DNA from: Escherichia phage ECML-134
Direction: 5' to 3' (one strand)
Length of the DNA: 64,000 nt
Sequence record: JX128259
Shown here: piece by piece, positions 1 to 64,000 of the stretch
Numbering within the stretch: the stretch's first letter is position 1
Layout of the letters: every line of letters starts with the position of its first letter
The notes under the pieces: generated by a model
Database searches by the model: none
Seen by the model: the letters and a program-made list of their open reading frames with translations, nothing else
What the model was told of the DNA's origin: nothing
Translations under genes and position numbers: made by a program

Positions 1-11
1 AATTTTCCTTA

Positions 12-2189
12 TTAGGCCGCAAGGGCCTTCATAGTTTTAGCGATTTGAGAAACTTCATCATCACTTAAAGAGTTGCGATAATCGATGAAGTCGGAAACAA
101 TACGGAATTTCTTGGTAAACTCAGCAACCATTTTATCACTGTTTTTTGAAGCATTATGTGATAATACATCAAAAAGATTAGTTACTGTCCAGATGTCATG
201 ACCGATGGTATCTTTTCCACCATTAAAATATACACCCTGTAATGAACTAACCATATTAGCGAGTCGTGTATATTCTTCAGAAACTTCATCTACACTGAAG
301 TACTTCATCATAAAATCTAACTCAGGATACTTGATAATTTTATCAATATATCGTTTAGCTGAACTTGAATAACCTACATACTTATCATAATCTACATCAT
401 CAAAAGCATCTACATATAAATCACGCAAAGCTTCAAAAATACACTGGCATTGACCAAGCTCTTTTACCTTTTTCTGTAAAAGCGGACGAATAACATAAAA
501 TTCATTAATGCCAATAAGATTAGCCATACGAATCAAAATATTCATAGATGGATGACAAAGAGATGTAGTACCATCCATAGAGAAAATATCAGAACGATGC
601 ATATACGCTACATAACCAGTAATTTCATCTGCTTCTGATGTGAGCGTAAATAATTCCTCTTTTTCCCAGCGCCCGTCTTTAATTTCAAACTTAAATGCTG
701 TAGCAGCTTTAGGACGAGGAGCTTTACTTTTAACTACCTTTGGAATATAGCTTTTAACTAAAGCTTCAATTTCTGACAAATAATGAATGTTAACTTCATC
801 ACTTTCAAACATCGCCATAATGTCAGGAAGTAAATCTATCTGCGATTCTACTTCTGGGTTAATAAACAGAAGGCGTTCGTTATAATGAATATTCAAAGTG
901 TTATTAAATTCACTATCATCTAACGCATGTGCTAATCCACGAACAATATTAACACGATTTTTAATATTATCAATAACAATATTAATTTTTGTTGCATTAA
1001 TACCAAACAGACGATAACTTGATGCAACGGCTGAAGTTTCATGACTTTGCTTAATGCGCTTCAGTCGAGGGTCAAGATTTACTTCATACACAACTCCTGC
1101 ATTGCATAACTTACTGTCAGGTTCAAACATGCTTTGCATCTTTTTATATGACAGATTTTTAGTCGTGAATTTGACTGAATTACTAATCATATAATCTCGA
1201 GCAGAATACCCCATCTTCATCAATTCACGATATGTGTGACGAGGAGATGTAGATTCTTTAAATCGTTTTACATCTTCATTAAATGCTTTCTCACTGAGTT
1301 CTTTAACTCGTTCAATGATATTTTTACGAGTGCGATCATCTAGTGAAAGAGCCTCACGAGATGGAGCAATATCAAGTGAACCCATTGGAAACTTAATGTA
1401 ATTCACTTCATTGCGAATGTTTAGCCAGTTACGGTCTCTAATAACACCATCGATAGGATAAACAATACCGCCGTAGATAGCATATAATCCACCACGATCA
1501 GGCCAGTATCTTTCGGGATTTACACCATAATAATCATCAAAATCCGGAAAATAATCAATTTCGCGGTCAAGACCATTAATGATAGCCAAATCTTTGAACG
1601 GTCGCATGATATAAGAAACTTCATAAGCAAAGTTTCTAAAGTCTTTTTCTTCAACTGGAACTACGATTTCAATACCAGTTTTATCATCTGGACCCATTTC
1701 TTTTACGAATGTAGGTTTAATCTGTGGGCCATCACCATCCATGTAAGCTACATAACCACGAATTTCACCTTTATGGTATGAAGTAATACTAAACGTATCA
1801 GTATAACTAAACGGAGATTTAGAACCTAAACCAAATCCGCCAATGAAATCGTTAGATTCGGCTTTAGATGAACTGAAGTATGAATTATACAGACCAGGAG
1901 AATTATCATCACCCTGAATATCAAAATCACTCATACCCGGACCAAAATCTCGACAAACAAATCGTGGGTCTAAACGTCCTGGAACTTGTATGATAAATTT
2001 TTCAGGATTTCCATTGAGAGCATGGGCATCAATCATGTTAGTAATCAATTCACGAACTACTGCGCGAATCTTGTTTGTATACAAATCAGATGACAGAATT
2101 TTAAATACTTTAGGAGATGCTGTGATGCTAAATGCTTTTGATTTAGAACCATTACCAAGAATTGTTTCTTTTTCAGTGGTGATAATCAT
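12..2189 (-). CDS. rIIA: rIIA rapid-lysis / membrane-associated protein
   Basis: 725-aa ORF at the conventional T4 genome start; size and position match T4 rIIA; stop codon at 12-14. Confidence 0.9.
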
Positions 2190-2199
2190 AATTTCCTCA

Positions 2200-2403
2200 T
2201 TAATTCATATTACGTTTAATAACTTCGGCAACTTCTAGTAGTTCATCTTTAGTTGCGGTGTCAGATTGAATTTTATCTCTAATATCTTTAAAGCGGTTTT
2301 TAAATTCTTCGGCTTCTCCCATATCGAAAAAGCGTTGAATGATTCTATATTCTCGATGAACTGCTTTATCAAAAAGTTCTAAATTTACTTTATATGATTT
2401 CAT
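2200..2403 (-). CDS. small hypothetical protein between topoisomerase and rIIA
   Basis: 67-aa ORF; GAGGA Shine-Dalgarno upstream; lies downstream of the early promoter at 2429-2458. Confidence 0.6.
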
Positions 2404-2428
2404 TTCAATATCCTCATTTGCCCAATTA

Positions 2429-2458
2429 ATTATACCACATCCTTGTGGTAAAGTAAAC
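2429..2458 (-). promoter_or_regulatory. early sigma70-type promoter (-35 GTTTAC, 18 bp spacer, -10 TATAAT)
   Basis: plus-strand gtaaac at 2453-2458 and attata at 2429-2434, read on minus strand; overlaps the gene 39 stop codon. Confidence 0.6.
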
Positions 2459-4278
2459 TACTGGCTCATCCATTCTTTACGAAGGTCAGCATTATCTCCC
2501 ATGAGCATTTCAAAAAGCTCTTTCCAATTCTCAGGAAGTTTAACAACATCATATACTGGATTTTGAATCATCTCACGATATTCAGATTTTTCCAAAGAGC
2601 CAAGTCCCTTAATATAACGGATGCTATGTTTAGGTAGAGCATCTTTAGCACTCTCATATTCGGCGACTGTATAAAACCATTCTTGTTTTTTACCAATCTG
2701 AGCGATGATTACAGGAGTTTTGACAAAGCGAATTCGTCCTTGCTCAAACAATTCTGGCCAATTACTAAAAAATCCAAGCAGAGAAGGATAAATGCTTCCT
2801 AGACCATCATGGTCAGCATCAGTCATAATAGCAATATTATGATAATTCAAGTTTTCAGCTTTTTCACCAAGAACTAATCCAGTGATTGCGCAAATATCAA
2901 ATAGTTCTTTGTTTTTAAGCATATCTGCATAAGACATACCCCAACTGTTGAGAACTTTACCACGCAATGGATAACCACCATGAAGTTCTTTATCGCGAAC
3001 ATCAATAAGATATCCAATAGCAGAATCACCCTCAGTCAAGAAAAGAGTAGTGTCAGCATCTTTACCACAAAGATTCGCTTTGATATGTTTATGAACCTTA
3101 GCTTTAGAAGCCTTTTTAGCTGCTTTAGTTTCTGCTGCTTTTTCTGCCGCCAATTTACGAGCCAAAGCAGCTTCAATAATCGGCATTAGAATAGCTTCAT
3201 TATTTAGAATAGCGCGTGAAATCTTTTTAGCATCAAGCTGAATATGACTACGGATTTCACCAAATGGAGAAGTCAAACGCTCTTTAGTTTGAGAATCAAA
3301 TCGCATGTTTTTCATATCACGAACAAACATAACGATTGTCAAACATTCTTTAACGCGTGCTTTAGTCACATCAATTTTGAACTTACGTTTGATTTGTGGA
3401 ATAAGGTCTTCACAAATATCATCCATAACACAGTCAATGTGATGGCCACCATTCTTAGTGTGAATGTTATTGACGTATGTTAATTGACGAAAACCATCCG
3501 GTGAACGACCAACTGCAATAGAACAATTTTCTTGTTCTTGAACGATAGCATGCTCATCATATTGGCGCGCATATTTCTTAAAATTGCCCTGAACCTTTTT
3601 ACCATTAAAGGTAAATTGAATATCAGGATTAACTACTGCAAGTGTCTGGAGACGATCTAGTGTAATGTCAAGATAAACTTGAGACAGCTCATTAGTTTCA
3701 AATGACATAAAATCAGGAATGAAAGTAACACGAGTTCCTTTCCATTTTCCAGGAATATCTTCCCACGATTTATTTTCCATGCCGTTTGAACAACGAACTA
3801 CAATATTATTTTGACCATCACCAGTTTCACCGACAAACATCACAGAAAAAATGTTTGTCAAACTAGAACCAACGCCATTCATACCGCCGGTGACACGTTC
3901 TTTATCATCACCAAAGTTACCACCTGCTTTTGGAATAGTCCAAGCAGCAACTGGACCAGGAATTTCTTCACCGGTAGGTGTTTTAACCATTGCCTGCGGA
4001 ATACCACGACCGTTATCTTCAACTGTTACTTGATTGTTTTTAATAGTAACATTAATTTTATTTGCGAATTTAAATTTAGTACGAATACCTTCATCTACTG
4101 AGTTATCGATAATTTCATCAATAAGCTTAACAAGACCAGGTACATACTGAACACTTTCCCATTTACCAAACAGAAAGCGCTCATGCATTTCATTAGCTGA
4201 AGAGCCAATGTACATGCCGCTACGCTTTTTGATATGTTCAATATCGCTCAGAATTTTAATTTCATTCTTAATCATCAC
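2458..4278 (-). CDS. 39: DNA topoisomerase II large subunit, gene 39 and gene 60 fused in one frame
   Basis: 606-aa ORF; GyrB-like N-terminus MMIKNEIKILSDIEHIKKRSGMYIGS and GHKL motif VEDNGRGIP; C-terminal 120 aa match recalled T4 gp60. Confidence 0.9.
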   Translation of the reverse strand: MMIKNEIKILSDIEHIKKRSGMYIGSSANEMHERFLFGKWESVQYVPGLVKLIDEIIDNSVDEGIRTKFKFANKINVTIKNNQVTVEDNGRGIPQAMVKTPTGEEIPGPVAAWTIPKAGGNFGDDKERVTGGMNGVGSSLTNIFSVMFVGETGDGQNNIVVRCSNGMENKSWEDIPGKWKGTRVTFIPDFMSFETNELSQVYLDITLDRLQTLAVVNPDIQFTFNGKKVQGNFKKYARQYDEHAIVQEQENCSIAVGRSPDGFRQLTYVNNIHTKNGGHHIDCVMDDICEDLIPQIKRKFKIDVTKARVKECLTIVMFVRDMKNMRFDSQTKERLTSPFGEIRSHIQLDAKKISRAILNNEAILMPIIEAALARKLAAEKAAETKAAKKASKAKVHKHIKANLCGKDADTTLFLTEGDSAIGYLIDVRDKELHGGYPLRGKVLNSWGMSYADMLKNKELFDICAITGLVLGEKAENLNYHNIAIMTDADHDGLGSIYPSLLGFFSNWPELFEQGRIRFVKTPVIIAQIGKKQEWFYTVAEYESAKDALPKHSIRYIKGLGSLEKSEYREMIQNPVYDVVKLPENWKELFEMLMGDNADLRKEWMSQ

Positions 4279-4327
4279 TTATCCTCGTTTGGTTTCGGGA
4301 ATATTATACTCCGGTAGTCATAAAGCT

Positions 4328-4345
4328 AAAGGCCCGAAGGCCTTT
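4328..4345 (-). terminator. intergenic stem-loop, UUCG tetraloop on transcript
   Basis: aaaggcc-cgaa-ggccttt; 7 bp stem; overlaps stop of lipoprotein ORF, upstream of gene 39. Confidence 0.5.
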
Positions 4346-4605
4346 TATTTAAAACGAATAGTTGAATCCTTAAAGAACAGCCCAGAACATACTGTTCCTT
4401 CTACTTTCTGCCCGGTAGGTCCAACAGCACGAAATCCAGTATGCTGGAAATCATTTTCAGAGCAACCGAACCAATTATATCCAGTGATTTCAATATTAGT
4501 AAAACCACTTGAAGACAAAACTTTAGTTGCATTATCAGCATCAGTACATCCTACTAAAGACACTACTAATACTAATGCTGCAATAGAACGATTAATATAT
4601 TTCAT
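4345..4605 (-). CDS. putative lipoprotein
   Basis: 86-aa ORF; signal peptide with lipobox LVGC (MKYINRSIAALVLVVSLVGC). Confidence 0.6.
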   Translation of the reverse strand: MKYINRSIAALVLVVSLVGCTDADNATKVLSSSGFTNIEITGYNWFGCSENDFQHTGFRAVGPTGQKVEGTVCSGLFFKDSTIRFK

Positions 4606-4610
4606 AATTA

Positions 4611-4784
4611 CCCTTTAAGCAAGTCGTAAAATCCACCATTCACATGCTTAGGAGCGGAAACTAACCGAATAGCAATCCGATGACAATCAGGACATACATC
4701 AGTATCCCTTTCAGAAATTTTCTTGATTTTTTCGTATTCTTTTGCACAGTCTTTGGATTGACATTTATAATCATAAAGAGGCAT
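4611..4784 (-). CDS. small zinc-ribbon protein, FmdB-like
   Basis: 58-aa ORF below the ORF-track cutoff, translated by hand: MPLYDYKCQSKDC...CPDCH; two CxxC-type pairs; stop 4608-4610; start 2 nt after upstream stop. Confidence 0.5.
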
Positions 4785-4786
4785 AA

Positions 4787-5185
4787 TTATTCCTTAAAGT
4801 GAGCTTTCAACATCTGATACAAGGACCATGCCTGTTCATTATTTTCAATAGTAACTTTCATGGCTGGGAATTCTGTGAAATCTTCTATTTGTTCTTGCTC
4901 TTTCTCTTCCTGCTCTTGCTCTTCAACTGCCTGATATGGATTTTCCACTTCATCAAAGAACCCAGCTTCGTTAGTAGAAAGCCAGATAAAGTTTTCGTCA
5001 AGGATATCACCATGTGTTGCATATCCAACTGTGCCGGTAGATGTCACAATTTTAGTAGGACGACCAAGATGGTCAACATCTAAAATTTTAAAAGGATGCA
5101 TACCTAAACGGCGTGCATAGATTCCGTTATCAGTATGGTCTTTAATAAAATTTTCTTGAGCTTGTTTATTTTTAATTGATACCAT
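4787..5185 (-). CDS. hypothetical protein with acidic low-complexity stretch
   Basis: 132-aa ORF; [15 protein letters not shown] run; position resembles T4 goF region but identity not established. Confidence 0.5.
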
Positions 5186-5210
5186 TTATTAACTTCAAAT
5201 TTAATAGCCA

Positions 5211-5426
5211 TTAATAAATTTCCTTCCAGTAAGTTGTGCCATCTTCAGTAATTTCACGAAATACACCATAAATTGGCTGTTTATCGCCGACTTTCTCATA
5301 CACATAAACCGAAGTCAAGTGAGTAAACTTGATGGTGTGTTCCTTTTGAACTACTACCAAATCTGGATCAAATAATACATCTTCAAATTCATCATTAGTG
5401 CAGTTCTGAACAATTTTACGTTTCAT
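5211..5426 (-). CDS. small hypothetical protein
   Basis: 71-aa ORF with GAGGA Shine-Dalgarno; size and position resemble T4 cef but not verified. Confidence 0.5.
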   Translation of the reverse strand: MKRKIVQNCTNDEFEDVLFDPDLVVVQKEHTIKFTHLTSVYVYEKVGDKQPIYGVFREITEDGTTYWKEIY

Positions 5427-5524
5427 TATAATTTCCTCATTAATTGAACAGTGGAACGATGCGTTTCAGAAGAGTAGCAGCACCTTTAGCGAATTTTCAT
5501 TTTATTCTCCAAGTTGTTTTCTGT

Positions 5525-5567
5525 ATCAGTAGTTGATATTGATATAGTACCATAATCAACTACTGAT
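5525..5567. repeat. 13 bp perfect inverted repeat with 17 nt spacer in a non-coding gap
   Basis: atcagtagttgat (5525-5537) and atcaactactgat (5555-5567); no ORF longer than 25 codons in the 170 bp gap. Confidence 0.6.
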
Positions 5568-5597
5568 GTATATAGTTTTATGAAAAAATTTTAAACT

Positions 5598-6086
5598 TTA
5601 TGCATAGAGAGCATTGCTATAGTGTTTAATCCAACTTTCAGGAATGACTTTGTATGTTCCTAAAAATACCACGTTGTACAACTTAACGCCATCTTCTACC
5701 CATTGATCGGTAATGTATCCACACATAGCGCGAGTATAAACAGCCTTTCCATCATCTTTGATAAATTTAAATTCACAAGGAGCAATGAACTTGATAGCTT
5801 GACCGAGTTTCCACTTAAAGTCTACACCTACATGCGAAGTATCAATCGTTTCAATTCCTTTAGCAGGAACAGCTTTCAAAAACGCAGGCTCAAGAAATTT
5901 CCATCGAACATAACCAAACTGAGGTTTAGACTTTCCATCTTTAGGAATGATACGCACTTTTACTTCAGAATCTTCATCTTTAACACCATGTTTAAGCTGA
6001 ATGCTTACAATTTCAACCAATTTTCCTGCTGCCTTAGAACGGGATTTATCAGATACACGAGCTAATTCACCAATATTAATAATCAT
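5598..6086 (-). CDS. motB: MotB-like early protein
   Basis: 162-aa ORF, same length as T4 MotB as recalled; shares C-terminal motif with the next ORF. Confidence 0.5.
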   Translation of the reverse strand: MIINIGELARVSDKSRSKAAGKLVEIVSIQLKHGVKDEDSEVKVRIIPKDGKSKPQFGYVRWKFLEPAFLKAVPAKGIETIDTSHVGVDFKWKLGQAIKFIAPCEFKFIKDDGKAVYTRAMCGYITDQWVEDGVKLYNVVFLGTYKVIPESWIKHYSNALYA

Positions 6087-6130
6087 AATTATCTCTCACT
6101 TGTTAAAAAGATTTTATACTCCACGGGACC

Positions 6131-6160
6131 ATTATACTCTGGTCCCAAGAGTTTGTAAAC
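6131..6160 (-). promoter_or_regulatory. early sigma70-type promoter
   Basis: gtaaac at 6155-6160, attata at 6131-6136, 18 bp spacer; 6 bp inverted repeat gggacc/ggtccc flanks the -10. Confidence 0.55.
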
Positions 6161-6162
6161 TA

Positions 6163-6705
6163 TTAATTCAAAATAGCTACCACTGCACTACGAGGTACTA
6201 CGCTAAAATCACCTGCATGAACAACGTTCAGAAGTTCAACACCATCTTCAATCCACTGGTCTGTTACCCAACCACAGACCGAAACAAATGGTGTCTTGAT
6301 AGCTACAGCACGAGTTAGAAGGTCAGTAGGGTCTTGTTCTTCAACTTCTTGGAACAGGATGAACTCATCTTCATAAACCAGGTTTTTCTTTATTTTGTTA
6401 TTATCTAACCGGCGACCGTGGATGACGTAAGATTTGTCAAACCACTCACTTTTGGCAAATTCTTCAACAATAAATTCGCCTTCGCCAAAAACATCAGTCA
6501 GAGTTTTATGACCGGAAATCAAGGCATTAGTTTTAATTTTAGGTTCAACCAGTTTGTAGGTTTTGCCGATTTCAATAGCGGTAGTCATAGTAGGTTCCTT
6601 AATTTCCAGTGGTTTAACAGGGCATACATAAGTGCTTACAACATCAAAATCAATCAGTTTAGCTACCGGATTCGATATGTATTCAGGATTATAATTAAAT
6701 TTCAT
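6163..6705 (-). CDS. hypothetical protein, paralog of motB-like ORF
   Basis: 180-aa ORF; C-terminal CGWVTDQWIEDGVELLNVV matches CGYITDQWVEDGVKLYNVV of 5598-6086. Confidence 0.6.
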   Translation of the reverse strand: MKFNYNPEYISNPVAKLIDFDVVSTYVCPVKPLEIKEPTMTTAIEIGKTYKLVEPKIKTNALISGHKTLTDVFGEGEFIVEEFAKSEWFDKSYVIHGRRLDNNKIKKNLVYEDEFILFQEVEEQDPTDLLTRAVAIKTPFVSVCGWVTDQWIEDGVELLNVVHAGDFSVVPRSAVVAILN

Positions 6706-6707
6706 AA

Positions 6708-7208
6708 TTATCTCATTTCAATAAAATCTACAAGTTCAGCATGGGATTTACGGAACATTACCTGGCGTCCGCCAATGATAACTTCATCTTCAGGAACTTC
6801 ATATACGGCGAGATAAAATCCTTTAGAAGATAATTCTTCCCGCTCTTCTCGTGTGAACCATCTCATCATATCATATTCACTAGCGAAAGCAAAATGATAA
6901 AGAGCTATAAACCATCCTGGAATATGATATTCTACTCCAACATAATCTTTCTTGAACTTAGTATTAATTACTATATTAGCGTTTTTAACTAATAGTTTAT
7001 CTTCGTGTGGTAAAGGAATTCTTTTATTATCATCGCTATGATGCATAAAATTAGGTCTGTCATAACCTACGTGTAATAGCCACTCTTCGCTCCATGAATC
7101 TATTATACTCCTGTACGGCGTTATTTGAACACAAAGATTTCGACGTATTGTTATAGCATCTTCATAATCAAGAATACTAAACGATGATTCAACACGATAA
7201 ATTTTCAT
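6708..7208 (-). CDS. hypothetical protein
   Basis: ORF track gives 6708-7247; start moved to internal Met (MKIYRVESS) because promoter 7236-7265 lies inside the longer ORF and GAGGA precedes the ATG at 7208. Confidence 0.55.
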   Translation of the reverse strand: MKIYRVESSFSILDYEDAITIRRNLCVQITPYRSIIDSWSEEWLLHVGYDRPNFMHHSDDNKRIPLPHEDKLLVKNANIVINTKFKKDYVGVEYHIPGWFIALYHFAFASEYDMMRWFTREEREELSSKGFYLAVYEVPEDEVIIGGRQVMFRKSHAELVDFIEMR

Positions 7209-7235
7209 TTTATTATCCTCAGTAGCTATGGTGTT

Positions 7236-7265
7236 ATAATACCACAACTAACCGAGGAAGTAAAC
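7236..7265 (-). promoter_or_regulatory. early sigma70-type promoter
   Basis: gtaaac at 7260-7265; -10 TATTAT as reverse complement of 7236-7241. Confidence 0.5.
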
Positions 7266-7271
7266 AACTTT

Positions 7272-7955
7272 TTATCGTTTTGTTGGAAGAGACAGAGGAT
7301 CGCATTCTTCCTCTGATGGAGCATCTTCAAGACCCATAGCATATCGCAAAGCATACTTCATCATCAGGATGTCTTTCGCACAGTCATGAATAGAATCATG
7401 TGCAACGAATCCATCTAAAGTTCCCTTTGGAAGAGGACACGTGGTCATATCACGAACAAGCAGAAGTGCTTCAATTCTGGTACGAATATCACGCTGATTC
7501 CAGAATTTACAAGGTTCTAACTTAAACGTATCAAGCTCATTCTCGGAAACGCCGTTAAGACGTTGAATATCGCGAATGAGATCAACTAAAATTGGAAAAT
7601 CAAACGACATTCCACGGCACCAGCCTTGAGATTTCCAAGGATCGATATTATGCGCATTGATGTAATCATTAAATTTTGCAATACCATCGATAGTGCTTAC
7701 ATCTTCATCTGATGGTGCAATATTTTTTCGAGCTTCAGGAGATTGATTTTTCCACCATTCGATAGTGCTTTTAGTAAAAAGACGATGTCCTTTTTGGCTT
7801 TTTAAATCAAATTTGATTTTAATGCCACGTGAAACTAATTCATCAAATGTTTCAACGACTTCTGGATTAGGGTCAAAAGCAATTACAGCCAAATCAATAA
7901 CAGCTGCTTTTTCACCACTTCCCATTGTTTCAAAATCTATAATAAAATCAAACAT
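7272..7955 (-). CDS. dexA: exonuclease A
   Basis: 227-aa ORF, T4 DexA length; DnaQ-like N-terminus FDFIIDFETMG. Confidence 0.85.
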   Translation of the reverse strand: MFDFIIDFETMGSGEKAAVIDLAVIAFDPNPEVVETFDELVSRGIKIKFDLKSQKGHRLFTKSTIEWWKNQSPEARKNIAPSDEDVSTIDGIAKFNDYINAHNIDPWKSQGWCRGMSFDFPILVDLIRDIQRLNGVSENELDTFKLEPCKFWNQRDIRTRIEALLLVRDMTTCPLPKGTLDGFVAHDSIHDCAKDILMMKYALRYAMGLEDAPSEEECDPLSLPTKR

Positions 7956-8212
7956 TAAACTTTCCTCGCTAAATCGCGAATTTGACCTACAGTATAATCT
8001 TGGATATAAACTTTATTAATGGGCTCATCAATAAATTTTGCCATAGATTCAATATCTTTTTGCATCTCTTCAAGACTGTATATTATCTTTAAAGCTTTTT
8101 CGCGAATAGTAATATTTTCAGGACCCTGATTTTCTTCAATGACAGCTTTAACATTTGTCATAAGAGATTTAAATTGGTACCAACTTAATTCAATCATTAA
8201 TAATCGCCTCAT
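7955..8212 (-). CDS. small hypothetical protein, tandem paralog 1
   Basis: 85-aa ORF; LEEMQKDIESMAKF region similar to next ORF; overlaps neighbour by 23 nt. Confidence 0.55.
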   Translation of the reverse strand: MRRLLMIELSWYQFKSLMTNVKAVIEENQGPENITIREKALKIIYSLEEMQKDIESMAKFIDEPINKVYIQDYTVGQIRDLARKV

Positions 8213-8450
8213 AAAGATAGCTAATTTCGCCTAAAACATAATCATTAATTGTAACAGTTTTCACTTCACCGCAAAAGAATTCTAACGCAATTAAATCTCG
8301 TTCAATTTCTTCTAATTGAAGCATCAACTTATTAGATTCAATTTTTACAGTTTCACGATTTTTACCATGAGCAATTTCATAAATTTCGCTAACTTTATCC
8401 TGAAGAAGATAAAACTGATCTTTAGTTATTTCCACGAATAGCTTCCTCAA
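8190..8450 (-). CDS. small hypothetical protein, tandem paralog 2
   Basis: 86-aa ORF; MRKL start and LEEIERDLIALEFF similar to previous ORF. Confidence 0.55.
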   Translation of the reverse strand: MRKLFVEITKDQFYLLQDKVSEIYEIAHGKNRETVKIESNKLMLQLEEIERDLIALEFFCGEVKTVTINDYVLGEISYLYEAIIND

Positions 8451-8682
8451 ATTTAATTAGTAATTTACAGACACTTTCATCTAGTGTAATTACTGTATCT
8501 GTATTACTGTGATATGATTGTTTTTCAATTCGTTTAATTGCTAATATAGTATCACTTATAAGATAAAGCTTATGAAGGAGCTCAGCTCCTGTTACCATAA
8601 CATTAAGATTGTCTTGCTTATTAGTATGCTTCCTTATACTATCTATTAGACGATTTAAATATTTTGAATTGATGTTAATCAT
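8422..8682 (-). CDS. small hypothetical protein
   Basis: 86-aa ORF overlapping neighbour by 29 nt; weaker similarity to the two preceding ORFs. Confidence 0.5.
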   Translation of the reverse strand: MININSKYLNRLIDSIRKHTNKQDNLNVMVTGAELLHKLYLISDTILAIKRIEKQSYHSNTDTVITLDESVCKLLIKFEEAIRGNN

Positions 8683-8688
8683 ATAGCC

Positions 8689-10008
8689 TCACACATAAAA
8701 CACATCATAGCGACCACGGGTGACACCAACATAAAGAAGTTGTTGAGCCAATTCAGCATCTGCATAATGAATACAAGGCGTATAAATGAAAGCACGGTCT
8801 ACAGACATACCCTGAGCTTTATGGAATGTTGATGCAGGAAGTGCTTTCACTTTACTAAACTGTGATTTAGCATCCCAAAAATCACTCCATGGAGCTTTTC
8901 CGCCTTTATTCCAATTTTTATAAGTTTCTGCCGTTTTACCTAAAAATAGGTTAAACTTATACAATTCTTCGTCAGATGAAATTATTTTAATCTTTTCACG
9001 ATAATATTCATCATCGCCATAAGTTTCTACTGTTAAATCCCAATGACGAATTAAGTATTCTCCAGAAACACCACGAGCTTTAACAAAGGTTGATGTATAC
9101 TCTGCTTCTATAATACGAACTAACTGTCCGTTATTAAAAATAATTTCTGACACAGGCTTTCCATCAATTTTATATGTTTTAATTAATGGTTCCTGCATTA
9201 CAATAATTTCACCGACAATAAAATCTTTATCAGTTTCAAAAATCTTTTTACGAATAATGCTATTTAACTTATCAACAGATTTATTCGTAAATGCCATTAC
9301 ACGATTTTCAAACAAATCATCTAGAGATTTGACGATTGAAAAATAATTTACCATAAAATCACGTAAAGCGGTATCACCAGTAAATCCACGTACTCCATGC
9401 CCGTCAACAACTTTATCATAAATCCACTTACCGTTACGAACGTCAGTAGCTACATCAATAATAGGAGCATTACTGCGTTTAACTTCAGTGAGTTCACACT
9501 GATAAAAATCTTTGTGTGTAAAGAATGGACTGATATAAGCAGTATTTTCTCCTGGGTCAACAGGTCTAATTTGCTTATTATCACCTATTCCAATTATAGT
9601 ACACCAAGGTGGGATAGTTGAAAGCAGAATTTTAAATAGCTTTCTATCATACATTGACACTTCATCGCAGATTAATACCCTGCATTTAGCTAAATCTGGT
9701 ACTTCCTTCTGCTCAAAGAGGACATTTTCTTCATATGTTACTGGGTTAATTTTAAGAATACTATGAATAGTACTCGCTTCTTTCCCTGATAGTTTTGAAA
9801 GAATCTTTTTAGCTGCATGAGTAGGAGCTGCTAAAATAATACCAGTTTCACCCGTAGATATTAAAGCTTCAATGATGAACTTAGTAAGAGTAGTCTTACC
9901 GGTACCGGCAGGTCCATTAATAGTTACATGGTGTTTCTTTTCTTTAATAGCCTTCATAACAATGTTAAAGGCATTTTTCTGGCCTTCGGTCAAATCATCA
10001 AATGTCAT
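8689..10008 (-). CDS. dda: Dda DNA helicase
   Basis: 439-aa ORF, T4 Dda length; Walker A GPAGTGKTT. Confidence 0.9.
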   Translation of the reverse strand: MTFDDLTEGQKNAFNIVMKAIKEKKHHVTINGPAGTGKTTLTKFIIEALISTGETGIILAAPTHAAKKILSKLSGKEASTIHSILKINPVTYEENVLFEQKEVPDLAKCRVLICDEVSMYDRKLFKILLSTIPPWCTIIGIGDNKQIRPVDPGENTAYISPFFTHKDFYQCELTEVKRSNAPIIDVATDVRNGKWIYDKVVDGHGVRGFTGDTALRDFMVNYFSIVKSLDDLFENRVMAFTNKSVDKLNSIIRKKIFETDKDFIVGEIIVMQEPLIKTYKIDGKPVSEIIFNNGQLVRIIEAEYTSTFVKARGVSGEYLIRHWDLTVETYGDDEYYREKIKIISSDEELYKFNLFLGKTAETYKNWNKGGKAPWSDFWDAKSQFSKVKALPASTFHKAQGMSVDRAFIYTPCIHYADAELAQQLLYVGVTRGRYDVFYV

Positions 10009-10316
10009 CGTAAATTCCCTGCAATTGGTATACTAACAATACGCCCAGTATCTAAAATTCGCTGATATAATCTTTGCGTGTCTACGTCAGGCTTAACATG
10101 TTTAACTTCTATTTTATTAAACCAAAATTTACGTGGAGTCTCAACTAATCTTGGAATTCCCTTACCTAAAGCTAGTCGATACTGCTCTTTAAGAGTGGTA
10201 AATACTTTATCAGCAATCTTCCATTCAAAAAATACAGCAGGACGATGTTCATCAAGCGGAACTGGCGCCGTAAATCCGTCTTTGTCTCGGTAAACTATCG
10301 CGTATACATAAACCAT
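10005..10316 (-). CDS. hypothetical protein
   Basis: 103-aa ORF overlapping dda start by 4 nt. Confidence 0.6.
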   Translation of the reverse strand: MVYVYAIVYRDKDGFTAPVPLDEHRPAVFFEWKIADKVFTTLKEQYRLALGKGIPRLVETPRKFWFNKIEVKHVKPDVDTQRLYQRILDTGRIVSIPIAGNLR

Positions 10317-10317
10317 A

Positions 10318-11064
10318 TTATCCTCGGATAAGTTTAAAAATTGAACAATTTAGCGGGTATCCTCTTTTCAGTTTAAGTTTATCAATAAAAGACAAATTTT
10401 GATACCGCTCTACACCTTGAATAATTTTATCACACATATCATATTGCATTTCTGCTTCTGACAACTTTTTCACAATTTTCCAATCCGAGCCTTTAAGAAG
10501 AACGTTCAATTTAACAACTTCAGCGCCTTCTGCTATGCGAGAACCATCAATACGAGCTTTAAGTGCTATAATCCTTAGCTTAATGTCAGATGTCTGTTTT
10601 GATTTAGAAAGCTGAGAAATGTGTTCAATTCGGTTTTCACGTTTTTTCTGTATAGCTTTAATTTGATTATAAGTCTTTTTGATTTTAGCCCATTTCTTTT
10701 CATCTAAATTTAGTTTATGAACTTTTTTCGCAGATGAACGACCAATTCGCAAAGCAAACAAATCACGTTTTTCAATTAACTCCTCTAAAGTATAATCAGA
10801 ACGAAATGTATTATACTTTTTCTTTACTGCAATAACATTCCCTTTAATGTATCCAACGTTATTATCAAAACGTTCTAATGATAATTTCTCTCCTTCAATA
10901 CGATTATCAAAAGGTTCTCCCGAGTAAGCGCAAACTTTCTGATCTAAAATGTTCTTAATGTAATTGAAGTCTAAGTTAAAATCTTTAGAACGTCTTTTTG
11001 CAGATGCCTGAGTATGCTCTAGACGACGTTTAATTTTACGAATTTGATTATTAGACAGTTTCAT
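10318..11064 (-). CDS. srd: Srd-like protein
   Basis: 248-aa basic ORF between dda and modA, as in T4; identity by position and size only. Confidence 0.5.
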   Translation of the reverse strand: MKLSNNQIRKIKRRLEHTQASAKRRSKDFNLDFNYIKNILDQKVCAYSGEPFDNRIEGEKLSLERFDNNVGYIKGNVIAVKKKYNTFRSDYTLEELIEKRDLFALRIGRSSAKKVHKLNLDEKKWAKIKKTYNQIKAIQKKRENRIEHISQLSKSKQTSDIKLRIIALKARIDGSRIAEGAEVVKLNVLLKGSDWKIVKKLSEAEMQYDMCDKIIQGVERYQNLSFIDKLKLKRGYPLNCSIFKLIRG

Positions 11065-11098
11065 ATTTTTCTCACATCTTACGGACGGTTGACTACTA

Positions 11099-11129
11099 TA
11101 CTATAACATTTTTACTTTAACTTGTAAAC
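11099..11129 (-). promoter_or_regulatory. early sigma70-type promoter
   Basis: gtaaac at 11124-11129; -10 TATAGT-like 18-19 bp away. Confidence 0.5.
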
Positions 11130-11186
11130 AACTTTATGTAAAAATGCTTTAAAACTTTCATGGTATAATGAATCTAAGTCCTTCCA

Positions 11187-11789
11187 TTATAGATTAAATC
11201 CTTCAAAATCAAGAGTATAGATAGTGTATGTTGAATACTTTTTGTACTCATATCTATCTGCAATTCTAAATACACTTCCAGCTGGTATCATTACTTCTTG
11301 TTCATCTGAAACTAATTCCATATTACGATAACGATGGCTATCCGAAAACTTAAAGTTTGGATTGTATTCTTTACAGCGTAGAGCTTTTATAGCATACTCC
11401 TGGAAATTGAATACCATAGGAGCTTTGAATTCAAAAATAACTTGTGTGTTATACTCTAAACCGGAAGCAAAATGCAGAGCTATATTTTTATCATATGAAG
11501 CTGATACTACTTTATCAAATGTAATAACATCAATTCCTTGATTTAATACTTGCTTAGTCTCAGCTGGAACACCTCTCCAAAGAGGTTTATCGTTTGGAAC
11601 CAAACGAGATTTGATTATTTCATTTAACCAAGTATGGTCATCTGGCTTATTAGTAATACAATGAATTAAAAGTTCAATTTCAGATAAATTAAACCCTTCA
11701 GAAAGTAATTCTTCACGAATAGAAGCACGCACCGATGCATCCATTGATTTTATTTTAAAATCTTTTAGTTGCATTACTGAGTATTTCAT
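11187..11789 (-). CDS. modA: ADP-ribosyltransferase ModA
   Basis: 200-aa ORF, T4 ModA length; R, S-x-S and E elements of an ART fold visible (LWRGV, VVSASY, EQEVMIP). Confidence 0.7.
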   Translation of the reverse strand: MKYSVMQLKDFKIKSMDASVRASIREELLSEGFNLSEIELLIHCITNKPDDHTWLNEIIKSRLVPNDKPLWRGVPAETKQVLNQGIDVITFDKVVSASYDKNIALHFASGLEYNTQVIFEFKAPMVFNFQEYAIKALRCKEYNPNFKFSDSHRYRNMELVSDEQEVMIPAGSVFRIADRYEYKKYSTYTIYTLDFEGFNL

Positions 11790-12364
11790 TCAACTACCTC
11801 AATATCATAAACTTTAAATGTTCCAAATGAATCGTGTAATTTTTCTTTTGAAATAGAAGTTATTCTATACTTTCCAATTGGAATCATCCATTCTTGTTCA
11901 CGCACGATCATCATTAAGTTATCAGTACGCTCTGAATCTAGCCCATCAGTATCTTCATACGTGTACTTAAACTCAGTATTAGGAGAAGAAAGTATAATAT
12001 CGCTGATATGGTCAGAATAATTAAAAGCTTTATCAGTTTTTAAGCGAAATATTATTTCAGTGAAATACTCAACATAAGAAAAACCACATGCTGTGTGCAA
12101 ACTAGTAGTAAATGAATCTACTCTGTTCGTTGAAAACACTTCTCCAACTTGTAAATCTTTAATAAGTTCTTTTGTCGATTTTGATATACCACGATATAAC
12201 TGATATGGTGATTTAGTTAAATGCTTTTTAACGATTTTATTCAACTGCCGACTGCCGATGAAGAGCTTCATTCTTTTTGGCTTCCATACATTGCCAAAGA
12301 ATTGACTGCTCAAAGTCAGTAAATTTTTCACAGACCTTTTTATACATATCATATTGAAAATCAA
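11786..12364 (-). CDS. modB: ADP-ribosyltransferase ModB
   Basis: 192-aa ORF adjacent to modA; LYRGIS and STT motifs; 4 nt overlap with modA start. Confidence 0.65.
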   Translation of the reverse strand: MIFNMICIKRSVKNLLTLSSQFFGNVWKPKRMKLFIGSRQLNKIVKKHLTKSPYQLYRGISKSTKELIKDLQVGEVFSTNRVDSFTTSLHTACGFSYVEYFTEIIFRLKTDKAFNYSDHISDIILSSPNTEFKYTYEDTDGLDSERTDNLMMIVREQEWMIPIGKYRITSISKEKLHDSFGTFKVYDIEVVE

Positions 12365-12442
12365 CGCTTTCAGCTTTTATAGATAACTGTTCAACATCTG
12401 CAAGATTAATAATCATGATAGCCTCCGTATACTTCAGAAGCT

Positions 12443-12472
12443 ATCATATCATCATTAGAAAGGAAAGTAAAC
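12443..12472 (-). promoter_or_regulatory. early sigma70-type promoter
   Basis: gtaaac at 12467-12472; -10 TATGAT from 12443-12448; 18 bp spacer. Confidence 0.5.
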
Positions 12473-12483
12473 AACTTTTTGAA

Positions 12484-12666
12484 TTATTTTGCCCAGGGAG
12501 CCCAAGGCGGAGGGTCAAGATGGTATGAAGCTAGTTCTTCTAGAAGAGCATCTGGGGCTTCAATTCCATAATTCTGTAATACTATACGGTATTCTTTCTT
12601 ATAATCACTAGAATCATTCTGGTTATTCGTAGAATGATTATCTTCTAACATCTCAAATAAATCCAT
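12484..12666 (-). CDS. small hypothetical protein
   Basis: 60-aa ORF in operon context. Confidence 0.5.
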   Translation of the reverse strand: MDLFEMLEDNHSTNNQNDSSDYKKEYRIVLQNYGIEAPDALLEELASYHLDPPPWAPWAK

Positions 12667-12674
12667 ATTAATTC

Positions 12675-13145
12675 CTAGCGATAAAAACCAAAGTGACGAT
12701 TAGCTTCAGCAATCTTTCTTTCTTCTTCGGACATTCTCCAGCGTAGTCCAACATCAAAATGAGCCCAGACCATCCTAACAAATGCATTTATATCCTTAAT
12801 ATCTTCAATAATGAATGTTTTACTTTTAGAAGGTTGACTCGCTAATTTAACTTTATCGTCTTCAAACAGGTCAAAAAGACCATATTCATGAGCTCTTTTA
12901 TAGCCTTTAATAGTTAAAGCTTCAGAAGAAGAAAACGGTGAATCAGTATTCTGCAAAATATCTTCAGTATGCTTTATAATTAGAATAACATTTTCTGGAT
13001 ATTTTCTTTCTTTTATATCTTTAATTAAAATATCCGGATTTTCTGCTAAAGGAATAATTAATGAGCAATTTTTATCAAGCGTATTTACTGATTTACCTTC
13101 TTTAGACATAAATTCTATTGAATAATGTTTTGCTACTTCAATCAT
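12675..13145 (-). CDS. hypothetical protein
   Basis: 156-aa ORF; start overlaps stop of upstream small ORF. Confidence 0.6.
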
Positions 13146-13302
13146 GTGATTTCCTTTTGCCTACTAATGGACCATCGGGAATTTTGTTTTCCTGGATATA
13201 TTTCTCATTTTCTTCCATCATTTTACTACCGATTTTAAGAAGCAAATCCAATGCTTCATTTGCTTTAGCTTTAGCCTCTTCTAACGTCATATCTTTGTTC
13301 AT
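13141..13302 (-). CDS. small hypothetical protein
   Basis: 54-aa ORF translated by hand ([23 protein letters not shown]...); ATGA start/stop overlaps at both ends. Confidence 0.4.
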
Positions 13303-13502
13303 GATTTATCACCATAGATGTCTCTCATTAATTTAAGCGCTGAGCGTTCTAATTTCTTTTCTTTCTCGGAATTAATCATTGATTTCATCCATTCTTCTGA
13401 TTCGTTCTGCATTTCTTTATTTGCCTGTTCAACCCAACCATCATCAATATACATTGAGTTTGGTCTATTGAACCATTCAAGAATCTTCTTCAGAACTTTC
13501 AT
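13299..13502 (-). CDS. small hypothetical protein
   Basis: 67-aa ORF in operon context. Confidence 0.55.
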
Positions 13503-13974
13503 TTGTTTTACCTAAAACAATAGTAGGAGCATCGTCAAATTCATGAATTTTTAGCAATTTTGGATTTAAATTATTCCATACATAATAAATGAAGTATGAT
13601 AAAGCATCTTCACTCGCAATTATAAATTTATTTCCTTTATCTATTTTCCAGTCATATACTGAATCGTACGAATAAAAAGATAAAGGATTACCATTATATT
13701 GTTCTGCGCTAACATTAATGTATTCAGATTTAGTAAATGCTTCAATTGCTCTAAACGGACTATTTGGCACAGTTTCAATAATTCCGATCTTTTTAAGTTT
13801 TATTTCAACATCTTCTGGAACTGGCATTGAAACGAAATTTTCTACGAGATACATAGGGTTACAATAACCCTTATCAATCACTACGGCTACAGTAATTGGA
13901 ACATCTTTAGCAAACGACATGCTATTACTGCTAATATACATTTCAAACAAAATTGCTTCCATAATTTTCCTCAA
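13477..13974 (-). CDS. hypothetical protein
   Basis: 165-aa ORF starting immediately after the stop of the upstream ORF. Confidence 0.6.
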
Positions 13975-14312
13975 TCACAAGATGTAGATGAACAGCTAGA
14001 ATCACAAGAACTTCCGCATGAATCGCCCGTCCATACATGAACAGGAACATTAGTATCATATGAATCAGAACTAGACTGTGTATTCTGCGTATTAGATGAT
14101 GTAGTAGGTACTGACCAGCGCCAAGGATTTTTATAATATTCTTGGGCTTCTTCATAAGTCATAGTAACTGCTTCTACTGTTCCATCTCCTATATAAACAT
14201 ATTCAACTACAGTTAAAGGGAGATAGTCATTTGAAATAGGAACTACACCTTCCCCAGGAGTCGTAGAGAAAAAATCCGTAAAGAAACTTTTAAACCAATT
14301 AAAGATAAACAT
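13971..14312 (-). CDS. hypothetical protein with Cys/Ser-rich C-terminal tail
   Basis: 113-aa ORF ending [18 protein letters not shown]. Confidence 0.55.
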
Positions 14313-14518
14313 TACAAAAAGCCTCTTTTGAATTCAACTTGCTTTTCACCATAATCATATCGAATCTCTGCATTAAATTCAACAGAACCATCTGCGTACA
14401 TCATAAATGAATGCACAACAACTTCTGTAGACCATGGTTGCAATTCATATTTCTTCATTACATGCCGTGAAATGATAATATCTAAATCTTCATTTGGTTT
14501 AATCCAGCGATTTAACAT
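14312..14518 (-). CDS. small hypothetical protein
   Basis: 68-aa ORF downstream of promoter 14545-14574. Confidence 0.55.
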   Translation of the reverse strand: MLNRWIKPNEDLDIIISRHVMKKYELQPWSTEVVVHSFMMYADGSVEFNAEIRYDYGEKQVEFKRGFL

Positions 14519-14544
14519 AGTGCTCTCCTCTATAAGATAATTCT

Positions 14545-14574
14545 ATTATACCATACTCATTTTGGAAAGTAAAC
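14545..14574 (-). promoter_or_regulatory. early sigma70-type promoter
   Basis: gtaaac at 14569-14574; -10 TATAAT from 14545-14550; 15 nt from the stem-loop at 14589-14610. Confidence 0.55.
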
Positions 14575-14588
14575 TGCAAAAACGAAAA

Positions 14589-14610
14589 AAGGAACCCCGA
14601 AGGATTCCTT
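14589..14610 (-). terminator. stem-loop downstream of soc, UUCG tetraloop on transcript
   Basis: aaggaaccc-cgaa-gggattcctt with one mismatch; 6 nt after soc stop. Confidence 0.5.
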
Positions 14611-14615
14611 AAATT

Positions 14616-14873
14616 TTAACCACCAATACCTGGAGTTGGCGTAACAGTCCAAAGACCTTCATTTGCAGTAATCCAATCAGCACGCTGATTTTCTTCATAT
14701 ACTGTTGAATATGCTGCTTTTTCTGAAGGAAATGTCTGATAATGAGCCCCAGAAATTTTGTGAACATCAGAATAAAGAGGGAAAGCTACAGAAATTTCTT
14801 TACCCTGAATTGTACCACCGTCAACTGCTTGGTCAAATGTTTTAATATTAACATAACCGCGAGTACTAGCCAT
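14616..14873 (-). CDS. soc: small outer capsid protein Soc
   Basis: 85-aa ORF MASTRGYVNIKTF...EISVAFPLYSDVHKISGAHYQTFPSEKAAYSTVYEENQR, near-identical to recalled T4 Soc. Confidence 0.9.
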   Translation of the reverse strand: MASTRGYVNIKTFDQAVDGGTIQGKEISVAFPLYSDVHKISGAHYQTFPSEKAAYSTVYEENQRADWITANEGLWTVTPTPGIGG

Positions 14874-14889
14874 GTAATTCTCCTTTTAT

Positions 14890-15099
14890 TTAAATTACAT
14901 GACTATTTATAATAAATTCTCGCGGAACGTTAAAATACCCAATTTTAGTTAATATAACAACATCACCATTAATAATTACCGGAGAATAATCTTCTGGAGC
15001 ATTAAATTTCCAATGGGCTCTAATATTATATCCATCAGAACCAAATGCTCGACTAGCCGGTCTCCCGGCTTTTTGCCATGCATAAAAATCAAATTTCAT
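14890..15099 (-). CDS. small hypothetical protein
   Basis: 69-aa ORF between 56 and soc. Confidence 0.55.
   Translation of the reverse strand: MKFDFYAWQKAGRPASRAFGSDGYNIRAHWKFNAPEDYSPVIINGDVVILTKIGYFNVPREFIINSHVI
14904..14911 (-). promoter_or_regulatory. late promoter core TATAAATA upstream of soc
   Basis: plus-strand tatttata, about 30 nt upstream of soc ATG; AAGGAG Shine-Dalgarno follows. Confidence 0.55.
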
Positions 15100-15290
15100 T
15101 TTGAATGCTCTATAATTAATTTTAAAGCTTCTTCACTGACAAAAATTTCGTCAGGACCTTCTATAATTTCAACCATACGAAGTTGATTAGTTAAGAGCTC
15201 ACACACGAGCTCTTTGTTATAATCTTTAAATAGCTGGTCAATACGTTTCTTATGGGCTTTCTTGAGCTGACGCTTATTTAAACGAGCCAT
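15096..15290 (-). CDS. small hypothetical protein
   Basis: 64-aa ORF; 4 nt overlap with downstream ORF. Confidence 0.55.
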   Translation of the reverse strand: MARLNKRQLKKAHKKRIDQLFKDYNKELVCELLTNQLRMVEIIEGPDEIFVSEEALKLIIEHSK

Positions 15291-15808
15291 TAATAACCTC
15301 GGTCTTGACGAGCGAAGTTTTCAGCATTTTTCAGGTAATAAAGTTTAAAGATTTCTTCAGCTGACATTCCAAGAGCAATAAATTTATTCATGAAAAAGTG
15401 AAATTGGTCAATCAGTTCAAATTTAATTTCAAGCTGATCTTCAGGAGATAAATCTTGAATTTTCTTGGATTGCATTTCAGAATAACGTTTCTTCCAAGGT
15501 TTCCATACAGCAGAAGCTTCTTTTTCACCATTACTCATACCACCAAGAGAAGTATATAGCTCGCGAGTTTCATCTGCGATATAATCGTCTTGGTTTCGCA
15601 ACCAAGCAAGAACTTCTCCTGCAGTTTCAAGTGAATCAGGATGACGATTTGTTTCTGGTTTATCATTAGCCAAACGAATCTGTAAATGCCGCTGCATGTC
15701 AAGCATAACCTGCAGTGGGTCAATATTGTGCATAATATTCTCAGCATATGCACGATTTGCTTTATCAACACCTTCGATCAAATGAGCGCATTCATTAAAG
15801 TAAGCCAT
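15290..15808 (-). CDS. 56: dCTP pyrophosphatase
   Basis: 172-aa ORF, T4 gp56 length; MazG-like; AAGGA Shine-Dalgarno. Confidence 0.85.
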   Translation of the reverse strand: MAYFNECAHLIEGVDKANRAYAENIMHNIDPLQVMLDMQRHLQIRLANDKPETNRHPDSLETAGEVLAWLRNQDDYIADETRELYTSLGGMSNGEKEASAVWKPWKKRYSEMQSKKIQDLSPEDQLEIKFELIDQFHFFMNKFIALGMSAEEIFKLYYLKNAENFARQDRGY

Positions 15809-15881
15809 TATTTTTTTCCTTTCAATTCATGGGTTAGTAGATTAATTATACAATAAATATATAAAGCAATAAGGAGGACAT

Positions 15882-16082
15882 ATGGTACAAAAATTAATGG
15901 CACTTGTTAATGCCATAAAAGGTAATAAAAAACGTATAGCTTTTACTATTTCTGCTATGGTAGGAATTTTACTCTGGAACTTTATTTTATCACCAATTGC
16001 AATTGCGCATGGTGTTAATATTCCAGTAGTTACTCTTGATGCATTCGTAGATCTAGCATTTGCTTTAGTTGGGTTAATTTAA
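15882..16082 (+). CDS. small hydrophobic protein on plus strand
   Basis: 66-aa ORF, two hydrophobic segments; aaggagg 5 nt before ATG; only plus-strand candidate gene in the window; convergent with gene 61. Confidence 0.45.
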   Translation: MVQKLMALVNAIKGNKKRIAFTISAMVGILLWNFILSPIAIAHGVNIPVVTLDAFVDLAFALVGLI

Positions 16083-17107
16083 ATCTTGGCATATTTAGAT
16101 AGCCGCATTTTAGCCATCAACCCCTGGGCAATATTATTTTTCATATATTCCATAATTTGTTCAGGGGTTGCACCTTCCTTTCTAATCATATCATTAACAT
16201 CTTTTGATTTCCAGGGAGATTTATCCCAAAACATAACCCTTTCTCCTGCATCAACTAATTTAGTCATTCGCTTAATAGTGTCAGGATGACGAGGTTCATT
16301 ATCTAAAACCCACACTCGTCTATCTTTAAATGGAACAATTTCTAGGTCTAATTGACCACCCGTAATAGCTATACCATTTTCAATAAAAAGTGAATCTATA
16401 GGTCCTTCTAGAACATATACATCACCATCTTTAACTCGTTCGACTCCATAGATTTTTGTTGCCTCAGGATAAGCTTTGATGGTGATATATTTTTGAGGAG
16501 CATCTTTCTTTAATGCACGTCCTTGAAAAGACTCAGCTTTTCCATTAGCATTATAAATTGGAATAACAAGACGAGGCTCAGGTATTTCCTTTTTATATGT
16601 TCCTGGTGCTATGCTATTAACTAATTTAGGCCATTCAGTTGTAAACCAAAGATATTTCCATTTATCCTTTGGAATACAACGAGCTTTTACGTATTTTATA
16701 ATTGGATGGTCTTCCGTCAGTTTATCTAATCTAACACATGACGGAAGAGATTTAATTATTTTCTTCTCAGGTTGTTTAGGAAGTTCTTTAGGTTTTTCTA
16801 CTGGACGACTTTTACCTTTTTCTTTTCTTATTTCAAAGATATACTCACGATATAAATCAGGTTCAAACTCCTTTAAATATATTCCGATTGGTGCATGATA
16901 GTTACAGTTATAACAATGAATATTTCCTTCATTATTATCACCATAATACCATCCACGGGCTTTATTTTGGTCGGTTTTTGAATCTCCACACACTGGGCAT
17001 CTAAACCGCAATTTAAAAGTTGAACTATTATTTACTTGTGTGAATTTAGGTAAATGAGCTAATGCACGGTATGCAAACTCATTATCAATCCAAGGTATTG
17101 ATGACAT
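16079..17107 (-). CDS. 61: DNA primase
   Basis: 342-aa ORF, T4 gp61 length; zinc-ribbon CPVCGDS...CYNC. Confidence 0.9.
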   Translation of the reverse strand: MSSIPWIDNEFAYRALAHLPKFTQVNNSSTFKLRFRCPVCGDSKTDQNKARGWYYGDNNEGNIHCYNCNYHAPIGIYLKEFEPDLYREYIFEIRKEKGKSRPVEKPKELPKQPEKKIIKSLPSCVRLDKLTEDHPIIKYVKARCIPKDKWKYLWFTTEWPKLVNSIAPGTYKKEIPEPRLVIPIYNANGKAESFQGRALKKDAPQKYITIKAYPEATKIYGVERVKDGDVYVLEGPIDSLFIENGIAITGGQLDLEIVPFKDRRVWVLDNEPRHPDTIKRMTKLVDAGERVMFWDKSPWKSKDVNDMIRKEGATPEQIMEYMKNNIAQGLMAKMRLSKYAKI

Positions 17108-17111
17108 TTTT

Positions 17112-17273
17112 ACTCTTCTTTTTCTTTAGATTCCTCTTTTTTCTTTTTAGGAATCTGTTCAGGACCTTTATTTACTACAGCGCCTGATGTTGTTCCAGTA
17201 GAGATATTTTCAGGATTACCACCTGAATCTCCAGCGACCATATCTTCTTTAATAAATTCTTTATATGTTTTCA
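17112..17273 (-). CDS. small protein with internal-protein-like N-terminus
   Basis: 54-aa ORF translated by hand: MKTYKEFIKEDMVAGDSGGNPENISTGTTSGAVVNKGPEQIPKKKKEESKEKEE; stop 1 nt before gene 61 ATG. Confidence 0.5.
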
Positions 17274-17275
17274 TA

Positions 17276-17902
17276 TTAACCTCTATTCATAAAAGCATTA
17301 AAAATTTGGTCATCAATAGAAACATTTACTTTAGACTGTTTTTCAGATGGCAATTCATATCCACATATTACAATTTTATGATCAATATCAAAATACACAG
17401 AAGCAATATGATTAATGATATTTTCAGTGAAGTCTAAATCAACATCAATATCTTTTTGACCAAAGCCCAAAGGATAAATAATGCGAGTAATTCGATTATC
17501 TTTAACAAAGATTCCACCGACATACTCTGTGCTGCGTTTAAAGTCTACACGCCGATGAAATGAAAAATATTCAGGCTCTTTATGAGCTCGGCTCATAGGG
17601 CACAACGAATAACTAGAATAAGAGATGTCAAATCCTACACCTTCAATATGAACTAAATTGTCATGATTAAACCAATTATAATCATATGCCAAGTCCATTA
17701 GATTGTCATATGTGAAAGGCACCGGATTAACATCATTGGTCACAAGCATATAATTAGCAACTGCTATAATTTCATTATTTTTAACGAATACAAACCGTGA
17801 TTGATGCGAATGACCTGGACCTGCGTTTTCACGATTAATGATATAACACTGGGCACCTTTATATTTGTACGTGTCTTTACACTTGTGCATTTGATAAAGC
17901 AT
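17276..17902 (-). CDS. hypothetical protein
   Basis: 208-aa ORF between primase and sp. Confidence 0.65.
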   Translation of the reverse strand: MLYQMHKCKDTYKYKGAQCYIINRENAGPGHSHQSRFVFVKNNEIIAVANYMLVTNDVNPVPFTYDNLMDLAYDYNWFNHDNLVHIEGVGFDISYSSYSLCPMSRAHKEPEYFSFHRRVDFKRSTEYVGGIFVKDNRITRIIYPLGFGQKDIDVDLDFTENIINHIASVYFDIDHKIVICGYELPSEKQSKVNVSIDDQIFNAFMNRG

Positions 17903-18195
17903 TATTCACCTACTACTTCAGCGATGATATTTTTATTATTGAAGTTTTTATCGCAATACAGAACATAATTATACTGCATTACACCACCAGACTTAAGTTG
18001 TTTTTGCACTTCAGCTTTCATTTCAGGACGATCACGCTCAACTATATTCATAATATCTGCTTCAATTTGAGTTTCAACCTCAGTCTGATCCGCAGTCATA
18101 GACCATTCGCATAAATCTTTATCATAACCTGCCATAGCAGGCTGAGCAGCACAAGAAGCTAAAGCAAAAACTGTAGCAAAGATAAATTTTTTCAT
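17902..18195 (-). CDS. sp: spackle periplasmic protein
   Basis: 97-aa ORF with cleavable signal peptide MKKFIFATVFALASCAAQPAMA; size and position match T4 sp. Confidence 0.7.
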   Translation of the reverse strand: MKKFIFATVFALASCAAQPAMAGYDKDLCEWSMTADQTEVETQIEADIMNIVERDRPEMKAEVQKQLKSGGVMQYNYVLYCDKNFNNKNIIAEVVGE

Positions 18196-18223
18196 GATAA
18201 TCTCCTCAGTAGTTTATGTTTAT

Positions 18224-18254
18224 ATAGTATCTCAATTTCCAATAAAAGTAAACA
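18224..18254 (-). promoter_or_regulatory. early sigma70-type promoter
   Basis: gtaaac at 18249-18254; -10 TACTAT-like. Confidence 0.5.
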
Positions 18255-18255
18255 G

Positions 18256-18555
18256 TTATTTTAAAACTTTTGCATAATCACATGTTACAAACTGTTTCTC
18301 TAACTTGACGATCTTACGAAAATACCTTTTACACTGACGAATCTGCCTCTTCGTAGGACGTACAGCAAACTTAATAAATTCCACTCGACCAAATGGAGGA
18401 CTTTCTTCTGCTGGAATATCTAACACCAATTCCCACGTATCTGCAATAAGTGCTTTGAATTGCGTATTTTTCCTGACGTTATACGGAGTAGGTTTAAATA
18501 AAACAATATGCATATTATCCTCGGCAATCCACTTCACATACTTTCTTGTCATCAA
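18256..18555 (-). CDS. hypothetical protein
   Basis: 99-aa basic ORF; overlaps dmd 3' end by 41 nt, so start may be internal. Confidence 0.55.
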   Translation of the reverse strand: MMTRKYVKWIAEDNMHIVLFKPTPYNVRKNTQFKALIADTWELVLDIPAEESPPFGRVEFIKFAVRPTKRQIRQCKRYFRKIVKLEKQFVTCDYAKVLK

Positions 18556-18697
18556 TGAAAGCTTTAACTAATGCTTTATTAACTTCAGCATATTGAGTAG
18601 TAGCCCATTGAACGTCATCTTTCATCATTGTGATTTCTTTAGTAAACATGCTTTCATTCTTAAACCACCCCATAAAAACTACCTTTACCAATTCCAT
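18515..18697 (-). CDS. dmd: Dmd antitoxin
   Basis: 60-aa ORF MELVKVVFMGWFKNESMFTKEI... matching recalled T4 Dmd; sits next to gene 41. Confidence 0.75.
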   Translation of the reverse strand: MELVKVVFMGWFKNESMFTKEITMMKDDVQWATTQYAEVNKALVKAFIDDKKVCEVDCRG

Positions 18698-18726
18698 AAC
18701 AATCTCCTCATTTAACCAACAAGACT

Positions 18727-18756
18727 ACTATACCATAGTCTTGTCAGCTTGTAAAC
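18727..18756 (-). promoter_or_regulatory. early sigma70-type promoter
   Basis: gtaaac at 18751-18756; -10 TATAGT from 18727-18732; 18 bp spacer. Confidence 0.55.
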
Positions 18757-20183
18757 TAAAATTTTAATTCATTCGCCAAAGCATCTAACTGAGCTCGAGT
18801 GGATTCATTTCTTTGATAGCGATTCTGCTCAGCCTGAATCTGTTGTGAACCTGCTACTTCGTTCACTTCAGTTGGAGTAGAATCTTGTTCAATTTCTACC
18901 CATTTCTGATTTCCTTTTTGAACACCCATCAAAAACTTATTCCACTTATTCTTATCACCATATCGTGATTTGATTTGCTTAATGAGTTGTTGTTCAGCAG
19001 CTGCTAGCTCCTCGGTTTCAATGACCGCAAGCATAAAATCGGCTGTTGCTGGAAGACCGGCAGATTCTGCAATATCGCTCATGTTAACATCGGAAGAGTC
19101 CCAAGCTTGTTTACCAACCTGTGCTGCAGTCCAAAGAACAGTTTCGGTTTCAACAGCCAAAGCACGCAATTCCTCTGCAATAGCTTTAACAGTTGTGTAA
19201 CTATTTTCTGAATAAACTCTGATGCGGCAAGATTTACAAATACCTAGATAGTCGACAATAATGATTGTTGGAACAAAATTCTTTTTGAGCTTCAATTCGT
19301 TTAAAAGTGATCGAAATGTATTAGCATCTGCTCCGCCAGTAGGATACTGTTTAACGATTAAACGACCGAGAGTAGATTTCTCACGCCATTTTTCCATTTT
19401 TCCTTTATACTCAGCGTAAGAAATATGCCCATCATCAATGTCATCAAGAGAAACATCAAGCATATTAGCATCAATACGTTTAGCACAGACTTCTTCTGCC
19501 ATTTCCATGGAAATGTAAAGAACATTATGTCCGAGCTGCAAATAATCTGCTGCCAATGAACACAATCCTAATGACTTACCAACGTTAACGCCAGCCATTA
19601 AAACGTTCAGTGTTCCAGTCTCAGCTCCGCCTTTAGTAATTTTGTTTAGAATTCTGAGTTTAAATGGAACCTTACGAGCTTTATTCATATAAGATAGCCA
19701 ACGTGCTTCGTAGTCATCCATCCAATCATGACCAACGTAGCTATCAAATGAAATAGATAATGCTTGGCGCATGATGTCAGGAATAGCACCAACGTCCGGC
19801 ATTTTCTTATTTCGTTTTTCCGGAGGAAGCTCAGCATTAGTTTGAATTTCGATTATTTTAGACGTAGCATTAAACATCGCCCTTTGCTGAACATATTTTT
19901 CTGTTTCTTTTATTAACCAACTGTGGTCTTCTGGAGAATCAGCTAGTTTTGAAATAAGTGTTTTTACACCAGAATATTCTGTTTCAGTAAATGAACTATT
20001 TTCTAATGCAACATTTAACGCATTAATAGATGGAACGCTATGATACTCATTAACATGAGATTTAATTAATTTGAATGTATTTTTAGCTGGACCACTTTCA
20101 AAATATTCTGAATCCATATATGGCCAAACTTTTGAAAAATAAGCTTGATCAAATATGAGATGAGAAAGAATAATTTCTACCAC
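18756..20183 (-). CDS. 41: replicative DNA helicase
   Basis: 475-aa ORF, T4 gp41 length; DnaB-family P-loop GVNVGKS. Confidence 0.9.
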   Translation of the reverse strand: MVEIILSHLIFDQAYFSKVWPYMDSEYFESGPAKNTFKLIKSHVNEYHSVPSINALNVALENSSFTETEYSGVKTLISKLADSPEDHSWLIKETEKYVQQRAMFNATSKIIEIQTNAELPPEKRNKKMPDVGAIPDIMRQALSISFDSYVGHDWMDDYEARWLSYMNKARKVPFKLRILNKITKGGAETGTLNVLMAGVNVGKSLGLCSLAADYLQLGHNVLYISMEMAEEVCAKRIDANMLDVSLDDIDDGHISYAEYKGKMEKWREKSTLGRLIVKQYPTGGADANTFRSLLNELKLKKNFVPTIIIVDYLGICKSCRIRVYSENSYTTVKAIAEELRALAVETETVLWTAAQVGKQAWDSSDVNMSDIAESAGLPATADFMLAVIETEELAAAEQQLIKQIKSRYGDKNKWNKFLMGVQKGNQKWVEIEQDSTPTEVNEVAGSQQIQAEQNRYQRNESTRAQLDALANELKF

Positions 20184-20192
20184 ACTTACTCC

Positions 20193-20555
20193 TTAAAAGA
20201 ATTTAAATTTTTTCTTTGACCTTTTATTAAATGCATCTTGTAGTTGCATTGTAATACATTTTTCTACATGAGGAGCTAACTCAGCTTTTCTTTCTTGGTC
20301 AAGAACAGCAAAGTCCATTACGACTTTTCCATCAACCCAATCTAATTTTGTCACATACACAATGTGTGTAGAACCATCTTCTAGTTTAATGACAATCTCC
20401 TGGATAACATTTTCCATGGCAGATTTAATTATCTTAAGAGACTCATTAAAAAGACGTTCTTTTCTTTCTTCTTCCCCCTCCGAAGAGGGGGATTCATCGA
20501 TAATTTCTAGATCTAAATCTAAATCATCTTTATTCATTAAATTCTTCCATATCAC
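20193..20555 (-). CDS. 40: gp40-like head assembly protein
   Basis: 120-aa ORF between uvsX and 41, as in T4. Confidence 0.6.
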   Translation of the reverse strand: MIWKNLMNKDDLDLDLEIIDESPSSEGEEERKERLFNESLKIIKSAMENVIQEIVIKLEDGSTHIVYVTKLDWVDGKVVMDFAVLDQERKAELAPHVEKCITMQLQDAFNKRSKKKFKFF

Positions 20556-21711
20556 TTAACTGTTCGAGGTCAGTTTCTAAATCAGCAGCTGATTTACTTT
20601 TACTTTCTGGAGATTTAAATTTTTCAACCTTTGAGTTAATCAATTCATCGACTTCAGCCTCAACAATTTCATTACTATCAATAGCACCTAACTGATAAGC
20701 ACGTTTAATAGCATCTCGGAATGGTTGATGCTTAAATAAAGGACCCCAGAATGTAGTGCAGTTTGTATCTTTTGCACGCCAAGATTTTTCTTCGCGAATC
20801 ATCTCGCCGGTTTCTTCGTCAAGAAATTCACGAGCATACCAACCATTCTTAGGTTTTACTACAAATCCTAATTCTAGAGCCATATCTAACAATCCAGAAT
20901 AAGGATCGATACCACCGTCAAATTTAACATCAATAAAGAATTTACTTTTTTCTTTAACGGTACGAGATTTTTCTACATTTAGAACAAATTGATACCCCTG
21001 AAGATCAGAACCATCTTTAATCTGACGCTTACCGATAATGAATACTGTATCAGCCGAATACATTACGCCTGTACCACCTGTCATCACGGTTTTACTAAAC
21101 ATTTCAATGGTTTCAATTGTATGGTTAACCGCAACACATGGAATATTTTTAATGCTAAAATAAGGAGTAACAATACGGAATAATGACTTCAGTGATTTAG
21201 CACGAGTCATATCTGCCACAGATTTTTCATTCAAGGCATCTTCCGTTTCTTTCTTGGAAGCCATATTACCAATTGAGTCGATGAATACAATAACCTTTTC
21301 ACCACGCTCAATAGCTTCAAGCTGATTCACCATATCAATTTTCAGCTGTTCAACTGACTGGATTGGCGTATGAATTACTCGTTCCGGGTCAACTCCCATG
21401 GATCGCAAATAAGCTGGAGTAATACCAAATTCGCTATCATAGAATAGACAAACTGCGTCAGGATATTTGTTCAAATATGCCGCAACCATAGTCAAAGACA
21501 TATTTGATTTAAAGTGTTTAGAAGGCCCTGCGAAAATAGTTAAACCAGACTGCATACCGCCATCAATCGCACCAGAAATAGCAATATTAAGCATTGGGAT
21601 TTTTGTACGGATTACATCCTTTTCATTAAAGAATTTAGATGTAGTCAGTTCAGCAGTCATTTTAGAAGTGGAAGCTTTAATCAAACGGGATTTTAAATCT
21701 GCAATAGACAT
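20530..21711 (-). CDS. uvsX: UvsX recombinase
   Basis: 393-aa RecA-like ORF. Confidence 0.9.
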   Translation of the reverse strand: MSIADLKSRLIKASTSKMTAELTTSKFFNEKDVIRTKIPMLNIAISGAIDGGMQSGLTIFAGPSKHFKSNMSLTMVAAYLNKYPDAVCLFYDSEFGITPAYLRSMGVDPERVIHTPIQSVEQLKIDMVNQLEAIERGEKVIVFIDSIGNMASKKETEDALNEKSVADMTRAKSLKSLFRIVTPYFSIKNIPCVAVNHTIETIEMFSKTVMTGGTGVMYSADTVFIIGKRQIKDGSDLQGYQFVLNVEKSRTVKEKSKFFIDVKFDGGIDPYSGLLDMALELGFVVKPKNGWYAREFLDEETGEMIREEKSWRAKDTNCTTFWGPLFKHQPFRDAIKRAYQLGAIDSNEIVEAEVDELINSKVEKFKSPESKSKSAADLETDLEQLSDMEEFNE

Positions 21712-21788
21712 TCATTTTTTCCATAGGCATCATTATATTTTCCTCACTGGTTAAAGATAGAGTAATTATAACACAATAAATTTAGGCA

Positions 21789-22637
21789 TTAATCAACTGC
21801 TATTGGATGAATAGCATTAAACTTATGAAATGCTTCTGATTTTTCTTTACGCGAAACACACATGCGAAGAACCTTTAATGGTTCATCTTCTTCACCCAAC
21901 GATTTTCGTTTTTCAATATTCGATGTTTTCCAACGAGCTTGCTCTGGAAACTCTCTATTGATTTGCTCAAGCGCTCTATTATGTTTAGAATTACTGCGAA
22001 TTGAACTACATCCGCCAGGAGCTTGTGCTTTTCCAGATACAACCAGATATTTGAACAAGGCCAAATGCGGATAACCTTGATTAATTAAATTGAGAAATGC
22101 ATACATATCTTCGCATAAATCAATTTTTCCATACCCAATTTGTTCTGTCGTAAGTTTTCCGAGGTCATACCATGTATTCGTGAATCCATATGAATTTTCA
22201 CGATAATTACCCCAAGATGAAGTAATTTTAAAAATAGGTAGACGAGCATGGCCATGATAATACCCGCAATCCATGGCATCCTCAACATATTGAATCAATT
22301 CATAGAACTGTTCACGGGTCAATTGATTGACTTTATCCACACAACGGCGATCATCTCTTTTTCGCATTGAACTCATACGAATAGTAGTATCATCGTCAAT
22401 CATCCAGATTCGTTGACCTGCATACATATCAGTAATTGCTTTACGAGTACCGGCAATTCCGTTTACATCATCAGGAATAGTTATAATTTTAGCTCTAGAC
22501 CCATAGGCATCATAATAAGCTTTTTCTTCATGTTCACGCACTACAATATGCGGTTCATAATCAGTCGGAAACATATCAAGGGCAGAAACTGCCCCGACAC
22601 GCTGATAACTTGGAATTACGAATTGAATCATTTCCAC
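21789..22637 (-). CDS. glycosyltransferase, GT-A-like, at the beta-gt position
   Basis: 282-aa ORF; N-terminal VIPSYQR and IWMIDDD (DxD-like) motifs; does not resemble recalled 351-aa T4 beta-gt. Confidence 0.6.
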   Translation of the reverse strand: MEMIQFVIPSYQRVGAVSALDMFPTDYEPHIVVREHEEKAYYDAYGSRAKIITIPDDVNGIAGTRKAITDMYAGQRIWMIDDDTTIRMSSMRKRDDRRCVDKVNQLTREQFYELIQYVEDAMDCGYYHGHARLPIFKITSSWGNYRENSYGFTNTWYDLGKLTTEQIGYGKIDLCEDMYAFLNLINQGYPHLALFKYLVVSGKAQAPGGCSSIRSNSKHNRALEQINREFPEQARWKTSNIEKRKSLGEEDEPLKVLRMCVSRKEKSEAFHKFNAIHPIAVD

Positions 22638-23368
22638 TCACCGTTATAATCTTTTTTCACAATATGAGTTTCGCCAGTATTCCACCAATGATCAACCAAG
22701 TAAAAATGACGAGAATATACATGAAGACTTCCAACATTCCATATAATAGAACCTGCTTTATACTGACGAGTTGAATCACCTGCATTCAAATCAGATACTA
22801 ATTTATCTAATACGTATTTTTGCCATGCATAATCATTACGGAATCCGAAGACCACGTCATTTGAGCGCATGCTTACTACTGCATTGACTTTCTTATCACG
22901 AATCAGGTACTGTACTGTATTAGTACACATGAAATCTGACATACCATCTTTATTGTAGTCAAATTGCATGGATGGACGAGTATAAATCATGATACCACGT
23001 CGAGAATCAGGATTTTGACCAAGTTCAGCTAAACACATATCATACTGAGCATAGTTATCTTCTGACCAGATAGCCCAACCATAATTCGAGTTAATTTCGC
23101 CTTTAGAAGATGCTACTTGTTGCCAAATCTTTGGTGTTTCACCTGGAATATCTTTAACAAACAAGCTTTTAGATTTATACCATTCAAGTTCACGCTGAAT
23201 GTATTCATCATTAAGAGCGCCAAAAATAAACGGTTCATCTGCTACAAATGATGCGCCAATAATTTCAATAGTTTTAACACCAGTTTTATCAACTACGAAA
23301 TCTTTTTCTTTTAATGCAAGCCCCAAACGAAGACGGATTTCTTCAACTGTCATAGAGTCACTAATCAT
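22628..23368 (-). CDS. 42: dCMP hydroxymethylase
   Basis: 246-aa ORF, T4 gp42 length; thymidylate-synthase-like. Confidence 0.9.
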   Translation of the reverse strand: MISDSMTVEEIRLRLGLALKEKDFVVDKTGVKTIEIIGASFVADEPFIFGALNDEYIQRELEWYKSKSLFVKDIPGETPKIWQQVASSKGEINSNYGWAIWSEDNYAQYDMCLAELGQNPDSRRGIMIYTRPSMQFDYNKDGMSDFMCTNTVQYLIRDKKVNAVVSMRSNDVVFGFRNDYAWQKYVLDKLVSDLNAGDSTRQYKAGSIIWNVGSLHVYSRHFYLVDHWWNTGETHIVKKDYNGEWK

Positions 23369-23521
23369 TTAAACCTCAATTGATACATTCATATTTAACT
23401 TGTAACAGTAATAAACTCCAACCTAAAATAATAGTTGGAATCATAAGAGGAACCGTTACACTATAGTATATACTTATTATAATCATCAAGATTAAAAGCA
23501 ATGCTGCTATAATTTTGCTTT

Positions 23522-23773
23522 TCATTCCTTCTCTCTGATGATAATTACTTGATTTGGTTGTGCAGACTTTTTAGTTTCACCCGCAATTGACCAAATAAAT
23601 GTAATAAACCAACCAATAATTGACCAGTTAAACAGTAAAGATGTGAAAAAGATTCCTACTGTCGATTTTGACCCACGCATCAAGGCGATAAACCATGGAA
23701 GCATGTATATAATAATAGCCAACACACCTGAAACTAAAACCATAAAAATTGAACCTGCTACTAAAGTTTCCAT
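23522..23773 (-). CDS. imm: Imm superinfection immunity membrane protein
   Basis: 83-aa ORF, T4 Imm length; two hydrophobic segments. Confidence 0.8.
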   Translation of the reverse strand: METLVAGSIFMVLVSGVLAIIIYMLPWFIALMRGSKSTVGIFFTSLLFNWSIIGWFITFIWSIAGETKKSAQPNQVIIIREKE

Positions 23774-23780
23774 CTTTTCC

Positions 23781-24173
23781 TCACTTAGTCAAATTTTTTA
23801 CGCATGAATTATAAGAATTCACTACATACTCCATTGGAGCATTTTTACCAGTACGCAACTGGTAATTATTAGCCCAATTTGCCCAAAGCACGGCGCAGTA
23901 ATTTTCAATTTTTTCTTCGCGTGTAATTACATCCGAATTACGATATGCTTGAGCAGATTCATTTGGACGAATAGCTTCGTCAAAATTCGCCTGCATTTGT
24001 TCTACTGTTTGCTTTGGAGCTTCTTTATAACACTTGATATTAGGATTATAAAATTTGCTTGAACAGTTTACAATTTTTCCTGCATCAGACTGATTTACTA
24101 CCGGTCCTTGAGCTACACAACCAGTAAGACCTAATGCAATAACCAAAATAGCGATTTTCATTTGATTCTCCAA
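23781..24173 (-). CDS. putative lipoprotein
   Basis: 130-aa ORF; signal peptide with lipobox LTGC; GGAG Shine-Dalgarno. Confidence 0.6.
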   Translation of the reverse strand: MENQMKIAILVIALGLTGCVAQGPVVNQSDAGKIVNCSSKFYNPNIKCYKEAPKQTVEQMQANFDEAIRPNESAQAYRNSDVITREEKIENYCAVLWANWANNYQLRTGKNAPMEYVVNSYNSCVKNLTK

Positions 24174-24195
24174 ATCCGTATTAGTTGATAGTTGT

Positions 24196-24225
24196 ATAGT
24201 ACCATGGAAGAACAGAGATGTAAAC
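24196..24225 (-). promoter_or_regulatory. early sigma70-type promoter
   Basis: gtaaac at 24220-24225; -10 TACTAT; member of the near-identical promoter family with 49702, 51624, 55213. Confidence 0.55.
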
Positions 24226-24311
24226 AGTTTTGTGAAAAATTTTTAGGGAATTCTAAAGGTCCAGAATCATCTATTTTTCCTAAGAATTGATTTATATTAC
24301 TTGTATGAAAA

Positions 24312-24329
24312 AGGGACCCGGAGGTCCCT
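24312..24329 (-). terminator. stem-loop downstream of gene 43
   Basis: agggacc-cgga-ggtccct; 7 bp stem. Confidence 0.5.
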
Positions 24330-24341
24330 AGATTTATTCTA

Positions 24342-27038
24342 TCAGCCAAACAGGAAGTCTAACGAAGCTTTTTCTTCATAGTCCATACCAGCCGATTCAC
24401 ACATACCCGCAAGCGGTTTAACAAACGATTTTTGGAACAAAGTTGAGTAGTCAATCCAAGACAGTACATCAGAACGAATTTCTTTTGGAAGTTCTGTGCC
24501 CGACGGCCAAGCAATACACTTGTCACCAAATGGATTTCCCTCACGTAATGGAAGAACCATTACCTTATTTCCATCCAAAATTGGAGCTACACCCAGACCA
24601 CTAACAGCTCGACGATAAGTTAGCACCCCACGAATGTGGAACGGGCATTTAAATCCTGGCCAACCTTTATCGTCATATTTCGCTATATCGTTCGCGGTTT
24701 TTACTTCAGCAATAACTTTATAGTCAAGTTGACGATATTCTTTCTCAAAGTTCTTATAGTATTCTTGGACAGACTCTTCGCCTTCCTGAAGAATACGACG
24801 AATACTTTCTTCGAGAGCTTCTTGCACTGCTTTTGGTGTTGAACTCTGTTGAGTTTCCATACCCATGATTTTTAAATGCGGTTCAGCAAATCGCTTATCT
24901 TCCATATCATAAACGTTCAGAGCATAACGTTTTTTCGCTTTCCAAAATCCACCAACACCCTTTGAACCGAGCGGAGGGCAAGAAATAGCTTCACGGTCCA
25001 TATGCATCAGATGCTCGCGGTTATTCATATAATCACATAACTCACGATATGCAACATCAATCATAGGTTCCATCTTTTTCTTACCGAACTGATTCATAAA
25101 TTCAACCAAATCGTTCTGCTCTTTGAATCGGTCAAGACCTACTTTTTCAATAACTTTATCTACGCAAACATATACCGAATCAGTATCACCTGCTGCGATG
25201 AAATCTTCACCATTAGTTCCGCATACTTTATTCAGATATTCATTAATTTTACGAGCAATCCACTGAATACCAACTTGGCCGAAAATTGTGATAGCAGTAG
25301 CATTTCGCAAATCATAGTAACGGAAATGAATATTACCAAGAGCACCATAAAGACTGTTAATGAGAATTTTACGGTTCAGCTGATTTGTATTAGCAAGTGT
25401 AGCCGCTTTTTCACATTCCTCAATCAGACTATTGAGAACAGATTCAGTATAATTCGATAGTTCATTTAAGAAATCATCACTGAACTTAACATATCGTTCA
25501 ACTTCAGGTTTAGTTGAACAAGACCCTGCGCCTTTCATAATAATCTTTTTAATAGCTTCGGCATTCATTTCTTCAGCGAACATTTTCTTTTTCCAATCTT
25601 TACGCTGGAAAAATACTTTAGCGATTTCCTTTGGAATGATACCTTCTTGATGCTTATCATACATCCATCCATTCGGAGAACAAGAATATTCATCACTCGG
25701 TTTAGGAGCTGTTCCTGCAATATATTCATGAATTGGATGAACTTTAAACTGCCCACGAATAGTCTCAGGACTAATGTTAACCTGACGAATAATGCTCGGA
25801 TACAGAGACGTCAAGTCAAAACTCATAATATATCGACGAGCAATTGGTTTAGGTTCAAATACAAATGCACCCGGAAAACTTTGTTTAACGTGCGAACCTT
25901 GTTGAGGAATAACCTTATGTTCACCTTTCAATGAGTTAAAAATAATAGCATCCCAAGTTTTAATAGGACTCATTACACCGGAAAAAGGCATTTTAGCGTA
26001 ATAAGACATACTTAAAACTAGATCGATAAACCCGCGAATTTTATCAATTGCTTGAACTGATTCTACGTCAATGATGTTATAACTAATGTATCGTTGATGA
26101 TTAGTCTCACGAAGTTTATTAATAGGGCCATCATATGGTAATTTACCTTTTTTGGTTTCATGTTGAGCAACTGATTCCAAAGAGAATGACGGCAAATTAG
26201 TAAAAGCGAATTTCTTGTACAAATCTAAATAATCAAGAATAGATACGCCATCAATAGAATAAATTTCTTTGCTACCGTACATATTTTGAATTAGTTTAGA
26301 TTTTACTCGACCGATTGGAGAGAAACGTTTCATACTGCGTTCACCTAGAATCATTTTAACACGATTCATGATATACGGAACGTCAAACCCCTCAATATTC
26401 CAACCAGTAAAAATAGCAGGTCGTTTCTGTTCCCAGAGATTGATATATTCCATGAGCATATCACGCTCATTATCGAATGGCATATAAATTACTCGGTCAA
26501 GAATTTCTTGAGGAACTTCATCACCACCTTCACAGTCAAGCTTAGCAGCTAACTTTGCATCCCATTTTGATACTGAACCGTACATTGAATTCAAAAGGTC
26601 GAAAACATAAAAACGATCATCAATTGAATCGTAATGAGTGATAGCATCAATTTCATATTCAGCTTTCATTGGGTCAGGAAATTTATCACCAGTAACCTCA
26701 ATGTCACAGTTAGCTACACGAACAAATTTTCGGTCATAAACAATTTCTGAACCGTATGTATCACTGATATAAGCGAGTTTAAAATCGTTCATACCGAGAG
26801 CTTCGAGACCGATGTCTTCCATTCGCTTCATCCAATCTCGAGCATCTTTCATTGATGGAAATTTTTGAGGAGCGCAGTTTTTACCATAGATGTCTTTGTA
26901 TTTTGACTCTTCCTTACAATGCCTAAACATAGTTGGAAGATATTCTACTTCACGAGTACGTTCCTTTCCATTTTCATCAATATAACGTTCAACAATGTTA
27001 TTTCCGACTGTTTCAATAGAGATATAAAATTCTTTCAT
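24342..27038 (-). CDS. 43: DNA polymerase
   Basis: 898-aa family B polymerase, T4 gp43 length; exonuclease FDIE and polymerase DTDS motifs. Confidence 0.95.
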   Translation of the reverse strand: MKEFYISIETVGNNIVERYIDENGKERTREVEYLPTMFRHCKEESKYKDIYGKNCAPQKFPSMKDARDWMKRMEDIGLEALGMNDFKLAYISDTYGSEIVYDRKFVRVANCDIEVTGDKFPDPMKAEYEIDAITHYDSIDDRFYVFDLLNSMYGSVSKWDAKLAAKLDCEGGDEVPQEILDRVIYMPFDNERDMLMEYINLWEQKRPAIFTGWNIEGFDVPYIMNRVKMILGERSMKRFSPIGRVKSKLIQNMYGSKEIYSIDGVSILDYLDLYKKFAFTNLPSFSLESVAQHETKKGKLPYDGPINKLRETNHQRYISYNIIDVESVQAIDKIRGFIDLVLSMSYYAKMPFSGVMSPIKTWDAIIFNSLKGEHKVIPQQGSHVKQSFPGAFVFEPKPIARRYIMSFDLTSLYPSIIRQVNISPETIRGQFKVHPIHEYIAGTAPKPSDEYSCSPNGWMYDKHQEGIIPKEIAKVFFQRKDWKKKMFAEEMNAEAIKKIIMKGAGSCSTKPEVERYVKFSDDFLNELSNYTESVLNSLIEECEKAATLANTNQLNRKILINSLYGALGNIHFRYYDLRNATAITIFGQVGIQWIARKINEYLNKVCGTNGEDFIAAGDTDSVYVCVDKVIEKVGLDRFKEQNDLVEFMNQFGKKKMEPMIDVAYRELCDYMNNREHLMHMDREAISCPPLGSKGVGGFWKAKKRYALNVYDMEDKRFAEPHLKIMGMETQQSSTPKAVQEALEESIRRILQEGEESVQEYYKNFEKEYRQLDYKVIAEVKTANDIAKYDDKGWPGFKCPFHIRGVLTYRRAVSGLGVAPILDGNKVMVLPLREGNPFGDKCIAWPSGTELPKEIRSDVLSWIDYSTLFQKSFVKPLAGMCESAGMDYEEKASLDFLFG

Positions 27039-27096
27039 AGATATTCCTTAGTTTATAGCCCGAGTTATTAGGCTCTTGATATATTATACTCCAAAT

Positions 27097-27114
27097 AAGG
27101 GGCCGAAGCCCCTT
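27097..27114 (-). promoter_or_regulatory. stem-loop in gene 43 leader, UUCG tetraloop on transcript
   Basis: aaggggc-cgaa-gcccctt, about 60 nt upstream of gene 43 ATG. Confidence 0.5.
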
Positions 27115-27118
27115 TGCT

Positions 27119-27376
27119 TTAAATTTCTATTGTACGACGCGATATAACGGACTTGCCATCTTTATTTGTGGTTTTGATAATCGCATGAAATGCGAGCTGG
27201 TGCGGGTAAACTAATCGTTGGAATTCTTTTTGGAATTCTATTTGTTTATCTTCCGGGAGGTCAAAAACCAGTTGGGTAGAAGACAGACCATATGTTTGTT
27301 TTAGATTTTCGAATATTAGAAAAGCTTCGGTAAACTGAATCTCTGATTGTGTCATATAATTTGCCTTAATTACCAA
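27119..27376 (-). CDS. hypothetical ORF between regA and 43
   Basis: 85-aa ORF overlapping regA 3' end by 11 nt; no motif recognised. Confidence 0.4.
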   Translation of the reverse strand: MVIKANYMTQSEIQFTEAFLIFENLKQTYGLSSTQLVFDLPEDKQIEFQKEFQRLVYPHQLAFHAIIKTTNKDGKSVISRRTIEI

Positions 27377-27734
27377 TCGTATATTTAGGAACGAGTTTCC
27401 ATTCGTGTTTTTGTTTAAAAGAAATAACTCGGAAGTTATTAGTTAAATCTTTCATAAAAGTTCTTTGGCCAGGAACGATTTCAATCAATCCCCAATCTTC
27501 TAATAGCCATGCAATCGAATCACGACGAACTTCATCTTCTTCTGTCATTTCAACCTGACGGCCATCCATACGAAGCATTTCTTTAAAATGAACGATATAG
27601 TATAGTCCTTTTTTCTGAAGAATGTGGCAGGACTGATATAGAACTTTATCTTTATTATTAGCAATTCCCATACGAGTCAAAGTTTCTTTTACTTTCAGAA
27701 AATCTTCAGGTTTTTTAAGAGTAATTTCAATCAT
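27366..27734 (-). CDS. regA: RegA translational repressor
   Basis: 122-aa ORF, T4 RegA length. Confidence 0.8.
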   Translation of the reverse strand: MIEITLKKPEDFLKVKETLTRMGIANNKDKVLYQSCHILQKKGLYYIVHFKEMLRMDGRQVEMTEEDEVRRDSIAWLLEDWGLIEIVPGQRTFMKDLTNNFRVISFKQKHEWKLVPKYTIGN

Positions 27735-27735
27735 T

Positions 27736-28320
27736 TTACCATTCCAATGCTAGTTTTTTGAGTTGTTTCTGTTCTTTTACGTTCTTAGTCACTTCTTTCA
27801 AAAAATCATCCGTGACTAAACCTTTTAGTTCTTTTAATACTAAAGGAAGTTTTCCATTTTTAGTAAGAATTGATTTATAGTTAATTGCATCATTTGTATT
27901 AACTTGATACCGCTTAGCAAGTAACTTAATAATCAATACTTCGGTGGAATCTTCGACCAGTTTTGCCCATTTACCATATCTTTTACCACGAGGAACTGCA
28001 GCCATTAGATAATTAAAATGAGCTTCATCGCTTAAGCCTGATCCAATTAAATTCATAGCATATACAGCTGGCATGCACTCTGGAAATTGTGATAATGCAT
28101 TTTCGACCATGAATTTTGAATAATCTTTTTGAGCAATAGAGCATTTAGTTTTATTATTAATAGCTCCAATTATTTCAAAAAATTCATTTTCGGCTTTTTC
28201 TTTAAAAGAATCAGCAGCGGATTGGACAGCTGTCCAATCCTTTGAATACCAAGCAACTTGATGCTCGTTTAATTGAATATCATCTTCAAATAAGCTCATA
28301 TCACTTCCACTGCATTTCAC
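27736..28320 (-). CDS. 62: clamp loader small subunit
   Basis: 194-aa ORF immediately downstream of gene 44. Confidence 0.8.
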
Positions 28321-29275
28321 ATGCTAATTGAATGAAAAGATAAGCTAGATGCAATTCAGTGTTAGCTGCAATTCCATGATACTGATTATTTTCACCAACA
28401 ATTTCGTACATACGAATAATACTTTGTGGAGTTACGCGTGAATAGATTTCTTCGGCAAGTTTACCCACGAACCACGAATAATCAGCCGCATATTTTGGTG
28501 CTAAAGCTCTGAGTTGTTTAACATCTTTATTTTTGAGAGACTCAAGAACATCATCAATAGCACCACGATCGTTAGTAACCAGTGATAAAATACCAGCATC
28601 CAAAACACCTTTAGATGAATAACTATCGAGCTCGCCAATAGTTTTACGAAAATCAGGAAAATTCTTTTTAACCAAAGCTGCTACAACTTTCATATCAGCT
28701 ATAGCAATTCCTTCATACTTACAGATTTCAGTCAATCGACGAATCATCTGCTTCATCATTTCAATTTTATCTTCATCGGTCGGTTGACCGAATGTAATAA
28801 CTCGACAGCGTGACTGAAGTGGTTTAATAATACCATCAATATTGTTAGCAGTAATAATAATACTACAGTTTGAACTATAAGCTTCCATAAAGGAACGAAG
28901 ATGTCGCTGAGACTCTGCTAGCCCTGAACGGTCAAATTCATCAATAACAATTACTTTTTGACGACCATCAAATGAAGCGGCGCTGGCAAAATTAGTCAAA
29001 GGACCACGAACGAAATCAATTTTACAATCTGATCCATTCACAAACATCATATCAGCATTTACATCATGACACAATGCTTTTGCTACAGTTGTTTTACCTG
29101 TTCCTGGAGAAGGAGAATGAAGAATAATATGTGGAATCTTACCTTTACTTGTAATAGATTTAAAGGTTTCTTTATCAAAGGCGGGAAGAATACATTCATC
29201 GATAGTAGATGGACGATATTTCTGTTCAAGAATGTGTTCTTTTTCATTTACGGTAATCATAATTTCCTCATTCAA
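28301..29275 (-). CDS. 44: clamp loader ATPase subunit
   Basis: 324-aa ORF; Walker [11 protein letters not shown]. Confidence 0.9.
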
Positions 29276-29294
29276 GTTTTAGTGTAAATTATAA

Positions 29295-29308
29295 AGGGCC
29301 GAAGCCCT
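29295..29308 (-). terminator. stem-loop between 45 and 44, UUCG tetraloop on transcript
   Basis: agggc-cgaa-gccct. Confidence 0.45.
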
Positions 29309-29311
29309 CTA

Positions 29312-29998
29312 TTAAAAATCGTGGGTAGAATCAGCTTCAAGAGCTACTACATAATTTGCGTGTTCACCTTCAAATTTAGCAGCACCTTGTTTACCTTTTG
29401 CCCAGAGCAGAAGTTTATAATTTCCTGGTTGCATTTTCATATTTGCCATATTGATAATGAAATTAAATGTATTTTCACCATCATAATCACCAAGAGTCAA
29501 AGAATATTTAACACGAGTCAAAGCAGAATCTTCTACTTTATTAAAACCGTTAATTACGATTTTACCTTCTTTTACCGTGATAGCAATTGTATCAATCTGC
29601 AGACCACGAGATACACGCAACAGTTGTTGAAGGTCTTCAGCTTTAATTTCAGTAACAACAGATGCTACCGGGAATGGAATTGGTTTATTAGGAGCAACTA
29701 CTGTACTCGGATCGGCTGCTGGCCAAAAAATTGTTGAGCGGGCATCAGCAATTTTAATATTTCCATCTTCTGACTGGGAAATTTCTGCATCATCATTAAC
29801 TAAAGACAGAATACCGAGAAAACCGTTCAAATCGTAAATTGCTACATCAAAATCAATAACGTCAGAAATATTTGCTTCCGCATAAGTTGTACCATTAACT
29901 GCGCGAGTCATAATAAATTGACCAGATTTAAGCATAATACCGGAGTTAATAGTAGCGAAATTTTTAAGCAGAGCAGTAGTATCTTTAGACAGTTTCAT
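29312..29998 (-). CDS. 45: sliding clamp
   Basis: 228-aa ORF, T4 gp45 length. Confidence 0.85.
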   Translation of the reverse strand: MKLSKDTTALLKNFATINSGIMLKSGQFIMTRAVNGTTYAEANISDVIDFDVAIYDLNGFLGILSLVNDDAEISQSEDGNIKIADARSTIFWPAADPSTVVAPNKPIPFPVASVVTEIKAEDLQQLLRVSRGLQIDTIAITVKEGKIVINGFNKVEDSALTRVKYSLTLGDYDGENTFNFIINMANMKMQPGNYKLLLWAKGKQGAAKFEGEHANYVVALEADSTHDF

Positions 29999-30053
29999 GT
30001 AATTTCCTTCAATTCAAATGAGATTTAATTTTATAACTAATTTAATAAAGCAA

Positions 30054-30443
30054 TTAACGATTAAAATCAGCAGCAATTGTTTCCGCAACAATTTGAGCAG
30101 CAACAATTAGACGTTCATCTGCATTACCGCAATAATCATCTTCAAGTCGTTCACCACATGAAGTCATAATAAATTTAGCACCAGCGTTTAGGGATTCTGT
30201 AGTATGTTTGCGCATTAGTTCAATCCATTTATTACTTACTTCACGATCGATAGCTTCATAATACGCATGACGAGCAGGTGCAGATTTAATTTTGTTCTGA
30301 ATAACTTCCATTGCGTTATCAGAAAGAGACAAAACCCATGCTCGACGAATTTTATTTTGGTTTTGTGGATTTGATTCAGAACGCACGTGTTTTGGCTGAA
30401 TATCTTTTACATCAACAGTATAATTCACAGTAATTTTAGTCAT
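30054..30443 (-). CDS. rpbA: RNA polymerase binding protein RpbA-like
   Basis: 129-aa ORF between 46 and 45, T4 RpbA length. Confidence 0.6.
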
Positions 30444-30452
30444 AATACACCT

Positions 30453-30641
30453 TTAGTCATAATAATCAGTAACAGTCCAAGCTTCATTTCTATTGGACAT
30501 TATTTTTGTATATTCTGCTTTAAATGCATTCCTAAGCATAGATTCAGTAACTATATGCTCTTCATTAGAAAAATTATTTCTCAGAATATATCGTTTTATT
30601 TCAGGAATAGTTAATAGATGCTGTCCAGTTGAATATTCCAT
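30453..30641 (-). CDS. small hypothetical protein
   Basis: 62-aa ORF. Confidence 0.5.
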   Translation of the reverse strand: MEYSTGQHLLTIPEIKRYILRNNFSNEEHIVTESMLRNAFKAEYTKIMSNRNEAWTVTDYYD

Positions 30642-30696
30642 GTTTTTCCTCCATAGAGATTATACTCTAATAAATTAAAGCATAATCTCTTATAAA

Positions 30697-32379
30697 TTAA
30701 ACCATTACAGTAAATCGACCAACTTTCTTCATTTGAAGATGCTGACCATATTCTTGCGGGTCATGGTCTTTATGCGAAATTATAAAGACATTAGTGTTTT
30801 TCATTGAATTTATAATATTAGCTACACCTTTAATACCTTCGGCATCAAATGACCCATCAAACACTTCATCGAGTATTAATGTACTAATACTAACACCAGA
30901 TACAATAGAAGCAATATCACGCCAAGTAAATAAAAGAGCAATATCAATTCTTGCTTTTTCACCTTCACTAAATGAAGCATAACTAAAATCTTCACGACCA
31001 CGGGATTTAATTGTCTCATTAAATTCTTCATCTAATGTAAACACATAATCCGCTTCCATTATTTTAAGATAATGGTTAATCTGCTTATTAAATAATGGAA
31101 TGTACTTTTTAATAATAGCACCTTTAATACCAGAATCTTTGAGCATATCAGTCAAAATTCCTCGGTGGTATTTTTCCATTACTAAATTAGTTTTTGTCTT
31201 AACAATTTTATCAAGTTCTTCTTGAAGCAGTGCTATTTCATCAGCATGGTCAATAAACTCAGAAGATGCTTTTTCTATAGCCGCTTTAACTTTTTTAGCT
31301 TTATCTACCGTTGTGATTAGAGATTGCTTTTTATTGCGAATATCATTTGCCAACGACTGTTGGGTTTTAATATTATCTCGGTATTCATCAACAAGAACTT
31401 TTAAATTATCACGATGTGTTGAAAGCTGTTCAAACGAATGCGTGCATTCAGAAACTTTATCTTTAATTTTAGAAACAACTTTATCACCGGAACTTAATTG
31501 TGACAAGCAGGTTGGGCATAATCCACCTTCGTGATACATATTAATGACTTTATTATACGAGTCAATTTTTGATTTAATTAAAACTGCTTCTTGACCGATT
31601 TTATTAAATGCATCAGTCGGGTCTTCATCTAAAACAATATTAACTAATCTTTCGTTAGCTTCTTCTATTTCCGATTTTAGCGTTCTAGCTTCTTTTGCCA
31701 AATCATCATACATATTTTGTAGACGAGTAAGGTTGTCACCTGTTAATTTTTTCTGGCGTTCAACGTTATCATTATATATTTTAATTTGTTGGATAATACT
31801 ATCTTTTTTAACATCAAGCACTTGGTTCTGCGAATTTAATTCACGTATTAGTGCTTTATTAAGCTTATCCATTTCAGCTAATGTTCCTACCTCAAGCAGG
31901 TCTTCCACAAGCTTTCTTCGCGCAGGGGTCGACAAACCCATGAAAGGGGTATACCCTGCTGTACCAAGGACAACAATCTGCTTGAAACTGGCATATGACA
32001 TTCCGATAAGCTGTTCAAATTCTGCTTGGAAATCTTTACTGCTGGCAGATTCATTAAGACGTGTACCGTTAACGGTGATTTCAAAAACGTTCGGTTTTTG
32101 TCCTCTTTTGATATAGTACTTTTTCTCATCATATTCCATCCACAGTTCAACTAAAAGTTCTTTCTTATTTGTGCTGTTTATTAATTGGCCTTTCTTTACA
32201 TCACGAAATGGCTTGCCAAAAAGCCCAAATGTGATGGCTTCTAACATAGTAGACTTACCACCGCCATTTCGTCCAGTAATAAGAGTTTTTTGAACCTTAT
32301 CTAATTGAATGTCAACTCCATTTTGACCAACTGACATTATATTTTTATATTTTACTCTATTAAGTTTAAATGATTTCAT
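30697..32379 (-). CDS. 46: recombination nuclease subunit, Rad50/SbcC-like
   Basis: 560-aa ORF, T4 gp46 length; Walker A GRNGGGKST. Confidence 0.9.
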   Translation of the reverse strand: MKSFKLNRVKYKNIMSVGQNGVDIQLDKVQKTLITGRNGGGKSTMLEAITFGLFGKPFRDVKKGQLINSTNKKELLVELWMEYDEKKYYIKRGQKPNVFEITVNGTRLNESASSKDFQAEFEQLIGMSYASFKQIVVLGTAGYTPFMGLSTPARRKLVEDLLEVGTLAEMDKLNKALIRELNSQNQVLDVKKDSIIQQIKIYNDNVERQKKLTGDNLTRLQNMYDDLAKEARTLKSEIEEANERLVNIVLDEDPTDAFNKIGQEAVLIKSKIDSYNKVINMYHEGGLCPTCLSQLSSGDKVVSKIKDKVSECTHSFEQLSTHRDNLKVLVDEYRDNIKTQQSLANDIRNKKQSLITTVDKAKKVKAAIEKASSEFIDHADEIALLQEELDKIVKTKTNLVMEKYHRGILTDMLKDSGIKGAIIKKYIPLFNKQINHYLKIMEADYVFTLDEEFNETIKSRGREDFSYASFSEGEKARIDIALLFTWRDIASIVSGVSISTLILDEVFDGSFDAEGIKGVANIINSMKNTNVFIISHKDHDPQEYGQHLQMKKVGRFTVMV

Positions 32380-32394
32380 TTTGTATCCAATTGT

Positions 32395-33249
32395 TCACAA
32401 TGAAGAAAATTCTTTAACTAAAGCCTGTAATGAAGCCTCTATTGGATATCCATTCTTAACTAACATTTTCCTAAACATCACATGTTTAGGACGATTATAT
32501 GATATCCACAATTCATACAATTTATCTTTATTATCCCAATGATAGCCTTTTCGTCTAGATGCTATATGAGCTTTTCTAATCTCCGGATTTTTCCAACTAG
32601 CAGCTACTGAATTTGATATAGCTATTTTATATTCAGGTTTTGATAAAGCAGCACGAACAGCCTTTTGGTGTTTAATTTTATTTTCTTCGTTATTAAACCA
32701 TTCCCTTGAAGCCATTGAAATTTTTTGTTTTGTTTTAAAATTATTTAATCTTTCTTTGTTATCTTTCCTATTTTTTGCTACTGAAAAATATTTTAATGCC
32801 CTTTCTCTAGCAGCATTTCTATTTTGCGGATTTGAATAATACTGTTGAAGCCTTTTTGATATTGTGTCACTTACATCTCGTTTTATAAAACTATATTCAG
32901 CAGCTATTAAATCAACTTCGGCTAAAGATAAATTTTTATATGTTTTTCCTGACATCATTCTATTTAAAGCATTTAGCATTTTTCCATTTTTACCTTTTGC
33001 TAATAAGAAGTGTGCTTTAAAATGATTAAAATGACTTAAATTAACTAAATTCCATGTAGATTTTAAATATTCAGGAAATATTGATTTAGGAAGCACGTGG
33101 TGTGCTTCCGTTTTACCTGGAGTTTTAACAGTTGAATTCATAGAAATAAAATTAATGTAAGACTTGGCGTCTTCTTCACTCAACGCTAATTTTTCAACTA
33201 ATTCCTTTATTAAAAATTCATCATTAATGTCAAGTTTAAAATTCTTCAC
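32395..33249 (-). CDS. free-standing HNH homing endonuclease
   Basis: 284-aa ORF; HNH motif EAHHVLPKS...NLVNLSH...H; begins with GTG; first ~12 codons copy the start of the preceding ORF. Confidence 0.7.
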   Translation of the reverse strand: MKNFKLDINDEFLIKELVEKLALSEEDAKSYINFISMNSTVKTPGKTEAHHVLPKSIFPEYLKSTWNLVNLSHFNHFKAHFLLAKGKNGKMLNALNRMMSGKTYKNLSLAEVDLIAAEYSFIKRDVSDTISKRLQQYYSNPQNRNAARERALKYFSVAKNRKDNKERLNNFKTKQKISMASREWFNNEENKIKHQKAVRAALSKPEYKIAISNSVAASWKNPEIRKAHIASRRKGYHWDNKDKLYELWISYNRPKHVMFRKMLVKNGYPIEASLQALVKEFSSL

Positions 33250-33461
33250 AAAAGATTCCTTTTAATGTATCTTTTAGACCATTCTATCATATCATCATAA
33301 TCTAAAAAGTATTCATCAAATTCAGCCATGCAAACAACACCTTGTGCTGTTTTTGATGTAATATAAATTATTCCAACATATCTAGAATCTTCTTCGGTAT
33401 AATCAATGTTTGCTATGAATTCATCATTAATGTCAAATGTCGAAAACTTCACAGTATGCAT
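33246..33461 (-). CDS. small hypothetical protein
   Basis: ORF track gives 33246-33509; start set to internal Met, a GTG start at 33452 is also possible; stop overlaps HNH GTG start (GTGA). Confidence 0.5.
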   Translation of the reverse strand: MHTVKFSTFDINDEFIANIDYTEEDSRYVGIIYITSKTAQGVVCMAEFDEYFLDYDDMIEWSKRYIKRNLL

Positions 33462-33696
33462 CCTTAATACAAGATACAGCCATATCTCGTAATGATTTAG
33501 GTGTGTCATTATCTAAAATGTTGAAGTTAAAAGATATAGCCCAGTCAGTGCAAACTGTAACCTTTTTAATATAATTATCTTCAACTTCTAGTGGTTCAAA
33601 CCAGTATTCAATAATTTCTTTATGACCAATATCATCTTTTACTTCGCATTCAAAATGCTGACTCATCATAACATTTTTAAATTCATCAAAAGTCAT
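33433..33696 (-). CDS. small hypothetical protein
   Basis: 87-aa ORF; 4 nt overlap with gene 47 stop. Confidence 0.55.
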   Translation of the reverse strand: MTFDEFKNVMMSQHFECEVKDDIGHKEIIEYWFEPLEVEDNYIKKVTVCTDWAISFNFNILDNDTPKSLRDMAVSCIKDAYCEVFDI

Positions 33697-34712
33697 TGTG
33701 TTGCCTCTACATATAGCTGATTTGCATATTGAATAAGTGCTTCACGGTCAGAATCAGTGATGTCTGGAATTGCATTAATGTATTCTTCCATCAATGTCTG
33801 AAGCGATTGAACTTCAACCTCTTCGCTGTCATCTGACTCGACAGAGTTATCAATCTTTGACACAACTCGTAATGAATGCACAACTTTCTCTAGTTCAGAT
33901 TCGAACTTCGTCAGATTTTTGTCTACTTCAGTTACTATAACACGTACTGATAGATTTGTAAAATCTTTATAGTCAATTTTTCCTTTAAATGGATAATGAA
34001 TTCTACGATGCCAGGTAGTGTTGTTTGGAATAAATTCCATTCGTTCTGTTTCTGTATCAAACATCCAGAACCCACGAGGGTCATTCTCGTCACCTGCAGT
34101 TAGTGTCCATGGTGTCCCAATATATCTGACGTTAGCAGCCTCAGAGATAGTATGGAAGTGACCAGACCACACCTCTTTATAAGTCTTAAGGAAATCAGGT
34201 TCAAGACCGTGAGATTTCATTCCTTTATAAAAATAAAATCCATTCAGTTCCCAGTGACCAACACAAAAAGAAGCAGATGAAGTTTTGATGTGCTCAAGAA
34301 TTTCACCAGTATTTTCTTCACACATCCAAGGAATTAAATCAATCAAACATCCGTCAAAATCTACTGTAGTAGGCTTATCATATACTTTAACATTAGGATA
34401 TTTAGCCAAAAGCTCAGTAGAAGCATTTGGAGTTAAAGTATTTTTAAAGTGCATATCATGGTTTCCTACAACAGTATGCAGGGTAATACCAGCATCATCA
34501 AGCATTTGAACTATTTCACGAGCAAACTCCATAGTTTTATGCGTGATTGCTTTTCGCACATCAAAAATATCGCCGTATTGAATCCAGGTAGTAATTCCAT
34601 TTTTCTTAGAATATTCTATCGCTTGCTTAATTCCATCCAACTGAATGGATTGAACCCACTCATCATCGGCTTTAACGCCTAGATGCCAATCACCTAAATT
34701 TAAAATTTTCAT
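33693..34712 (-). CDS. 47: recombination nuclease subunit, Mre11/SbcD-like
   Basis: 339-aa ORF, T4 gp47 length; phosphoesterase motifs GDWH and GNHD. Confidence 0.9.
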   Translation of the reverse strand: MKILNLGDWHLGVKADDEWVQSIQLDGIKQAIEYSKKNGITTWIQYGDIFDVRKAITHKTMEFAREIVQMLDDAGITLHTVVGNHDMHFKNTLTPNASTELLAKYPNVKVYDKPTTVDFDGCLIDLIPWMCEENTGEILEHIKTSSASFCVGHWELNGFYFYKGMKSHGLEPDFLKTYKEVWSGHFHTISEAANVRYIGTPWTLTAGDENDPRGFWMFDTETERMEFIPNNTTWHRRIHYPFKGKIDYKDFTNLSVRVIVTEVDKNLTKFESELEKVVHSLRVVSKIDNSVESDDSEEVEVQSLQTLMEEYINAIPDITDSDREALIQYANQLYVEATQ

Positions 34713-34849
34713 ATATCAAGAACCGTCATTGAAATGCAAAATAAAATTATTGAAATAAATCCATCTGGAGTGCTAAAGAACCCAATCCAACATGCTCTAG
34801 TGAATAGATAAAATGCAAGAAAAAGTATCACATATCCAAGAAATATCAT
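34712..34849 (-). CDS. small hydrophobic peptide
   Basis: 46-aa ORF translated by hand (MIFLGYVILFLAFYLFTRACWIGFF...); stop overlaps gene 47 ATG (ATATGA); GGAG Shine-Dalgarno. Confidence 0.45.
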
Positions 34850-34872
34850 TATATCAAACTCCGTATAAAGCT

Positions 34873-34890
34873 AAAGGGCCGAAGCCCTTT
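34873..34890 (-). terminator. stem-loop at alpha-gt 3' end, UUCG tetraloop on transcript
   Basis: aaagggc-cgaa-gcccttt; overlaps alpha-gt stop codon. Confidence 0.5.
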
Positions 34891-36091
34891 ATTTTGTAAT
34901 AATGTCAAACTGTTCTTTAAAGCAGAAGCTTGAATCTTGATGCTGATACAAAAATTCATATGCTTTTTCTCGCTCACGGTCATAAAGAGCTCGGTCAGAT
35001 GACAGTTCTTTAATACGCTCGAATGTTGATTCCATGTCATTTTCATCAAACCAAATGATACCGCTATCATGCGAGGTCAAAGGAGTATTATCAACACGGA
35101 ATTTTAAATTTTCGCCAGTAGATTTCCAAAATACCGGAATTGTTCCACAAGCACCAAGCTCGAGATGAGTATATTCTAAAGAACGTTGTAGATATTTTTT
35201 GTCCAACTTACTCAACTGATAACCAAATCCGGATTTACTCATGCGTTCAAGCATTTCGCTATTTACATAACGGTCAAGAATTTGCGTTGGCAAATTAGGA
35301 GCAATTTTAATTTGGTCTACTTGATGAAGACGATAATACTCATATGGAATTCCTTTTTCTTTAATAGGAATGAACGCTGGAGAACGTTCCAGACCTTCCA
35401 TAATAGTACTTAGTCCTGCAGGTTTAAGATGTTTTTCGTGAAAATCAAACATCTGATAAAAGCCTTTCCATGTAGTAGTACGACCAATCCAACGGTTGAT
35501 ATTCATGTTAATTTCAGAAACATCTTTCCAGTAGGTTGATCTAACCTTCGCAATATCCATAGGAGGCTGAAAGTTATATACTGTCGGCGCTTCTTCAATA
35601 TCATCAAACAAAGAAACTGTTTCAGGATACCATTCTTTCATCAGAACTTTATTAAAATCGCCATTATCAGAATGACTAAAAATAACATCAGCTCGACGAA
35701 CAGTTTCTTCTAATCCCAAATTTCGACGCAAAGAAAGAGAAGAATGGTCATGTTGATAAACTACAACACGAACCGAAGGTTTAATGTTATCAATAATTTT
35801 TTTATAGTTATTAATAGTGTCTTCTTCAACTGAAGTAGCAGGAACTGAATTGATAATTAGAATATCACAATCATTTACCAGCTTAAGTGTTTTATCGTAT
35901 TCTTTTGCCAATAAAACCGGAATTGAAAATGATTTATAATCATGCGCACAGTTACGAGTAAATGATTTATCTTTAGCATAAACCAAAGTTACTTCATGAC
36001 CATTTTTAATAAACCAATCACGCTGCTCAAGAGAAAATTTAGTTACACCGCAACCTTCAAGACCTCGAGCCATAAAAATACATACTTTCAT
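34889..36091 (-). CDS. a-gt: DNA alpha-glucosyltransferase
   Basis: 400-aa ORF MKVCIFMARGLEGCGVTKFSLEQRDWFIKNGHEV..., closely matching recalled T4 alpha-gt. Confidence 0.85.
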   Translation of the reverse strand: MKVCIFMARGLEGCGVTKFSLEQRDWFIKNGHEVTLVYAKDKSFTRNCAHDYKSFSIPVLLAKEYDKTLKLVNDCDILIINSVPATSVEEDTINNYKKIIDNIKPSVRVVVYQHDHSSLSLRRNLGLEETVRRADVIFSHSDNGDFNKVLMKEWYPETVSLFDDIEEAPTVYNFQPPMDIAKVRSTYWKDVSEINMNINRWIGRTTTWKGFYQMFDFHEKHLKPAGLSTIMEGLERSPAFIPIKEKGIPYEYYRLHQVDQIKIAPNLPTQILDRYVNSEMLERMSKSGFGYQLSKLDKKYLQRSLEYTHLELGACGTIPVFWKSTGENLKFRVDNTPLTSHDSGIIWFDENDMESTFERIKELSSDRALYDREREKAYEFLYQHQDSSFCFKEQFDIITK

Positions 36092-36142
36092 TTAATATCC
36101 TCATTGTTTTGGTTTATTTTACCAAAAATTTATAAAGCAATA

Positions 36143-36160
36143 TAGGAGCCGAAGCTCCTA
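36143..36160 (-). terminator. stem-loop, UUCG tetraloop on transcript
   Basis: taggagc-cgaa-gctccta; 7 bp stem. Confidence 0.5.
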
Positions 36161-36331
36161 TCCGCATAATACGCCATACAAAGGCTCGTTAGAGCTTCTA
36201 AATTTTATACACTTATATGTTATAGTTCCTTCTGCTTTAGCTTTATCATGAGACTCTTTAAAGCGTCTCATCATTTCCTCTTTAGAGGAACGAATTTTAT
36301 TATAATCTATTTCAGAAGTCTGGGTGTTCAT
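36161..36331 (-). CDS. small hypothetical protein
   Basis: 57-aa ORF translated by hand (MNTQTSEIDYNKIRSSKEEMMRRFKESHDK...); ends at the stem-loop. Confidence 0.4.
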
Positions 36332-36334
36332 CTT

Positions 36335-36541
36335 TCACAGTTGCCACCATTTTTTGACTTGGTAAGAATCAACCCACACTTTCATATTAGGGTCTGCTCT
36401 TACAATAGGAGGATTAACTTCTTTAATTGAACTATCGTGGTATTCTTTTTCAGAAATTTTCACACAAAGATGACCATTCAAAGATTCAGTAAATCCTGCA
36501 TTAATTTTAAGACGCTTGAATTTTACGTGTGTAAGCATCAA
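36335..36541 (-). CDS. small hypothetical protein
   Basis: 68-aa ORF. Confidence 0.5.
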   Translation of the reverse strand: MMLTHVKFKRLKINAGFTESLNGHLCVKISEKEYHDSSIKEVNPPIVRADPNMKVWVDSYQVKKWWQL

Positions 36542-36824
36542 TCATATCCTCAATCTGCGATCTAGTAGTCTTCCAAAGAATACTGATGAGTTCATCGTTA
36601 TATGGCTGTTTTAGAATATCCCGACTTTTCTTGATAGCATATTCGTATTGAGCAAAATTATTGTTTTCAGCTGCAATCTGAGCGTGCTTATAAAGACGAT
36701 TCAGTTCGCGTTTGTTTTTAGACAATAACTTATTTGCTTTTCTTTCTGCTTCAAGACGGTTCTTTTCTTCAATAGAAGAAATAAGCTTTTCCACTTCATC
36801 ATTAATTTCGGGTTTATCAGTCAT
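36507..36824 (-). CDS. hypothetical protein
   Basis: 105-aa ORF. Confidence 0.55.
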   Translation of the reverse strand: MTDKPEINDEVEKLISSIEEKNRLEAERKANKLLSKNKRELNRLYKHAQIAAENNNFAQYEYAIKKSRDILKQPYNDELISILWKTTRSQIEDMIDAYTRKIQAS

Positions 36825-36825
36825 A

Positions 36826-37044
36826 TTATTTCTCTAATATAAAATAAAAATCATCATCTGTTAAATGATACCGATAGTTTAATTCTACACCATTAGATTT
36901 AAAAGCGGTATCATACGGATTTTCTGGATCAATATCAATGTCAAGAGCTAAAACTTCCCTGAGATACATTTTAAGTAAATAGGGAATAGCTTCAACTTCA
37001 GGTATTTCTTCCAAGAATCCGGAGAGGTTAATCGTTAGCCTCAT
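36826..37044 (-). CDS. small hypothetical protein
   Basis: 72-aa ORF overlapping gene 55 3' end. Confidence 0.5.
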
Positions 37045-37591
37045 ATAAAAAATCCAAACTAGGAGAATCGTCTACAACACTTTTCTTTTCAGCCCCCGGT
37101 GTTCTATAGGTTGATTCTTCGTAATGCGTCATTTTATCGTAGATGTCTTGAATAAAAGTTTCATCTACTAACGCAACCATATCGTCGTCACGGCTGTCAT
37201 AGACATTGTGAACGAAGTAACTATATTTCTTTGCAACTTCCTTACGTTCTTTTTTAATACGTTGGACGAATGCATTAAAACAAGCTTGAGTTATATACGC
37301 ATGTGGGTTTTTATATTTCGTTTCATCAAAATTGTGAAGCCCCTTAATAGAAGCTTCTATACCATCTGCAATCATTTCTTGTTTCCAAGACTGGGTGTAT
37401 CCTGAAAAGTTGAAACGTTTAGATAAGCCTTCTGCAATAAGCATAATGGCTAATCCGATAGTATCATTCTGACGAACTACTTTATTTGGGTCTTTATTAT
37501 TTGCTAATTCTGTTTTCCAATCAATAATAGCTTGTAAAAGCTCTTTATTGTTTACGTAATTATATTTAGGCTTAGTTTCTGACATTTTCAC
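37028..37591 (-). CDS. 55: late sigma factor gp55
   Basis: 187-aa ORF upstream of alpha-gt; size and position match T4 gp55. Confidence 0.8.
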
Positions 37592-37663
37592 CTCTTAGCT
37601 CAATTCATAGATCTATTATATCATAATATTTGAAGATCTATCTTAAAGCATAGAGGATATCAG

Positions 37664-37933
37664 TTATCTAAGTAAGCAGTATGCTTGGAATACTTTCTCC
37701 ATCATCTTTTTAAATTCATGAATATCTATATAATGACTAGTTAGATCAGCATGATATAAAAAGTCTAAAAACTTTTCATGTGTGCTAACATATTCGCTTT
37801 CATTTAATTCAGAAACATGACTTTCCCAATATCCAACACCAGTCTTATTTGGGAAAAATGAAATTTTCATGCATTGATCAACATAGAAAATGCCATAATT
37901 TTCAATAGTAATAGAAATATTAATAAATTTCAT
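37664..37933 (-). CDS. small hypothetical protein
   Basis: 89-aa ORF. Confidence 0.55.
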   Translation of the reverse strand: MKFINISITIENYGIFYVDQCMKISFFPNKTGVGYWESHVSELNESEYVSTHEKFLDFLYHADLTSHYIDIHEFKKMMEKVFQAYCLLR

Positions 37934-38145
37934 ACATTCATCAACTTAGCCGCTTCAAGAGCTGCATCTAGTGAATCAAATTGGTCAACATATTCAATCA
38001 ATTCGCCGTAATTGGCATATAACCACCATTGGCTAAATTCATACTCAAGGATGAATCCATTTCCTTCAATTTGAGTTAAACCAATGCCATTTGTATTTAC
38101 TTCATATCCAGCAAGACGCAAATCGTTAATAAGAGCTTCGTTCAT
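37930..38145 (-). CDS. small hypothetical protein
   Basis: 71-aa ORF; 4 nt overlap. Confidence 0.55.
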   Translation of the reverse strand: MNEALINDLRLAGYEVNTNGIGLTQIEGNGFILEYEFSQWWLYANYGELIEYVDQFDSLDAALEAAKLMNV

Positions 38146-38147
38146 AA

Positions 38148-38474
38148 TTATACCTTAGCAATTTTCAGGTCTGCAAATTTTTTCTTGCGTTGATTTTTCA
38201 TGCGACGAATAGTCTTATCGGAAATTTCATGCTTTTGATAAGCTTTAGATTCTACACCAAAAGCTTTAACATCAAATTCTGACAAGATATATTGAACCAG
38301 CAATTCACGGACAGTATTGCGTCCAATCTTCTGATCATTCTGTTTCATCGTCTGATGAAGCTCTTTTTCCCATTTATCCAAAATTTGAGGAGTTACAATA
38401 TCGCCTTTTTCTAGCAAAGAAACTACTTTATCATATGCGTAAGAATTAATGACGTTTTTAATTTGAATAGTCAT
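38148..38474 (-). CDS. hypothetical protein
   Basis: 108-aa ORF. Confidence 0.55.
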   Translation of the reverse strand: MTIQIKNVINSYAYDKVVSLLEKGDIVTPQILDKWEKELHQTMKQNDQKIGRNTVRELLVQYILSEFDVKAFGVESKAYQKHEISDKTIRRMKNQRKKKFADLKIAKV

Positions 38475-38512
38475 ACATTATCCTCAATTACGTTAAAATT
38501 TTATTATCCAAA

Positions 38513-38528
38513 AAGGGCCGAAGCCCTT
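38513..38528 (-). terminator. stem-loop with U-tract, UUCG tetraloop on transcript
   Basis: aagggc-cgaa-gccctt followed on the transcript by UUUU. Confidence 0.55.
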
Positions 38529-38727
38529 AGCTAAACTTTTTGGCACCCTTCCAGCCTTCGTACATCATTGCGACTGACAATGACAAAGCTCCTTCACATG
38601 CTGCATACTTATTATTCCAGAACCAATTTAGAAAAACTTCATCCTCAATACCATTGTGTTTCATGTTCTGGAAAAATTTGGCGCGTTCTTCAGCAATTCG
38701 CTGCGATAATTTAGATTCAGGATTCAT
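38527..38727 (-). CDS. small hypothetical protein
   Basis: 66-aa ORF. Confidence 0.5.
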   Translation of the reverse strand: MNPESKLSQRIAEERAKFFQNMKHNGIEDEVFLNWFWNNKYAACEGALSLSVAMMYEGWKGAKKFS

Positions 38728-38943
38728 TTAAATTTCCCAATTACCATTTTCATCAATAAATTTAATCCAGTCATTTACTGACCACTTGGTCGTATCACCT
38801 TTTGGAGTAACATTTAAAGTGTATAGCCCTTGCTTAAAAAGCATTCGTTTGATATTCATATTTTCCTCAGCTGTAACGATAACACTCGTTTGATTTACGT
38901 TTAGCAACTCGTTGAGAAGTATTATAATCAAAATCATCATCAA
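38728..38943 (-). CDS. small hypothetical protein, start uncertain
   Basis: 71-aa ORF overlapping next ORF by 77 nt; true start probably internal. Confidence 0.4.
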   Translation of the reverse strand: MMMILIIILLNELLNVNQTSVIVTAEENMNIKRMLFKQGLYTLNVTPKGDTTKWSVNDWIKFIDENGNWEI

Positions 38944-39205
38944 TGTAAACTGATTTTTTCAACTTTCTTACTTCACTGCGTAATTGGCGATTTAGCTCAT
39001 CTTTAACTTCTGAATCAATGCCTTTCATTCTACGCCATTTATCTGAGCGAAAAATGTTTTCAACCATATCTTTATGACTTACACCATCAGGAGCTTTACG
39101 CTTTCCGAAATAGTCATAATCACGCACTTTCAAGTCTTTACGACGATACGTTTTACCCATGGAGTTTAATTTCCTTAGCAACTGAACTAAATACAGCACG
39201 GTCAC
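38867..39205 (-). CDS. hypothetical basic protein
   Basis: 112-aa ORF. Confidence 0.5.
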   Translation of the reverse strand: MTVLYLVQLLRKLNSMGKTYRRKDLKVRDYDYFGKRKAPDGVSHKDMVENIFRSDKWRRMKGIDSEVKDELNRQLRSEVRKLKKSVYIDDDFDYNTSQRVAKRKSNECYRYS

Positions 39206-39335
39206 AAATCATGTGTTTATGTAACTTAAGTATAAGATAATAAACATCATAACCATTTACGTAAGTAACGCGAACAGCATTACCATTAATAAGATAATAC
39301 TGTCCCTTTTTAATTTCTTTATCAATCATAACCAT
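39153..39335 (-). CDS. small hypothetical protein
   Basis: 60-aa ORF downstream of promoter 39366-39395. Confidence 0.5.
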   Translation of the reverse strand: MVMIDKEIKKGQYYLINGNAVRVTYVNGYDVYYLILKLHKHMICDRAVFSSVAKEIKLHG

Positions 39336-39365
39336 ATCAATTCCTCAAAGGCAATTCATGTGTTA

Positions 39366-39395
39366 ATAATACCACAGTTTGAGCTCGCTGTAAAC
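39366..39395 (-). promoter_or_regulatory. early sigma70-type promoter
   Basis: gtaaac at 39390-39395; -10 TATTAT; 18 bp spacer. Confidence 0.5.
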
Positions 39396-39476
39396 AACTT
39401 TGTGAAAATTATTTTAGGGAATGATAAGAAGGGAACGATAGCTTAGAATGGTAATATACAGAATGTAAGAAAGAAA

Positions 39477-39489
39477 GGCCCAGAGGGCC
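39477..39489 (-). terminator. GC-rich stem-loop downstream of nrdH
   Basis: ggccc-aga-gggcc. Confidence 0.4.
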
Positions 39490-39493
39490 CGTC

Positions 39494-39802
39494 TTAGTCT
39501 TCTATGATATCCCTATCATATCCAAGTGAAATGAGAGTTTCTTTGAAGTGTTTAATGTTCTTTTGTCTAGAATCATTAATGAAAATGACTGGATAACGAA
39601 TGTTAAGAGATGTGAATCCAGCGCGTTTAGCAAGAGATACAATCAGTGGACGATCATACTCAATCTTACCGTTATTTGTAAGAACTTTATAGAAAGTAAA
39701 AGGAGCATTAAGCTCCTTTAGAAGTTTTGTAACTGATTGACATCCAGGACAACGACCTACTTCATCTGGAATTCCATAGACTTCAATCTTATTTTGTTTC
39801 AC
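39494..39802 (-). CDS. nrdH: glutaredoxin-like protein
   Basis: 102-aa ORF with CPGC redox motif. Confidence 0.6.
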   Translation of the reverse strand: MKQNKIEVYGIPDEVGRCPGCQSVTKLLKELNAPFTFYKVLTNNGKIEYDRPLIVSLAKRAGFTSLNIRYPVIFINDSRQKNIKHFKETLISLGYDRDIIED

Positions 39803-39804
39803 AA

Positions 39805-40017
39805 CTATTCCTTACTAAGAGCAGCATTCAGCTTGTTAGTAATTTTATCCAGACGCTCATTAAACTCACTAGAAGATAAGCCCTTTTCTGGAGAAATCAA
39901 ACTAATCACGAAAAATATAGCAATAAAAGGAATAAGGAAAATAGCTCCAACTGCCATAAACAGAAAGAATGTTACAGTTGTAAGAAAATCAGCTAAACCT
40001 TTACGAAATTTATACAT
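39805..40017 (-). CDS. small membrane protein
   Basis: 70-aa ORF with one long hydrophobic segment. Confidence 0.55.
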   Translation of the reverse strand: MYKFRKGLADFLTTVTFFLFMAVGAIFLIPFIAIFFVISLISPEKGLSSSEFNERLDKITNKLNAALSKE

Positions 40018-40135
40018 TTACATTTACCTTTAATTGATTAACCAAGCATTGATAAGCACTAAACTATATTGGGAATAAAATTCTGGACCAAAATGAAAAA
40101 TCATATCATTTATAGTATCCATAATGTAATTCAAT

Positions 40136-40606
40136 TTAATCATGTTTCCACACCCCATCGGTATTTGACCAAAGCCGCTGATTATCTGATCCTCGCCACA
40201 GCTTTTTGGTCGGAAGATTTTTCTCATACTTCCCATCAATAATAACATCAACATATTTAAGCATTTCTAGTTGTTTAATATCTTCAAACTTATATCCTGT
40301 CCACAACCAAATGCTTTTATTGGGATAAAGATTTTTTACTGTTTGAACAATGCAATGAATAACATCTCGGTTATCAGGATAGAGAGGGTCACCTCCAGTT
40401 ATAGTCAATCCTTCTATATAATCATTATTCAAACATTCAATTAATTGTTCTAGTGTTTCACCAGTGAATGGAATACCATTTCTAGCATTCCATGTTGATT
40501 TATTATAACACCCTTCACATTTATGCAAACAACCTGTAACGAAAAGAACGGTCCTGCAGCCAGGACCATTAATAAAATCGCAAGGATAAAATCTATCATA
40601 ATTCAT
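40136..40606 (-). CDS. nrdG: anaerobic ribonucleotide reductase activating protein
   Basis: 156-aa ORF; radical-SAM cysteine cluster CLHKCEGC. Confidence 0.8.
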   Translation of the reverse strand: MNYDRFYPCDFINGPGCRTVLFVTGCLHKCEGCYNKSTWNARNGIPFTGETLEQLIECLNNDYIEGLTITGGDPLYPDNRDVIHCIVQTVKNLYPNKSIWLWTGYKFEDIKQLEMLKYVDVIIDGKYEKNLPTKKLWRGSDNQRLWSNTDGVWKHD

Positions 40607-42420
40607 TGGTGTTTAACCCTATGCATGATTTCTTTATTTTTGCCGAGATTAAATCCGCGTTCGTTCGGATTTCCCAAATAACCACACGTTCTTCTTATTG
40701 TGTTCATCTTTTTAGGATCAGTTTCTCCACAGATAGAACAAACAAATCCGTTTTCAGTAGGAGTCATTTCATGGGTGCTTCCGCATGTAAAACATTTATC
40801 TACTGGCATATTAACACCAAAATAATCTAAATGTTGTGCAGCATAATCCCATACAGCCTCAAGGCCTTTTAGGTTATTTTTCATATCAGGAAGTTCAACA
40901 TAAGAAATGTGACCACCTGTCGCAATGAAATGATATGGCGCTTCACGAGAAATCTTTTCAAACGGAGTAACATTTTCTTCTACTGAAACGTGGAAACTGT
41001 TAGTGTACCAGCCTTTATCGGTAACATCTTTTACGCTTCCATATTTTTCTGTATCAAGTTTACAGAAGCGATAACAAAGGTTTTCAGCAGGAGTCGAATA
41101 TAAACTAAAAGCAAATCCAGTTCTTTCAGTCCACTGTTTAAGATGAGCATTCATTTTAGTTAAAATTTCTCGTCCAATATCACGACCGACAAGAATATTC
41201 AATTCGTGAATACCAATGTATCCTAGGGACACTGAACTTCTACCGTTTTTAAATAACTCAATTATGTCGTCATCAGGTTTAAGACGAACCCCGAATGCAC
41301 CTTCTTGGTAAAGAATAGGAGCAACAGTAGCTTTAACTCCTTTTAAGGAACTAATTCTACACATCAAAGCTTCAAAACACAAATCCATACGTTCATTGAA
41401 TAATTCAACAAATTTCTGTTCGTTAAATTGTGTTCCAATATAAGAATCTAATGCAATGCGAGGAAGATTCAGTGTTACAACACCAAGATTATTACGTCCA
41501 TCAAGAATTTCATTACCAGTCGAATCTTTCCATACGCTCAAGAAACTACGGCAACCCATTGGAGAAACAGGAATAGATGAACCGGTGATAGCTTTATTAT
41601 TCTTAACTGAAATAATATCAGGATACATCCTTTTGCTTGCACACTCTAGAGCAAGCTGCTTAATATCATAGTTCGGATCGTCTTTATAAAGATTAACGCC
41701 TTCTTCAACGAACATAACAAGTTTAGGAAAAATAGGAGTTATCCCATCACGACCAAGACCTTTAATACGATTTTTCAGAATTGCTTTCTGAATCATTCGT
41801 TCAGTCCAGTCAGTTCCCGTACCAAATGTAATTGTTACAAAAGGAGTCTGTCCGTTTGAACTAAAGAGAGTATTTACTTCATATTCATAAGCTTGGAATG
41901 CATCGTATACGTCTTTTTCTGTTTTAGATTGAGCATAATTCAACGCATCAGCGATTTGCCATTTTTCTGCATCCTCAATATGTTTTGCATAGGTGCGTTT
42001 AACATAAGGAGAAAGTACTTTATCTACATTCGCAAAAGTCGTTCCGCCATATTGATGGGAAGCAACCTGTGCAGTAATTTGTGCCATAATTGCAGTAGCA
42101 ACACCGATTGATTTAGGAGTTTCAATCTGTGCATTACCGAGCTTAAATCCGTTCTCAAGCATTCCTTTTAAATCTACTAAACAGCAATTAGTAAATGGAA
42201 GAGCAGGGGAATAATCAATATCGTGCACGTGAATAATTCCGCTTTCATGCGCTTTCATAATAAAAGACGGGACCATATTTTTGGCAATGTGTTTAGACAC
42301 AATACCAGCCATAAGGTCCCGTTGAGTTGGAAAAACACGAGAATCTTTATTAGCATTCTCGTTTAAAAGGTCTTTATTAGTTTTATGAATCAATCCTTCA
42401 ATTTCTTTTTCAATTGTCAT
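40603..42420 (-). CDS. nrdD: anaerobic ribonucleotide reductase, uninterrupted
   Basis: 605-aa continuous ORF; C-terminal glycyl radical motif RTCGY and zinc-ribbon cysteines. Confidence 0.85.
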   Translation of the reverse strand: MTIEKEIEGLIHKTNKDLLNENANKDSRVFPTQRDLMAGIVSKHIAKNMVPSFIMKAHESGIIHVHDIDYSPALPFTNCCLVDLKGMLENGFKLGNAQIETPKSIGVATAIMAQITAQVASHQYGGTTFANVDKVLSPYVKRTYAKHIEDAEKWQIADALNYAQSKTEKDVYDAFQAYEYEVNTLFSSNGQTPFVTITFGTGTDWTERMIQKAILKNRIKGLGRDGITPIFPKLVMFVEEGVNLYKDDPNYDIKQLALECASKRMYPDIISVKNNKAITGSSIPVSPMGCRSFLSVWKDSTGNEILDGRNNLGVVTLNLPRIALDSYIGTQFNEQKFVELFNERMDLCFEALMCRISSLKGVKATVAPILYQEGAFGVRLKPDDDIIELFKNGRSSVSLGYIGIHELNILVGRDIGREILTKMNAHLKQWTERTGFAFSLYSTPAENLCYRFCKLDTEKYGSVKDVTDKGWYTNSFHVSVEENVTPFEKISREAPYHFIATGGHISYVELPDMKNNLKGLEAVWDYAAQHLDYFGVNMPVDKCFTCGSTHEMTPTENGFVCSICGETDPKKMNTIRRTCGYLGNPNERGFNLGKNKEIMHRVKHQ

Positions 42421-42890
42421 TTTAAACTCTTTCTAAGCTGCTTCTTAAATGAAGCTATTAATTGTGTTTTGGTGTCAGATTCATTATATTCAAATCCTCT
42501 TTGAAGCATCTCGGCCATCATTTCCTCTTTTCCTAAACGAGAAAATTCCTTTGATTTATCTCCAACAAAGTTAGGGTGAATATTATTTTGGGTGTAATCG
42601 GATTTTAAATAAGTAAGTAAATTTTCTAACCATTCAAGATAATCAACCCCTTGTCCCTTTAAGCCAGAACGATTAAATTTGTGCTTCATTTGACCTTCTG
42701 CGGCATTGCAAAGATTACAAAGCAATCCACGCACCTTTCCTGCTTTTGGTCCATTTAATTCATGGTCATGGTCGAGGTGATTAGCTTGAACATCAGGATT
42801 TAGTTCTCGTTGGCAAATTAAGCATTTACCATTTTGTGCATCATAAAATTTCTGTTTTTCTTCTTTATATAATTTGCCAGTCAATAACAT
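42417..42890 (-). CDS. 49: endonuclease VII
   Basis: 157-aa ORF; CLICQ...HLDHDH...CNLCN zinc-binding pattern. Confidence 0.8.
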   Translation of the reverse strand: MLLTGKLYKEEKQKFYDAQNGKCLICQRELNPDVQANHLDHDHELNGPKAGKVRGLLCNLCNAAEGQMKHKFNRSGLKGQGVDYLEWLENLLTYLKSDYTQNNIHPNFVGDKSKEFSRLGKEEMMAEMLQRGFEYNESDTKTQLIASFKKQLRKSLK

Positions 42891-42931
42891 AATAAACCCT
42901 TACCTTAAATAGATAAGGGTATTTATTATTT

Positions 42932-43417
42932 TCAAGTATTATAAAACATTTGATGCAATCGCTTATATTGCCGAATCATTTGGTCAGAAAAAGAAATTTG
43001 AGTTTCAAGCCATTCAATGTATTCTGCGGCAGCTTGCATCAGGTTACCTTCATAGCCATCGTTATTTTCTTGTGCAGCTAATTTAGCTAATGCGTATGAA
43101 ATACGTTCACCTTGAAAAGCGGCTTTAGGCTTCTGAACAACTTGATTAGTTCTCTCTACAACTTCTTCAATTTCGCCGTTTTCGACTGATTCAGTATTCC
43201 ACAAACACCAATACGTAATTGGCTTATCATAGATATTAATAATCTTTCCGTCGGAAAGTTCAATTTCAATAATTCCAGTATCAGGTTCTATATCATCTTC
43301 ACATTCTTTTGCAAGTTCACGAACTTTAAAGACAGTACCTGCACTAAGTTCCGGCCAGTAATTACATAGCCCTGTATCAACACGATTAATTCTAAACCAC
43401 TTATCTACTGTAATCAT
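42932..43417 (-). CDS. pin: Pin-like protein
   Basis: ORF track gives 42932-43435; start moved to Met 7 because promoter 43458-43487 would start transcription inside the longer ORF. Confidence 0.5.
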   Translation of the reverse strand: MITVDKWFRINRVDTGLCNYWPELSAGTVFKVRELAKECEDDIEPDTGIIEIELSDGKIINIYDKPITYWCLWNTESVENGEIEEVVERTNQVVQKPKAAFQGERISYALAKLAAQENNDGYEGNLMQAAAEYIEWLETQISFSDQMIRQYKRLHQMFYNT

Positions 43418-43457
43418 GTCCCATCTCCATATCAATTAAGTCATTTATTGTAGGTTC

Positions 43458-43487
43458 ATTATATACTGTTTCTTCATCAGTGTAAAC
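43458..43487 (-). promoter_or_regulatory. early sigma70-type promoter
   Basis: gtaaac at 43482-43487; -10 TATAAT from 43458-43463; 18 bp spacer. Confidence 0.5.
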
Positions 43488-43539
43488 CGGTTCTTCCGGC
43501 TCTGGCTCTACAGTTTCCCATCTAACCGCCCACCAGGGT

Positions 43540-43749
43540 TTAACCCCGAAGCTTATTAAGTTCTTCATAATCAATCCAGGATTCTAATCCTGATGGCAAA
43601 TCAGATTCAATTTCCCAAAGAAGTTCTTCAATTTTATGAAGACGATCTAGTTCTTTAGCAGGAATAGTAACCATTGACGGAGCTCTTGCTACATTAATAT
43701 CGTAAATCATATTTACCCCAGTTTGACCATACAATCGCCGTATTTCCAC
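43540..43749 (-). CDS. small hypothetical protein
   Basis: 69-aa ORF. Confidence 0.5.
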   Translation of the reverse strand: MEIRRLYGQTGVNMIYDINVARAPSMVTIPAKELDRLHKIEELLWEIESDLPSGLESWIDYEELNKLRG

Positions 43750-43928
43750 TTAGAAATAGACTTTTCACCATTAGAATAATAAACTTCAAGTTTAGCACGA
43801 TTATTTTTAATTTGAATAACCTTTGCTGTCATCAAAGTTCCATACCCATAGTAAACTGCAACTTCATCACCTACATATACCGCGCTTCCACGATAATCAT
43901 GGATATAATCAGTTCCTTCGAGCGTCAT
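43713..43928 (-). CDS. small hypothetical protein
   Basis: 71-aa ORF. Confidence 0.5.
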   Translation of the reverse strand: MTLEGTDYIHDYRGSAVYVGDEVAVYYGYGTLMTAKVIQIKNNRAKLEVYYSNGEKSISKWKYGDCMVKLG

Positions 43929-44188
43929 TTAAAGTATTCCCGCAATTGGTCAAATCCACCAATATGACTTCCATCAGGAGCAAATACCTGAGGCATTGTT
44001 AAGCCGATTTGAGTATCACGACCTAGTTTCGTCAGAAGCTCAGCAATTTTCTCATCATCAAAAACACCTTTTTCCGGCATAATGTTGATAAATTCAAACG
44101 GCTGTTTCTTCACGGTCAAAAGACGTTTTGCATTATCGCAGTACACACATTTGTGGATGTTGCTATCATAACCATATACTTTAAACAT
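43925..44188 (-). CDS. nrdC: thioredoxin/glutaredoxin NrdC
   Basis: 87-aa ORF with CVYC active site. Confidence 0.8.
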   Translation of the reverse strand: MFKVYGYDSNIHKCVYCDNAKRLLTVKKQPFEFINIMPEKGVFDDEKIAELLTKLGRDTQIGLTMPQVFAPDGSHIGGFDQLREYFK

Positions 44189-44189
44189 A

Positions 44190-44432
44190 TTATTCCTTAA
44201 TTCCTAGTACTTGTTTAAAAGTCTCGTCGTAATCAAGACTTTGGCCCGTTTGTTCTTTATGTTTGTACATAATATCACTTACTTCTGATAGCATATTTTT
44301 ATATGAACGAGTTAAAGCAGATTTAAGCACGCTGTATCTATCAGGAAATTTACCATGTTCATTATAATAAGCTATTACTAATTCACGGACTGCCTTTTCA
44401 GCAGTCTCCATATATTCTTTACGCTTGGTCAT
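44190..44432 (-). CDS. hypothetical protein
   Basis: ORF track gives 44190-44591; start moved to internal Met to avoid a long overlap with the zinc-ribbon ORF. Confidence 0.45.
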
Positions 44433-44736
44433 TTTCTTCTCGGTCAAATCGGTGTTTACAATGACGACATTTATAACGAAGATTACTAGTCTGCCAATGG
44501 ACCAATTGCACCTGTTCAGTTCCACATTCAGGGCAATTAGGAACGTTTTTAGAAGCCCTTTCACGACGTTCAACCATAACCATAATGGCATCCCAAGCAG
44601 GAGGTTTAAAGTCTAAATCGTCACAACCATGAATCTTTCCACGCATTTCCAAATCGTCTTCTTCACCAGCCATAATAATTTTAATTAGACTAGAATTACT
44701 TGAAGCTGCAATGTCTTCTAATAGACGCTTTTTCAT
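44419..44736 (-). CDS. zinc-ribbon protein
   Basis: 105-aa ORF; CPECG...CRHCKH. Confidence 0.55.
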
Positions 44737-45662
44737 TTCAATACCTCAATAGCATTACGTAAACCATTTGCTTTTGCATTAAGAGCTTTTAACAATTTGG
44801 TGTGTTCTGCAATTTGGGCTTCAACTTCAATCAAACGAGCATTGAGATATTCGCGTTCTTCACTCAGATTATCAACCTTTTCTACTTTAGGCTCTTTTAC
44901 AACTGTCTTATATGTATTAGGGTTCTTCAGTTTAATTAGAATGCGTGAACTGTATAACATTGAACCATTATTTTCGGTTTCGTCATACATTTCTACTACA
45001 TCCATAATTTTTAACATCATGCGGAGTTTATAAGACAACGAACGAATAGTTTTGTTGTGCTTATTAATTTCTTTAGCTGTCATGGTGCCGAGATTACGTG
45101 AGTAATAATAAGGAACCTGGATATTAATTAATACTGATGAACCACCTGGCTTGTGTGTTACTTCATCAGCAATAACCCAGTCCTTAACATGAACTGTATT
45201 TGTACGGTCATCACCCGCGGTAAACAGTTTGCGAGCATGCTTAAAAAGCATATTCACTTGGTCATTGAATTGACAAGCAAATTTATCAGCAAATTTAGTT
45301 TCAGGAATGGTAGATAACCAATCAGCCAAATGAGTCTTTTTAACATCGTTAACAATAGTAAATTCAACCAAATCGGTTATAGATGTCTCAGATTTAATAA
45401 AGCTCGGCTTCATAAAGTTTTTAATGTTATCGTGAGCTACAGTAGAAGATAACATACGAGAACGTTTAAACCATTCAAGCAAATTACCTAACGAATGAGA
45501 ATAAGCGTTTTGAGTATCTTTACAGATATGATTTTCCTGGCCAACATATTGAAGGAAATCACGAAGAATATTATTGATTACTGCTCTGTGTCCGATCTGA
45601 TAATTACGGTGTTTAGTAATAAGACTGTCAAAATAATCAATATAATGTTTACGAGTTTTCAT
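44733..45662 (-). CDS. accessory protein with C-terminal coiled coil, family member 1
   Basis: 309-aa ORF; last ~40 aa heptad-like EEREYLNARLIEVEAQIAEHTKLLKALNAK. Confidence 0.65.
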   Translation of the reverse strand: MKTRKHYIDYFDSLITKHRNYQIGHRAVINNILRDFLQYVGQENHICKDTQNAYSHSLGNLLEWFKRSRMLSSTVAHDNIKNFMKPSFIKSETSITDLVEFTIVNDVKKTHLADWLSTIPETKFADKFACQFNDQVNMLFKHARKLFTAGDDRTNTVHVKDWVIADEVTHKPGGSSVLINIQVPYYYSRNLGTMTAKEINKHNKTIRSLSYKLRMMLKIMDVVEMYDETENNGSMLYSSRILIKLKNPNTYKTVVKEPKVEKVDNLSEEREYLNARLIEVEAQIAEHTKLLKALNAKANGLRNAIEVLK

Positions 45663-45716
45663 GTTCTTCTCACTTGGTTAATGATTTATACTCCGAGCCA
45701 TCCTTGGCTTTAAATT

Positions 45717-46718
45717 TTACTTAATTAACTGTAAAGCTTGTTCAAGACGATCAAGACGATTAACAGATTCTTCCCAAATCTTTTTAGCCTGCTCATATTC
45801 TTTCTGCGCTTTATTAGAAATTTCTAGAACTTCCTTATAAGCTTTTTCTAATGCAATAACTTCTGGACGAATTTCTACCGGTTCAGGTGAATCATCAAGA
45901 TTATCCATTAGTTCCTCAAGGGTAGTTTCTTCTTTAGGAGTATTCACAATTTCATCACATTTTTGTTGGTAAATTTCTTTATCAGTAGGTGAATAAGCAC
46001 ATTTCACTTCACGAAGGCTAATTACGAGTTTATATCCTTCCCAACCGCATATATTCTTAAAAGGATATGTATGAATATTTTCTACTGTTTCCATACAAAG
46101 TAATGCGGTCTCTAATTGACGAGTTATAGTGCTAGCAATTGAGAAAAATTTATTAATATTCTTTTGGTTAGTTTCTGGTGTAAAAAATCCATAATTCACA
46201 AAAATAGATACTTTATTTTTATCAAGTTCATATTCTTTTATGATAATCATATCAGAAGCCAAAGGATGAATTTGACGATAATCGCCATAACATAATTTAG
46301 AAGCTGATTTTAGAATCTGTCCTTTGAAAAGTCTGAAATTACTAATCCAACGACGAGTAAAAATATTCTCAGGGTCTTCTTTGACATTAAGATGATAAGA
46401 ATTAACATCACCGAACCAATTATATCCTACTACATCTTTGGTTCGTTTAATTTCTTTCCCAAAATTACCAAGAATATCCCGATTAACCAAATATGAAAGA
46501 AGACGAGACTCTTTAAAGGTTTTCTTGATAACATCTTTATCTACACGGCTAGAAATTTTACGAATTTCATGAATAAATTTAGTAGAAGAAACAATACTTG
46601 CATCAACACTATTGAGCCATTGATTGATAATAGAAAGAACTATATTTTGGCCAAACATCGGTATAGCTTTATCATCAATAACGCTATTGAATGATTTGAT
46701 ATATTCGTTACGAGTCAT
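45717..46718 (-). CDS. accessory protein with C-terminal coiled coil, family member 2
   Basis: ORF track gives 45717-46748; start moved to Met 11 (GAGGAG Shine-Dalgarno; promoter lies inside the longer ORF). Confidence 0.65.
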   Translation of the reverse strand: MTRNEYIKSFNSVIDDKAIPMFGQNIVLSIINQWLNSVDASIVSSTKFIHEIRKISSRVDKDVIKKTFKESRLLSYLVNRDILGNFGKEIKRTKDVVGYNWFGDVNSYHLNVKEDPENIFTRRWISNFRLFKGQILKSASKLCYGDYRQIHPLASDMIIIKEYELDKNKVSIFVNYGFFTPETNQKNINKFFSIASTITRQLETALLCMETVENIHTYPFKNICGWEGYKLVISLREVKCAYSPTDKEIYQQKCDEIVNTPKEETTLEELMDNLDDSPEPVEIRPEVIALEKAYKEVLEISNKAQKEYEQAKKIWEESVNRLDRLEQALQLIK

Positions 46719-46746
46719 ATTAATCTCCTCAGTAGAAAGTAAGAAC

Positions 46747-46776
46747 ATTATACCACATCCTTGTGGAAAAGTAAAC
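46747..46776 (-). promoter_or_regulatory. early sigma70-type promoter
   Basis: gtaaac at 46771-46776; -10 TATAAT; spacer contains ccacatccttgtgg inverted repeat as at 2436-2449. Confidence 0.55.
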
Positions 46777-47798
46777 TAGTTCAGTGCATTTAGTGCATTG
46801 TTCAGTTTAGAACGTTGCTTCGTAAGATTTTTGACTTTTTCTTGAGCTTTTTCCAGCATCTTTTCAGCTTCTAACACTTCATTAGTTGCTTTAACAAGTT
46901 CATCATCTACTGCCTTGATAGACTTCTCAATCGCATCCGCGTGCCATTTTTCAACAGGTTTAAGACTCGGATTTTCAATAGGAAGAAAATTCACTTTATT
47001 GAATTTCCATGCATCTTTATTACCTGAGCTATACATCCAAAATTTAGGATCGTTTGATGAGCAATTAGATAAATTTAAGTTATCTTGCACTTCCTGCTTT
47101 TTCTCTTGCGGGACTTCATCCTTTCTCAAAAAATCATATTTAAATGAAACGATCATATCAAGTTCATACGTTGTTGTATGTTCCCAATTTCGCTCAAAAT
47201 GAGGTAAAATCTTAGACTGAACTGCAGCAACAACATCCATATACTTAAATGCTTCTGTCAACTGCGATTTAAGGCATTCGCAAATTGAAAGAGAATTTTT
47301 TGTATTAGGTTTAAAGCTAATTCGTGCAGTTCTATTATTTTCTTTTAACGGTCTTACTTCCATCTGAAGAGTATAACCATCAAATTTCAGGTTCTTTAAG
47401 TTAATGTCAGAACCTTTTAATCGACTAGCCGTCGACAAAATTTGCTTTAATTGTTTACGGAATAGAGCAATAAATCTCCATTCAATACGATAATGATTTG
47501 GATTGAAAAATCCAGATGATAAATCGACCTTACTCTGACCAACACCTTGAACAAATAGAGGATTTTTATAATCAATAGTTTTACAGAAATCGGTGAGCTG
47601 CTCACGAGCAGTCATTTGTGTAATATATCCTGCTTCGCTAAAATTACGCACCCATTCGCTGCTGTTCAAATGTTTAAAGGCATGAATTGAACAATTAACT
47701 TTACCAAGGTCTAAATTATTTTCACACAAAAATGTCATAGCATCACGAGTATAGCTGGCATTACGAACCATATCTTCAATTTGAGAACGAGTTTTCAT
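46776..47798 (-). CDS. accessory protein with C-terminal coiled coil, family member 3
   Basis: 340-aa ORF; MKTR start as in member 1; coiled-coil tail. Confidence 0.65.
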   Translation of the reverse strand: MKTRSQIEDMVRNASYTRDAMTFLCENNLDLGKVNCSIHAFKHLNSSEWVRNFSEAGYITQMTAREQLTDFCKTIDYKNPLFVQGVGQSKVDLSSGFFNPNHYRIEWRFIALFRKQLKQILSTASRLKGSDINLKNLKFDGYTLQMEVRPLKENNRTARISFKPNTKNSLSICECLKSQLTEAFKYMDVVAAVQSKILPHFERNWEHTTTYELDMIVSFKYDFLRKDEVPQEKKQEVQDNLNLSNCSSNDPKFWMYSSGNKDAWKFNKVNFLPIENPSLKPVEKWHADAIEKSIKAVDDELVKATNEVLEAEKMLEKAQEKVKNLTKQRSKLNNALNALN

Positions 47799-47806
47799 GG
47801 TGTTCC

Positions 47807-48718
47807 TTAAGATTTAAGTAAATCAACAATTTTAATTAACTTTTCACGCTCAGATTTAGCTTTACTACTCAGTCCAGATAGTCTGAAAATTTCATCGTCA
47901 TATTGTTGAATAGAAATATTCAGCTCTTCAATCTGTTTATTAAAATAATCAATTTGTTCAGAATGTTTTTCGTTACTACGAACTGGTGCAGGTTTTGTAG
48001 GCAATTTAGTTGAACTGGATTTATCCGGGCGATAAATTAAAATGCAATTTGAACCAATCGGGCATTTAGCACCAGATGAATATTCTAACGTTCCAGCTTC
48101 TTTTAAAACTTCAAAAGCTAAACAGAGATGATGCCCCATATTAACATAATCCGTAGAGCGAGCTCTGACGTAATAATCATCTCCACGAGTACTAAATTTA
48201 AAGCATTTAAGGTCTTCTGTATTATTAGTTTTAAAAATCATTTGTTTATCTAGACCTTTAGCTAATCGAGCGCCTAATGCTAATAATCGTCGTTGATTTT
48301 CCCACAAATCCGCAATCATTTGGTCGAATGATAATTTTGGCATTAGTCGGCCATAAAGGTCATATCCTTTATTATAATTACGAAGGATTTCACTCGCGTT
48401 AATACGAGACAACGCTCCAATTTTATTAAGGGCTTTCATGATGCGATTAGATAAACCCATTCCAGACCCGTTTGTTCGTTGTAAATGTTTTTCTAATCCA
48501 AACCCAATATCAACTTTAAACTTATCTAAAATTTCTGCATGAACATCTCTGTCAATAACATTCAAATCCAAAGTTGGGTTAAATCTATGAAAAAATTTAT
48601 CCGGCTCTCCACGACGAAGTACAGTCCATTCATTCAATTTTTTATTAACTAAAGATTTAATTACTGCATTGACATTATTAATTACTACTGACATATTTTC
48701 CTCACTCAATTTTACCAA
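47807..48718 (-). CDS. accessory protein with C-terminal coiled coil, family member 4
   Basis: 303-aa ORF; coiled-coil tail QIDYFNKQIEELNISIQQYDDEIFRL. Confidence 0.65.
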   Translation of the reverse strand: MVKLSEENMSVVINNVNAVIKSLVNKKLNEWTVLRRGEPDKFFHRFNPTLDLNVIDRDVHAEILDKFKVDIGFGLEKHLQRTNGSGMGLSNRIMKALNKIGALSRINASEILRNYNKGYDLYGRLMPKLSFDQMIADLWENQRRLLALGARLAKGLDKQMIFKTNNTEDLKCFKFSTRGDDYYVRARSTDYVNMGHHLCLAFEVLKEAGTLEYSSGAKCPIGSNCILIYRPDKSSSTKLPTKPAPVRSNEKHSEQIDYFNKQIEELNISIQQYDDEIFRLSGLSSKAKSEREKLIKIVDLLKS

Positions 48719-49103
48719 TTACGCGGAATAAGATTGAACAAACTATATAAGTACCACATATAGATTGAACTAATGCCATTCCAAAGAACCAAACAATATT
48801 ATCAAACCATGTCTGTTTTACGTCGAAAGGACGTAAACTTACAGTAATATTATCACCTTTTTCTATTGAAGAATACATCTCTGGTGAAATATATTCGCTA
48901 AATCTATAACCGTCTTTGAGTTCATATACGGCAATAAACGATAAACTAGATCCCTTTCCTTGAGTTCCTGTAAAGGTATTAACTACAGTAACATCATAAT
49001 CTTTATAATGCATATAATCATTAATTGCGTAATAACCATATGCAATTACTATACATAAACAACATATCAATAAATTCAATCTTTTAATTATCAACTGTTT
49101 CAT
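48702..49103 (-). CDS. membrane protein
   Basis: 133-aa ORF; N-terminal and C-terminal hydrophobic segments. Confidence 0.55.
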   Translation of the reverse strand: MKQLIIKRLNLLICCLCIVIAYGYYAINDYMHYKDYDVTVVNTFTGTQGKGSSLSFIAVYELKDGYRFSEYISPEMYSSIEKGDNITVSLRPFDVKQTWFDNIVWFFGMALVQSICGTYIVCSILFRVIGKIE

Positions 49104-49158
49104 AATAATCTCAATTAAAAGGGCTTAGAACCATTATACCATCCTTGGTATAAAGCGG

Positions 49159-49686
49159 TTATGCGAGTACCGTCTTTAACCGTTCTTCAAATTTCCGAAG
49201 AGTATTCTGGCGTTCAGCTCTTTGCTTTTTGTAAGTTTCAATACGCTCTGAAATGAGAGTGTATCGTTCATTTACTGATTCTTTCATAAAATCAGGAATT
49301 TCACGAGAAGCTTTAATCTCATCAAATTTATCAATAACAGCTTGCTCTTCAGCAATTAAGTTATCATACATCAAAATATCTTTCTTGATGAACTCAATAT
49401 CTTCTTGAGTTACACGAGATAACTTAGATGCTTTATCCTTTTTGTACTGTTCGTTAGTATCACGAGACCAGTGTAATGTACGATTTTTATTCGTATTTTT
49501 GTAAATTTCTACAATACCAATCTCATCGATAATAACGATCCAATTCCAACGAGATTTGTAAATTTGCCCTCCGTCAACCGTGATTTCACCTCCGATTGAG
49601 ATGTCATTAAAGAACTTGCTTTGTGCTTCAGATTTAAATTTACCATCGTTGTAATTTACCAGGTTGAAAATATCTTTAGCGTTCAT
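49159..49686 (-). CDS. accessory protein with C-terminal coiled coil, family member 5
   Basis: ORF track gives 49159-49746; start moved to internal Met after GGAGG; N-terminal GTIQLS of the track ORF is translated promoter. Confidence 0.55.
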   Translation of the reverse strand: MNAKDIFNLVNYNDGKFKSEAQSKFFNDISIGGEITVDGGQIYKSRWNWIVIIDEIGIVEIYKNTNKNRTLHWSRDTNEQYKKDKASKLSRVTQEDIEFIKKDILMYDNLIAEEQAVIDKFDEIKASREIPDFMKESVNERYTLISERIETYKKQRAERQNTLRKFEERLKTVLA

Positions 49687-49714
49687 TTTGTGTTCCTCCG
49701 TAGTTGATAGTTGT

Positions 49715-49744
49715 ATAGTACCACAGAGGAACGGTCTTGTAAAC
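49715..49744 (-). promoter_or_regulatory. early sigma70-type promoter
   Basis: gtaaac at 49739-49744; -10 TACTAT; conserved transcribed start ACAACTATCAAC. Confidence 0.55.
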
Positions 49745-49746
49745 AA

Positions 49747-50061
49747 CTAAAAGAAACTTCTTTCACAATTTTTTCCACTGAACCAAGCGCTCACTGCTTT
49801 CTTAGTCTCAGGAGCGGTGTTATCCATAAACCATTCAAAGGCAGCCTTTTTATGATTCTGGAGGGCTTCTCGGGCTTTAATCTGCTCACGGTCTATTAAC
49901 ACTAACATATGAGCCTTTCTTGTCACCATGGGCTTCTTATGATTTTTTGAATATTCCCAATCATTTGTCCAGCGCATCGTTGTTGCGAATTGAAGTACAG
50001 CTTCTTTAATCTTAGTTTCGTAAATTTCACGAGCCTTTGAGTATAACATCATTACCTCCAT
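49747..50061 (-). CDS. hypothetical protein
   Basis: 104-aa ORF. Confidence 0.55.
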   Translation of the reverse strand: MEVMMLYSKAREIYETKIKEAVLQFATTMRWTNDWEYSKNHKKPMVTRKAHMLVLIDREQIKAREALQNHKKAAFEWFMDNTAPETKKAVSAWFSGKNCERSFF

Positions 50062-50150
50062 TTACCAGTTTAATTCTAGTCATCTTTTTAATGGCAGTCC
50101 ATATAATCTATTTCTGAACTGCCTTTTGTCTTAGAAGTCCTCTTATGAAT

Positions 50151-51137
50151 TTATTTCAGAAGAGTAACCGTAGCAATTTCTTCCCAATGATTTTTGTCGG
50201 TCATAATAAAGTCAGCAAGATAAAGAGCAGTACGCAGTGAAACATTGCGTAAACGGTTAACATTGACTTTCATCCATGATAATGCTTTATAAGTTTCTTC
50301 ATCAGAAAGACCGCGCTTTTGCATCATGTCGGTTGAAAGAATAACATCTTCAACCCTGACCATAATTTCTTCATTAGTGTGAACACCCAAATCCAAATAA
50401 ACTGAGCGGGACACTAATGCTTGTAAATGTGGAGCAAGTTTAGTACCACGGTCTAATTCGCGGTCAATATCAACGTTTGTGATAAAAACAATCGTTCCTT
50501 TAAATTCAAACTCACGCTCAATGCCTTTTTCTTCTAAGTAAGAAGATGCGGTGCTCCAGCAGACTTTACGGGTCTCTCCAGTGTCCAGAGCAGCTTTCAG
50601 AAGATTAAGAATGTCCATATCAGAGAAAACATCCACATCATCAATCAAAAGGACAGAATTCTCTTCACGATTATTCCAAAGCTGTTCATAAAGACCGATA
50701 CCAGAGATTTTACCATTAATGCTTTTATACTCAATGTATCCAATATCATTTGCTTTATTTAAAGCTTTATCTAAAGAATACGTTTTACCAATACCCGCCG
50801 CACCAGAGATAATTAATGAACGAATGTTTCCGTTAATAATACCATTCGTCATCATTCCCATAACATTAAATCTTTTATTAATGCGGGTTTTCATATCTTC
50901 ATATGATTCTTTAACTTCTTCAACTTTTACACCATCATATGAAATGTCTGATTTGTAAACCCAAACACCGCGACGCTTACCGTCAATTTCAACAAAAACT
51001 TTACCATCTCCTTGTGCATCTACCGGAGCATTATCTGGGAACCATTCACCTAAGAGCTCAAAAGTTCCAGAGATTTCTTTACCGAAGTAGATACCCTTAT
51101 TGATAGTTACAGTTTTCATTTTATTCTCCAATCTCAC
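50151..51137 (-). CDS. P-loop NTPase
   Basis: 328-aa ORF; Walker A GAAGIGKT and Walker B VLLIDDVD. Confidence 0.65.
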   Translation of the reverse strand: MRLENKMKTVTINKGIYFGKEISGTFELLGEWFPDNAPVDAQGDGKVFVEIDGKRRGVWVYKSDISYDGVKVEEVKESYEDMKTRINKRFNVMGMMTNGIINGNIRSLIISGAAGIGKTYSLDKALNKANDIGYIEYKSINGKISGIGLYEQLWNNREENSVLLIDDVDVFSDMDILNLLKAALDTGETRKVCWSTASSYLEEKGIEREFEFKGTIVFITNVDIDRELDRGTKLAPHLQALVSRSVYLDLGVHTNEEIMVRVEDVILSTDMMQKRGLSDEETYKALSWMKVNVNRLRNVSLRTALYLADFIMTDKNHWEEIATVTLLK

Positions 51138-51155
51138 ATTTGTTTTGATAGGGTA

Positions 51156-51185
51156 ATAGTATCACACTACTACCCTTCTGTAAAC
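51156..51185 (-). promoter_or_regulatory. early sigma70-type promoter
   Basis: gtaaac at 51180-51185; -10 TACTAT. Confidence 0.5.
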
Positions 51186-51188
51186 AAT

Positions 51189-51452
51189 TTATTTTAACGT
51201 TCGCCAAATTTTTACTGCTTCACGGCGAGATACTTCTACAGCTCCAAGTTCTACAGCTTTTTGGCGTCGGCGAGCGTGTAAGTCATAATGTTTAATGCGT
51301 TTATCTTGAAACCAAGAACGTTTCATTCCTATTGCTTCTGCCATTTCATGAAGCTCTTCAATATCTCCATCAGTGAACATATGACAATTTTTAGTTGGAT
51401 GACCGCGAAGTTTCCATCCATGATTCATTAAAACATCTACGTAAACTGTCAT
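51189..51452 (-). CDS. small hypothetical protein
   Basis: 87-aa ORF. Confidence 0.55.
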   Translation of the reverse strand: MTVYVDVLMNHGWKLRGHPTKNCHMFTDGDIEELHEMAEAIGMKRSWFQDKRIKHYDLHARRRQKAVELGAVEVSRREAVKIWRTLK

Positions 51453-51598
51453 TGATTCTTCTCCAAATAAGTTTCGATAATTTTCTGAGCGAGATAAACT
51501 GCATTATCTTCAGTTGCATCTTCTAAGAAACTTTCAAAACACTCTGAAATTTCTTCTGTGTCAATCAACTTTTTTACTTCAATTGGTGTAATTTTCAT
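51449..51598 (-). CDS. small acidic protein
   Basis: ORF track gives 51449-51667; start moved to internal Met because promoter 51636-51665 lies inside the longer ORF. Confidence 0.45.
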   Translation of the reverse strand: MKITPIEVKKLIDTEEISECFESFLEDATEDNAVYLAQKIIETYLEKNQ

Positions 51599-51635
51599 TT
51601 TGTTTTTCCGTTTAAGTGTTTGTTTTGATAGTTGT

Positions 51636-51665
51636 ATAGTACCATAAAGCTTTATGCTTGTAAAC
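51636..51665 (-). promoter_or_regulatory. early sigma70-type promoter
   Basis: gtaaac at 51660-51665; -10 TACTAT; 30 nt from stem-loop 51696-51713. Confidence 0.55.
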
Positions 51666-51695
51666 AATTTTGTGAAAAATTTTTGAAATAAAAAA

Positions 51696-51713
51696 GGGAG
51701 CCCGAAGGCTCCC
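51696..51713 (-). terminator. stem-loop, UUCG tetraloop on transcript
   Basis: gggagcc-cgaa-ggctccc; 7 bp stem; 3 nt after stop of the nucleotidyltransferase-fold ORF. Confidence 0.55.
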
Positions 51714-51715
51714 TA

Positions 51716-52729
51716 TCATTTATAATAACTTCGGTGGTTTTCAAGATAAACCCTCTCAAGGAAGTCATCCCAGAAACCCATGTCTACTTTTTGCTGCATA
51801 CCGTTCTTAGAAGCTTCAGTAGATGCTGCTTCTACTTGATCGACCACATCTTCCAAAAACTCTTGAACTGTTTTAAATGGATGTTTACCCAACTTCACGT
51901 CGAGAATAAATGGAGCATCTTGAAGTGGATAAACCAAGTCACCAGTTTTGTAAATTTCCAATAGTTGGAGTCCACCACGGCAAGCATGACTCAAAGCTTT
52001 CCAGTCAATACCTTCATTGGCTTCGGCCTTACGAGCGCGTTCACCATATTCAGCATCTAATTTGTTCAGTGACTGCTTAAGCTCAATAAGAGAAAGAGTT
52101 GTCTGATATTTACGACCCAACACAGTGTAGAACGTTTGTGGGCCTGTTTTCTCATGATTATGGAACACCCATTCACAGAATTCGTTTTCTGGAAGACGAT
52201 GCTTAATATCTTCAACTTTAGTACGACGCTGCTTAATGGAACCGTCTTCTTGGTAATCAACCCATTGCTCAGGGATTTGATTAACTACTTTCAATACATC
52301 ACGTAATGCAGCCAAACGAGAACCCTTGACGCCGTATTTAGAAGCTTGCTTGCGGACATATCCTAAATATGATTTCATGTTAGTCGTATAAAAACGAGAA
52401 CGGTTGTCTTGAATAAACTTCCACACATCAGGCAAATCAGATTTAACCACCAGTTCAGGTGGAGTGTGAAGCATATCCAATGCTACAGTTTCACCATCTG
52501 CTGCTAATTTAAAGAAATACTTAAGACTATACAATTCGTGGTCAATATCATCTTTAGTGTTTTTAGATGATGTGTTGTTGGTGTTTTTACTCATGTGCTC
52601 TTTGACATTTCCGATAAGAATATCGCGAGCAGGAGGAACAAAAATTTCTTTAAAATCTACATCAGATTCTGGAGTAGAAGTTCCATAAAGATGACTACCA
52701 AAATAGCTTTTCATTACTGTTTTCATCAT
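51716..52729 (-). CDS. nucleotidyltransferase-fold protein (pol-beta-like signature)
   Basis: 337-aa ORF; N-terminal FGSHLYGTSTPESDVDF fits the G-S-x(10)-D-x-D nucleotidyltransferase pattern. Confidence 0.6.
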   Translation of the reverse strand: MMKTVMKSYFGSHLYGTSTPESDVDFKEIFVPPARDILIGNVKEHMSKNTNNTSSKNTKDDIDHELYSLKYFFKLAADGETVALDMLHTPPELVVKSDLPDVWKFIQDNRSRFYTTNMKSYLGYVRKQASKYGVKGSRLAALRDVLKVVNQIPEQWVDYQEDGSIKQRRTKVEDIKHRLPENEFCEWVFHNHEKTGPQTFYTVLGRKYQTTLSLIELKQSLNKLDAEYGERARKAEANEGIDWKALSHACRGGLQLLEIYKTGDLVYPLQDAPFILDVKLGKHPFKTVQEFLEDVVDQVEAASTEASKNGMQQKVDMGFWDDFLERVYLENHRSYYK

Positions 52730-53187
52730 TCAGCCTTATATTCAATAACAGGACATACTTTAGCTTTACGGGCTTTTAAAAATTCGACGATAATAGATTT
52801 CTTGGGTTGAATAGGAGGTAAACCTTTATACGCCCTATCAATATTTTCTACATGTAAAGCATAATCCTTTTTCCATTTATAATCTTTATATTTTTCATGC
52901 AGTTGTGCAGGAATAACAAATGAACCAATAATAAGTAAAACAAGCAAAATGGCAAATATAAATGCTGATGGAATAAGAGTCCATAAACTACCAAAAATAA
53001 TCCATTTCTGTATGATTTCTGCGCAGATGATAGTTAGACCTGTGAGTATAGTACATCCGAAAAAAGAAACGAAAAATGTAGGGATAACAATAGACCAAAA
53101 GTATGCACACAGTGTCTTAGGTCGTTTCCATTCATCATTAAACAGTTTGAATAATTTATAGTGCCAAGAGTTTTCATTAATAATCAT
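52726..53187 (-). CDS. multi-pass membrane protein
   Basis: 153-aa ORF; three to four hydrophobic segments; 4 nt overlap with the nucleotidyltransferase-fold ORF start. Confidence 0.6.
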   Translation of the reverse strand: MIINENSWHYKLFKLFNDEWKRPKTLCAYFWSIVIPTFFVSFFGCTILTGLTIICAEIIQKWIIFGSLWTLIPSAFIFAILLVLLIIGSFVIPAQLHEKYKDYKWKKDYALHVENIDRAYKGLPPIQPKKSIIVEFLKARKAKVCPVIEYKAE

Positions 53188-53189
53188 AA

Positions 53190-53711
53190 TTATCCTTTCA
53201 TTGAAGGTGTAACAGTTGTTAAATACTTAATCATAGCTTCAGCTTCTGATTTTGATAATGAAATTTCTCCATTGTTTTGACGAATAGAAATAAAATCCGG
53301 ATGACGGTCACCACCAGCTTTTAAAACACACATATAAGTATCAGTTTCATCTTCAATATCTGAAATGATTGAAGCAGTTCCACATGAATGTGGTTTTTGA
53401 TAAATCAATACAGCTTTTCTTCCACCGTTTGACTGTTCATAAACTTTTAACACATCAAACAAATCGCTTCTTTTATCAATAGCTAAGATGTTGTTTTCAT
53501 CTTCAATATTAAATCCTTCGGATACTTCATAAAGTGTCACCCATAAATCACCTATATCGATAGTAGCATTTCCTTTTCCACGACTTTCAAGAATATGACA
53601 AATTTTCTTGATTTCGTCATAACTCATTTTAATAATATCATCTCCTTGAATAAGGAAGATGTCATTTTTAAATTCAACATGAATTAAACCACTTCCACTT
53701 GAAATAAACAT
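53190..53711 (-). CDS. hypothetical protein, paralog pair member
   Basis: 173-aa ORF; C-terminus SKSEAEAMIKYLTTVTPSM similar to next ORF. Confidence 0.6.
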   Translation of the reverse strand: MFISSGSGLIHVEFKNDIFLIQGDDIIKMSYDEIKKICHILESRGKGNATIDIGDLWVTLYEVSEGFNIEDENNILAIDKRSDLFDVLKVYEQSNGGRKAVLIYQKPHSCGTASIISDIEDETDTYMCVLKAGGDRHPDFISIRQNNGEISLSKSEAEAMIKYLTTVTPSMKG

Positions 53712-53717
53712 ATTTCC

Positions 53718-54275
53718 TCACTTTGAAATCATAGTTGGAATGACAGAATCAAGATAAGTCTTTAGCGCAATAGCTTCGTCTTTGGTAAATGTGACAATAT
53801 GCGATCGAAAATCATCAATTTGACGAATAGTTAAGACATCACCATCTTCATAGCATTTTGATACGTTTAAAACAGTTTCATCATTTTGATTGCAAGCGTT
53901 AGTAATAATAGCATTGCAATTTTTGAGCCATTTTAAACTATGTTTTCTTTCATTAGAATAATAAAAATATTTAATCTTATCTATAAAACTATCCCAATGG
54001 ATAACTGATAAACACATTGACTCACTTTTAATATTAAATCCTGGGCATGAAGAATAAAAATGAATTTTGTGCTCATCATTGATGCTTACTATTTTATCAG
54101 TATAAGGATATTCAATTTGGGTTAAATGAATGATTTCGCTAGGAGTAAAATATAGCATATCGTCTTCTTGTGTCAAACGATACATATTATTTACTTTTTC
54201 TATAGCTAATTCACCAAAAAGCGGACTAACTTCTAATACTAATCGTTTCATATTGATTCTCTTCGACTCACTCAC
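53718..54275 (-). CDS. hypothetical protein, paralog pair member
   Basis: 185-aa ORF; C-terminus TKDEAIALKTYLDSVIPTM. Confidence 0.6.
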   Translation of the reverse strand: MSESKRINMKRLVLEVSPLFGELAIEKVNNMYRLTQEDDMLYFTPSEIIHLTQIEYPYTDKIVSINDEHKIHFYSSCPGFNIKSESMCLSVIHWDSFIDKIKYFYYSNERKHSLKWLKNCNAIITNACNQNDETVLNVSKCYEDGDVLTIRQIDDFRSHIVTFTKDEAIALKTYLDSVIPTMISK

Positions 54276-54410
54276 AATTACATACTCCTTTGAATAATAT
54301 CAATAATGTTGTTCACCAGATTATAAGTAAACATTGGATAATTATATTGAATCATCACATACACAACAAACAAAACTTTCATTCTCTTCTCCTTGGCAGT
54401 TGACAAGATT

Positions 54411-54440
54411 ACTATATCATAACCTTGCCAACTTGTAAAC
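54411..54440 (-). promoter_or_regulatory. early sigma70-type promoter
   Basis: gtaaac at 54435-54440; -10 TATAGT. Confidence 0.5.
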
Positions 54441-54445
54441 CATTA

Positions 54446-54616
54446 AATGACGTTTTCAATAAAATTCTGAAGCTTTGGGTGAGCATCAACCATGATTTTC
54501 ATTTCTTCCTTTGCGAAAGCTGTACCTCTTTCCCTAGCAGAATACTCATAGTCAGAAACTGCATTAGCATATTCTTCAATTAGCTTCATTAAAAACATCT
54601 GCTTTTCAGTTTTCAT
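54446..54616 (-). CDS. small hypothetical protein
   Basis: 57-aa ORF translated by hand (MKTEKQMFLMKLIEEYANAVSDYEYSARERG...); start overlaps upstream stop. Confidence 0.4.
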
Positions 54617-54800
54617 TATTCCACCTAATCATTTCAAGATATTGAACTAACTTAGCTTTGGATTTATCCAAATCCTTTTTAGCTGCTTCTATACCATCGT
54701 ATGAGTATCCTTCACAATGCTCAACTGCTAATTGGTATGAATCTATTTCAATATCACGTGCTAATTTAATGATTTTTTCAAACTGTTCACTTGTCAGCAT
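54606..54800 (-). CDS. small hypothetical protein
   Basis: 64-aa ORF. Confidence 0.5.
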   Translation of the reverse strand: MLTSEQFEKIIKLARDIEIDSYQLAVEHCEGYSYDGIEAAKKDLDKSKAKLVQYLEMIRWNNEN

Positions 54801-54802
54801 AC

Positions 54803-55042
54803 TTAAACTCTCGTATTATGATCGATAATTTCATCAAGAAACATATCTAAAGCTTCTACAGCATTATCAACTTTAGCTTCAAGTTCTTCAGCGCCTTTAT
54901 TTGCAATGCCTGCCGAAAACCAAGCAAAGTCACTAAGTTCCTCATCTGCTTTGCGAATTAAAGCTACCAATTCTTTAATTTTATCTGCTTGTTCAATGCT
55001 AGTCATTATTCCACCACATATGAAAGAGAGAATATTGCACAC
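54803..55042 (-). CDS. small acidic protein
   Basis: 79-aa ORF. Confidence 0.5.
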
Positions 55043-55194
55043 GCCATATGAGTTGCAGCTTCATCACACATATCATAACTTTCCTTAAGAAGTTCTACAA
55101 GTTCTTCACTAGTAACTTCATCCATGTCGACGAAAAAATCACCATTAATGATGACGTAGATATTTCCTTCTTGATTAAGTGCTTCAATTTTCAT
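55006..55194 (-). CDS. small acidic protein
   Basis: ORF track gives 55006-55239; start moved to Met 16 after AGGAG; promoter lies inside the longer ORF. Confidence 0.45.
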
Positions 55195-55222
55195 GATGTT
55201 CTCCTCTTTATCCGATAGTTGT

Positions 55223-55252
55223 ATAGTATCACAGCTCAAATGGAAAGTAAAC
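55223..55252 (-). promoter_or_regulatory. early sigma70-type promoter
   Basis: gtaaac at 55247-55252; -10 TACTAT; 15 nt from stem-loop 55268-55285. Confidence 0.55.
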
Positions 55253-55267
55253 CGGTAAAATGAAAAA

Positions 55268-55285
55268 AGTCTCCCGAAGGAGACT
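55268..55285 (-). terminator. stem-loop, UUCG tetraloop on transcript
   Basis: agtctcc-cgaa-ggagact; 7 bp stem. Confidence 0.55.
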
Positions 55286-55289
55286 AATG

Positions 55290-55676
55290 TTATTCGAGGG
55301 AAAGAAGATATTTACTCTGGTAAAACATCCCAGTAATATCATCTATCGTGCTTTGAATGGCTGGAGGCATTTCTTTATAAATGCTGTTAGATTGGTCTAG
55401 TATGCGATCAATCATTTTAATTGTGTCGGTAGGAAGTTTACTGGCATCTGGAATAGAAGGCGTGTATTTTCTACCAGAATACCCCAAATATTGCTCACCA
55501 AATTTATCAATCAAATCTGGCAACTCAGAGAAAATAAAATCGTATGCTTTGTGTCTAGCATAACTTTTAGTTTCAAAATGCGCAGAATGAAAATAAGCTT
55601 GTGCAGCCATTAATAAACCTAAGTATTCATCTGCCTTTGAAGGTTTTCCACTTTGTGAAAAGTCGCTGAATTTCAT
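55290..55676 (-). CDS. hypothetical protein upstream of rI
   Basis: 128-aa ORF; 4 nt overlap with rI. Confidence 0.55.
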
Positions 55677-55966
55677 TCAGTCTCCAATTTAATGTTCATA
55701 ATTCTAGCGTATGATTGTGCCATCTCCGCGCCTCGCTCTATACATTCAAAATCGGAAGAGCACGGGTCATTTTTATAAGTCGTTCGCATAAAACTATAGA
55801 ACTGTTCAGATGATTCTACGCTTTTATTTTCAAAAAGCATATAAACGTGTCTAATACCAGATTCCATAAATTTATCAAAATGAGGATCGACATTCGCTTC
55901 AATTGGTGGAGATAAAGCAAACGCTAATCCTAGCATGGCAAATAGTGCCGTTGCTTTTAAGGCCAT
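55673..55966 (-). CDS. rI: lysis inhibition regulator RI
   Basis: 97-aa ORF MALKATALFAMLGLAFALSPPIEANVDPHF..., near-identical to recalled T4 RI. Confidence 0.8.
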   Translation of the reverse strand: MALKATALFAMLGLAFALSPPIEANVDPHFDKFMESGIRHVYMLFENKSVESSEQFYSFMRTTYKNDPCSSDFECIERGAEMAQSYARIMNIKLETE

Positions 55967-55978
55967 AAAGGCCTCCTA

Positions 55979-56191
55979 TCATTTTTGTCCTGTATTTACT
56001 TTATGCCGATGCACGGCCTTAACTTTATCAAGGTATTTTTCAAAATTTCGCAATCTAGTATAGTCTGCCGGAGATTGGTTGAGTGATACTTCTCGACGCA
56101 AAGCTGAAATGATATTTCCAACTTCCCTACGAATTTCATCTAATTGAAGAACAGTAAGATTGCGAAGTTGCTTTTCAGTTAATTGTAGCAT
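55979..56191 (-). CDS. small hypothetical protein
   Basis: 70-aa basic ORF. Confidence 0.5.
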
Positions 56192-56233
56192 ATATACCCC
56201 TTTAGTTAGATAAACCTATTTATAACTTTTGCA

Positions 56234-56815
56234 CTAACCGAGCTTTTTAGTTAATTCATTCCAATGTTTTCTACACAAAGAAACATAAATTTCATCACCA
56301 ATACAGATTTGATTACCTTCTTTAACTGGTGTTCCATCTTCCATTAATCGAGCTGTCATAATCGCTTTTTTGCCACAATGACAAACTGCTTTTAGTTCAA
56401 TAAGTTTATCTGCAATCGCCAAAAGTTCTTTAGAACCTTCAAATAATTTTCCAGCGAAATCAGTCCTTAGTCCATAAGCCATAACAGGAACATTATATGT
56501 ATCAACAATTCGGCTTAATTGATGCACCTGTTTAGTTTTTAAAAACTGGGCTTCATCTACAAATACACAATGAATATCTTTTTGTGCTTCAGCCCATTTA
56601 TAGAACTCAAAAATATCCATATCATCCGTAATAATATTCGCTTCCTGCTTAATTCCAATGCGAGAAACGACTTCACAGACAGAATCACGAGTATCAATAG
56701 CAGGCTTAAGAACTAATACACCCATTCCGCGTTCTTTATAATTATGTGCAGCAGTCAAAAGAGAAGCAGATTTTCCAGCATTCATTGCTGCGTAAGTAAA
56801 AATTAAACTCGCCAT
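56234..56815 (-). CDS. tk: thymidine kinase
   Basis: 193-aa ORF; P-loop AAMNAGKS; C-terminal zinc cysteines. Confidence 0.85.
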   Translation of the reverse strand: MASLIFTYAAMNAGKSASLLTAAHNYKERGMGVLVLKPAIDTRDSVCEVVSRIGIKQEANIITDDMDIFEFYKWAEAQKDIHCVFVDEAQFLKTKQVHQLSRIVDTYNVPVMAYGLRTDFAGKLFEGSKELLAIADKLIELKAVCHCGKKAIMTARLMEDGTPVKEGNQICIGDEIYVSLCRKHWNELTKKLG

Positions 56816-56824
56816 ATCACCTTC

Positions 56825-57010
56825 TTAAAGCGTATTCACATAAGCTATTAATTCGTTTTCTTTCTTATCAAACCGATCAGCAAATTCTTCTTGCTGATCG
56901 GGAGATAGCGGGCCATATTCATCATAAAAGGTGTTTGCTTCTGTATGCTCATCTAGAAGTTCATGGATAAGCTCAAACAATTTATCTTTTTGTTCTTTAC
57001 TCAGACTCAT
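56825..57010 (-). CDS. small acidic protein
   Basis: 61-aa ORF; start overlaps upstream stop. Confidence 0.5.
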   Translation of the reverse strand: MSLSKEQKDKLFELIHELLDEHTEANTFYDEYGPLSPDQQEEFADRFDKKENELIAYVNTL

Positions 57011-57180
57011 ATATTAATTTCCAGGAGTTTTAAAATAATTCTCTTTTGCTTAAATATTTCCATAGTTAAATGATCAGTATCTTTTTGACCAATTCCAATA
57101 GCAAAACCTTTATTAGCAGCGAGTTCAATTAAATTATCAAGTTCACGTGACACTTCATATTGTAACTCAGAACTATTCAT
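57010..57180 (-). CDS. small hypothetical protein
   Basis: 57-aa ORF translated by hand (MNSSELQYEVSRELDNLIELAANKGF...); ATGA overlap at both ends. Confidence 0.4.
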
Positions 57181-57404
57181 TTCGGTTTACCTTCTTTAAC
57201 GAAATCTGGATAAGGATAAAATCCCGAATAAAATCCTTCACCTTTATGATTGATGCATCCTTTATTAGAACAATAGCACCAATAATCGAAATCACAAGCC
57301 ATTTCATCATTACATAAAGCAAAAACAACCGGCCATTTACACTTTTCACAATGGGCATTTTTAAGAATACTAGTTTGGCTCATAACCATGTAACCTTTAA
57401 ACAA
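57177..57404 (-). CDS. small Cys-rich protein
   Basis: 75-aa ORF with 9 cysteines. Confidence 0.5.
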   Translation of the reverse strand: MFKGYMVMSQTSILKNAHCEKCKWPVVFALCNDEMACDFDYWCYCSNKGCINHKGEGFYSGFYPYPDFVKEGKPK

Positions 57405-57607
57405 TATTCTTCTACATGTTGTTTACGACCTTTCTTATCAATAAAGGTATATTCAACGAATGTTCCAATATAGTCTTTATCTACATCATGTGGACTATTA
57501 ATTGGACATTTAGTACGGCAAATGCGTTCCCATTGACGAATAATTTCCACTTTGTTTTTAGGATCAAACGGATGCGGGTAATGTATATTCATAATAACGG
57601 TTCCCAA
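57380..57607 (-). CDS. small hypothetical protein
   Basis: 75-aa ORF. Confidence 0.5.
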   Translation of the reverse strand: MGTVIMNIHYPHPFDPKNKVEIIRQWERICRTKCPINSPHDVDKDYIGTFVEYTFIDKKGRKQHVEEYCLKVTWL

Positions 57608-58056
57608 TCAACAATCACAATTTCTAATTTAGAGGAATATGTATCTAAAATATCTTTAATAATATCCCAGTTCCCTTTACCTATGCCTGCACCAATCCTA
57701 GGCATATAGATTGTAGGTTTAATCAGTTTATTTTCGCCAAACTCATTTAATTCTAACATACAATTCATTAAAGCGGAATACTCAAAATTTGGCCCTGGTT
57801 GAAATTGAGTATAAAGATTAAAGCAGTAAGCTTTATGAGTCCTAAAGTACTTTTCATAGACTGAGTAAGAACCGAGTTTAGTTACATCACCCCATTCAGT
57901 CTGTAATTTATCAACTTCTAGAATTTTAGGGAAAGCTTTAGTTAATTGACCTGCGACTCCAGCTTTCATCGCGTGAAAACAATTGCATCCATGCGCAATA
58001 TTTTTACCTTCAGCGAAAAGGGCGACAATATCGCCCTTGATATATTTTACAATCAT
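57589..58056 (-). CDS. macro-like domain protein (putative ADP-ribose binding/processing)
   Basis: 155-aa ORF; IAHGCNCFHAMKAGVAGQL and PRIGAGIGKG resemble macro-domain nucleotide and phosphate loops; by eye only. Confidence 0.5.
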   Translation of the reverse strand: MIVKYIKGDIVALFAEGKNIAHGCNCFHAMKAGVAGQLTKAFPKILEVDKLQTEWGDVTKLGSYSVYEKYFRTHKAYCFNLYTQFQPGPNFEYSALMNCMLELNEFGENKLIKPTIYMPRIGAGIGKGNWDIIKDILDTYSSKLEIVIVDWEPLL

Positions 58057-58400
58057 CTAGTACTCAATCCTCGATTATAAGAATCTACCAAACGGTCAAC
58101 CATTGAATGACAAGCGGCTTTATCTTTCTCCTCCGCAACTGAACATTCTAAGGTATTCCACTTTTTAGCATATCGTTTTAATAATGTATCGTTTTTGTAT
58201 CTGCTTGATTTATCTCTTTCTCCGTCTTTATATGCATATATTAATTTCTGTGCAAATTCAGCTTGGCATGCTTTATTTTTCCCACAATAATCTGCCGCAG
58301 TGCGGTTTACATATTCTCTAATTTCAGTATATGATGTATCTGCTGACGCAGAAGCAGAAAATGAAATTAATCCTATACATAAAACCAAAATTTTAGTCAT
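58053..58400 (-). CDS. vs: Vs-like periplasmic protein
   Basis: 115-aa ORF with signal peptide; T4 vs length; position after tk. Confidence 0.55.
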   Translation of the reverse strand: MTKILVLCIGLISFSASASADTSYTEIREYVNRTAADYCGKNKACQAEFAQKLIYAYKDGERDKSSRYKNDTLLKRYAKKWNTLECSVAEEKDKAACHSMVDRLVDSYNRGLSTR

Positions 58401-58938
58401 TTACTATTTCCAAAAGTTTATTATTTTTAAGGTAATTAGCCTTTTCTAGGACTTCAGAAGCATATTTAGAACCAGCTTTAACATTCCATCCCGAATTATA
58501 AGAGGATATTGCTTTTCTTATATCGCCCTTATGTATATTTAACCAATAAGAAAGTTCAATGTACGCCCAGGAAGCTGAATTGGATCGTTTATTCAACATT
58601 CTTTTTATTTCAGCATCGGTCATATTATAACCAAGTTCCTTAACTCTTGCTCGCATAGTAGGCAAATAATTTTGGAACATTCCGTAGGCGTGATGCTTTG
58701 GTTTAGATTTTAAATTAACTCCGCCAGAGCTTTCTTGCCATAAAATAGCAGCCATTATATGACCTAATCCGCTCTTGTGGATATTTTTGTGTGTTTTATA
58801 TTTTCCATCCTTAGAAAATTGTTCCCCGAATTGATACGCGTAACGCATGTTATCGAGTTGGACATTACTGAAAGTATGCTCGGAGCTATGTGCCATCATT
58901 GAAATGGCCAATAGACCAGCGAGTAGTGCTTTTCTCAT
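58393..58938 (-). CDS. periplasmic lytic transglycosylase-like protein
   Basis: 181-aa ORF; signal peptide; AILWQESSGGVN resembles the catalytic ES motif of lytic transglycosylases. Confidence 0.55.
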   Translation of the reverse strand: MRKALLAGLLAISMMAHSSEHTFSNVQLDNMRYAYQFGEQFSKDGKYKTHKNIHKSGLGHIMAAILWQESSGGVNLKSKPKHHAYGMFQNYLPTMRARVKELGYNMTDAEIKRMLNKRSNSASWAYIELSYWLNIHKGDIRKAISSYNSGWNVKAGSKYASEVLEKANYLKNNKLLEIVND

Positions 58939-58945
58939 GCTTACC

Positions 58946-59407
58946 TCATTGAGTTTTAATTACTGCTTTAGAAGCCTTTCCTGGTAAACGACGACTGTTA
59001 ATAATTGCCATCCTACATTGGAGTGACGGGTCTTTGAACTTCTCATTAGGTTTACAAACTGTAAATCCAAGCCAAAGATTTCCATCTGTGATTTCTAAAC
59101 GTCCAGGACGATATTCAATCCCATCAATAAAATCCTCATCGATATCAGGACGCGGAGGCATACTCAGGAATTCATTAACTTCTAAAACATGGTCTTTTAT
59201 TTTATGGAATAATTCAAAAACATATGTCTCATCAATCTCCCGTTGAATTGCGCGATCAAGAAGATGCTGAGAATATTTTAGATGAAACGATGAGACTCCT
59301 GCTGCTTTTGATGCCTCACGAATCTCATTGTTAATTTGACGAAACTCCGACTCAAAGTGACGACGAAGCTTATTTCGACGGATAAAAACTTCTGTATTGA
59401 TAGTCAT
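58946..59407 (-). CDS. regB: RegB site-specific RNA endonuclease
   Basis: 153-aa ORF, T4 RegB length; sequence recalled as similar. Confidence 0.75.
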   Translation of the reverse strand: MTINTEVFIRRNKLRRHFESEFRQINNEIREASKAAGVSSFHLKYSQHLLDRAIQREIDETYVFELFHKIKDHVLEVNEFLSMPPRPDIDEDFIDGIEYRPGRLEITDGNLWLGFTVCKPNEKFKDPSLQCRMAIINSRRLPGKASKAVIKTQ

Positions 59408-59434
59408 GTTATTCTCCTCTTAACTGATAGAAAA

Positions 59435-59464
59435 ATTATACCACAGTTAAGAGGAAAAGTAAAC
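59435..59464 (-). promoter_or_regulatory. early sigma70-type promoter
   Basis: gtaaac at 59459-59464; -10 TATAAT; 18 bp spacer. Confidence 0.55.
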
Positions 59465-59466
59465 AG

Positions 59467-59787
59467 TTATTCTTTAAATCTAATCAATTTATTCATAGAC
59501 TTTGAAACTTCTGCACGAACCTCATGTAGATTTTTGAGCTGTTCAAGACGCTGCGTATAGTAAGCAATTTCATCTTCTTCGAGACAGTCCTGTGAATCTT
59601 CTTTAAGATAACGTGCATAGTCCTGGAAAGCGTTACGGACTACTTCCTGGAAGTCATCAAGACTTTGAATTTTCTTAGGAGCAACAGATACACGACGAGG
59701 GGCAGTATAATACTCATAACCAAACCCTGCGCTTAATTGAGCCATTAGTATTTTTCCTCTGGTTGGAACACTGCACGACAAGCCCAC
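59467..59787 (-). CDS. hypothetical protein
   Basis: 106-aa ORF. Confidence 0.55.
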
Positions 59788-60047
59788 ATACTGGCTTCTT
59801 TGAGTTTCGTTTTAGCAATAGTTAACTGATCGAGGCTTTCAGCATAATTCTTCGCGAATTCACAGTCTTCACAATTATCTAGTGCTTCCCAGAATTCATC
59901 GTATAAAGCGTCAAAGATAAGTCCTAAACGAATTTCAGCGTCTTTGATAGCATTCACTTTACCGATTTTCTCTTCAGTATGCGGCTTATAACCTTTAATG
60001 TCTTCAATCATATTTGACTTCCTCACCAGTACATAAATCATATTCAA
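59745..60047 (-). CDS. hypothetical protein
   Basis: 100-aa ORF. Confidence 0.55.
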
Positions 60048-60225
60048 CTAAACGAATAGGTTCATGAATGCCATATCCCTGAACAGAAATTTCTGTCGTA
60101 GGATAAATTCCATCAATATCGCCCATATTCCACGCTTCATTAAATTGCTGTTCGCCTGAATTACTAAACCACTCGGCGAAAGCATTTAGCACATCTTCAG
60201 AACCTTCAATAATTATCTTTGCCAT
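60004..60225 (-). CDS. small acidic protein
   Basis: 73-aa ORF. Confidence 0.5.
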   Translation of the reverse strand: MAKIIIEGSEDVLNAFAEWFSNSGEQQFNEAWNMGDIDGIYPTTEISVQGYGIHEPIRLVEYDLCTGEEVKYD

Positions 60226-60587
60226 TACAAACTCTCGGTAAAGGTACGAGCGATAACGTCGCGCTGCTGTTCCGGAGTCAGAGAGTTAAAGCGAACTGCA
60301 TAACCGGATACACGGATGGTCAGCTGCGGATATTTTTCCGGATGCTTAACTGCATCTTCCAGAGTTTCACGACGCAGAACGTTAACGTTCAGGTGTTGAC
60401 CACCTTCAATTTTAACTGTAGGCTGTGGCTCAATTTCAATTTCACGGGCATGCAAACCATAGAAAATTTCTGGGTCTACAAAAGAGTCCTCTTTAAAGGT
60501 TTTAGAGACAATAATTCGTGCTTGAATACCATCTTCAAAATAAATAGTACCTTTATGTGTGCCTTCAAGAATTTGATATGCTTTCAT
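60225..60587 (-). CDS. autonomous glycyl radical cofactor, GrcA/YfiD-like
   Basis: 120-aa ORF ending [32 protein letters not shown]; glycyl radical motif RVSGY; 3' half visibly more GC-rich than surroundings. Confidence 0.8.
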
Positions 60588-60594
60588 ATAAACC

Positions 60595-60921
60595 TCAATT
60601 AGAAAATAAATTTATCCAAGATTGTTCTTTAATTAAAAACGGCTCAGAATCATATGCCATTAAACTTTGCGTAATTAATCCTTTAAAAGGTCCATCAATA
60701 AATTCCATGGTAAAATATGGAATTTTATTCATTAGCCGTGCATTAGGAGCAGTGCACAAAACTCTGCATCCTTTGAATACGCCTTTTTGTAATTTGTATT
60801 GCTTAGGATAAAATTCGCTCAAAATGTTATTGTTTGCTAAAATTTCAAAATGATTCACCAATTTATTTTTAATAGTTTTTGGCGAAAAATAAAGATATTC
60901 GAAAAGCTGAGTGTCTGTCAT
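60595..60921 (-). CDS. hypothetical protein
   Basis: ORF track gives 60595-60972; start set to Met-Met pair overlapping the upstream stop (TGATG). Confidence 0.5.
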
Positions 60922-61460
60922 CATTGCATTCCGATTACGAAAAACTGCGGACGAGTAATACCACCAATGCAACAGTTAATATTACAGCAGTGGTGTACAG
61001 TGTCAATATGGACACTATAAATCTTATCCATATCAGGAGATTTGACAGGCTCATCAATTATATACAAAATTCGCGAAAGCGATAAACCTCTGAACTTGCT
61101 TCCTTTATTACCAATAAAACTGCGTACAGAATCAGTAAATAAACGAAAACGTATATCATCATTAGAATAACGCGAAAATTCCTTTTTAATGTTATTTGCA
61201 GAAATTTTAGCGTAAGCTGAAGTATTAGAAAGAACAATAACTGTTCCACCGTCATACAACCAATTAGCGGCAAAATTAGTTACTGCAGTTGATTTACCGG
61301 ATTGACGTCCACCATCTAGTCGAAGTGTGCAATACTGCTTAAGTAAGTCTTCAAATGGCGGGATATATTCGTTTTTACAAATTTCTTCTACTCTAGCGTC
61401 AGAATGGTGTGTAAAAGCATTCATCAGGGATAGATAAGGACCAGTTAAAAATGTTCTCAT
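60921..61460 (-). CDS. P-loop ATPase at the position where T4 carries denV
   Basis: ORF track gives 60921-61508; start moved to Met 17 because the first 16 codons overlap the 34 nt intergenic repeat; Walker A GGRQSGKST, Walker B ILYIIDEP. Confidence 0.55.
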   Translation of the reverse strand: MRTFLTGPYLSLMNAFTHHSDARVEEICKNEYIPPFEDLLKQYCTLRLDGGRQSGKSTAVTNFAANWLYDGGTVIVLSNTSAYAKISANNIKKEFSRYSNDDIRFRLFTDSVRSFIGNKGSKFRGLSLSRILYIIDEPVKSPDMDKIYSVHIDTVHHCCNINCCIGGITRPQFFVIGMQ

Positions 61461-61494
61461 TTTATTCTCTCTAAATTTGGGCCATTCCATGGCG

Positions 61495-61528
61495 CATGAA
61501 TTGTCCATTTCTGTATTTACCCATTACC
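61495..61528. repeat. 34 nt intergenic repeat, copy A
   Basis: catgaattgtccatttctgtatttacccattacc; one mismatch to copy at 62143-62176. Confidence 0.7.
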
Positions 61529-61613
61529 GCACTTGGGCTCGACCTTATTACAGGTTGGCGGGAATCCCTCACAGAATCATGAGGTCCAGCTTGTTCCCAT
61601 ATTTCTTATTTGC

Positions 61614-62087
61614 TTATTTGAATGATTTAACGTACTGAATAGAGCCTTTACTATTCACGAAAGCGATTTTACCATTTTTATTATACATGGTAGCAGTACG
61701 CTGATAGCCATAAGTTTGCTTACCAGATTGATAACCAACTAATGCAAAATTATCTTCACCCATTTTATTCTGTTTAGCACGAATACGTTCATGACCATGT
61801 GCCATAAGAACTTTAGCATCACCAGTTGCAATGGATCTACGAGTTTTTTCATCTTCAACTGTATTAACAAAATCGTCAAATGAATCAAATTTAGCATGTG
61901 ATTTATTATACAGTTTTCCATCTACTGCATAATTATATCCTTGTACATCCATCTCAACTTCTGTACCATCATCTAATACAGCAGTAATTTTCTGTCCTTT
62001 TTTAAATTTCAAAAGATCAGTAAAAGATTCAGCAATAATTTGAGAATTAATAGCTGCTTCAGTAATAAATTCTTGATATGTTTTCAT
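61614..62087 (-). CDS. internal head protein, IPII-like
   Basis: 157-aa ORF beginning MKTYQEFITEA, the capsid targeting sequence of T4 internal proteins; body differs in length from recalled T4 IPII. Confidence 0.6.
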   Translation of the reverse strand: MKTYQEFITEAAINSQIIAESFTDLLKFKKGQKITAVLDDGTEVEMDVQGYNYAVDGKLYNKSHAKFDSFDDFVNTVEDEKTRRSIATGDAKVLMAHGHERIRAKQNKMGEDNFALVGYQSGKQTYGYQRTATMYNKNGKIAFVNSKGSIQYVKSFK

Positions 62088-62128
62088 GTATATCCTTTAA
62101 ATGTAAATAGTGTTATTATTTAAGTTTT

Positions 62129-62176
62129 GGACAATTCACACACATGAATTGTCCATTTCTATATTTACCCATTACC
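62129..62176. repeat. 34 nt intergenic repeat copy B with 10 bp perfect inverted repeat
   Basis: ggacaattca-cacaca-tgaattgtcc (62129-62154) overlapping repeat 62143-62176. Confidence 0.7.
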
Positions 62177-62195
62177 AGGTTCGAACTCGGCTTTA

Positions 62196-62777
62196 TTAAG
62201 AATTACCGCGGGCTGCATTAGCAACAGCGTAAGCGTACTGAACATTAGCGTCTTTAAACGTACCTTTAGAGGTATCTAGTTCTGCCTTAAAGCCGCCTTT
62301 AGTCATAACCTCGGCGAATTCTTTACGGAAAGCCATTGCATCAAGGCTTCTCCATGACGATTTGTGCTTGGCGAATTCAAGACCAGCGTAGTTGACAGCC
62401 TTAGCTAATTTATTATCAATAACCCATTTACCAGCTTTAGGCACAAACACCGGGCCTTTCTGTTTAGAGAATAGTTTTAAATTCCAGCGACGAAGGTCAC
62501 CGTCAGCTTTAACAAAAGCTGCGTCCAAGTTACTAGCAACAACATCTTGAATATGGCCAAATTTAAGCCCATCAACTTCAATATTTAAATCTGTACGCCA
62601 GCGAAGTCCTTCCCAAGCGAAAGCTTTAAAGTCAGAAGCTTTTGTAGCTAAGTATCGTTCAATAGGGGCTGTTTTAGGGTCAAAGCCGTTTCCCGATCGG
62701 TAGGTCCACTCATCTTTATTAATGCCTTTGGCCTTTTCCACAGAAGCTTCAGCGATAAATTCTTTATACGTTTTCAT
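62196..62777 (-). CDS. ipIII: internal head protein IPIII
   Basis: 193-aa ORF beginning MKTYKEFIAEA; T4 IPIII length. Confidence 0.7.
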   Translation of the reverse strand: MKTYKEFIAEASVEKAKGINKDEWTYRSGNGFDPKTAPIERYLATKASDFKAFAWEGLRWRTDLNIEVDGLKFGHIQDVVASNLDAAFVKADGDLRRWNLKLFSKQKGPVFVPKAGKWVIDNKLAKAVNYAGLEFAKHKSSWRSLDAMAFRKEFAEVMTKGGFKAELDTSKGTFKDANVQYAYAVANAARGNS

Positions 62778-62814
62778 GTGTTTCCTTTAAATATTTTAAT
62801 TAGTAACTGTGAAT

Positions 62815-62844
62815 ATACTATCACAGTTTTAGGAGAAAGTAAAC
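62815..62844 (-). promoter_or_regulatory. early sigma70-type promoter
   Basis: gtaaac at 62839-62844; -10 TAGTAT. Confidence 0.5.
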
Positions 62845-62848
62845 AACT

Positions 62849-63379
<531 letters not shown>

Positions 63380-63835
63380 TTAAAAGAGGCTGTTCATTAT
63401 TCGGTAAAGTGAAGGACCCATCACATATTGCCACTGAGTACGAGGAATAAGAGCAAAAGCGTCCATCTCTGGAATCATAACGCCATCTTTATTTTCAAAA
63501 TAAGACTTGCAGCGGCAATTTCTAAACATCTCATGCTCTACTGGAATCGTATAATAAAATAACTGTAGGTCTTTATTACTAGAATATTTAAATACACCTA
63601 GGTCTTCTAGAAGGTCTGGATTATAATTGCTAAAACCAGTCTCTTCTAAACATTCTCTTCGTGCTGCATCTAATGCGCTTAAATCAGAATTTTCTACACG
63701 ACCTTTTGGAATATCCCAACGATGTGCCATCGTTCCAGGCTTACGAGAACCAGTAACCCGACCCATAAATAAATCTTTATCTTCTGTCATAAAGATAATA
63801 CCAGCTGATAGTGTTTTCATTTTAATTTCCTGCAT
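63380..63835 (-). CDS. nudE: Nudix hydrolase
   Basis: 151-aa ORF; Nudix box GRVENSDLSALDAARRECLEETG; true start may be Met 6 at 63820 (ATGA overlap with upstream stop). Confidence 0.75.
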   Translation of the reverse strand: MQEIKMKTLSAGIIFMTEDKDLFMGRVTGSRKPGTMAHRWDIPKGRVENSDLSALDAARRECLEETGFSNYNPDLLEDLGVFKYSSNKDLQLFYYTIPVEHEMFRNCRCKSYFENKDGVMIPEMDAFALIPRTQWQYVMGPSLYRIMNSLF

Positions 63836-64000
63836 TCAGTGATAAAGTTATTTAAATTTTGAGCATATTTCTTTTCATCAAAAATCTTTTGCTGTCTGCG
63901 TAAACGCCATGGCATTTCAATGAACATGCGCCATATTCCTGATAATACTGCTGCTGTAAAAATATTAACAAGTATAGTTAAAAGAACCCAATCTCCTATT
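63820..64000 (-). CDS. partial ORF, C-terminal end of a hydrophobic protein continuing past the window
   Basis: open frame read by hand from 64000 down to stop at 63817-63819. Confidence 0.45.

Follow-up and report, generated by a model that had tools for sequence, protein, structure and literature searches.

Endonuclease insertions that interrupt essential genes are known from T4-type phages. In Aeromonas phage Aeh1, mobE splits nrdA, and in T4, mobA lies between genes 39 and 60; in both cases, the host gene is divided into two functional polypeptides. For another set of endonucleases, namely SegF (gene 56), SegG (gene 32), SegB, and MobE (nrdB), cleavage sites and preferential inheritance have been shown experimentally. 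Intronless homing with co-conversion and immune targets belongs to the background set out in portions of the literature on these enzymes (PMC2988022, PMC2790892, PMC2330249). A start codon that overlaps the upstream ORF, as found for mobE (UAAUGA), mobA, and mobC, is a known mode of expression of free-standing T4 endonucleases (PMC2988022). A more distant parallel is provided by the mORFs of fungal mitochondria (Allomyces, Glomus), which form gene hybrids in atp6, atp9, cox2, and nad3, and in which an in-phase endonuclease ORF brings a foreign copy of a terminal gene segment, more divergent in DNA than in protein (PMC3630166).

The element described here lies between genes 47 and 46 in a window of 64,000 nucleotides from Escherichia phage ECML-134 (JX128259), a Tequatrovirus. 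All features are encoded on the minus strand. Gene 47 (33693-34712), which specifies an SbcD/Mre11-like subunit and was identified from the ORF list and by its match to the annotated gene 47 of T4 and T6, forms the upstream edge of the interval. It is followed by gene 46.2 (33433-33696; Pfam T4_Y03C, E 2.4e-42) and by gene 46.1 (33246-33452), an intact ORF of 68 aa with a GTG start at 33452 and an AAGGA Shine-Dalgarno sequence at 33461-33465. Position 33461, at which the region singled out by the original prediction ended, is the last base of this Shine-Dalgarno sequence. The 46.1 protein is 100% identical to T4 gp46.1 and matches DUF5487 (PF17589, E 2.3e-49) over the full profile, positions 1-66 of 66. 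Next comes the endonuclease ORF (32395-33249), which, as originally described, has 284 aa and begins with a GTG that overlaps the TGA stop of 46.1 as GTGA. Gene 46 (30697-32379), which the ORF list and comparison with related phages show to be intact, encodes an SbcC/Rad50-like protein of 560 aa and closes the interval.

The window protein matches the profiles of PHROG 655 ('homing endonuclease', 2.7e-45) and phrog_12434 ('HNH endonuclease', 6.8e-16), and its copies in T6 and SHFML-11 are annotated in RefSeq as 'homing endonuclease'. Among the Mob-type enzymes (MobA-E, related to I-HmuI), it is nearest to MobD, to which tblastn aligns residues 47-281 with 30% identity (annotated mobD genes of RB3, RB5, and T4; E 2e-10). 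A word-indexed protein search returned 7 homologues. The HNH motif that had been recognized in the original prediction is borne out by the invariance of H50, H51, N67, H76, and H80 across two homologue alignments (22-43% identity); the motif reads EAHHVLPKSIFPEY-x5-WNLVNLSHFNHFKAH, a Mob-like HH...N...H...H arrangement. Sequence and profile searches of Pfam, NCBIfam, and PDB with the window protein or its profile gave no HNH match. An AlphaFold2 model contains a strand at residues 47-51, a second strand at 68-72, and a helix at 73-84, with pLDDT of about 87-90, which together with the invariant residues outline a putative beta-beta-alpha-metal catalytic core at codons 47-80 (33010-33111; TEAHHVLPKSIFPEY...WNLVNLSHFNHFKAH). 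The single-sequence AlphaFold2 model reached a pLDDT of 43 and was unusable, and a structure search with the predicted model did not confirm an HNH fold. Support for calling this predicted enzyme HNH comes from its family and its motif.

C-terminal DNA-binding modules of the NUMOD type are recognized in some of the homologues: I-HmuI_NUMOD-like (8.1e-5) and NUMOD1 profiles occur in three of six aligned homologues and NUMOD3 (3.7e-8) in one. The window protein has only W/Y-x-N-P/E-E/Q-N-like repeats, below the NUMOD threshold. Its protein cluster comprises 85 near-identical members, mostly of 284 aa, all of which begin with MKNFKLDINDEF. As with Mob-type genes, the window gene is free-standing and sporadic, adjoins a conserved gene of DNA metabolism, and overlaps the upstream ORF with its start. 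It is probably a free-standing, Mob-like HNH homing endonuclease gene with predicted activity, from a lineage that resides in the gene 47-46 interval of T4-type phages.

The distribution of the gene is in keeping with the homing-type character originally proposed for it. It is present in about 70 of 516 Tequatrovirus records and absent from T4 and most others, and homologous HNH genes occur in 10 of 162 Mosigvirus-like and 5 of 16 Gelderlandvirus records, all of these being counts over related, partly redundant genomes that are not phylogenetically corrected. At this single locus, presence and absence are polymorphic in all three groups, and comparison of the 46-47 interval with endonuclease-less phages both bounds the insertion and reveals an empty site, which is fixed to the base in T4 and in phages with the 'class B' form of gene 46 described below. 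In IMG/VR, the junction was found in only two T4-like contigs, both without the HNH gene. The literature searched describes the endonuclease only as part of 'other HNH' counts in T2, T6, and RB51, and no report of its nuclease activity, cleavage site, or preferential inheritance was found there.

According to the original prediction, the translation start of the endonuclease is an imperfect copy of the start of the small ORF upstream, as expected of an endonuclease that inserts beside a resident gene and borrows its signals. The borrowing is real, and the copying applies to a 19-nt core at nt +17 to +35 of the ORF; the ribosome-binding site, the GTG, and the first 16-18 nt are those of gene 46, and the insertion lies inside the 5' end of that gene, not beside a resident gene. 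From -20 to +18 relative to the HNH start, all 38 positions agree between the window and the T4 gene 46 start. This captured native start (33232-33263), which now heads the HNH ORF, consists of an AAGGA Shine-Dalgarno sequence at 33257-33261, a 7-nt spacer, the GTG at 33247-33249, and codons 1-6 (MKNFKL). Since the same ribosome-binding site, GTG, and 16-18 nt form the native gene 46 start in T4 and about 440 other HNH-less records, including class B phages, what the endonuclease has captured is the gene 46 start rather than a duplicate of the 46.1 start. The alignments show that the borrowed signals originally served, as a single copy, to start translation of gene 46, the essential gene downstream.

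A different origin might be suggested by the 45-nt repeat (78% identity, spacing 203 nt) that aligns in register across AAGGA, GTGAAG, and the 19-nt core: the endonuclease could have inserted beside 46.1, with the whole start region (ribosome-binding site, GTGAAG, and 12 codons) duplicated from 46.1 in the process. However, T4 and class B phages, which have no HNH gene, carry an identical ribosome-binding site, GTG, and following 10-12 nt at the head of gene 46. Beyond the 19-nt core, the likeness amounts to AAGGA, GTGAAG, and 4 of the 10 following nt, and HNH-less phages show all of it to the same extent between 46.1 and gene 46. This likeness of the starts (7/20, 6/6, and 4/10) is unchanged in HNH-less phages and so predates the cassette, which leaves duplication of the whole 46.1 start exceedingly improbable. 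On these alignments, the resemblance outside the core is not part of a duplication.

Alignment with T4 delimits an insertion of 870 nt (32362-33231), with exact anchors in SCS4 (equivalent to the window), T6, T2, RB51, and T4. The sequences are identical as far as GTGAAGAATTTTAAACTT, and agreement is regained at AATAGAG. In T2 and RB51, the insert measures 868 and 869 nt, respectively, and both of these copies are frameshifted. Gene 46 is interrupted within its 5' end, behind nt 16-18 (codon 5/6), and the inserted DNA comprises a stub, the remainder of the HNH gene, 15 nt of spacer that include a new Shine-Dalgarno sequence, and a replacement start for gene 46. In-frame fusion joins the HNH ORF to the Shine-Dalgarno sequence, GTG start, and six initial codons of gene 46, and with them the ORF acquires the GTGA overlap with 46.1 through which gene 46 is served by termination-reinitiation in T4.

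The cassette-borne substitute start (32362-32394) follows the TGA of the HNH ORF and its spacer, with a GGA Shine-Dalgarno sequence at 32386-32388, an ATG at 32377-32379, and codons 1-6, ATGAAATCATTTAAACTT (MKSFKL); it is from here that gene 46 would be translated in the window. The replacement is a near-synonymous copy of the six codons cut from gene 46, and GTGAAGAATTTTAAACTT and ATGAAATCATTTAAACTT agree at 14 of 18 positions. This second, imperfect duplication, which gives gene 46 a new start, was absent from the original prediction. Its first 15 nt equal the gene 46 start of Mosigvirus ST0, and the 3' ends of the SEA1 and SCS4 cassettes are identical at 58 of 66 nt, with only 43% identity between the proteins. 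Around the HNH, 46.1, and new gene 46 starts, no RNA structure that could occlude initiation was found, the folds being no better than those of shuffled sequence (z -1.28 to +0.76). A scan for dedicated promoters or terminators gave 14 sigma-70-like sites against 13.4 expected, and hence no signal, with T4 middle and late promoters lying outside the models of the tool. The C-terminal tail of the HNH protein was considered as a remnant of the 46.1 C-terminus and rejected, the likeness of EFMRKNL to YIKRNLL being too weak.

The 19-nt core, TTGACATTAATGATGAATT, occurs exactly at two sites on the minus strand, 33418-33436 and 33215-33233, as originally noted, and the N-termini of the two ORFs, VKNFKLDINDEF and VKFSTFDINDEF, are likewise confirmed. 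With up to three mismatches allowed, the observed count of this 19-mer was reached in 0 of 100 dinucleotide shuffles of the window; among 2000 shuffles of a 1.5-kb region, a repeated 19-mer appeared in none and a repeated 17-mer in one. Chance is thereby ruled out as its source. Copy 1 (33418-33436) is native to 46.1, where it forms codons 6-12 (F DINDEF), and is also found in T4 and other HNH-less phages; the TGA stop of gene 46.2 falls within it (TT-TGA-CAT...). Copy 2 (33215-33233) is a putative 46.1-derived stub that reads L DINDEF and has no counterpart in gene 46 of HNH-less phages. It is contained in the head of the HNH ORF, GTGAAGAATTTTAAACTTGACATTAATGATGAATT, and the match to 46.1 within that ORF is limited to nt +17 to +35 (19/19). 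In T2, copy 2 matches at 18 of 19 positions (GATATT).

The direction of copying is indicated by the 46.1 N-terminus itself. F6 and D10 are kept in five genera without this HNH gene (Gaprivervirus, Mosigvirus, Kagamiyamavirus, Dhakavirus, and Karamvirus, with FNLDDEF, FSIGDGY, and similar sequences), so that 46.1 appears to be the source of the stub. The same conservation speaks against the reverse course, in which DINDEF would be native to the endonuclease N-terminus and have been acquired from there by T-even 46.1. An HNH paralogue at another locus, in phage vb_GEC_SH_GT, does begin with MDINFKS, and the N-termini of homologues align from about residue 6-10, but that paralogue has only three codons in common, and the F2 and SEA1 endonucleases lack DINDEF. 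Acquisition by 46.1 is consequently very unlikely.

Both copies of the 19-mer stand at the same distance (+17 to +35) from their GTG starts, and 18-19 of 19 positions are kept among the HNH-positive records listed, all of which have at least 99% identity to a chimeric query. These features could point to a sequence kept twice for its function, either as a downstream element of translational coupling or as an autoregulatory operator comparable to those of I-TevI, as autorepression through homing-site-like operators is known from T4 intron endonucleases (PMC2988022). Such high retention is expected in any case, because the insert as a whole is 97-100% conserved. Furthermore, neither start has a stable RNA structure (z -0.47 and -1.28), and the F2 and SEA1 cassettes do without the 19-mer, making a functional role unlikely. 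We infer that the 19 nt that 46.1 and the HNH ORF have in common are a remnant of an earlier form of the cassette. The intermediate itself, in which 46.2 and a 46.1 stub fused to the HNH gene would stand without the 46.1 body, was sought with the chimeric query: among 50,697 phage records, all matches were in two pieces spanning 398 nt, and there were 0 matches in IMG/VR, 0 in metagenome contigs, and none among the members of the protein cluster.

Directly downstream of the insertion, gene 46 nt 18-66 form a recoded, 49-nt 'class A' patch (32314-32362; RVKYKNIMSVGQNGV) that is linked to the cassette and occurs in all HNH-positive T-even records listed. About 367 HNH-negative records carry the alternative class B sequence and about 68-75 carry class A; T4 has the class A patch and lacks the endonuclease. 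Class B is common to T-even, Mosigvirus, and Gelderlandvirus genomes that lack the HNH gene. The flanking sequence is fully mosaic, and no other SNP linked to the cassette was found in 1480 nt upstream or 1000 nt downstream. Linkage of the 49-nt patch in all HNH-positive genomes examined is what a co-conversion tract or a variant target site would produce, and the patch is probably an immune version of the target site.

Analogous patches accompany the homologues of two further genera, F2 (Mosigvirus-like) and SEA1 (Gelderlandvirus), whose endonucleases have 42-43% identity and occupy the same 47-46 interval. F2 and SEA1 differ there alone from their own HNH-less congeners. Gene 46 of F2 is 70% identical to that of ST0 at nt 30-60 and 97-100% identical from nt 120 on; SEA1 and S16 share 50-67% at nt 0-60 and 97-100% beyond. 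The start and first seven codons of the F2 HNH ORF are common to 46.1 of Mosigvirus ST0, after which the sequences diverge.

The T4-type site, with class A and no HNH gene, could alternatively be the ancestral empty site, into which a single illegitimate insertion occurred, the patch then being a local allele that is neither cassette-borne nor immune. The downstream flank of the cassette does equal T4 except for 2 nt (GGAGTT vs GGGATT), and HNH-less genera (EcS1, QL01, VR20) likewise have the gp46 variants K12 and Q19, so the patch alone is no proof of immunity. Nevertheless, T4-like patches recur in HNH-positive genomes of the two other genera (at nt 30-60, F2 is 93% identical to T4 and ST0 only 73%), and it is class B that HNH-less phages of all three groups have in common. 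An ancestral class A site is rather improbable on this evidence. The same linkage bears on whether the ORF is a decayed or domesticated remnant that no longer homes and is spread by ordinary T-even recombination. Frameshifted copies in T2 and RB51/RB68, the missing Pfam HNH match, and the fully mosaic flanks would all suit a remnant. Most copies, however, are intact at 284 aa and 98-99% identical, their putative catalytic residues are conserved, and tight cassette-patch linkage within mosaic flanks, repeated in three genera, is a signature of homing; loss of homing seems fairly unlikely.

The explanation that best accommodates the locus combines capture of the gene 46 start, a relic 19-mer, homing on class B gene 46, and immunity through the patch, and we regard it as probable. 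An earlier cassette would have replaced the body of 46.1, using the 46.1 start and first 12 codons, a form likened to the F2 homologue, which still uses the first seven codons of its own 46.1. An illegitimate join, in register with the gene 46 start, would afterwards have moved the cassette to a position behind an intact 46.1. The substrate of the enzyme would be the widespread class B form of gene 46, nicked or cut at about codons 11-20 (YQNIMSVGG). Repair templated by an HNH-positive genome would transfer both cassette and patch to the damaged genome, and the patch (Y[K/S]NIMSVGQ) would render carriers immune to their own enzyme. Genomes of the T4 type, with patch and no cassette, may be immune survivors of short-tract conversion or may have lost the cassette by deletion between the 18-nt repeats.

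The proposed element shares features with each of the described systems. Like Aeh1 mobE in nrdA and T4 mobA, it is an HNH gene lodged within the coding sequence of an essential gene for DNA metabolism in a T4-type phage, with the function of that host gene kept, but it cuts off six codons only, and these are duplicated, so that gp46 would be full-length. It departs from Mob-type genes in that it is not intergenic: it lies within the coding start of its target gene, is fused to six of its codons, and brings a replacement start, and its activity is a prediction. With SegF, SegG, SegB, and MobE it has in common a tight linkage to a short variant tract in an adjacent conserved gene, mosaic flanks, and a sporadic distribution among relatives; cleavage and preferential inheritance, experimentally established for those enzymes, are inferred here. 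The in-frame fusion to gene 46 codons 1-6 and the 14/18 duplicate start recall the fungal mORFs by analogy, not homology. The mORFs affect the C-terminus and encode LAGLIDADG or GIY-YIG enzymes, whereas the window element affects the N-terminus and translation start and encodes an HNH enzyme; moreover, its native fragment is reused as the endonuclease start and is not a dead remnant. Judged from comparative sequence data, the element is a putative sporadic, free-standing homing endonuclease gene with an unusual N-terminal capture-and-replace architecture; the empty site and the reproducibility of the duplication, on which the original prediction had made its reading depend, are both confirmed. 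It is not a fundamentally new kind of mobile element.

These comparisons provide a base-by-base view of how a selfish nuclease gene may invade the beginning of an essential coding sequence and leave the phage viable: the ribosome-binding site and first codons are taken over and a spare start is supplied. With them, the 'gene hybrid' architecture familiar from fungal mitochondria is extended to a phage gene and its N-terminus, and they explain the mis-annotation of the gene 46 start in many genome records. For the uncharacterised T2/T6 endonuclease, they offer a candidate target, gene 46 nt 30-60, to be compared between class B and class A, and they suggest that part of T4 gene 46 is a relic of the element. 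More tentatively, and with somewhat less than even confidence, an HNH lineage may have specialised on the first 70 nt or so of the Rad50-like gene 46 across at least three T4-type genera. Its module would comprise a captured start, a nuclease, a substitute start, and a recoded target, and would reuse the start of whichever resident gene it displaced (46.1 in F2, the gene 47 stop overlap in SEA1, and gene 46 in T6 and SCS4), the 5' end of T4 gene 46 being its footprint. If this is true, T4 would be naturally immune, and in crosses between T-even phages, the T6 or T2 enzyme would be a cause of marker exclusion at the 46-47 locus that has so far escaped notice.

The minus strand of the region, which is 100% identical at equal coordinates to Escherichia phage vB_EcoM_SCS4 (ON506924.1, Tequatrovirus), carries a-gt, 47.1, 47, 46.2, 46.1, a 284-aa HNH ORF and 46, in that order. 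Gene 47 (33693-34712) was placed from the ORF list and annotated T4/T6 relatives, and is followed by 46.2 (33433-33696), 46.1 (33246-33452; Pfam DUF5487, E 2.3e-49), the HNH ORF (32395-33249) and the essential gene 46 (30697-32379), all on the minus strand. The 46.2 gene is labelled 'XhlA hemolysin' in the T6 RefSeq record (NC_054907.1, 1705-1968, equal to 33433-33696 of the window); the analysis gave no support for a hemolysin role, and the Pfam family is T4_Y03C. As the original prediction had stated, the HNH ORF begins with a GTG that overlaps the 46.1 TGA as GTGA, and the two ORFs, with N-termini VKNFKLDINDEF and VKFSTFDINDEF, share a 19-nt core. Exact copies of this core, TTGACATTAATGATGAATT, lie at 33215-33233 and 33418-33436 and extend to a 45-nt repeat of 78% identity with copies 203 nt apart; no shuffle reached the observed count, and a repeated 19-mer arose in 0 of 2000 shuffles of the surrounding 1.5 kb.

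Searches of Pfam, NCBIfam and PDB sequences with the HNH ORF protein gave no match. It matches PHROG 655 ('homing endonuclease') over its full length (E 2.7e-45) and phrog_12434 ('HNH endonuclease') over residues 14-132, and the annotated mobD of T4, RB3 and RB5 is 30% identical by tblastn. Alignments of homologues at 22-43% identity, among which I-HmuI-like NUMOD, NUMOD1 and NUMOD3 modules occur, reveal invariant H50, H51, N67, H76 and H80. An AlphaFold2 model built from six sequences places strands at 47-51 and 68-72 and a helix at 73-84 (pLDDT ~87-90), a predicted beta-beta-alpha order; structure searches brought no confirmation of the fold. The protein is accepted, at the level of family and motif, as a putative Mob-like HNH homing endonuclease. 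A 9-bp-stem inverted repeat, GGAAGCAC-N3-GTGCTTCC (33089-33109), lies exactly over the codons of the putative catalytic TEAHHVLP motif and scores as terminator-like on the plus (antisense) strand. Some Tequatroviruses carry paralogous Mob-like endonucleases (~31% identity) at other loci (vb_GEC_SH_GT, locus L006, 1501-2337; Ozark, locus L007, 1492-2331), one following the gene for an NTP pyrophosphohydrolase, the other in the nrdD-nrdG interval; these too overlap the stop of the gene upstream.

Aligned with T4, which lacks the HNH ORF, the window shows a single clean 870-nt insertion. In T4, the 46.1 stop overlaps the gene 46 GTG, and gene 46 opens with GTGAAGAATTTTAAACTT followed directly by AATAGAGTAAAATAT; the window retains AAGGA-N7-GTGAAGAATTTTAAACTT and then continues into GACATTAATGATGAATT and the remaining HNH ORF. 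The original prediction held that the ribosome-binding site and start had been copied from the preceding gene; instead, positions -20 to +18 of the HNH start agree with the start of T4 gene 46 at every base (38/38), and the true copy of 46.1 is confined to +17 to +35 (19/19). The endonuclease has thus taken over the start of the downstream essential gene 46, with its Shine-Dalgarno sequence, GTG and opening six codons. The similarity of the captured start to that of 46.1 (7/20, 6/6, 4/10) is unchanged in phages without the HNH gene, so this likeness between two coupled starts predates the cassette and reflects no duplication. The captured start brings the endonuclease a termination-reinitiation overlap with 46.1, and free-standing T4 endonucleases are known to be expressed from such overlapping starts (PMC2988022). 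RNA folding of all three starts (HNH, 46.1 and new gene 46) was no better than that of shuffles, and a promoter scan found no enrichment.

The cassette also supplies gene 46 with a replacement start. After the HNH TGA, 15 nt containing GGA lead into ATGAAATCATTTAAACTT (MKSFKL), a 14/18 copy of the captured start (MKNFKL), and the sequence then rejoins T4 at AATAGAG. The upstream start of gp46 is taken to be real because its first 14 residues are conserved, the pattern MK.FKL(N/K)(R/K)V.Y.NIMSVG being kept across seven genera with synonymous variation. Many Tequatrovirus records annotate an internal ATG (codon 15) as the start instead of the GTG at the 46.1 stop overlap; the positions compared are ~2004 and 2046 in loci L020-L025, and the start in the window is 32379. 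Over its first 15 nt, the new start is identical to that of gene 46 in Mosigvirus ST0. From Shine-Dalgarno to codon 19, the cassette end matches its Gelderlandvirus SEA1 counterpart at 58/66 nt, despite only 43% identity between the SCS4 and SEA1 endonucleases. In a 290-aa endonuclease variant from Logan contigs (protein P0017), the ORF has one T fewer near its 3' end (window ~32380-32410) and so terminates in ...AAA-TGA. Its stop overlaps the new gene 46 ATG as ATGA, an arrangement by which translation of gene 46 would be coupled to that of the endonuclease.

The endonuclease lineage is present in three genera, and in each the differences between HNH-positive genomes and their HNH-less congeners fall almost entirely within the opening ~66 nt of gene 46: F2 and ST0 are 70% identical at nt 30-60 and 97-100% from nt 120 on, and SEA1 and S16 are 50-67% identical at nt 0-60 and 97-100% beyond. 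The HNH-linked patches are T4-like, F2 matching T4 at 93% over nt 30-60, against 73% for ST0. HNH-less Tequatrovirus genomes carry two gene 46 alleles: class B, ...AAACTAAACCGAGTTAGGTATCAAAATATAATGTCAGTAGGTGGAAATCCTATT (encoding RVRYQNIMSVGGNPI), resembles HNH-less ST0 and S16, and class A, ...AAACTTAATAGAGTAAAATATAAAAATATAATGTCAGTTGGTCAAAATGGGATT (encoding RVKYKNIMSVGQNGI), occurs in T4, Yersinia PYps phages and others. Junction queries of ~516 records, which are not phylogenetically independent, returned ~367 class B, ~68-75 class A without the cassette and ~70 HNH-positive, and all HNH-positive records listed are class A. Across 13 genomes, the linked tract is a 49-nt patch only (32314-32362) with mosaic flanks; among variable sites up to 1480 nt upstream and 1000 nt downstream, no others co-segregate with the cassette. 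In all three genera, HNH-positive alleles differ from negative ones at codons 12 (Q to K or S), 17 (GTR to GTT) and 19 (G to Q); a caveat is that endonuclease-less genera can have K12 and Q19 too.

The 19-nt core encodes part of a 46.1 segment, F-x-[IL]-x-D-[EG]-[FYW], whose F6 and D10 are invariant in Gaprivervirus, Mosigvirus, Kagamiyamavirus, Dhakavirus and Karamvirus copies with no adjoining HNH gene. T4 46.1 carries it as well. The segment thus belongs originally to 46.1, and the HNH ORF holds the copy. A 42%-identical endonuclease stands between 46.2 and 46 in F2 and in nine further Mosigvirus-like records, all of them lacking 46.1. F2 and ST0 DNA is ~97% identical through 46.2 and the first seven codons of 46.1, sharing ATGAC.AAGAC.GATTATGAAA (MTKTDYE) before F2 diverges into the endonuclease. 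The F2 endonuclease thus replaced the 46.1 body and kept its start, a direct precedent for a 46.1-endonuclease fusion. The T-even cassette may once have been F2-like, headed by the start and 12 codons of T-even 46.1; gene 46 nt 16-18 would later have been joined, illegitimately and in register, to codon 6/7 of the fused ORF, putting the cassette behind an intact 46.1. The postulated intermediate, 46.2 followed by a 46.1 stub fused to HNH, was not found in phage records, IMG/VR, metagenome contigs or the endonuclease cluster; the IMG/VR and metagenome scans gave almost no matches.

In SEA1, Melville and three other Gelderlandvirus records, a 43%-identical endonuclease lies directly between 47 and 46, where S16 has 46.1 and STML-198 has nothing. 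This interval holds 46.2 and 46.1 in T-even phages, only 46.1 in S16 (locus L015, 774-896) and neither in STML-198 (locus L016, 690), where the gene 47 stop overlaps the gene 46 GTG. S16 46.1 is annotated from an internal ATG, and a GTG overlapping the gene 47 stop yields a full-length homologue. Copies of the endonuclease are decaying in T2 (locus L017, LC348380.1, 1501-2353), with an 868-nt insert, a frameshift into two ORFs and one substitution in the 19-mer (GATATT), and in RB51/RB68 (RB51, locus L018, 1501-2369), with an 869-nt insert frameshifted to a 208-aa truncated product. Phage Ac3 (locus L019, OK040907.1, 1501-3851) matches RB51 at 100% as far as the HNH GTG; starting there, synonymous recoding affects the HNH region and gene 46 (~74% nucleotide identity; GC up from 0.29 to 0.45-0.48). 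The two translate identically over gene 46 and the first ~177 HNH-frame codons, neither has an intact HNH ORF, and the Ac3 record looks engineered or chimeric.

Beyond the insertion point, captured and substitute starts, linked patch, sporadic distribution and decaying copies seen in these genomes, a mechanism can be proposed. The endonuclease would nick or cut class B gene 46 around codons 11-20, the cassette and patch would be copied in by recombinational repair from a co-infecting HNH-positive genome, and the patch would protect carriers. T4-type genomes could stem from a short conversion tract that took in the patch and left out the cassette, or from deletion of the cassette between the two starts containing TTTAAACTT. 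With the cassette, class A ends in GGAGTT; without it the end is GGGATT, which fits a slightly shorter tract. The original concept, an endonuclease borrowing the expression signals of a resident gene, survives with a different donor, and it had overlooked the second duplication at the substitute gene 46 start and the linked patch.

In sequence and lifestyle, the element counts among the Mob-type free-standing HNH homing endonuclease genes. The T2, T6 and RB51 endonuclease was tallied as 'other HNH' in 2010 (PMC2993671). RefSeq labels the gene 'homing endonuclease', and the literature search found no characterisation of it. It stands out by its architecture: the cassette lies within the beginning of an essential coding sequence, whose first six codons are fused in frame to the endonuclease, and it brings a replacement start of its own. 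Comparable cases are nrdA in phage Aeh1 and genes 39/60 in T4, both split by endonuclease genes. Closest by analogy are the mORF 'gene hybrids' of fungal mitochondria, in which an endonuclease ORF lies in phase with atp6, atp9, cox2 or nad3 and brings a foreign duplicate of the host gene's C-terminus (PMC3630166). The cassette introduces no new principle, and offers specialists in phage mobile elements a neat, testable case.

Follow-up and report, generated by a model that had tools for sequence, protein, structure and literature searches.

Four adjacent minus-strand genes of a Tequatrovirus, the orthologues of T4 nrdC.3, nrdC.4, nrdC.5 and nrdC.6, are placed by profile comparison and intermediate sequences in one superfamily, as ancient, fast-evolving tandem paralogues that descend from a single gene. 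T4 nrdC.5 has been published as overcoming the defence protein Dsr1, and the best reading of the locus is therefore an anti-defence paralogue array in which fast-evolving target-binding bodies are carried on a conserved oligomerising tail, with a probability that we put at roughly 0.6. The result is a modest, directly testable insight into already known genes.

The window, i.e. the whole stretch of 64,000 nucleotides of Escherichia phage ECML-134 (JX128259) that was analysed, has a near-identical counterpart in phage SCS4 (99.5% identity). All five ORFs proposed for this locus by a sequence-only reading are present on the minus strand with coordinates essentially as it gave them (Table 1); they are orthologues of T4 nrdC.3,.4,.5,.6 and.8, and each is an annotated CDS in both SCS4 and T4. 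One boundary was refined, as the start of nrdC.6 is most likely the ATG at 48694 (a protein of 295 aa) and not the TTG at 48718. For nrdC.4, whose C-terminus is the peptide quoted in that reading, the start at 46718 was preferred to 46748 because a promoter-like site lies at 46775-46747. The gene order of nrdC.5, between nrdC.4 and nrdC.6, is that of T4. The product of nrdC.7 matched none of the family HMMs, and in Mosigvirus the gene is located elsewhere, between nrdC and nrdC.2. Many GenBank records label the genes of this locus 'thioredoxin', which is an annotation error.

Table 1. Features of the nrdC.3-nrdC.8 locus, in window coordinates. Scores and ranks refer to the heptad score over 82 crude genes.
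Feature	Position	Strand	Basis
nrdC.3 orthologue, 309 aa, superfamily member	44733..45662	-	ORF, synteny with T4 annotation, PHROG 1435, Pfam Y04OP type
nrdC.3 tail, last 51 residues past final proline, heptad coiled-coil-like	44736..44888	-	score 0.78, rank 2/82, shuffle p 0.0016
nrdC.4 orthologue, 333 aa	45717..46718	-	ORF, T4 annotation, phrog_1435
nrdC.4 tail, last 48 residues, ends ...RLEQALQLIK	45720..45863	-	score 0.54, rank 8/82, shuffle p 0.031
Promoter-like match upstream of nrdC.4, sigma-70/T4-early-like, TTTACT-17-TATAAT with TG	46747..46775	-	consensus scan only, not functional evidence
nrdC.5 orthologue, 340 aa, Pfam DUF7235	46776..47798	-	PF23882, 92% identity to T4 NrdC.5
nrdC.5 body, residues 1-223, N-terminal helices, then alpha/beta sandwich	47130..47798	-	
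nrdC.5 linker, residues 224-281, predicted disordered, indel-rich between genera	46956..47129	-	pLDDT, family alignment
nrdC.5 tail module, residues 282-340, single long helix, ends ...QRSKLNNALNALN	46779..46955	-	score 0.82, rank 1/82
nrdC.6 orthologue, 295 aa, most divergent in superfamily	47807..48694	-	phrog_2257, hhalign, intermediate P0139
nrdC.6 tail, last 58 residues past final proline, ends ...REKLIKIVDLLKS	47810..47983	-	score 0.60, rank 4/82
nrdC.7, predicted membrane protein within array, outside family	48702..49103	-	T4 annotation
nrdC.8 orthologue, 175 aa, small beta-rich N-domain and two long helices	49159..49686	-	T4 annotation, AF2
nrdC.8 terminal helix, last 44 residues, heptad-like	49162..49293	-	score 0.72, rank 3/82
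Promoter-like match upstream of nrdC.8, TTTACA-17-TACTAT with TG	49715..49743	-	consensus scan only

The bodies of the five proteins had been described as unrelated, which proved wrong for four of them: nrdC.3,.4,.5 and.6 are joined by PHROG, BLASTP and profile comparisons. Of the differing N-terminal domains that had been claimed, only that of nrdC.8 has no detectable relation to the others. Full-length matches to phrog_1435 were obtained for nrdC.3 (E 1.6e-116) and nrdC.4 (E 4.6e-168), and to phrog_2257 for nrdC.6 (E 6.4e-152), while nrdC.5 matched PF23882 (DUF7235) over residues 1-340 (E 3e-126, 421 bits against a curated cut-off of 30). In the local Pfam search PF26897 (Phage_T4_Y04OP) gave no match to nrdC.3 and nrdC.4; it is recorded for the relatives P0056 and P0137, and PF26899 (Phage_T4_Y05B) is recorded for the nrdC.6 orthologues of Mosigvirus (P0057-P0060). 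The window proteins are members of PF26897 (nrdC.3/nrdC.4 type), PF26899 (nrdC.6 type) and PHROGs 1435, 2351 and 2257. Where the databases hold three separate function-unassigned families, profile-profile comparison together with intermediates merges them here into one superfamily.

The bodies of nrdC.3 and nrdC.4 share 25% identity across 226 residues (BLASTP, E 2.6e-6), and hhalign relates the two at 98% (E 2e-13). Between nrdC.3/4 and nrdC.5 the hhalign value was 88.8% (E 2.5e-6) before enrichment of the profiles and 96.7% (E 4.4e-10) with enriched profiles, over 253 columns that run from the body through to the C-terminus. With enrichment, nrdC.6 was related to nrdC.3/4 at 95.3% (E 2.1e-8), and to nrdC.5 directly at only 52% (E 1.4e-4). 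The nrdC.5 profile was run exhaustively against 1.84 billion proteins, and it matches the tail modules of two metagenomic intermediates, P0137 of the nrdC.3/4 type (E 1.8e-7) and P0139 of the nrdC.6 type (E 1.8e-4). Both intermediates match body profiles too, P0139 having matches to the nrdC.6 as well as the nrdC.5 profile. An N-terminus of MKTR/MTR is common to nrdC.3,.4 and.5. In four Tevenvirinae genera that infect E. coli, the array occupies the same site downstream of nrdC, with 3-4 copies; Jiaodavirus has a single copy of the family. Genera other than Tequatrovirus have just one of nrdC.3 and nrdC.4, and nrdC.4 is a duplicate of the nrdC.3/4 lineage specific to Tequatrovirus.

In the architecture common to nrdC.3-6, an N-terminal helical part and an alpha/beta-sandwich body are followed by a disordered linker rich in proline and charged residues and then by a C-terminal amphipathic helix, one per protein, of 48-59 residues. 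The AF2 model of nrdC.5, whose mean pLDDT of 74 marks it as moderate in quality, has residues 224-280 below a pLDDT of 50 and an uninterrupted helix at residues 282-339 (pLDDT 80-92). A long terminal helix is also predicted for nrdC.8 (helices 94-126 and 132-174, the N-domain being of low confidence); in nrdC.3,.4 and.6 a helix is proposed from 48-58 proline-free residues. This body-linker-helix map makes the variable head and the conserved tail separable for experiments.

In every orthologous family the tail is the best-conserved region and the bodies change fast, with tail versus body conservation of 0.35 v 0.25, 0.64 v 0.43, 0.78 v 0.60 and 0.62 v 0.40 by family. Among the window's nrdC.3-6, pairwise tail similarity does not exceed a heptad-preserving null (p 0.05-0.22), and a leave-one-family-out HMM of the 40-residue tail does not recover the omitted family. 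As the tail-only signal is weak, the case for homologous tails is built on homology of the whole proteins, on the intermediates, and on the phase and terminal motif that they share. The coiled-coil module at the C-terminus does exist, but for four of the five proteins it is not grafted on unrelated bodies; by the whole-length paralogy and the intermediates, the tail of nrdC.3-6 goes back, like the remainder of each protein, to one ancestral gene. The T4 reference strain has lost the nrdC.6 tail to a frameshift caused by a 1-nt deletion, so growth on laboratory hosts does not require this tail.

Across the 3-6 genomes compared, dN/dS is below 1 for every gene computed: 0.11-0.18 for nrdC.3,.4 and.6, against 0.01-0.09 for nrdC.8,.9,.10,.11, nrdC.1 and nrdC, and 0.28 for the membrane protein nrdC.7. 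Identity spectra from about 550-740 phage genomes agree with this contrast. At a dN/dS of 0.03 nrdC.8 is under strong constraint and evolves far more slowly than nrdC.3-6, and tblastn finds it at 99% identity or more in 401 of 740 records. Against the nrdC.3-6 families its hhalign probabilities are at most 0.5%, it has no match to the tail HMM, and a fold search of BFVD returned its own family only. The similarity of its tail to those of nrdC.3-6 lies within the heptad null (p 0.08-0.45; 0.21-0.45 versus nrdC.3,.4 and.5). The nrdC.8 tail has only generic heptad character in common with the others, and the architecture is different: this small protein stands apart, under strong constraint, and its likeness to the others is a heptad-like helical C-terminus only.

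A conserved tail under fast-changing bodies fits an oligomerisation or a docking role. If docking, the tails would be a common module bringing different effector bodies to one partner, of host or phage origin, with NrdC.8 as the obvious hub; besides the conservation of the tail within each family, this is consistent with nrdC.8 adjoining the array in all four genera, with its constraint and with its two long heptad-like helices. A common partner would, however, be expected to conserve a surface, and hardly any solvent-exposed heptad position is the same from one paralogue to the next, the tails being no more alike than heptad-preserving permutations. In Jiaodavirus JD18, moreover, there is a family member, but a homologue of nrdC.8 went undetected at the locus. 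As the paralogues have in common only the core positions and the terminal motif, and not the surface positions, a shared docking partner is not favoured on the sequence evidence, and we consider it unlikely. A further, quite improbable reading is a hub-and-spoke counter-defence machine, in which the invariant NrdC.8 would form heteromeric bundles with the tails of the fast-evolving NrdC.3,.4,.5 and.6. If true, one conserved scaffold would hold several interchangeable tethered inhibitor heads, each for a different immune protein, and Dsr1 would be merely the first target identified.

The anti-defence reading starts from T4, where expression of nrdC.5, which Srikant, Guegler and Laub (eLife 2022, PMC9391042) class among the early genes and as non-essential, restores infection of cells carrying dsr1, which encodes a SIR2-type defence protein (PMC9391042). 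Dsr1 senses the major capsid protein via a TPR sensor (preprint, PMC12803255). The window's nrdC.5 is orthologous to this anti-Dsr1 protein (Y05A_BPT4; PF23882), as shown by 92% identity, by neighbours that are the same in both phages and by a Pfam match over the full length. No phage has been studied better than T4, yet nrdC.5 is the only one of these five genes with an assigned function. The published activity covers T4 nrdC.5 only, and any function of nrdC.3,.4,.6 and.8 is an inference. Paralogy makes nrdC.3, nrdC.4 and nrdC.6 candidates for a role in counter-defence or host range.

We hypothesize that the nrdC.3-6 family are early-expressed anti-defence proteins, in which the globular body would be the target-binding part, diversifying in the arms race that sequence comparison suggests for the bodies. 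Through its tail the protein would homo-oligomerise as a coiled coil, so that at least two bodies are kept together on flexible tethers, which would provide avidity for oligomeric targets; the targets of nrdC.3,.4 and.6 would most likely be other factors of host defence or host range. The counter-defence repertoire of the phage would then have grown via tandem duplication and divergence, and not via uptake of unrelated genes. Small non-essential early accessory genes that set host range are likewise clustered in the 'anti-TA island' of T4 (dmd, tifA, adfA) and in further counter-defence clusters of its hyperplastic regions (PMC9391042), but the neighbours there are mutually unrelated, whereas the nrdC.3-6 array is one gene duplicated with the common tail kept. 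Like nrdC.5, DSAD1, a phage inhibitor of the SIR2 protein DSR2, counters a defence-associated sirtuin; DSAD1 binds its target directly (PMC11087589, PMC10981675), and the likeness of nrdC.5 to it lies in the class of target. No DSAD1 chain was among the top PDB matches. Neither the body-linker-helix architecture of NrdC.5 nor its paralogy with the neighbours was found in the literature searched.

Alternatively, the family might not be anti-defence in general and could act on host transcription or virion assembly, with an indirect effect of nrdC.5 on Dsr1. In fold the bodies look somewhat like the RNA polymerase alpha N-terminal / Rpb11 dimerisation domain and like phage tail-terminator proteins, and Foldseek gave weak matches to tail completion proteins. 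These are small common alpha/beta sandwiches matched at 4-15% identity with partial coverage, though, and T4 nrdC.5 is described as early and non-essential, not late structural, in a region deleted in viable evolved T4 clones (PMC9391042), so that we regard such a role as quite improbable.

The heptad character of the tails was scored as hydrophobicity at a/d versus other positions over the last 35 residues of each of the window's 82 crude genes. The heptad-like tails noticed on all five ORFs were borne out, with ranks of 1, 2, 3, 4 and 8 of 82 and p = 0.0002-0.03 when each tail was shuffled; the nrdC.4 tail has the top heptad hydrophobic moment in the window. A stricter filter was passed by 7 of the 82 genes, five of them within six consecutive genes (p = 2.7e-4 by simulation), and at three other phage loci the tail filter was passed by array members only, plus a marginal nrdC.1. 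The C-terminal heptad phase is identical in nrdC.3,.4,.5 and.6 (nrdC.6 being in phase at its LLK motif), an agreement for which we estimate a chance of ~(1/7)^3, and it is fixed relative to the terminal motif L-x-x-A/I-[LIV]-x-x-[LI]-[KN]; the last residue has register 'e' in the nrdC.3 and nrdC.4 tails, and the proline-free C-terminal stretch measures 48-60 residues in all members. Coincidence, i.e. five unrelated small proteins each ending in an amphipathic helix of the kind common in AT-rich, K/E/L-rich phage genomes, would suit nrdC.8, which has no demonstrable homology to the others, and the weak tail-only statistics even within nrdC.3-6, but is highly unlikely given the clustering, the shared phase and the other loci, and for nrdC.3-6 it is refuted by whole-length homology and the intermediates. 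In the nrdC.5 family, where identity is only 25-30%, tail residues N324, Q328, K331, L332, A335, A338 and L339 are invariant. The Tequatrovirus nrdC.5 tail carries an insertion of exactly 7 residues, and such an indel is a coiled-coil hallmark.

The five genes, orthologues of T4 nrdC.3, nrdC.4, nrdC.5, nrdC.6 and nrdC.8, lie in a 5.7-kb stretch that matches Escherichia phage vB_EcoM_SCS4 at 99.5% identity; several hundred Tequatrovirus genomes share 90% identity or more with it. Each of the 82 crude genes called in the 64-kb window (80 aa or longer) is encoded on the minus strand, and the GC skew is negative throughout the 64 kb, a pattern consistent with the long early/middle region that T4-type genomes transcribe counter-clockwise. 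The small nrdC.2 product carries a C-terminal four-cysteine zinc-ribbon (CPEC...CRHC) with numerous weak zinc-ribbon Pfam matches.

Genes of the nrdC.2 to nrdC.8 region in the window
Gene	Coordinates	Strand	Basis or remark
nrdC.2	44419-44736	-	105 aa; few-base overlap with each neighbour
nrdC.3 orthologue	44733-45662	-	gene order and sequence against T4
nrdC.4 orthologue	45717-46718	-	gene order and sequence against T4
nrdC.5 orthologue	46776-47798	-	gene order and sequence against T4
nrdC.6 orthologue	47807-48694	-	gene order and sequence against T4
nrdC.7	48702-49103	-	membrane protein; between nrdC.6 and nrdC.8
nrdC.8 orthologue	49159-49686	-	gene order and sequence against T4

The sequence-only reading had described these genes as unrelated bodies with a shared C-terminal coiled-coil tail. 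The tail score measured how far hydrophobic residues were over-represented at heptad positions a and d, in the best register, within the last 35 residues of each of the 82 crude genes. The five genes ranked 1, 2, 3, 4 and 8 of 82, with shuffled-tail p values per gene of 0.0002 to 0.03. Seven genes passed a stricter filter (no proline, and a charged or polar content of 30% or more), and five of these lie inside six consecutive genes (p = 2.7e-4 for random placement). Applied to syntenic loci in three other phages, this filter retained array members only, plus one marginal case. Structure models were obtained for nrdC.5 and nrdC.8. Single or mixed queries in homologue searches yielded chiefly close relatives, and it was the non-Tequatrovirus nrdC.5 queries that gave the diversity AlphaFold2 needed. 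The resulting nrdC.5 model (33-sequence alignment) is of moderate confidence, with a mean pLDDT of 74: a mostly confident body (residues 1-223, block pLDDT mostly 78-92), a linker predicted to be disordered (224-280, pLDDT <50) and one unbroken helix (282-339, pLDDT 80-92). In the family alignment, the Tequatrovirus nrdC.5 tail has an insertion of exactly 7 residues, so that the heptad register is kept. The tails are real and heptad-like, beyond chance.

The bodies were compared next to one another by sequence and by profile. Among the five proteins, pairwise BLASTP joined only nrdC.3 and nrdC.4 (25% identity across 226 body residues), and profiles were therefore needed for the remaining pairs; both of these proteins also have full-length matches to PHROG 1435. 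With family profiles built from 20 array loci in four genera, nrdC.3 against nrdC.4 gave 98% (E 2e-13), and nrdC.3 and nrdC.4 combined against nrdC.5 gave 88.8% over the body (E 2.5e-6). When the nrdC.5 profile was run exhaustively against 1.84 billion representative proteins with HMMER, only 15 proteins matched, making this a narrow family. Two of these 15, both full-length metagenomic proteins, were matched via the tail module: P0137 of the nrdC.3/4 type (Pfam Y04OP; E 1.8e-7) and P0139 of the nrdC.6 type (E 1.8e-4). Each of them matched two families over body and tail in local HMM searches. When these intermediates were added, nrdC.3/4 against nrdC.5 gave 96.7% (E 4.4e-10) over 253 columns reaching the C-terminus and nrdC.6 against nrdC.3/4 gave 95.3% (E 2.1e-8), with nrdC.6 against nrdC.5 directly still at 52% (E 1.4e-4). 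An MKTR/MTR N-terminus is common to nrdC.3, nrdC.4 and nrdC.5. By the profile similarity and the intermediates, four of the five genes, nrdC.3 to nrdC.6, thus belong to a single superfamily, which Pfam and PHROGs now divide in three; the view that the bodies are unrelated fails for these four.

A search of PDB sequences returned coiled-coil noise only (Smc, MARVELD2, viral fusion proteins), and an NCBIfam search gave nothing above cut-offs. The helical N-terminal part of nrdC.3 (residues 30-86) was considered as a XerD/integrase N-terminal SAM-like domain and rejected, since its matches to the tyrosine recombinase SAM-like N-domain (Pfam E 0.069; NCBIfam tyrosine-recombinase subfamily model NF001399 E 0.002; XerD equivalog E 0.015) are far below cut-offs.

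Homology of the tails themselves is weakly visible when they are compared directly. The last 40-42 residues of the window's own paralogues gave a weak signal, the nrdC.3-6 tail pairs reached p = 0.05-0.22 against a null permuting columns within heptad positions, and tail HMMs leaving out one family at a time did not find the omitted family. All four tails, however, occupy the extreme C-terminus and extend for 48-60 residues after the last proline. Sequences of the nrdC.5 type end in the motif [RK]-x-K-L-x-x-A-[LI]-x-x-L-[KN], of which the other three have recognisable variants, and the heptad phase relative to this motif is identical in all four tails, a coincidence that we estimate at ~(1/7)^3 by chance. 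Together with homology over the whole proteins and the intermediate sequences, these shared features make common descent with strong divergence the best reading of the nrdC.3-6 tails. DNA repeats between the genes were limited to short chance matches, so the tails have undergone no recent exchange or gene conversion.

Two further proteins were also inspected. P0062, a 173-aa ORF on an 803-bp ENA contig (L023), joins an unrelated 120-aa N-terminus to a tail 100% identical to that of nrdC.5. We rejected it as a new body on this tail: GC drops at the junction, 0.42 giving way to 0.34, and no phage record matches the N-terminus, so that P0062 is probably an assembly chimera and not a module swap. 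P0056, on a 167-kb metagenomic phage contig, is a natural in-frame fusion corresponding to window ~44733-47360, in which nrdC.5 from ~147 to ~270 is joined to nrdC.3 from ~residue 138 on. It implies a deletion removing nrdC.4 through paralogue recombination at a short FN..VN microhomology.

The fifth gene, nrdC.8, proved to be a look-alike. Its profile had no similarity to any other array family, and its tail was no nearer the other tails than permuted controls, with inconsistent best offsets. In the nrdC.8 model a beta-rich N-domain of low confidence is followed by two long helices (94-126 and 132-174), and a fold search with this model returned the nrdC.8 family only. A 175-aa KPV15 protein among the nrdC.5 fold matches raised the candidate that nrdC.8 is a truncated family member, which we rejected, as the nrdC.8 fold search gives it no support. 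Identity to nrdC.8 reaches 99% or more in 401 of 740 phage records, and the gene has a dN/dS of 0.03 versus 0.11-0.18 for nrdC.3, nrdC.4 and nrdC.6 (3-6 genomes only, all values well below 1); it is under selection quite different from that on these three genes.

A published experiment bears on function. For an evolved T4 clone from which this region was missing, expression of the early gene nrdC.5 restored growth on cells carrying dsr1, a SIR2-type defence gene (Srikant, Guegler and Laub, eLife 2022, PMC9391042); the later literature searched yielded no mechanism for nrdC.5. Conservation is higher in the tail than in the body in each orthologous family, and bodies and linkers bear most substitutions and indels. 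Probably, nrdC.3-6 are a paralogue family of counter-defence proteins, in which a diversifying head would bind a host target and a conserved tail would oligomerise the protein on a flexible tether; here we infer tail oligomerisation, direct target binding and the extension to nrdC.3, nrdC.4 and nrdC.6. A docking partner shared by the tails, as the sequence-only reading had suggested and for which NrdC.8 would be the natural candidate hub, is less likely, because exposed tail positions differ between paralogues. Mimicry by the nrdC.5 body of a tail protein that triggers Dsr1 was considered and dropped, as a preprint has Dsr1 sensing the major capsid protein (PMC12803255). The earlier interpretation was thus half right: a conserved tail on variable heads holds, and sharing of a module among unrelated proteins gives way to common descent for four genes and resemblance in the fifth. 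The genes were known already, and a function has been published for one of them; the new elements are the link into a superfamily and the domain layout, which open clear experiments.

In the T4 reference (NC_000866), the 3' end of nrdC.6 (L001:9990-10250, against window 47800-48000) has a 1-nt deletion, CTGAATAT becoming CTGA-TAT. The gene is annotated there as 275 aa, with the frame shifted and the tail lost, although another frame still encodes the whole tail; an intact nrdC.6 of 295 aa is present in the window and most other isolates. The deletion reflects a lesion in the laboratory strain or an error in sequencing, and either way the nrdC.6 tail is not needed on laboratory hosts.

Array genes are usually labelled 'hypothetical' in database records. 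Many GenBank phage records covering window 44400-50100 wrongly call nrdC.3 to nrdC.8 homologues 'thioredoxin', a name taken from the neighbouring nrdC, others name nrdC.8 'tail sheath protein', 'spanin' or 'ribonucleotide reductase alpha subunit', and some give nrdC.4 reductase subunit names. None of these misnamed proteins has a thioredoxin, sheath, spanin or reductase domain, and the wrong product names appear to have spread from gene symbols.

Intergenic promoter-like matches (TTTAC(A/T)-17-TA..AT with an extended -10 TG) occur on the minus strand at 46747-46775, 49715-49743 and 51156-51184, upstream of nrdC.4, nrdC.8 and nrdC.10, respectively. They come from a consensus scan alone, in which total matches were not above the shuffled expectation, and suggest putative transcription starts at several points inside the array.

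The array runs nrdC.8-.7-.6-.5-.4-.3 in Tequatrovirus, nrdC.8-.6-.5-.3 in Mosigvirus and nrdC.8-.6-(small ORF)-.5-.4 in Gaprivervirus and Dhakavirus, so that nrdC.3 and nrdC.4 are a duplication specific to Tequatrovirus. In Jiaodavirus, Klebsiella phage JD18 has one member, gp070, in the equivalent place (hhalign 91%, E 9e-7). The BFVD matches of the nrdC.5 model also include proteins, so far uncharacterised, from Cronus and Mineola, both T4-like phages (E 4e-7). Only in Tequatrovirus does nrdC.7 interrupt the array. Mosigvirus JS09 has an nrdC.7 homologue between nrdC and nrdC.2, and none is annotated inside the VR7 and Bp7 arrays; from this differing placement, nrdC.7 has moved independently of the paralogue array.

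Follow-up and report, generated by a model that had tools for sequence, protein, structure and literature searches.

The phage macro domain protein Tk.4 (AdfM) in Escherichia phage ECML-134 and the glutamine-type active site of its family

The closest described counterpart of the locus considered here is the tk.4 gene of phage T4. In the HIDEN-SEQ preprint (November 2025), a T4 transposon library was screened on E. coli expressing DarTG2 (M9-glucose, 30 °C); tk.4 was the sole significant T4 gene in the DarTG2-host screen, and a clean T4 knockout of tk.4 was DarTG2-sensitive (10.1101/2025.11.20.689424). Since T4 needs tk.4 to survive DarTG2, which ADP-ribosylates DNA, the authors gave the gene the new name adfM (anti-DarT factor Macrodomain); they pointed to the similarity of Tk.4 to M. 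tuberculosis DarG and wrote of an enzymatic removal of ADP-ribose that it "seems likely," without reporting enzymology (10.1101/2025.11.20.689424). T4 devoid of both adfA (61.2) and adfN (30.3, a NADAR) is still resistant to DarTG2, and a further factor was therefore expected (PMC11825919). We found no report in the literature in which a Tk.4-type protein had been assayed enzymatically.

Three related proteins provide the biochemical background. SCO6735 cleaves thymidine-linked ADP-ribose on single-stranded DNA and rescues E. coli from DarT; its Q85A variant is inactive and the N27S variant is nearly dead, and in the proposed mechanism a water molecule is held by the backbone of Val25 (PMC9411070; PMC12879935). 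Human TARG1 (OARD1; PDB 4J5R/4J5S) hydrolyzes thymidine-ADP-ribose (T-ADPr) DNA (PMC12879935). The macrodomain protein gp104 of phage PhiKZ, named AdfM, removes DarT2-placed ADP-ribose from a TNTC oligonucleotide in vitro (Cell Rep 2026, PMC13309987). The name AdfM was thus assigned independently to T4 Tk.4 (Gln-type, November 2025 preprint) and to PhiKZ gp104 (Lys-type, Cell Rep 2026); in the passages searched, the T4 preprint mentions neither SCO6735 nor TARG1, and the PhiKZ paper does not mention Tk.4.

The window, i.e., the whole 64,000-nt stretch of Escherichia phage ECML-134 DNA analyzed here (JX128259), is a Tequatrovirus (T4-like) genome. The 1.5 kb around the gene of interest shares 97% identity with T6, RB32, and many phages of E. 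coli, Shigella, and Salmonella. The ORF listing contains a single ATG-started minus-strand ORF of 155 aa at positions 57589–58056, exactly where the original prediction had located a macro-like ORF with two characteristic segments, and both segments, IAHGCNCFHAMKAGVAGQL (residues 20–38) and PRIGAGIGKG (residues 119–128), are present in its translation. This ORF is tk.4, the ortholog of T4 tk.4. The two proteins have the same length and share 149 of 155 residues (96%), and the gene occupies the same position between vs and tk.3, in the gene order of both RB32 and T4, its start and stop codons overlapping the neighboring genes as they do in T4:

57589–58056, minus strand: tk.4 (adfM), encoding a 155-aa stand-alone macro domain protein; the 57589 end includes the stop codon.
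58053–58400, minus strand: upstream gene vs, which codes for the valyl-tRNA synthetase modifier; its product shows 100% identity to T4 Vs.
57380–57592, minus strand: tk.3, the downstream gene, 95.7% identical to T4 Tk.3, with a Pfam DUF7202 match (E = 1.5e-37).

As read from the sequence, the TGA stop codon of vs and the ATG of tk.4 overlap within ATGA, and the same arrangement joins the TGA of tk.4 to the ATG of tk.3; these overlaps suggest that the three genes are co-transcribed and translationally coupled. The neighbors of tk.4 (vs, vs.1, regB, tk.3, and tk) are the same in T4 and RB32, and vs and regB, which belong to the same minus-strand run, are treated as early genes of T4. A scan of positions 56000–61500 gave 20 promoter candidates against 22.2 in shuffled sequences and 4 terminator candidates against 3.1, i.e., no excess, and is therefore uninformative on tk.4 expression. 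The RefSeq label of T4 Tk.4 is "phosphatase; contains A1pp phosphatase motif," and other GenBank labels are "macro domain protein" and "high-affinity ADP-ribose binding module protein."

A homolog of AdfA (T4 gp61.2) is encoded at 17279–17902 on the minus strand (98.6% identity over 208 aa). The window therefore contains two of the three described anti-DarT genes of T4, with adfN (30.3) lying outside, and the layered countermeasures of T-even phages against DNA ADP-ribosylation are confirmed by the presence of AdfA (61.2) and AdfM (tk.4). The original observation is confirmed and its reading in terms of host defense supported, but both the gene and its role have been described before for T4 (tk.4/adfM), and the finding therefore adds little in itself. 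Its suggestion that the protein reverses ADP-ribosylation by a host defense toxin is supported by the T4 ortholog, which is the only T4 gene to become essential on a DarTG2 host and whose knockout is sensitive. The remaining value is mechanistic, as one name, AdfM, covers two unrelated-looking proteins, the Lys-type PhiKZ gp104 and the Gln-type T4 Tk.4, and the Gln-type active site of the Tk.4 family is what the present analysis adds.

Tk.4 consists of a single macro domain and belongs to the ALC1-like class, which includes TARG1, DarG, SCO6735, and Poa1p. The protein matches the Pfam Macro family PF01661 with E = 5.6e-5 and 23.5 bits, above the curated gathering cutoff of 22 bits, along profile positions 2–115 (114 of 118). 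A phmmer search against PDB sequences retrieved BT1257 (5.7e-8), Poa1p, TARG1/OARD1, and DarG, and a profile of the Tk.4 family built from 76 sequences detected solved macro domains with E-values from 1e-22 to 4e-14 (BT1257, 1e-22; SCO6735, 2e-19; TARG1, 2e-17; Poa1p, 6e-16; DarG, about 6e-15). The AlphaFold2 model of Tk.4 based on the 76-homolog alignment (mean pLDDT 95.3, pTM 0.90) has the three-layer alpha/beta macro fold in the predicted structure. The Foldseek matches of this model are TARG1, BT1257, Poa1p, DarG, and SCO6735, the best being human TARG1 (E = 3.5e-10). The nearest neighbors by both structure and sequence thus belong to the ALC1-like class rather than to the MacroD, PARG, or viral macro domains. 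The only NCBIfam and PADLOC matches of Tk.4 are to DarG, in its macro part only, and no second macro domain was found when the family profile was compared with all six-frame ORFs of at least 50 aa in the window, tk.4 being the only hit. The macro domain assignment, originally made by eye, is upheld by the profile match, the predicted fold, and the loop alignment; neither the lack of a macro fold nor a best profile match to an unrelated family, the outcomes named in advance as refuting it, was seen.

Active-site residues were mapped by a sequence/profile alignment, in which PDB and published sequences (DarG of M. tuberculosis, Taq, and Thermosipho, TARG1, BT1257, SCO6735, Poa1p, and PhiKZ gp104) were added with hmmalign to the Tk.4 family profile, the DarG sequences being confirmed by a 100% match to 5M3I. 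Conservation was assessed in the 76 aligned homologs and in 139 additional sequences representing as many different 50%-identity clusters (215 in total). The following elements were located in the gene:

57943–57999, minus strand: loop 1, residues 20–38 (IAHGCNCFHAMKAGVAGQL), aligned with the N-x6-G-x-G loop of DarG, TARG1, and SCO6735.
57805–57807, minus strand: CAA codon of Gln84, in the hmmalign column of the catalytic Lys.
57673–57702, minus strand: loop 2 (phosphate-binding), residues 119–128 (PRIGAGIGKG), aligned with known macro loops.

Both segments originally singled out as macro-like thus align with the N-x6-G-x-G and P-x-I-G-x-G loops of DarG, TARG1, BT1257, and SCO6735. In loop 1, the conserved residues are Gly23, Asn25, Gly33, and Ala35, with Asn25 present in 76/76 and 139/139 sequences. 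Loop 2 corresponds to PRIGCGLAGG in BT1257/SCO6735 and PPLGxGNGGL in DarG; its P119 and G122 are invariant, and G124 is shared by all of the 139 representatives and nearly all of the 76 homologs. Gln84, which belongs to the motif NLYTQ and is likewise conserved in 76/76 and 139/139 sequences, occupies the column that holds the catalytic Lys in TARG1 (K84), DarG (K80), and PhiKZ AdfM (K78). BT1257 and SCO6735 also have Gln in this column (NMIGQH), and Gln84 and Asn25 of Tk.4 align with the essential Gln85 and with Asn27 of SCO6735, respectively. Not a single Lys-type variant was found among the 76 and 139 family members. Since an invariant Gln84 stands in place of the Lys used by DarG and TARG1, the T4-type protein represents a lysine-free lineage and not a plain copy of DarG, and judging by these residues its catalysis is probably not DarG-like.

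The Gln-type ALC1-like proteins SCO6735 (PDB 5E3B) and BT1257 (PDB 2FG1/2AFC) share the Gln and loop-1 Asn columns with Tk.4, whereas their identity to this phage-encoded protein is about 25–27%. The Val/Ile25 residue, described as specific to SCO6735 homologues, corresponds to Gly23 in Tk.4, conserved in 76/76 and 138/139 family members; the role proposed for this position belongs to the backbone carbonyl, so the function may survive. The mobile loop of SCO6735 is approximately five residues longer than those of DarG and TARG1 and carries the DNA-binding Lys89 and Lys94, whereas Tk.4, unlike SCO6735 and BT1257, has no insertion after Gln84, its loop being as long as in DarG and TARG1. Val/Ile25 and the extended lysine loop were tied by the SCO6735 authors to the mechanism and to DNA handling (PMC9411070). 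Membership of Tk.4 in the SCO6735 subclass was considered and rejected, as both of these features are missing.

DarG (PDB 5M3I, 5M31, 7OMU) has the catalytic Lys80 within FPTK, a numbering that applies to both the T. aquaticus and the M. tuberculosis protein, as opposed to Gln84 within NLYTQ, and its full length of about 330–350 aa includes a C-terminal DarT-binding domain that the 155-aa Tk.4 does not have. Correspondingly, Tk.4 matches positions 2–147 of the 338 positions of the DarG NCBIfam model NF048014, with 25.6 bits against a cutoff of 250, and only the N-terminal half of the PADLOC DarG model. DarG genes adjoin darT (DUF4433), whereas the neighbors of tk.4 include no darT. TARG1 belongs to the same ALC1-like class, but its catalytic dyad Lys84/Asp125 is replaced by Gln84/Gly126 in Tk.4, Gly126 occupying the Asp125 column. 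PhiKZ gp104 is, like Tk.4, a phage-encoded stand-alone macrodomain countering DarTG2; it is Lys-type and DarG-like (VNVVGVMG...FPTK78) and is imported into the phage nucleus. The two proteins are only 20% identical (pairwise E = 0.015), and the Tk.4 profile scores gp104 at 43 bits, the lowest value among the full-length comparators, compared with 82 for BT1257. Therefore, the two proteins called AdfM represent different branches of the ALC1-like class.

The most likely function of Tk.4, which we regard as probable, is to strip thymidine in single-stranded phage DNA of the ADP-ribose placed there by DarT2. In the proposed sequence of events, host DarT2 would modify thymidine within the TNTC motifs of this DNA with ADP-ribose, and Tk.4 would bind the ADP-ribose and hydrolyze the N-glycosidic bond between ribose and thymine. 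The hydrolysis would restore a replicable template and cancel the abortive defense by DarTG2, so that Tk.4 would in effect be an orphan antitoxin carried by the phage. At the active site, the lysine is replaced by Gln84, which would be held by Asn25; as proposed for SCO6735, the Gln would position the distal ribose, and a backbone-bound water would act on the substrate. The activity of SCO6735 demonstrates that a lysine-free macro domain can perform T-ADPr chemistry and thereby lends plausibility to the AdfM function proposed for Tk.4. The hydrolase reading has to accommodate the absence of both the Lys of DarG/TARG1 and the Asp of TARG1 (Gln84 and Gly126 in Tk.4), and a mechanism of exactly the SCO6735 type is disfavored by Gly23, the short loop, and the Ala/Ser residue in the Lys34 column.

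It is quite unlikely that Tk.4 protects without catalysis, by binding and inhibiting DarT2 or by reading ADP-ribosylated DNA. In favor of such a role, Tk.4 does not have the catalytic Lys that DarG and TARG1 use, and Gln in this column is common to non-hydrolytic ALC1 homologues, which bind (PMC9411070). Moreover, the dead Q85A variant of SCO6735 still inhibits DarT in vitro by interaction (PMC9411070), and the T4 genetics cannot distinguish hydrolysis from inhibition. Against this, Asn25, kept in nearly all active macro domains, and Gln84 are conserved in 215 of 215 sequences together with the glycine loops, a strict pattern that fits an active site; Tk.4 has no counterpart of the C-terminal DarT-binding domain of DarG, and stoichiometric shielding of many sites by a small early protein would seem inefficient. 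Slightly less improbable, but still unlikely, is a main role in the metabolism of small ADP-ribose derivatives, to which the DarTG2 phenotype would be secondary; the candidate substrates are ADP-ribose-1''-phosphate (as for Poa1p), O-acetyl-ADP-ribose, and ADPr-derived immune signals. The inherited "phosphatase" label, the resemblance to Poa1p, and one phage contig with a macro gene among RNA-repair genes speak for such substrates. However, the "phosphatase" labels are inherited names and not tests, and the repair route of T4 Pnk and Rnl1 yields neither Appr>p nor Appr1p. In addition, the only recorded phenotype is specific to DarTG2, a DNA-modifying system, and is left unexplained by this role.

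The original prediction had also noted two ADP-ribosyltransferases, ModA and ModB, in the window and had proposed reversal of the phage's own ADP-ribosylation as a possible role of the macro domain. The two genes are indeed present:

11187–11789: ADP-ribosyltransferase paralog 1, matching PHROG 832 "RNA polymerase ADP-ribosylase" (E = 1e-33).
11786–12364, minus strand: ADP-ribosyltransferase paralog 2, matching PHROG 832 "RNA polymerase ADP-ribosylase" (E = 3e-31).

Neither ORF has Pfam matches, and PHROGs were used instead. The ORF at 11187–11789 is 96–99% identical to annotated Tequatrovirus ADP-ribosyltransferase genes. The upstream paralog (11786–12364) starts with TTG and is 192 aa long as listed, T4 ModB being presumably slightly longer (about 207 aa); its true start may therefore differ, or it may be slightly truncated.

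Reversal or tuning by Tk.4 of the protein ADP-ribosylation made by Alt, ModA, or ModB is very improbable, even though both ADP-ribosyltransferase ORFs are located in the same window. Alt, ModA, and ModB modify arginine, and Arg-ADPr is reversed by enzymes of the ARH/DraG type; no macro domain is known to cleave it. The mod genes are situated 45 kb away, well outside the vs–tk.4–tk.3 cluster. The phage distributions do not match either, since Tk.4-type genes were found by tblastn in 2,726 phage records, approximately three times the 928 records with ModA homologs, and span hosts for which no ModA was detected. The capacity of SCO6735 and TARG1 to take ADP-ribose off Glu/Asp on proteins as well lends this role some support (PMC9411070), but in the passages of the preprint examined tk.4 is reported as conditionally required on the DarTG2 host only, with no mention of a fitness cost on the control host (10.1101/2025.11.20.689424). 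Given the linkage, the distance, and the distribution, the co-occurrence of tk.4 with ModA/ModB therefore looks incidental and is most simply explained as a feature of T-even genomes, and the suggestion that the protein removes the marks set by the phage enzymes ModA and ModB finds no support.

The DarTG2 genetics were obtained with the T4 allele, from which the window protein differs by six substitutions (T29A, G31K, S32A, A48V, E134K, and G135D, T4 to window), three of them in loop 1. Eleven of 25 nucleotides in this loop-1 patch differ from T4, compared with about 1–2% in the flanks. Residues 29–32 (57961–57972) are AMKA in the window and TMGS in T4, and the alleles TMGS, TMGA, TMKA, and AMKA were observed among close Tequatrovirus relatives. 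The patch could be the result of recombination or of diversifying selection. The column of the DNA-contacting Lys (Lys34 in SCO6735, Lys29 in DarG) is occupied by Ala32 in the window and by Ser32 in T4. Lys31 of the window protein adjoins this column (K34 of SCO6735, K29 of DarG). We infer that Tk.4 would act as a T-ADPr DNA hydrolase with a Gln-type mechanism and that the window allele would behave like that of T4.

The Tk.4-type family is very large and comprises 1,610 representatives of 50%-identity clusters at E ≤ 1e-30 and 11,273 at E ≤ 1e-10; the hosts of the phages include Pseudomonas, Vibrio, Acinetobacter, Aeromonas, Rhodococcus, and Bacillus. A bacterial origin or a toxin–antitoxin context of the family was considered and rejected, as the homologs labeled as bacterial MAG sequences (P0051, from Bacilli, and P0098) are located on T4-like phage contigs, which carry Rnl1, a Dda-like helicase, PNKP, spanin, and rIIB; none of these homologs was seen next to a darT gene. 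The T4-type family, for all its size, does not have the residue defining DarG catalysis, and lysine-independent de-ADP-ribosylation of thymidine may be the common solution of phages. It is possible, although we consider it doubtful, that the T4-type AdfM constitutes a third mechanistic lineage of thymidine-ADP-ribose hydrolases, lysine-free, with Gly23 and a short mobile loop, recruited by phages independently of the Lys-type PhiKZ AdfM, perhaps cleaving other linkages and having loop 1 as an arms-race site. If so, the additional linkages might be those known for SCO6735/TARG1, i.e., Glu/Asp-ADPr on proteins and uracil-ADPr on RNA, and the protection would extend beyond DarT2; tuning in the arms race would take place in the polymorphic loop 1 (residues 29–32).

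An unusual gene context was observed in GCA_051648945.1 (labeled as a Bacilli MAG but carrying T4-like phage genes), where a Tk.4-type gene lies near RNA-repair genes (positions 344–2397). There the macro gene is located one gene downstream of an Rnl1-type RNA ligase gene and a DUF4326 gene, and a PNKP gene follows 2.5 kb further on, an arrangement unlike that of T4. In the window itself, the stretch between tk and tk.3 (56825–57404, minus strand) is mosaic with respect to T4: it does not contain tk.1, and its tk.2 is just 54% identical to the T4 counterpart. Two additional small ORFs in this region, at 57007–57180 and 57177–57389, are 98–100% identical to ORF110c and ORF111c of RB32, and the product of the latter ORF (57177–57389) is Cys-rich (CEKC...CNDEMAC...CYCSNKGC) and resembles a small zinc-binding protein.

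Follow-up and report, generated by a model that had tools for sequence, protein, structure and literature searches.

A gene of Escherichia phage ECML-134 raises the question of how one short reading frame can begin as phage DNA and end as host DNA. It lies on the minus strand, at positions 60225–60587 of the 64,000-nucleotide stretch that we analysed in full (hereafter the window), and the ORF list gives it 363 nt, stop codon included, for a protein of 120 amino acids. The original prediction saw in it a glycyl radical cofactor gene with a GC-rich, host-like 3' half, captured fairly recently from an enterobacterial host.

The window belongs to Tequatrovirus, the T4 group. Its positions 56000–64000 align with the same coordinates of Escherichia phage vB_EcoM_SCS4 at 97.9% identity, and its gene order is that of T4: tk.4, vs, vs.1, regB, vs.3, vs.4, vs.5, vs.6, vs.7, vs.8 and so on to ipIII, e and nudE. 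In this order the ORF at 60225–60587 takes the place of T4 vs.6 (Y06I), which encodes an autonomous glycyl-radical cofactor, and it is the ortholog of that gene. A homolog in T4 had been expected, and it is indeed the same gene: 119 of 120 residues (99.2%) are shared with T4 Vs.6 (NP_049730, annotated as GrcA), which has H73 in place of the R73 of the window protein. The T4 gene also stands at the same position between vs.7 and vs.5, has the same length and carries the same E. coli-type tract.

The protein scores 66.8 bits against the Pfam family Gly_radical (PF01228; cutoff 22.2) and matches the NMR structure of E. coli YfiD/GrcA (PDB 6OWR) over residues 22–120 with E = 8.6e-42; it also matches the C-terminus of pyruvate formate-lyase (PFL), with E = 5e-26. 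It has the small size, the PFL-type C-terminal radical domain and the RVSGY motif of a stand-alone GrcA/YfiD-type protein. The equivalog cutoff of NCBIfam TIGR04365 (spare_glycyl), 170 bits, is not reached by vs.6, which scores 153.3 over residues 20–120, compared with 234 for E. coli GrcA; the shortfall comes from a diverged N-terminal half and not from the radical domain.

Together with its neighbours, which lie on the same strand, vs.6 forms a closely packed array. Upstream, at 60598–60924, lies vs.7 (109 aa; PHROG 2049; 99% identity in tblastn with T4 Vs.7), a member of the same operon-like array. Its stop codon overlaps a GAGG at 60593–60596 (minus strand), 5 nt before the vs.6 ATG, which may serve as a Shine-Dalgarno motif. 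Downstream, at 60004–60225, lies vs.5 (73 aa), identified by a full-length match to PHROG 1986 and by tblastn with T4 Vs.5; the A at 60225 belongs both to its ATG and to the stop codon of vs.6. A promoter and terminator scan gave no enrichment above shuffled background.

The last 60 residues of vs.6, described at the outset as almost the same as those of E. coli GrcA/YfiD, are residues 68–127 of that protein without exception (60 of 60), IRVSGY included. The match extends to the DNA. An exact run of 172 nt against the grcA gene of E. coli B covers gene nt 179–350, at 60238–60409 of the window on the minus strand, where codon and dot alignments agree at every base; codons 61–116 contain zero differences in the codon alignment. 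The tract encodes nearly the whole structured glycyl-radical domain, residues 68–123 of YfiD. Upstream of codon 61, by comparison, the two genes show about 1.6 differences per codon, together with indels, and the phage N-terminal half, 7 residues shorter and about 25–29% identical, is still detectably homologous to that of E. coli GrcA. The expression contexts differ too: vs.6 lies in a phage operon, whereas E. coli GrcA is made from the host's own grcA promoter.

In blastn searches of 5,426 complete E. coli genomes, gene nt 179–363 were matched at 97.3–97.8% identity in all 5,426, and the 5' half of vs.6 found no match in any of them. The tract is the only DNA of the 64-kb window with a megablast match to E. 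coli genomes. Its donor is Escherichia specifically, the next-best genera standing at 91%. The other E. coli genes with a related domain, pflB and tdcE, were rejected as donors, their DNA being only about 76–80% identical to the tract. None of the 5,426 genomes carries the phage-specific terminal variants, and 97.8% is the best identity among them; as phage-type terminal codons are absent from E. coli genomes, we see no sign of a return transfer from phage to host.

Could the match be the work of constraint on the protein, on codon usage or on an RNA element, with no transfer of DNA at all? The tail protein is extremely conserved, 60 of 60 residues being kept in many Enterobacterales. We calibrated the DNA match with grcA from 80 other species. 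Host genera encoding the identical 60-residue tail are only 75–91% identical to the phage in DNA (median host 84%), for example Trabulsiella at 91.3%, Citrobacter amalonaticus at 90.7%, Serratia at 87.4% and Erwinia at 83.6%, and their longest exact runs do not exceed 41 nt, against 170 nt of the 183-nt tail for E. coli B. For the pair E. coli and Salmonella, tail dS is 1.02; for E. coli and Klebsiella, it is 0.56. With zero changes over about 41 synonymous sites, set against these hosts, protein constraint cannot explain the DNA match: identity to host grcA is 100% over 172 nt and 97.8% over 185 nt, above the level that constraint produces. Other T-even genera that infect E. coli also reach just 77–84% (Slopekvirus phT4A, Krischvirus SFHK24 and loci assigned to Pseudotevenvirus), and the distribution of identity among phages is bimodal. 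Among the 1,509 GenBank phage records that match the tail, 637 are at least 95% identical to the E. coli sequence, 8 lie at 90–95% and the rest at 87% or below. Convergence is, on these figures, scarcely credible.

Base composition points the same way. The original prediction placed a GC-rich stretch at about 60240–60430, close to the tract proper at 60238–60409. GC content is 0.486 over 60225–60409 and 0.343 in the 5' half, with a window mean of 0.344 (sd 0.039); the elevation is significant, only 0.056% of all 185-nt windows reaching 0.486. GC3 rises from 0.20 in codons 1–60 to 0.45 in codons 61–120, next to 0.43 in the E. coli tail. The shift in codon choice that had been remarked on is equally visible, with CTG, CCG, CGT and CGC in the tract and CTT/TTG, CCA/CCT and CGA upstream of it. 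In composition, the tract resembles its donor and not its recipient. A second GC-rich spot of the window, at 18983–19184, is unrelated: it falls within the ORF of a gene 41-like helicase and finds no match in E. coli.

The 5' half, at 60410–60587 on the minus strand, has a different history. We took phage CC31 as phage relative and E. coli as host reference and counted the informative sites that side with each. They divide 62:6 in favour of the phage over codons 1–60 and 2:34, in favour of the host, over codons 61–120 (Fisher p = 7e-19). Full-length orthologs of 120 residues occur in several other T-even groups, which we take to be Karamvirus (CC31 type), Slopekvirus, Pseudotevenvirus and Jiaodavirus, the assignment being provisional for some of the IMG/VR loci. 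A profile of the T-even N-terminal halves aligns in hhalign with that of the host GrcA N-terminal halves at a probability of 93.7% (E = 1.8e-7, 48 columns). The split of informative sites, taken with this homology, argues for a partial replacement and against a new capture of the whole gene. By sequence comparison, then, vs.6 is a much older phage homolog of grcA whose glycyl-radical domain has been overwritten by E. coli DNA. The capture first proposed is borne out and can be refined in two respects: Escherichia is the donor, and the gene as a whole is not new, its 3' half having been replaced. The limits of the replacement follow the architecture of the protein. In YfiD, residues 61–127 form the structured domain, and residues 1–60 are disordered and aid binding and activation (PMC8683613); the replaced part of vs.6 corresponds very nearly exactly to the former and the untouched part to the latter.

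This architecture is what can be said for the opposite reading, by which the whole of grcA was captured recently from E. coli, its disordered N-terminal half then diverging very fast while selection held the C-terminal half. The GrcA N-terminal half, intrinsically disordered, does evolve faster, with a pN between E. coli and Klebsiella of 0.062 in the head and 0.030 in the tail. Selection on a protein, however, cannot freeze synonymous sites, and hosts with an identical tail differ at 9–25% of bases, whereas in vs.6 a run of 56 codons with zero synonymous changes adjoins a 5' half with some 1.6 differences per codon, indels and a GC3 of 0.20. That 5' half, moreover, groups 62:6 with phage CC31 and has its full-length orthologs in several T-even genera. 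We regard a recent whole-gene capture as very improbable.

A last rival is an artefact of assembly, in which contaminating host reads gave a chimeric consensus. The T4 reference, however, has the same tract, the same junction and phage-specific terminal variants, as do 637 phage records of GenBank that belong to two genera, and the chance that we are looking at such an artefact is close to nil. We conclude, with a probability of about 0.9, that the gene is the vs.6 ortholog, a PFL spare part whose 3' half has been replaced from E. coli grcA.

The edges of the tract suggest how this may have come about. They fall in the blocks that encode a 10-residue segment and RDVIARTFT, and these two blocks are the only places conserved at the nucleotide level between the phage and host genes. 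Codons 61 to approximately 116–120 have been swapped for the corresponding segment of the chromosomal grcA of E. coli, probably in an infected cell and through gene conversion or recombination of a homologous (homeologous) kind. Crossovers bounded by two nucleotide-conserved blocks are what such an exchange predicts; we infer this mechanism from the anatomy of the gene. Recombination is highly active in T4 and extends to homologous inserts on plasmids.

The gene and its biochemical role are already known. According to Wagner 2001, as cited in PMC8683613, Y06I of T4 rescues oxygen-cleaved PFL in vitro, and the latter source, on the same authority, counts Y06I and YfiD as two validated PFL spare parts. 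By analogy with this T4 ortholog, from which it differs at one residue, vs.6 of the window would be a PFL spare part too. Its predicted glycyl-radical site is Gly95, in the RVSGY motif, encoded by the GGT at 60303–60305 (minus strand) and aligned with residue 102 of GrcA and with PflB, whose radical glycine is G734 (PMC8683613). The C-terminal domain of PflB (and TdcE) has the same fold element and motif, and it is for this part of PFL that the spare part substitutes. Following the literature on the T4 ortholog, the PFL-activating enzyme of the host would install the radical on Gly95; the C-terminal domain would insert into E. coli PFL cleaved by oxygen at Gly734 and restore its activity, and the N-terminal half would help binding. 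In T4 infection, host gene expression is shut off early. A copy of its own may allow the phage to keep PFL-dependent metabolism running after this shut-off in the microaerobic or anaerobic gut, sustaining the flux from pyruvate to acetyl-CoA and formate, and hence the supply of ATP, at low oxygen. Another glycyl-radical enzyme, the anaerobic ribonucleotide reductase NrdD, is encoded in the same window, which fits a phage adapted to anaerobic growth.

How widely is the tract shared, and how old is it? The high-identity class of phage records includes Tequatrovirus (T4, the window, OES_C-2, TB004, sb4) and Mosigvirus (SF, ATK48, FL18). All of these have the 5' junction in common, their core differences from E. 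coli being scattered and private, and as far as the borders of the tract the 5' half and the downstream gene are specific to each genus. A comparison of the window with Mosigvirus SF gives a dS of 0.12 in the tract, 0.49 in the 5' half and 1.2–2.4 in vs.7, vs.5 and vs.4. The contrast between the tract and these neighbouring genes makes the tract far younger than the split of Tequatrovirus and Mosigvirus. It reached the two genera either by separate entries or by a single entry followed by spread through recombination between phages.

The tract is absent from the other genera compared that infect E. coli or Shigella: Slopekvirus phT4A stands at 80.9%, Krischvirus SFHK24 at 77% and phages of the RB16/RB43 type at about 83%. 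Among 80 phage loci from IMG/VR, a tract at host level occurs in the T4-like loci L003–L009 (Tequatrovirus and Mosigvirus) and in the Jiaodavirus locus L029 (KPV15), all other lineages lying at background, 70–84% to the best sampled host. The locus L032, 91% identical to Yersinia, was left out as a phage case; although its contig is labelled viral, it looks like a bacterial grcA, its N-terminal half being host-like as well.

Present-day Tequatrovirus and Mosigvirus might be under continuing concerted evolution, the E. coli gene re-converting the tract time and again and so keeping the phage domain matched to its host. A star-like core, with 0–4 private differences per allele and almost none shared, next to structured flanks, is what one would expect of such a process, as is a tract dS between the genera that is 4–20 times below that of adjacent sequence. 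OES_C-2 is identical to E. coli at 184 of 185 positions, and the states found in the last four codons appear in reshuffled combinations from one allele to the next. Within Tequatrovirus, however, the tract is as diverged as its flanks (dS 0.095 against 0.10–0.35), and not one of the 5,426 E. coli genomes contains the variants that are private to the cores of SF, TB004 and FL18. These variants are phage mutations that arose after acquisition and have not been erased; their derivation from multiple E. coli donor alleles was rejected on the same count. Site 219 can be argued either way: both common E. coli states, T and C, found in E. coli B and K-12, are present among the phages, but one phage has a third state, G, and the site may simply be mutable. 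Finally, Tequatroviruses isolated on Hafnia, Salmonella or Citrobacter retain the E. coli allele. On balance, we find ongoing re-conversion rather unlikely.

A second phage lineage provides an independent case. In the Klebsiella Jiaodaviruses 15882-6-3 and KPV15 the 5' half of the gene is orthologous to that of the window, with 72% nucleotide identity. The host-level tract of KPV15 became apparent after comparison with the Klebsiella allele: the first 150 nt of the Jiaodavirus tail are 96.7–97.3% identical to a Klebsiella grcA allele (L173), compared with about 91% for the next-best genus and about 85% for E. coli. Informative sites divide 61:11 and then 7:40 (p = 2e-14), and GC3 is 0.58 in the tail and 0.25 in the head. 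The 5' junction is the same as in Tequatrovirus; the last 30 nt or so are phage-specific. The closest sampled Klebsiella allele is 97%, not 100%, identical to the Jiaodavirus core. Host DNA has thus overwritten the same segment of the same gene on at least two occasions, each time with a different host as the source.

It is conceivable, though in our judgement doubtful, that this reflects a general habit: T-even phages would repeatedly overwrite the radical domain with the allele of their current enterobacterial host (E. coli in one case, Klebsiella in the other), by recombination with the host chromosome in lytic infection, the outcome being favoured as it matches the spare part to the PFL and activase of the host. 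Were this true, it would amount to natural, base-resolved recombination from host chromosome to T4 despite the degradation of host DNA and the modification of cytosine, and would provide a tractable system in which to measure it.

The GrcA homologs of Karam-, Slopek-, Pseudoteven- and Krischvirus, and those of T5-like and Aeromonas phages, show how widespread this small gene is, and they share its C-terminal motif. Contrary to vs.6, they bear no recent host tract, their tails being 70–84% identical to the best sampled host, and their tail GC3 is lower (0.28 in CC31, for example).

The mosaic of vs.6 belongs to a known kind, host–phage intragenic recombination, and will not surprise specialists; it shows the switch of nearest relative, the donor-like composition and the recurrence, in Jiaodavirus, that mark such mosaics. 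The closest parallel is psbA/psbD of cyanophages (Zeidner 2005; Sullivan 2006, PMC1484495), where T4-like phages likewise carry a host-derived metabolic gene as a mosaic of phage-type and host-type segments, first noticed as patchy G+C. In vs.6, unlike in psbA/psbD, resolution reaches the single base for the exact tract and its two edges, and the donor species can be named; the phage has an enteric host, the gene encodes a repair cofactor, and transfer is seen from host to phage only. In the literature searched, which yielded papers on the function of the protein and covered neither the review of the T4 genome (PMC150520) nor the NMR paper on YfiD (PMC6754787), we found no published report of the mosaic at nucleotide level. 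It is an unusually clean, base-resolved replacement of phage by host DNA in a metabolic gene of a strictly lytic phage. As a natural marker, vs.6 could inform on the frequency of recombination between T-even phages and their hosts, on its homeologous reach and on the drift of acquired DNA toward phage composition. It also calls for caution in host prediction and in contamination filters, phage DNA identical to that of the host not being necessarily an artefact.

One detail of the tract is not accounted for by a simple single-tract model. Past codon 60, the only differences from E. coli B are four synonymous ones, one in each of the last four codons (ACC/ACT, GAG/GAA, AGT/AGC and TTG/CTG, phage before host). 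By our own rough estimate, such clustering would arise by chance over the synonymous sites of the tract with a probability of about 4e-5. These codons (T-E-S-L) and the TAA stop, at 60225–60239 on the minus strand, contain the 3' edge of the tract and overlap the ribosome-binding region of vs.5 with its overlapping start, TAATG. The states vary from phage to phage: at nt 351 and 354, T4 vs.6 agrees with E. coli, the window instead carrying synonymous states specific to phages, and all four haplotypes at nt 357/358 are found among phage alleles. The shared states, G (nt 354) and T (nt 357), would point to a single origin of the tract in Tequatrovirus and Mosigvirus or, alternatively, to selection acting on the ribosome-binding site of vs.5, which overlaps them. 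For the cluster as a whole, selection for vs.5 translation and variable 3' ends of the tract are both possible; with GAG in place of GAA, a GAG stands 8 nt ahead of the vs.5 ATG.

The most host-like of the vs.6 alleles seen is that of Escherichia phage OES_C-2 (L168, 701-1057). Its tail is identical to grcA of E. coli B at 184 of 185 positions and nt 357 and 358 carry the E. coli states, in a gene of 357 nt with a two-codon deletion in its 5' half. In Escherichia phage vB_EcoM_Nami, a Tequatrovirus (L170, 521-883), the tail departs from E. coli at 13 positions, including the non-synonymous N67H and I91S, the latter directly preceding the radical motif RVSGY; this allele may be decaying, or its sequence of low quality.

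The G at nt 354 of vs.6, which makes GAG ahead of the vs.5 start, is missing only in the T4 allele. In the window, vs.5 (60004-60225) is a 73-aa ORF matching PHROG 1986 from end to end. The vs.5 copy of the T4 reference seems to be frameshifted or truncated, because the alignment of the annotated 58-aa Vs.5 (6382-6558 of the T4 locus L003) with the window switches from one frame to another.

Residues specific to host clades also occur in the tail proteins of other T-even groups. The loci L020 and L021, which we take to be Slopekvirus of the KP15 type, have LLDAVEH (Klebsiella/Enterobacter type), and L015-L019, presumably Pseudotevenvirus of the RB16/RB43 type, have LEDAVKH (E. coli type). The tail DNA of L015-L021 reaches a best identity of only 81-84% to any sampled host, and GC3 is higher in the tail (0.42-0.45) than in the head (0.25-0.33). 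These values are compatible with older host-derived tracts that would later have drifted to phage composition.

Siphoviruses of the T5-like group (L045-L071, e.g. L049) possess a grcA homologue as well, with an N-half of 62 residues in most loci and a diverged tail, at about 70-76% DNA identity to hosts. Its GenBank labels are inconsistent: pyruvate formate-lyase, 2-ketobutyrate formate-lyase, acetyltransferase and ribonucleotide reductase subunit. In a group of metagenomic phages (IMG/VR, human-associated samples), one phage (L024) shares an exact run of 53-56 nt with grcA of Haemophilus parainfluenzae (L155/L156), where its sisters have 4-6 differences. Tentatively, this run may constitute a third, small host-derived patch.

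Besides the grcA tract, the only equally GC-rich 185-nt stretch of the window lies at 18983-19184. Its composition is probably due to amino-acid content (an Ala/Gly-rich motif) and not to transfer, since the stretch matches no DNA in E. coli genomes and is placed inside a gene 41-like helicase ORF (475 aa, 18756-20183, minus strand).

The region between vs.8 and ipIII differs from that of T4, whose denV and ipII have no tblastn match anywhere in the window. Their place (61508-62196) is occupied by a 157-aa ORF (61614-62087, minus strand) with a full-length match to PHROG 3155, 'internal virion protein', and an N-terminus, MKTYQEF, resembling IPIII. The adjacent vs.8 (60924-61572) appears split, judging from the alignment of T4 Vs.8 in different frames (residues 1-32 to 61572-61477, residues 26-219 to 61508-60924); either the gene is frameshifted or a pseudogene, or the sequence contains an error.

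Finally, a 609-aa ORF on the minus strand, ending near 40.69 kb of the window, carries RRTCGYLGNP in its C-terminal sequence. By its sequence, this is the glycyl-radical motif of an NrdD-type anaerobic ribonucleotide reductase, so that the window encodes a further glycyl-radical protein in addition to the product of vs.6.
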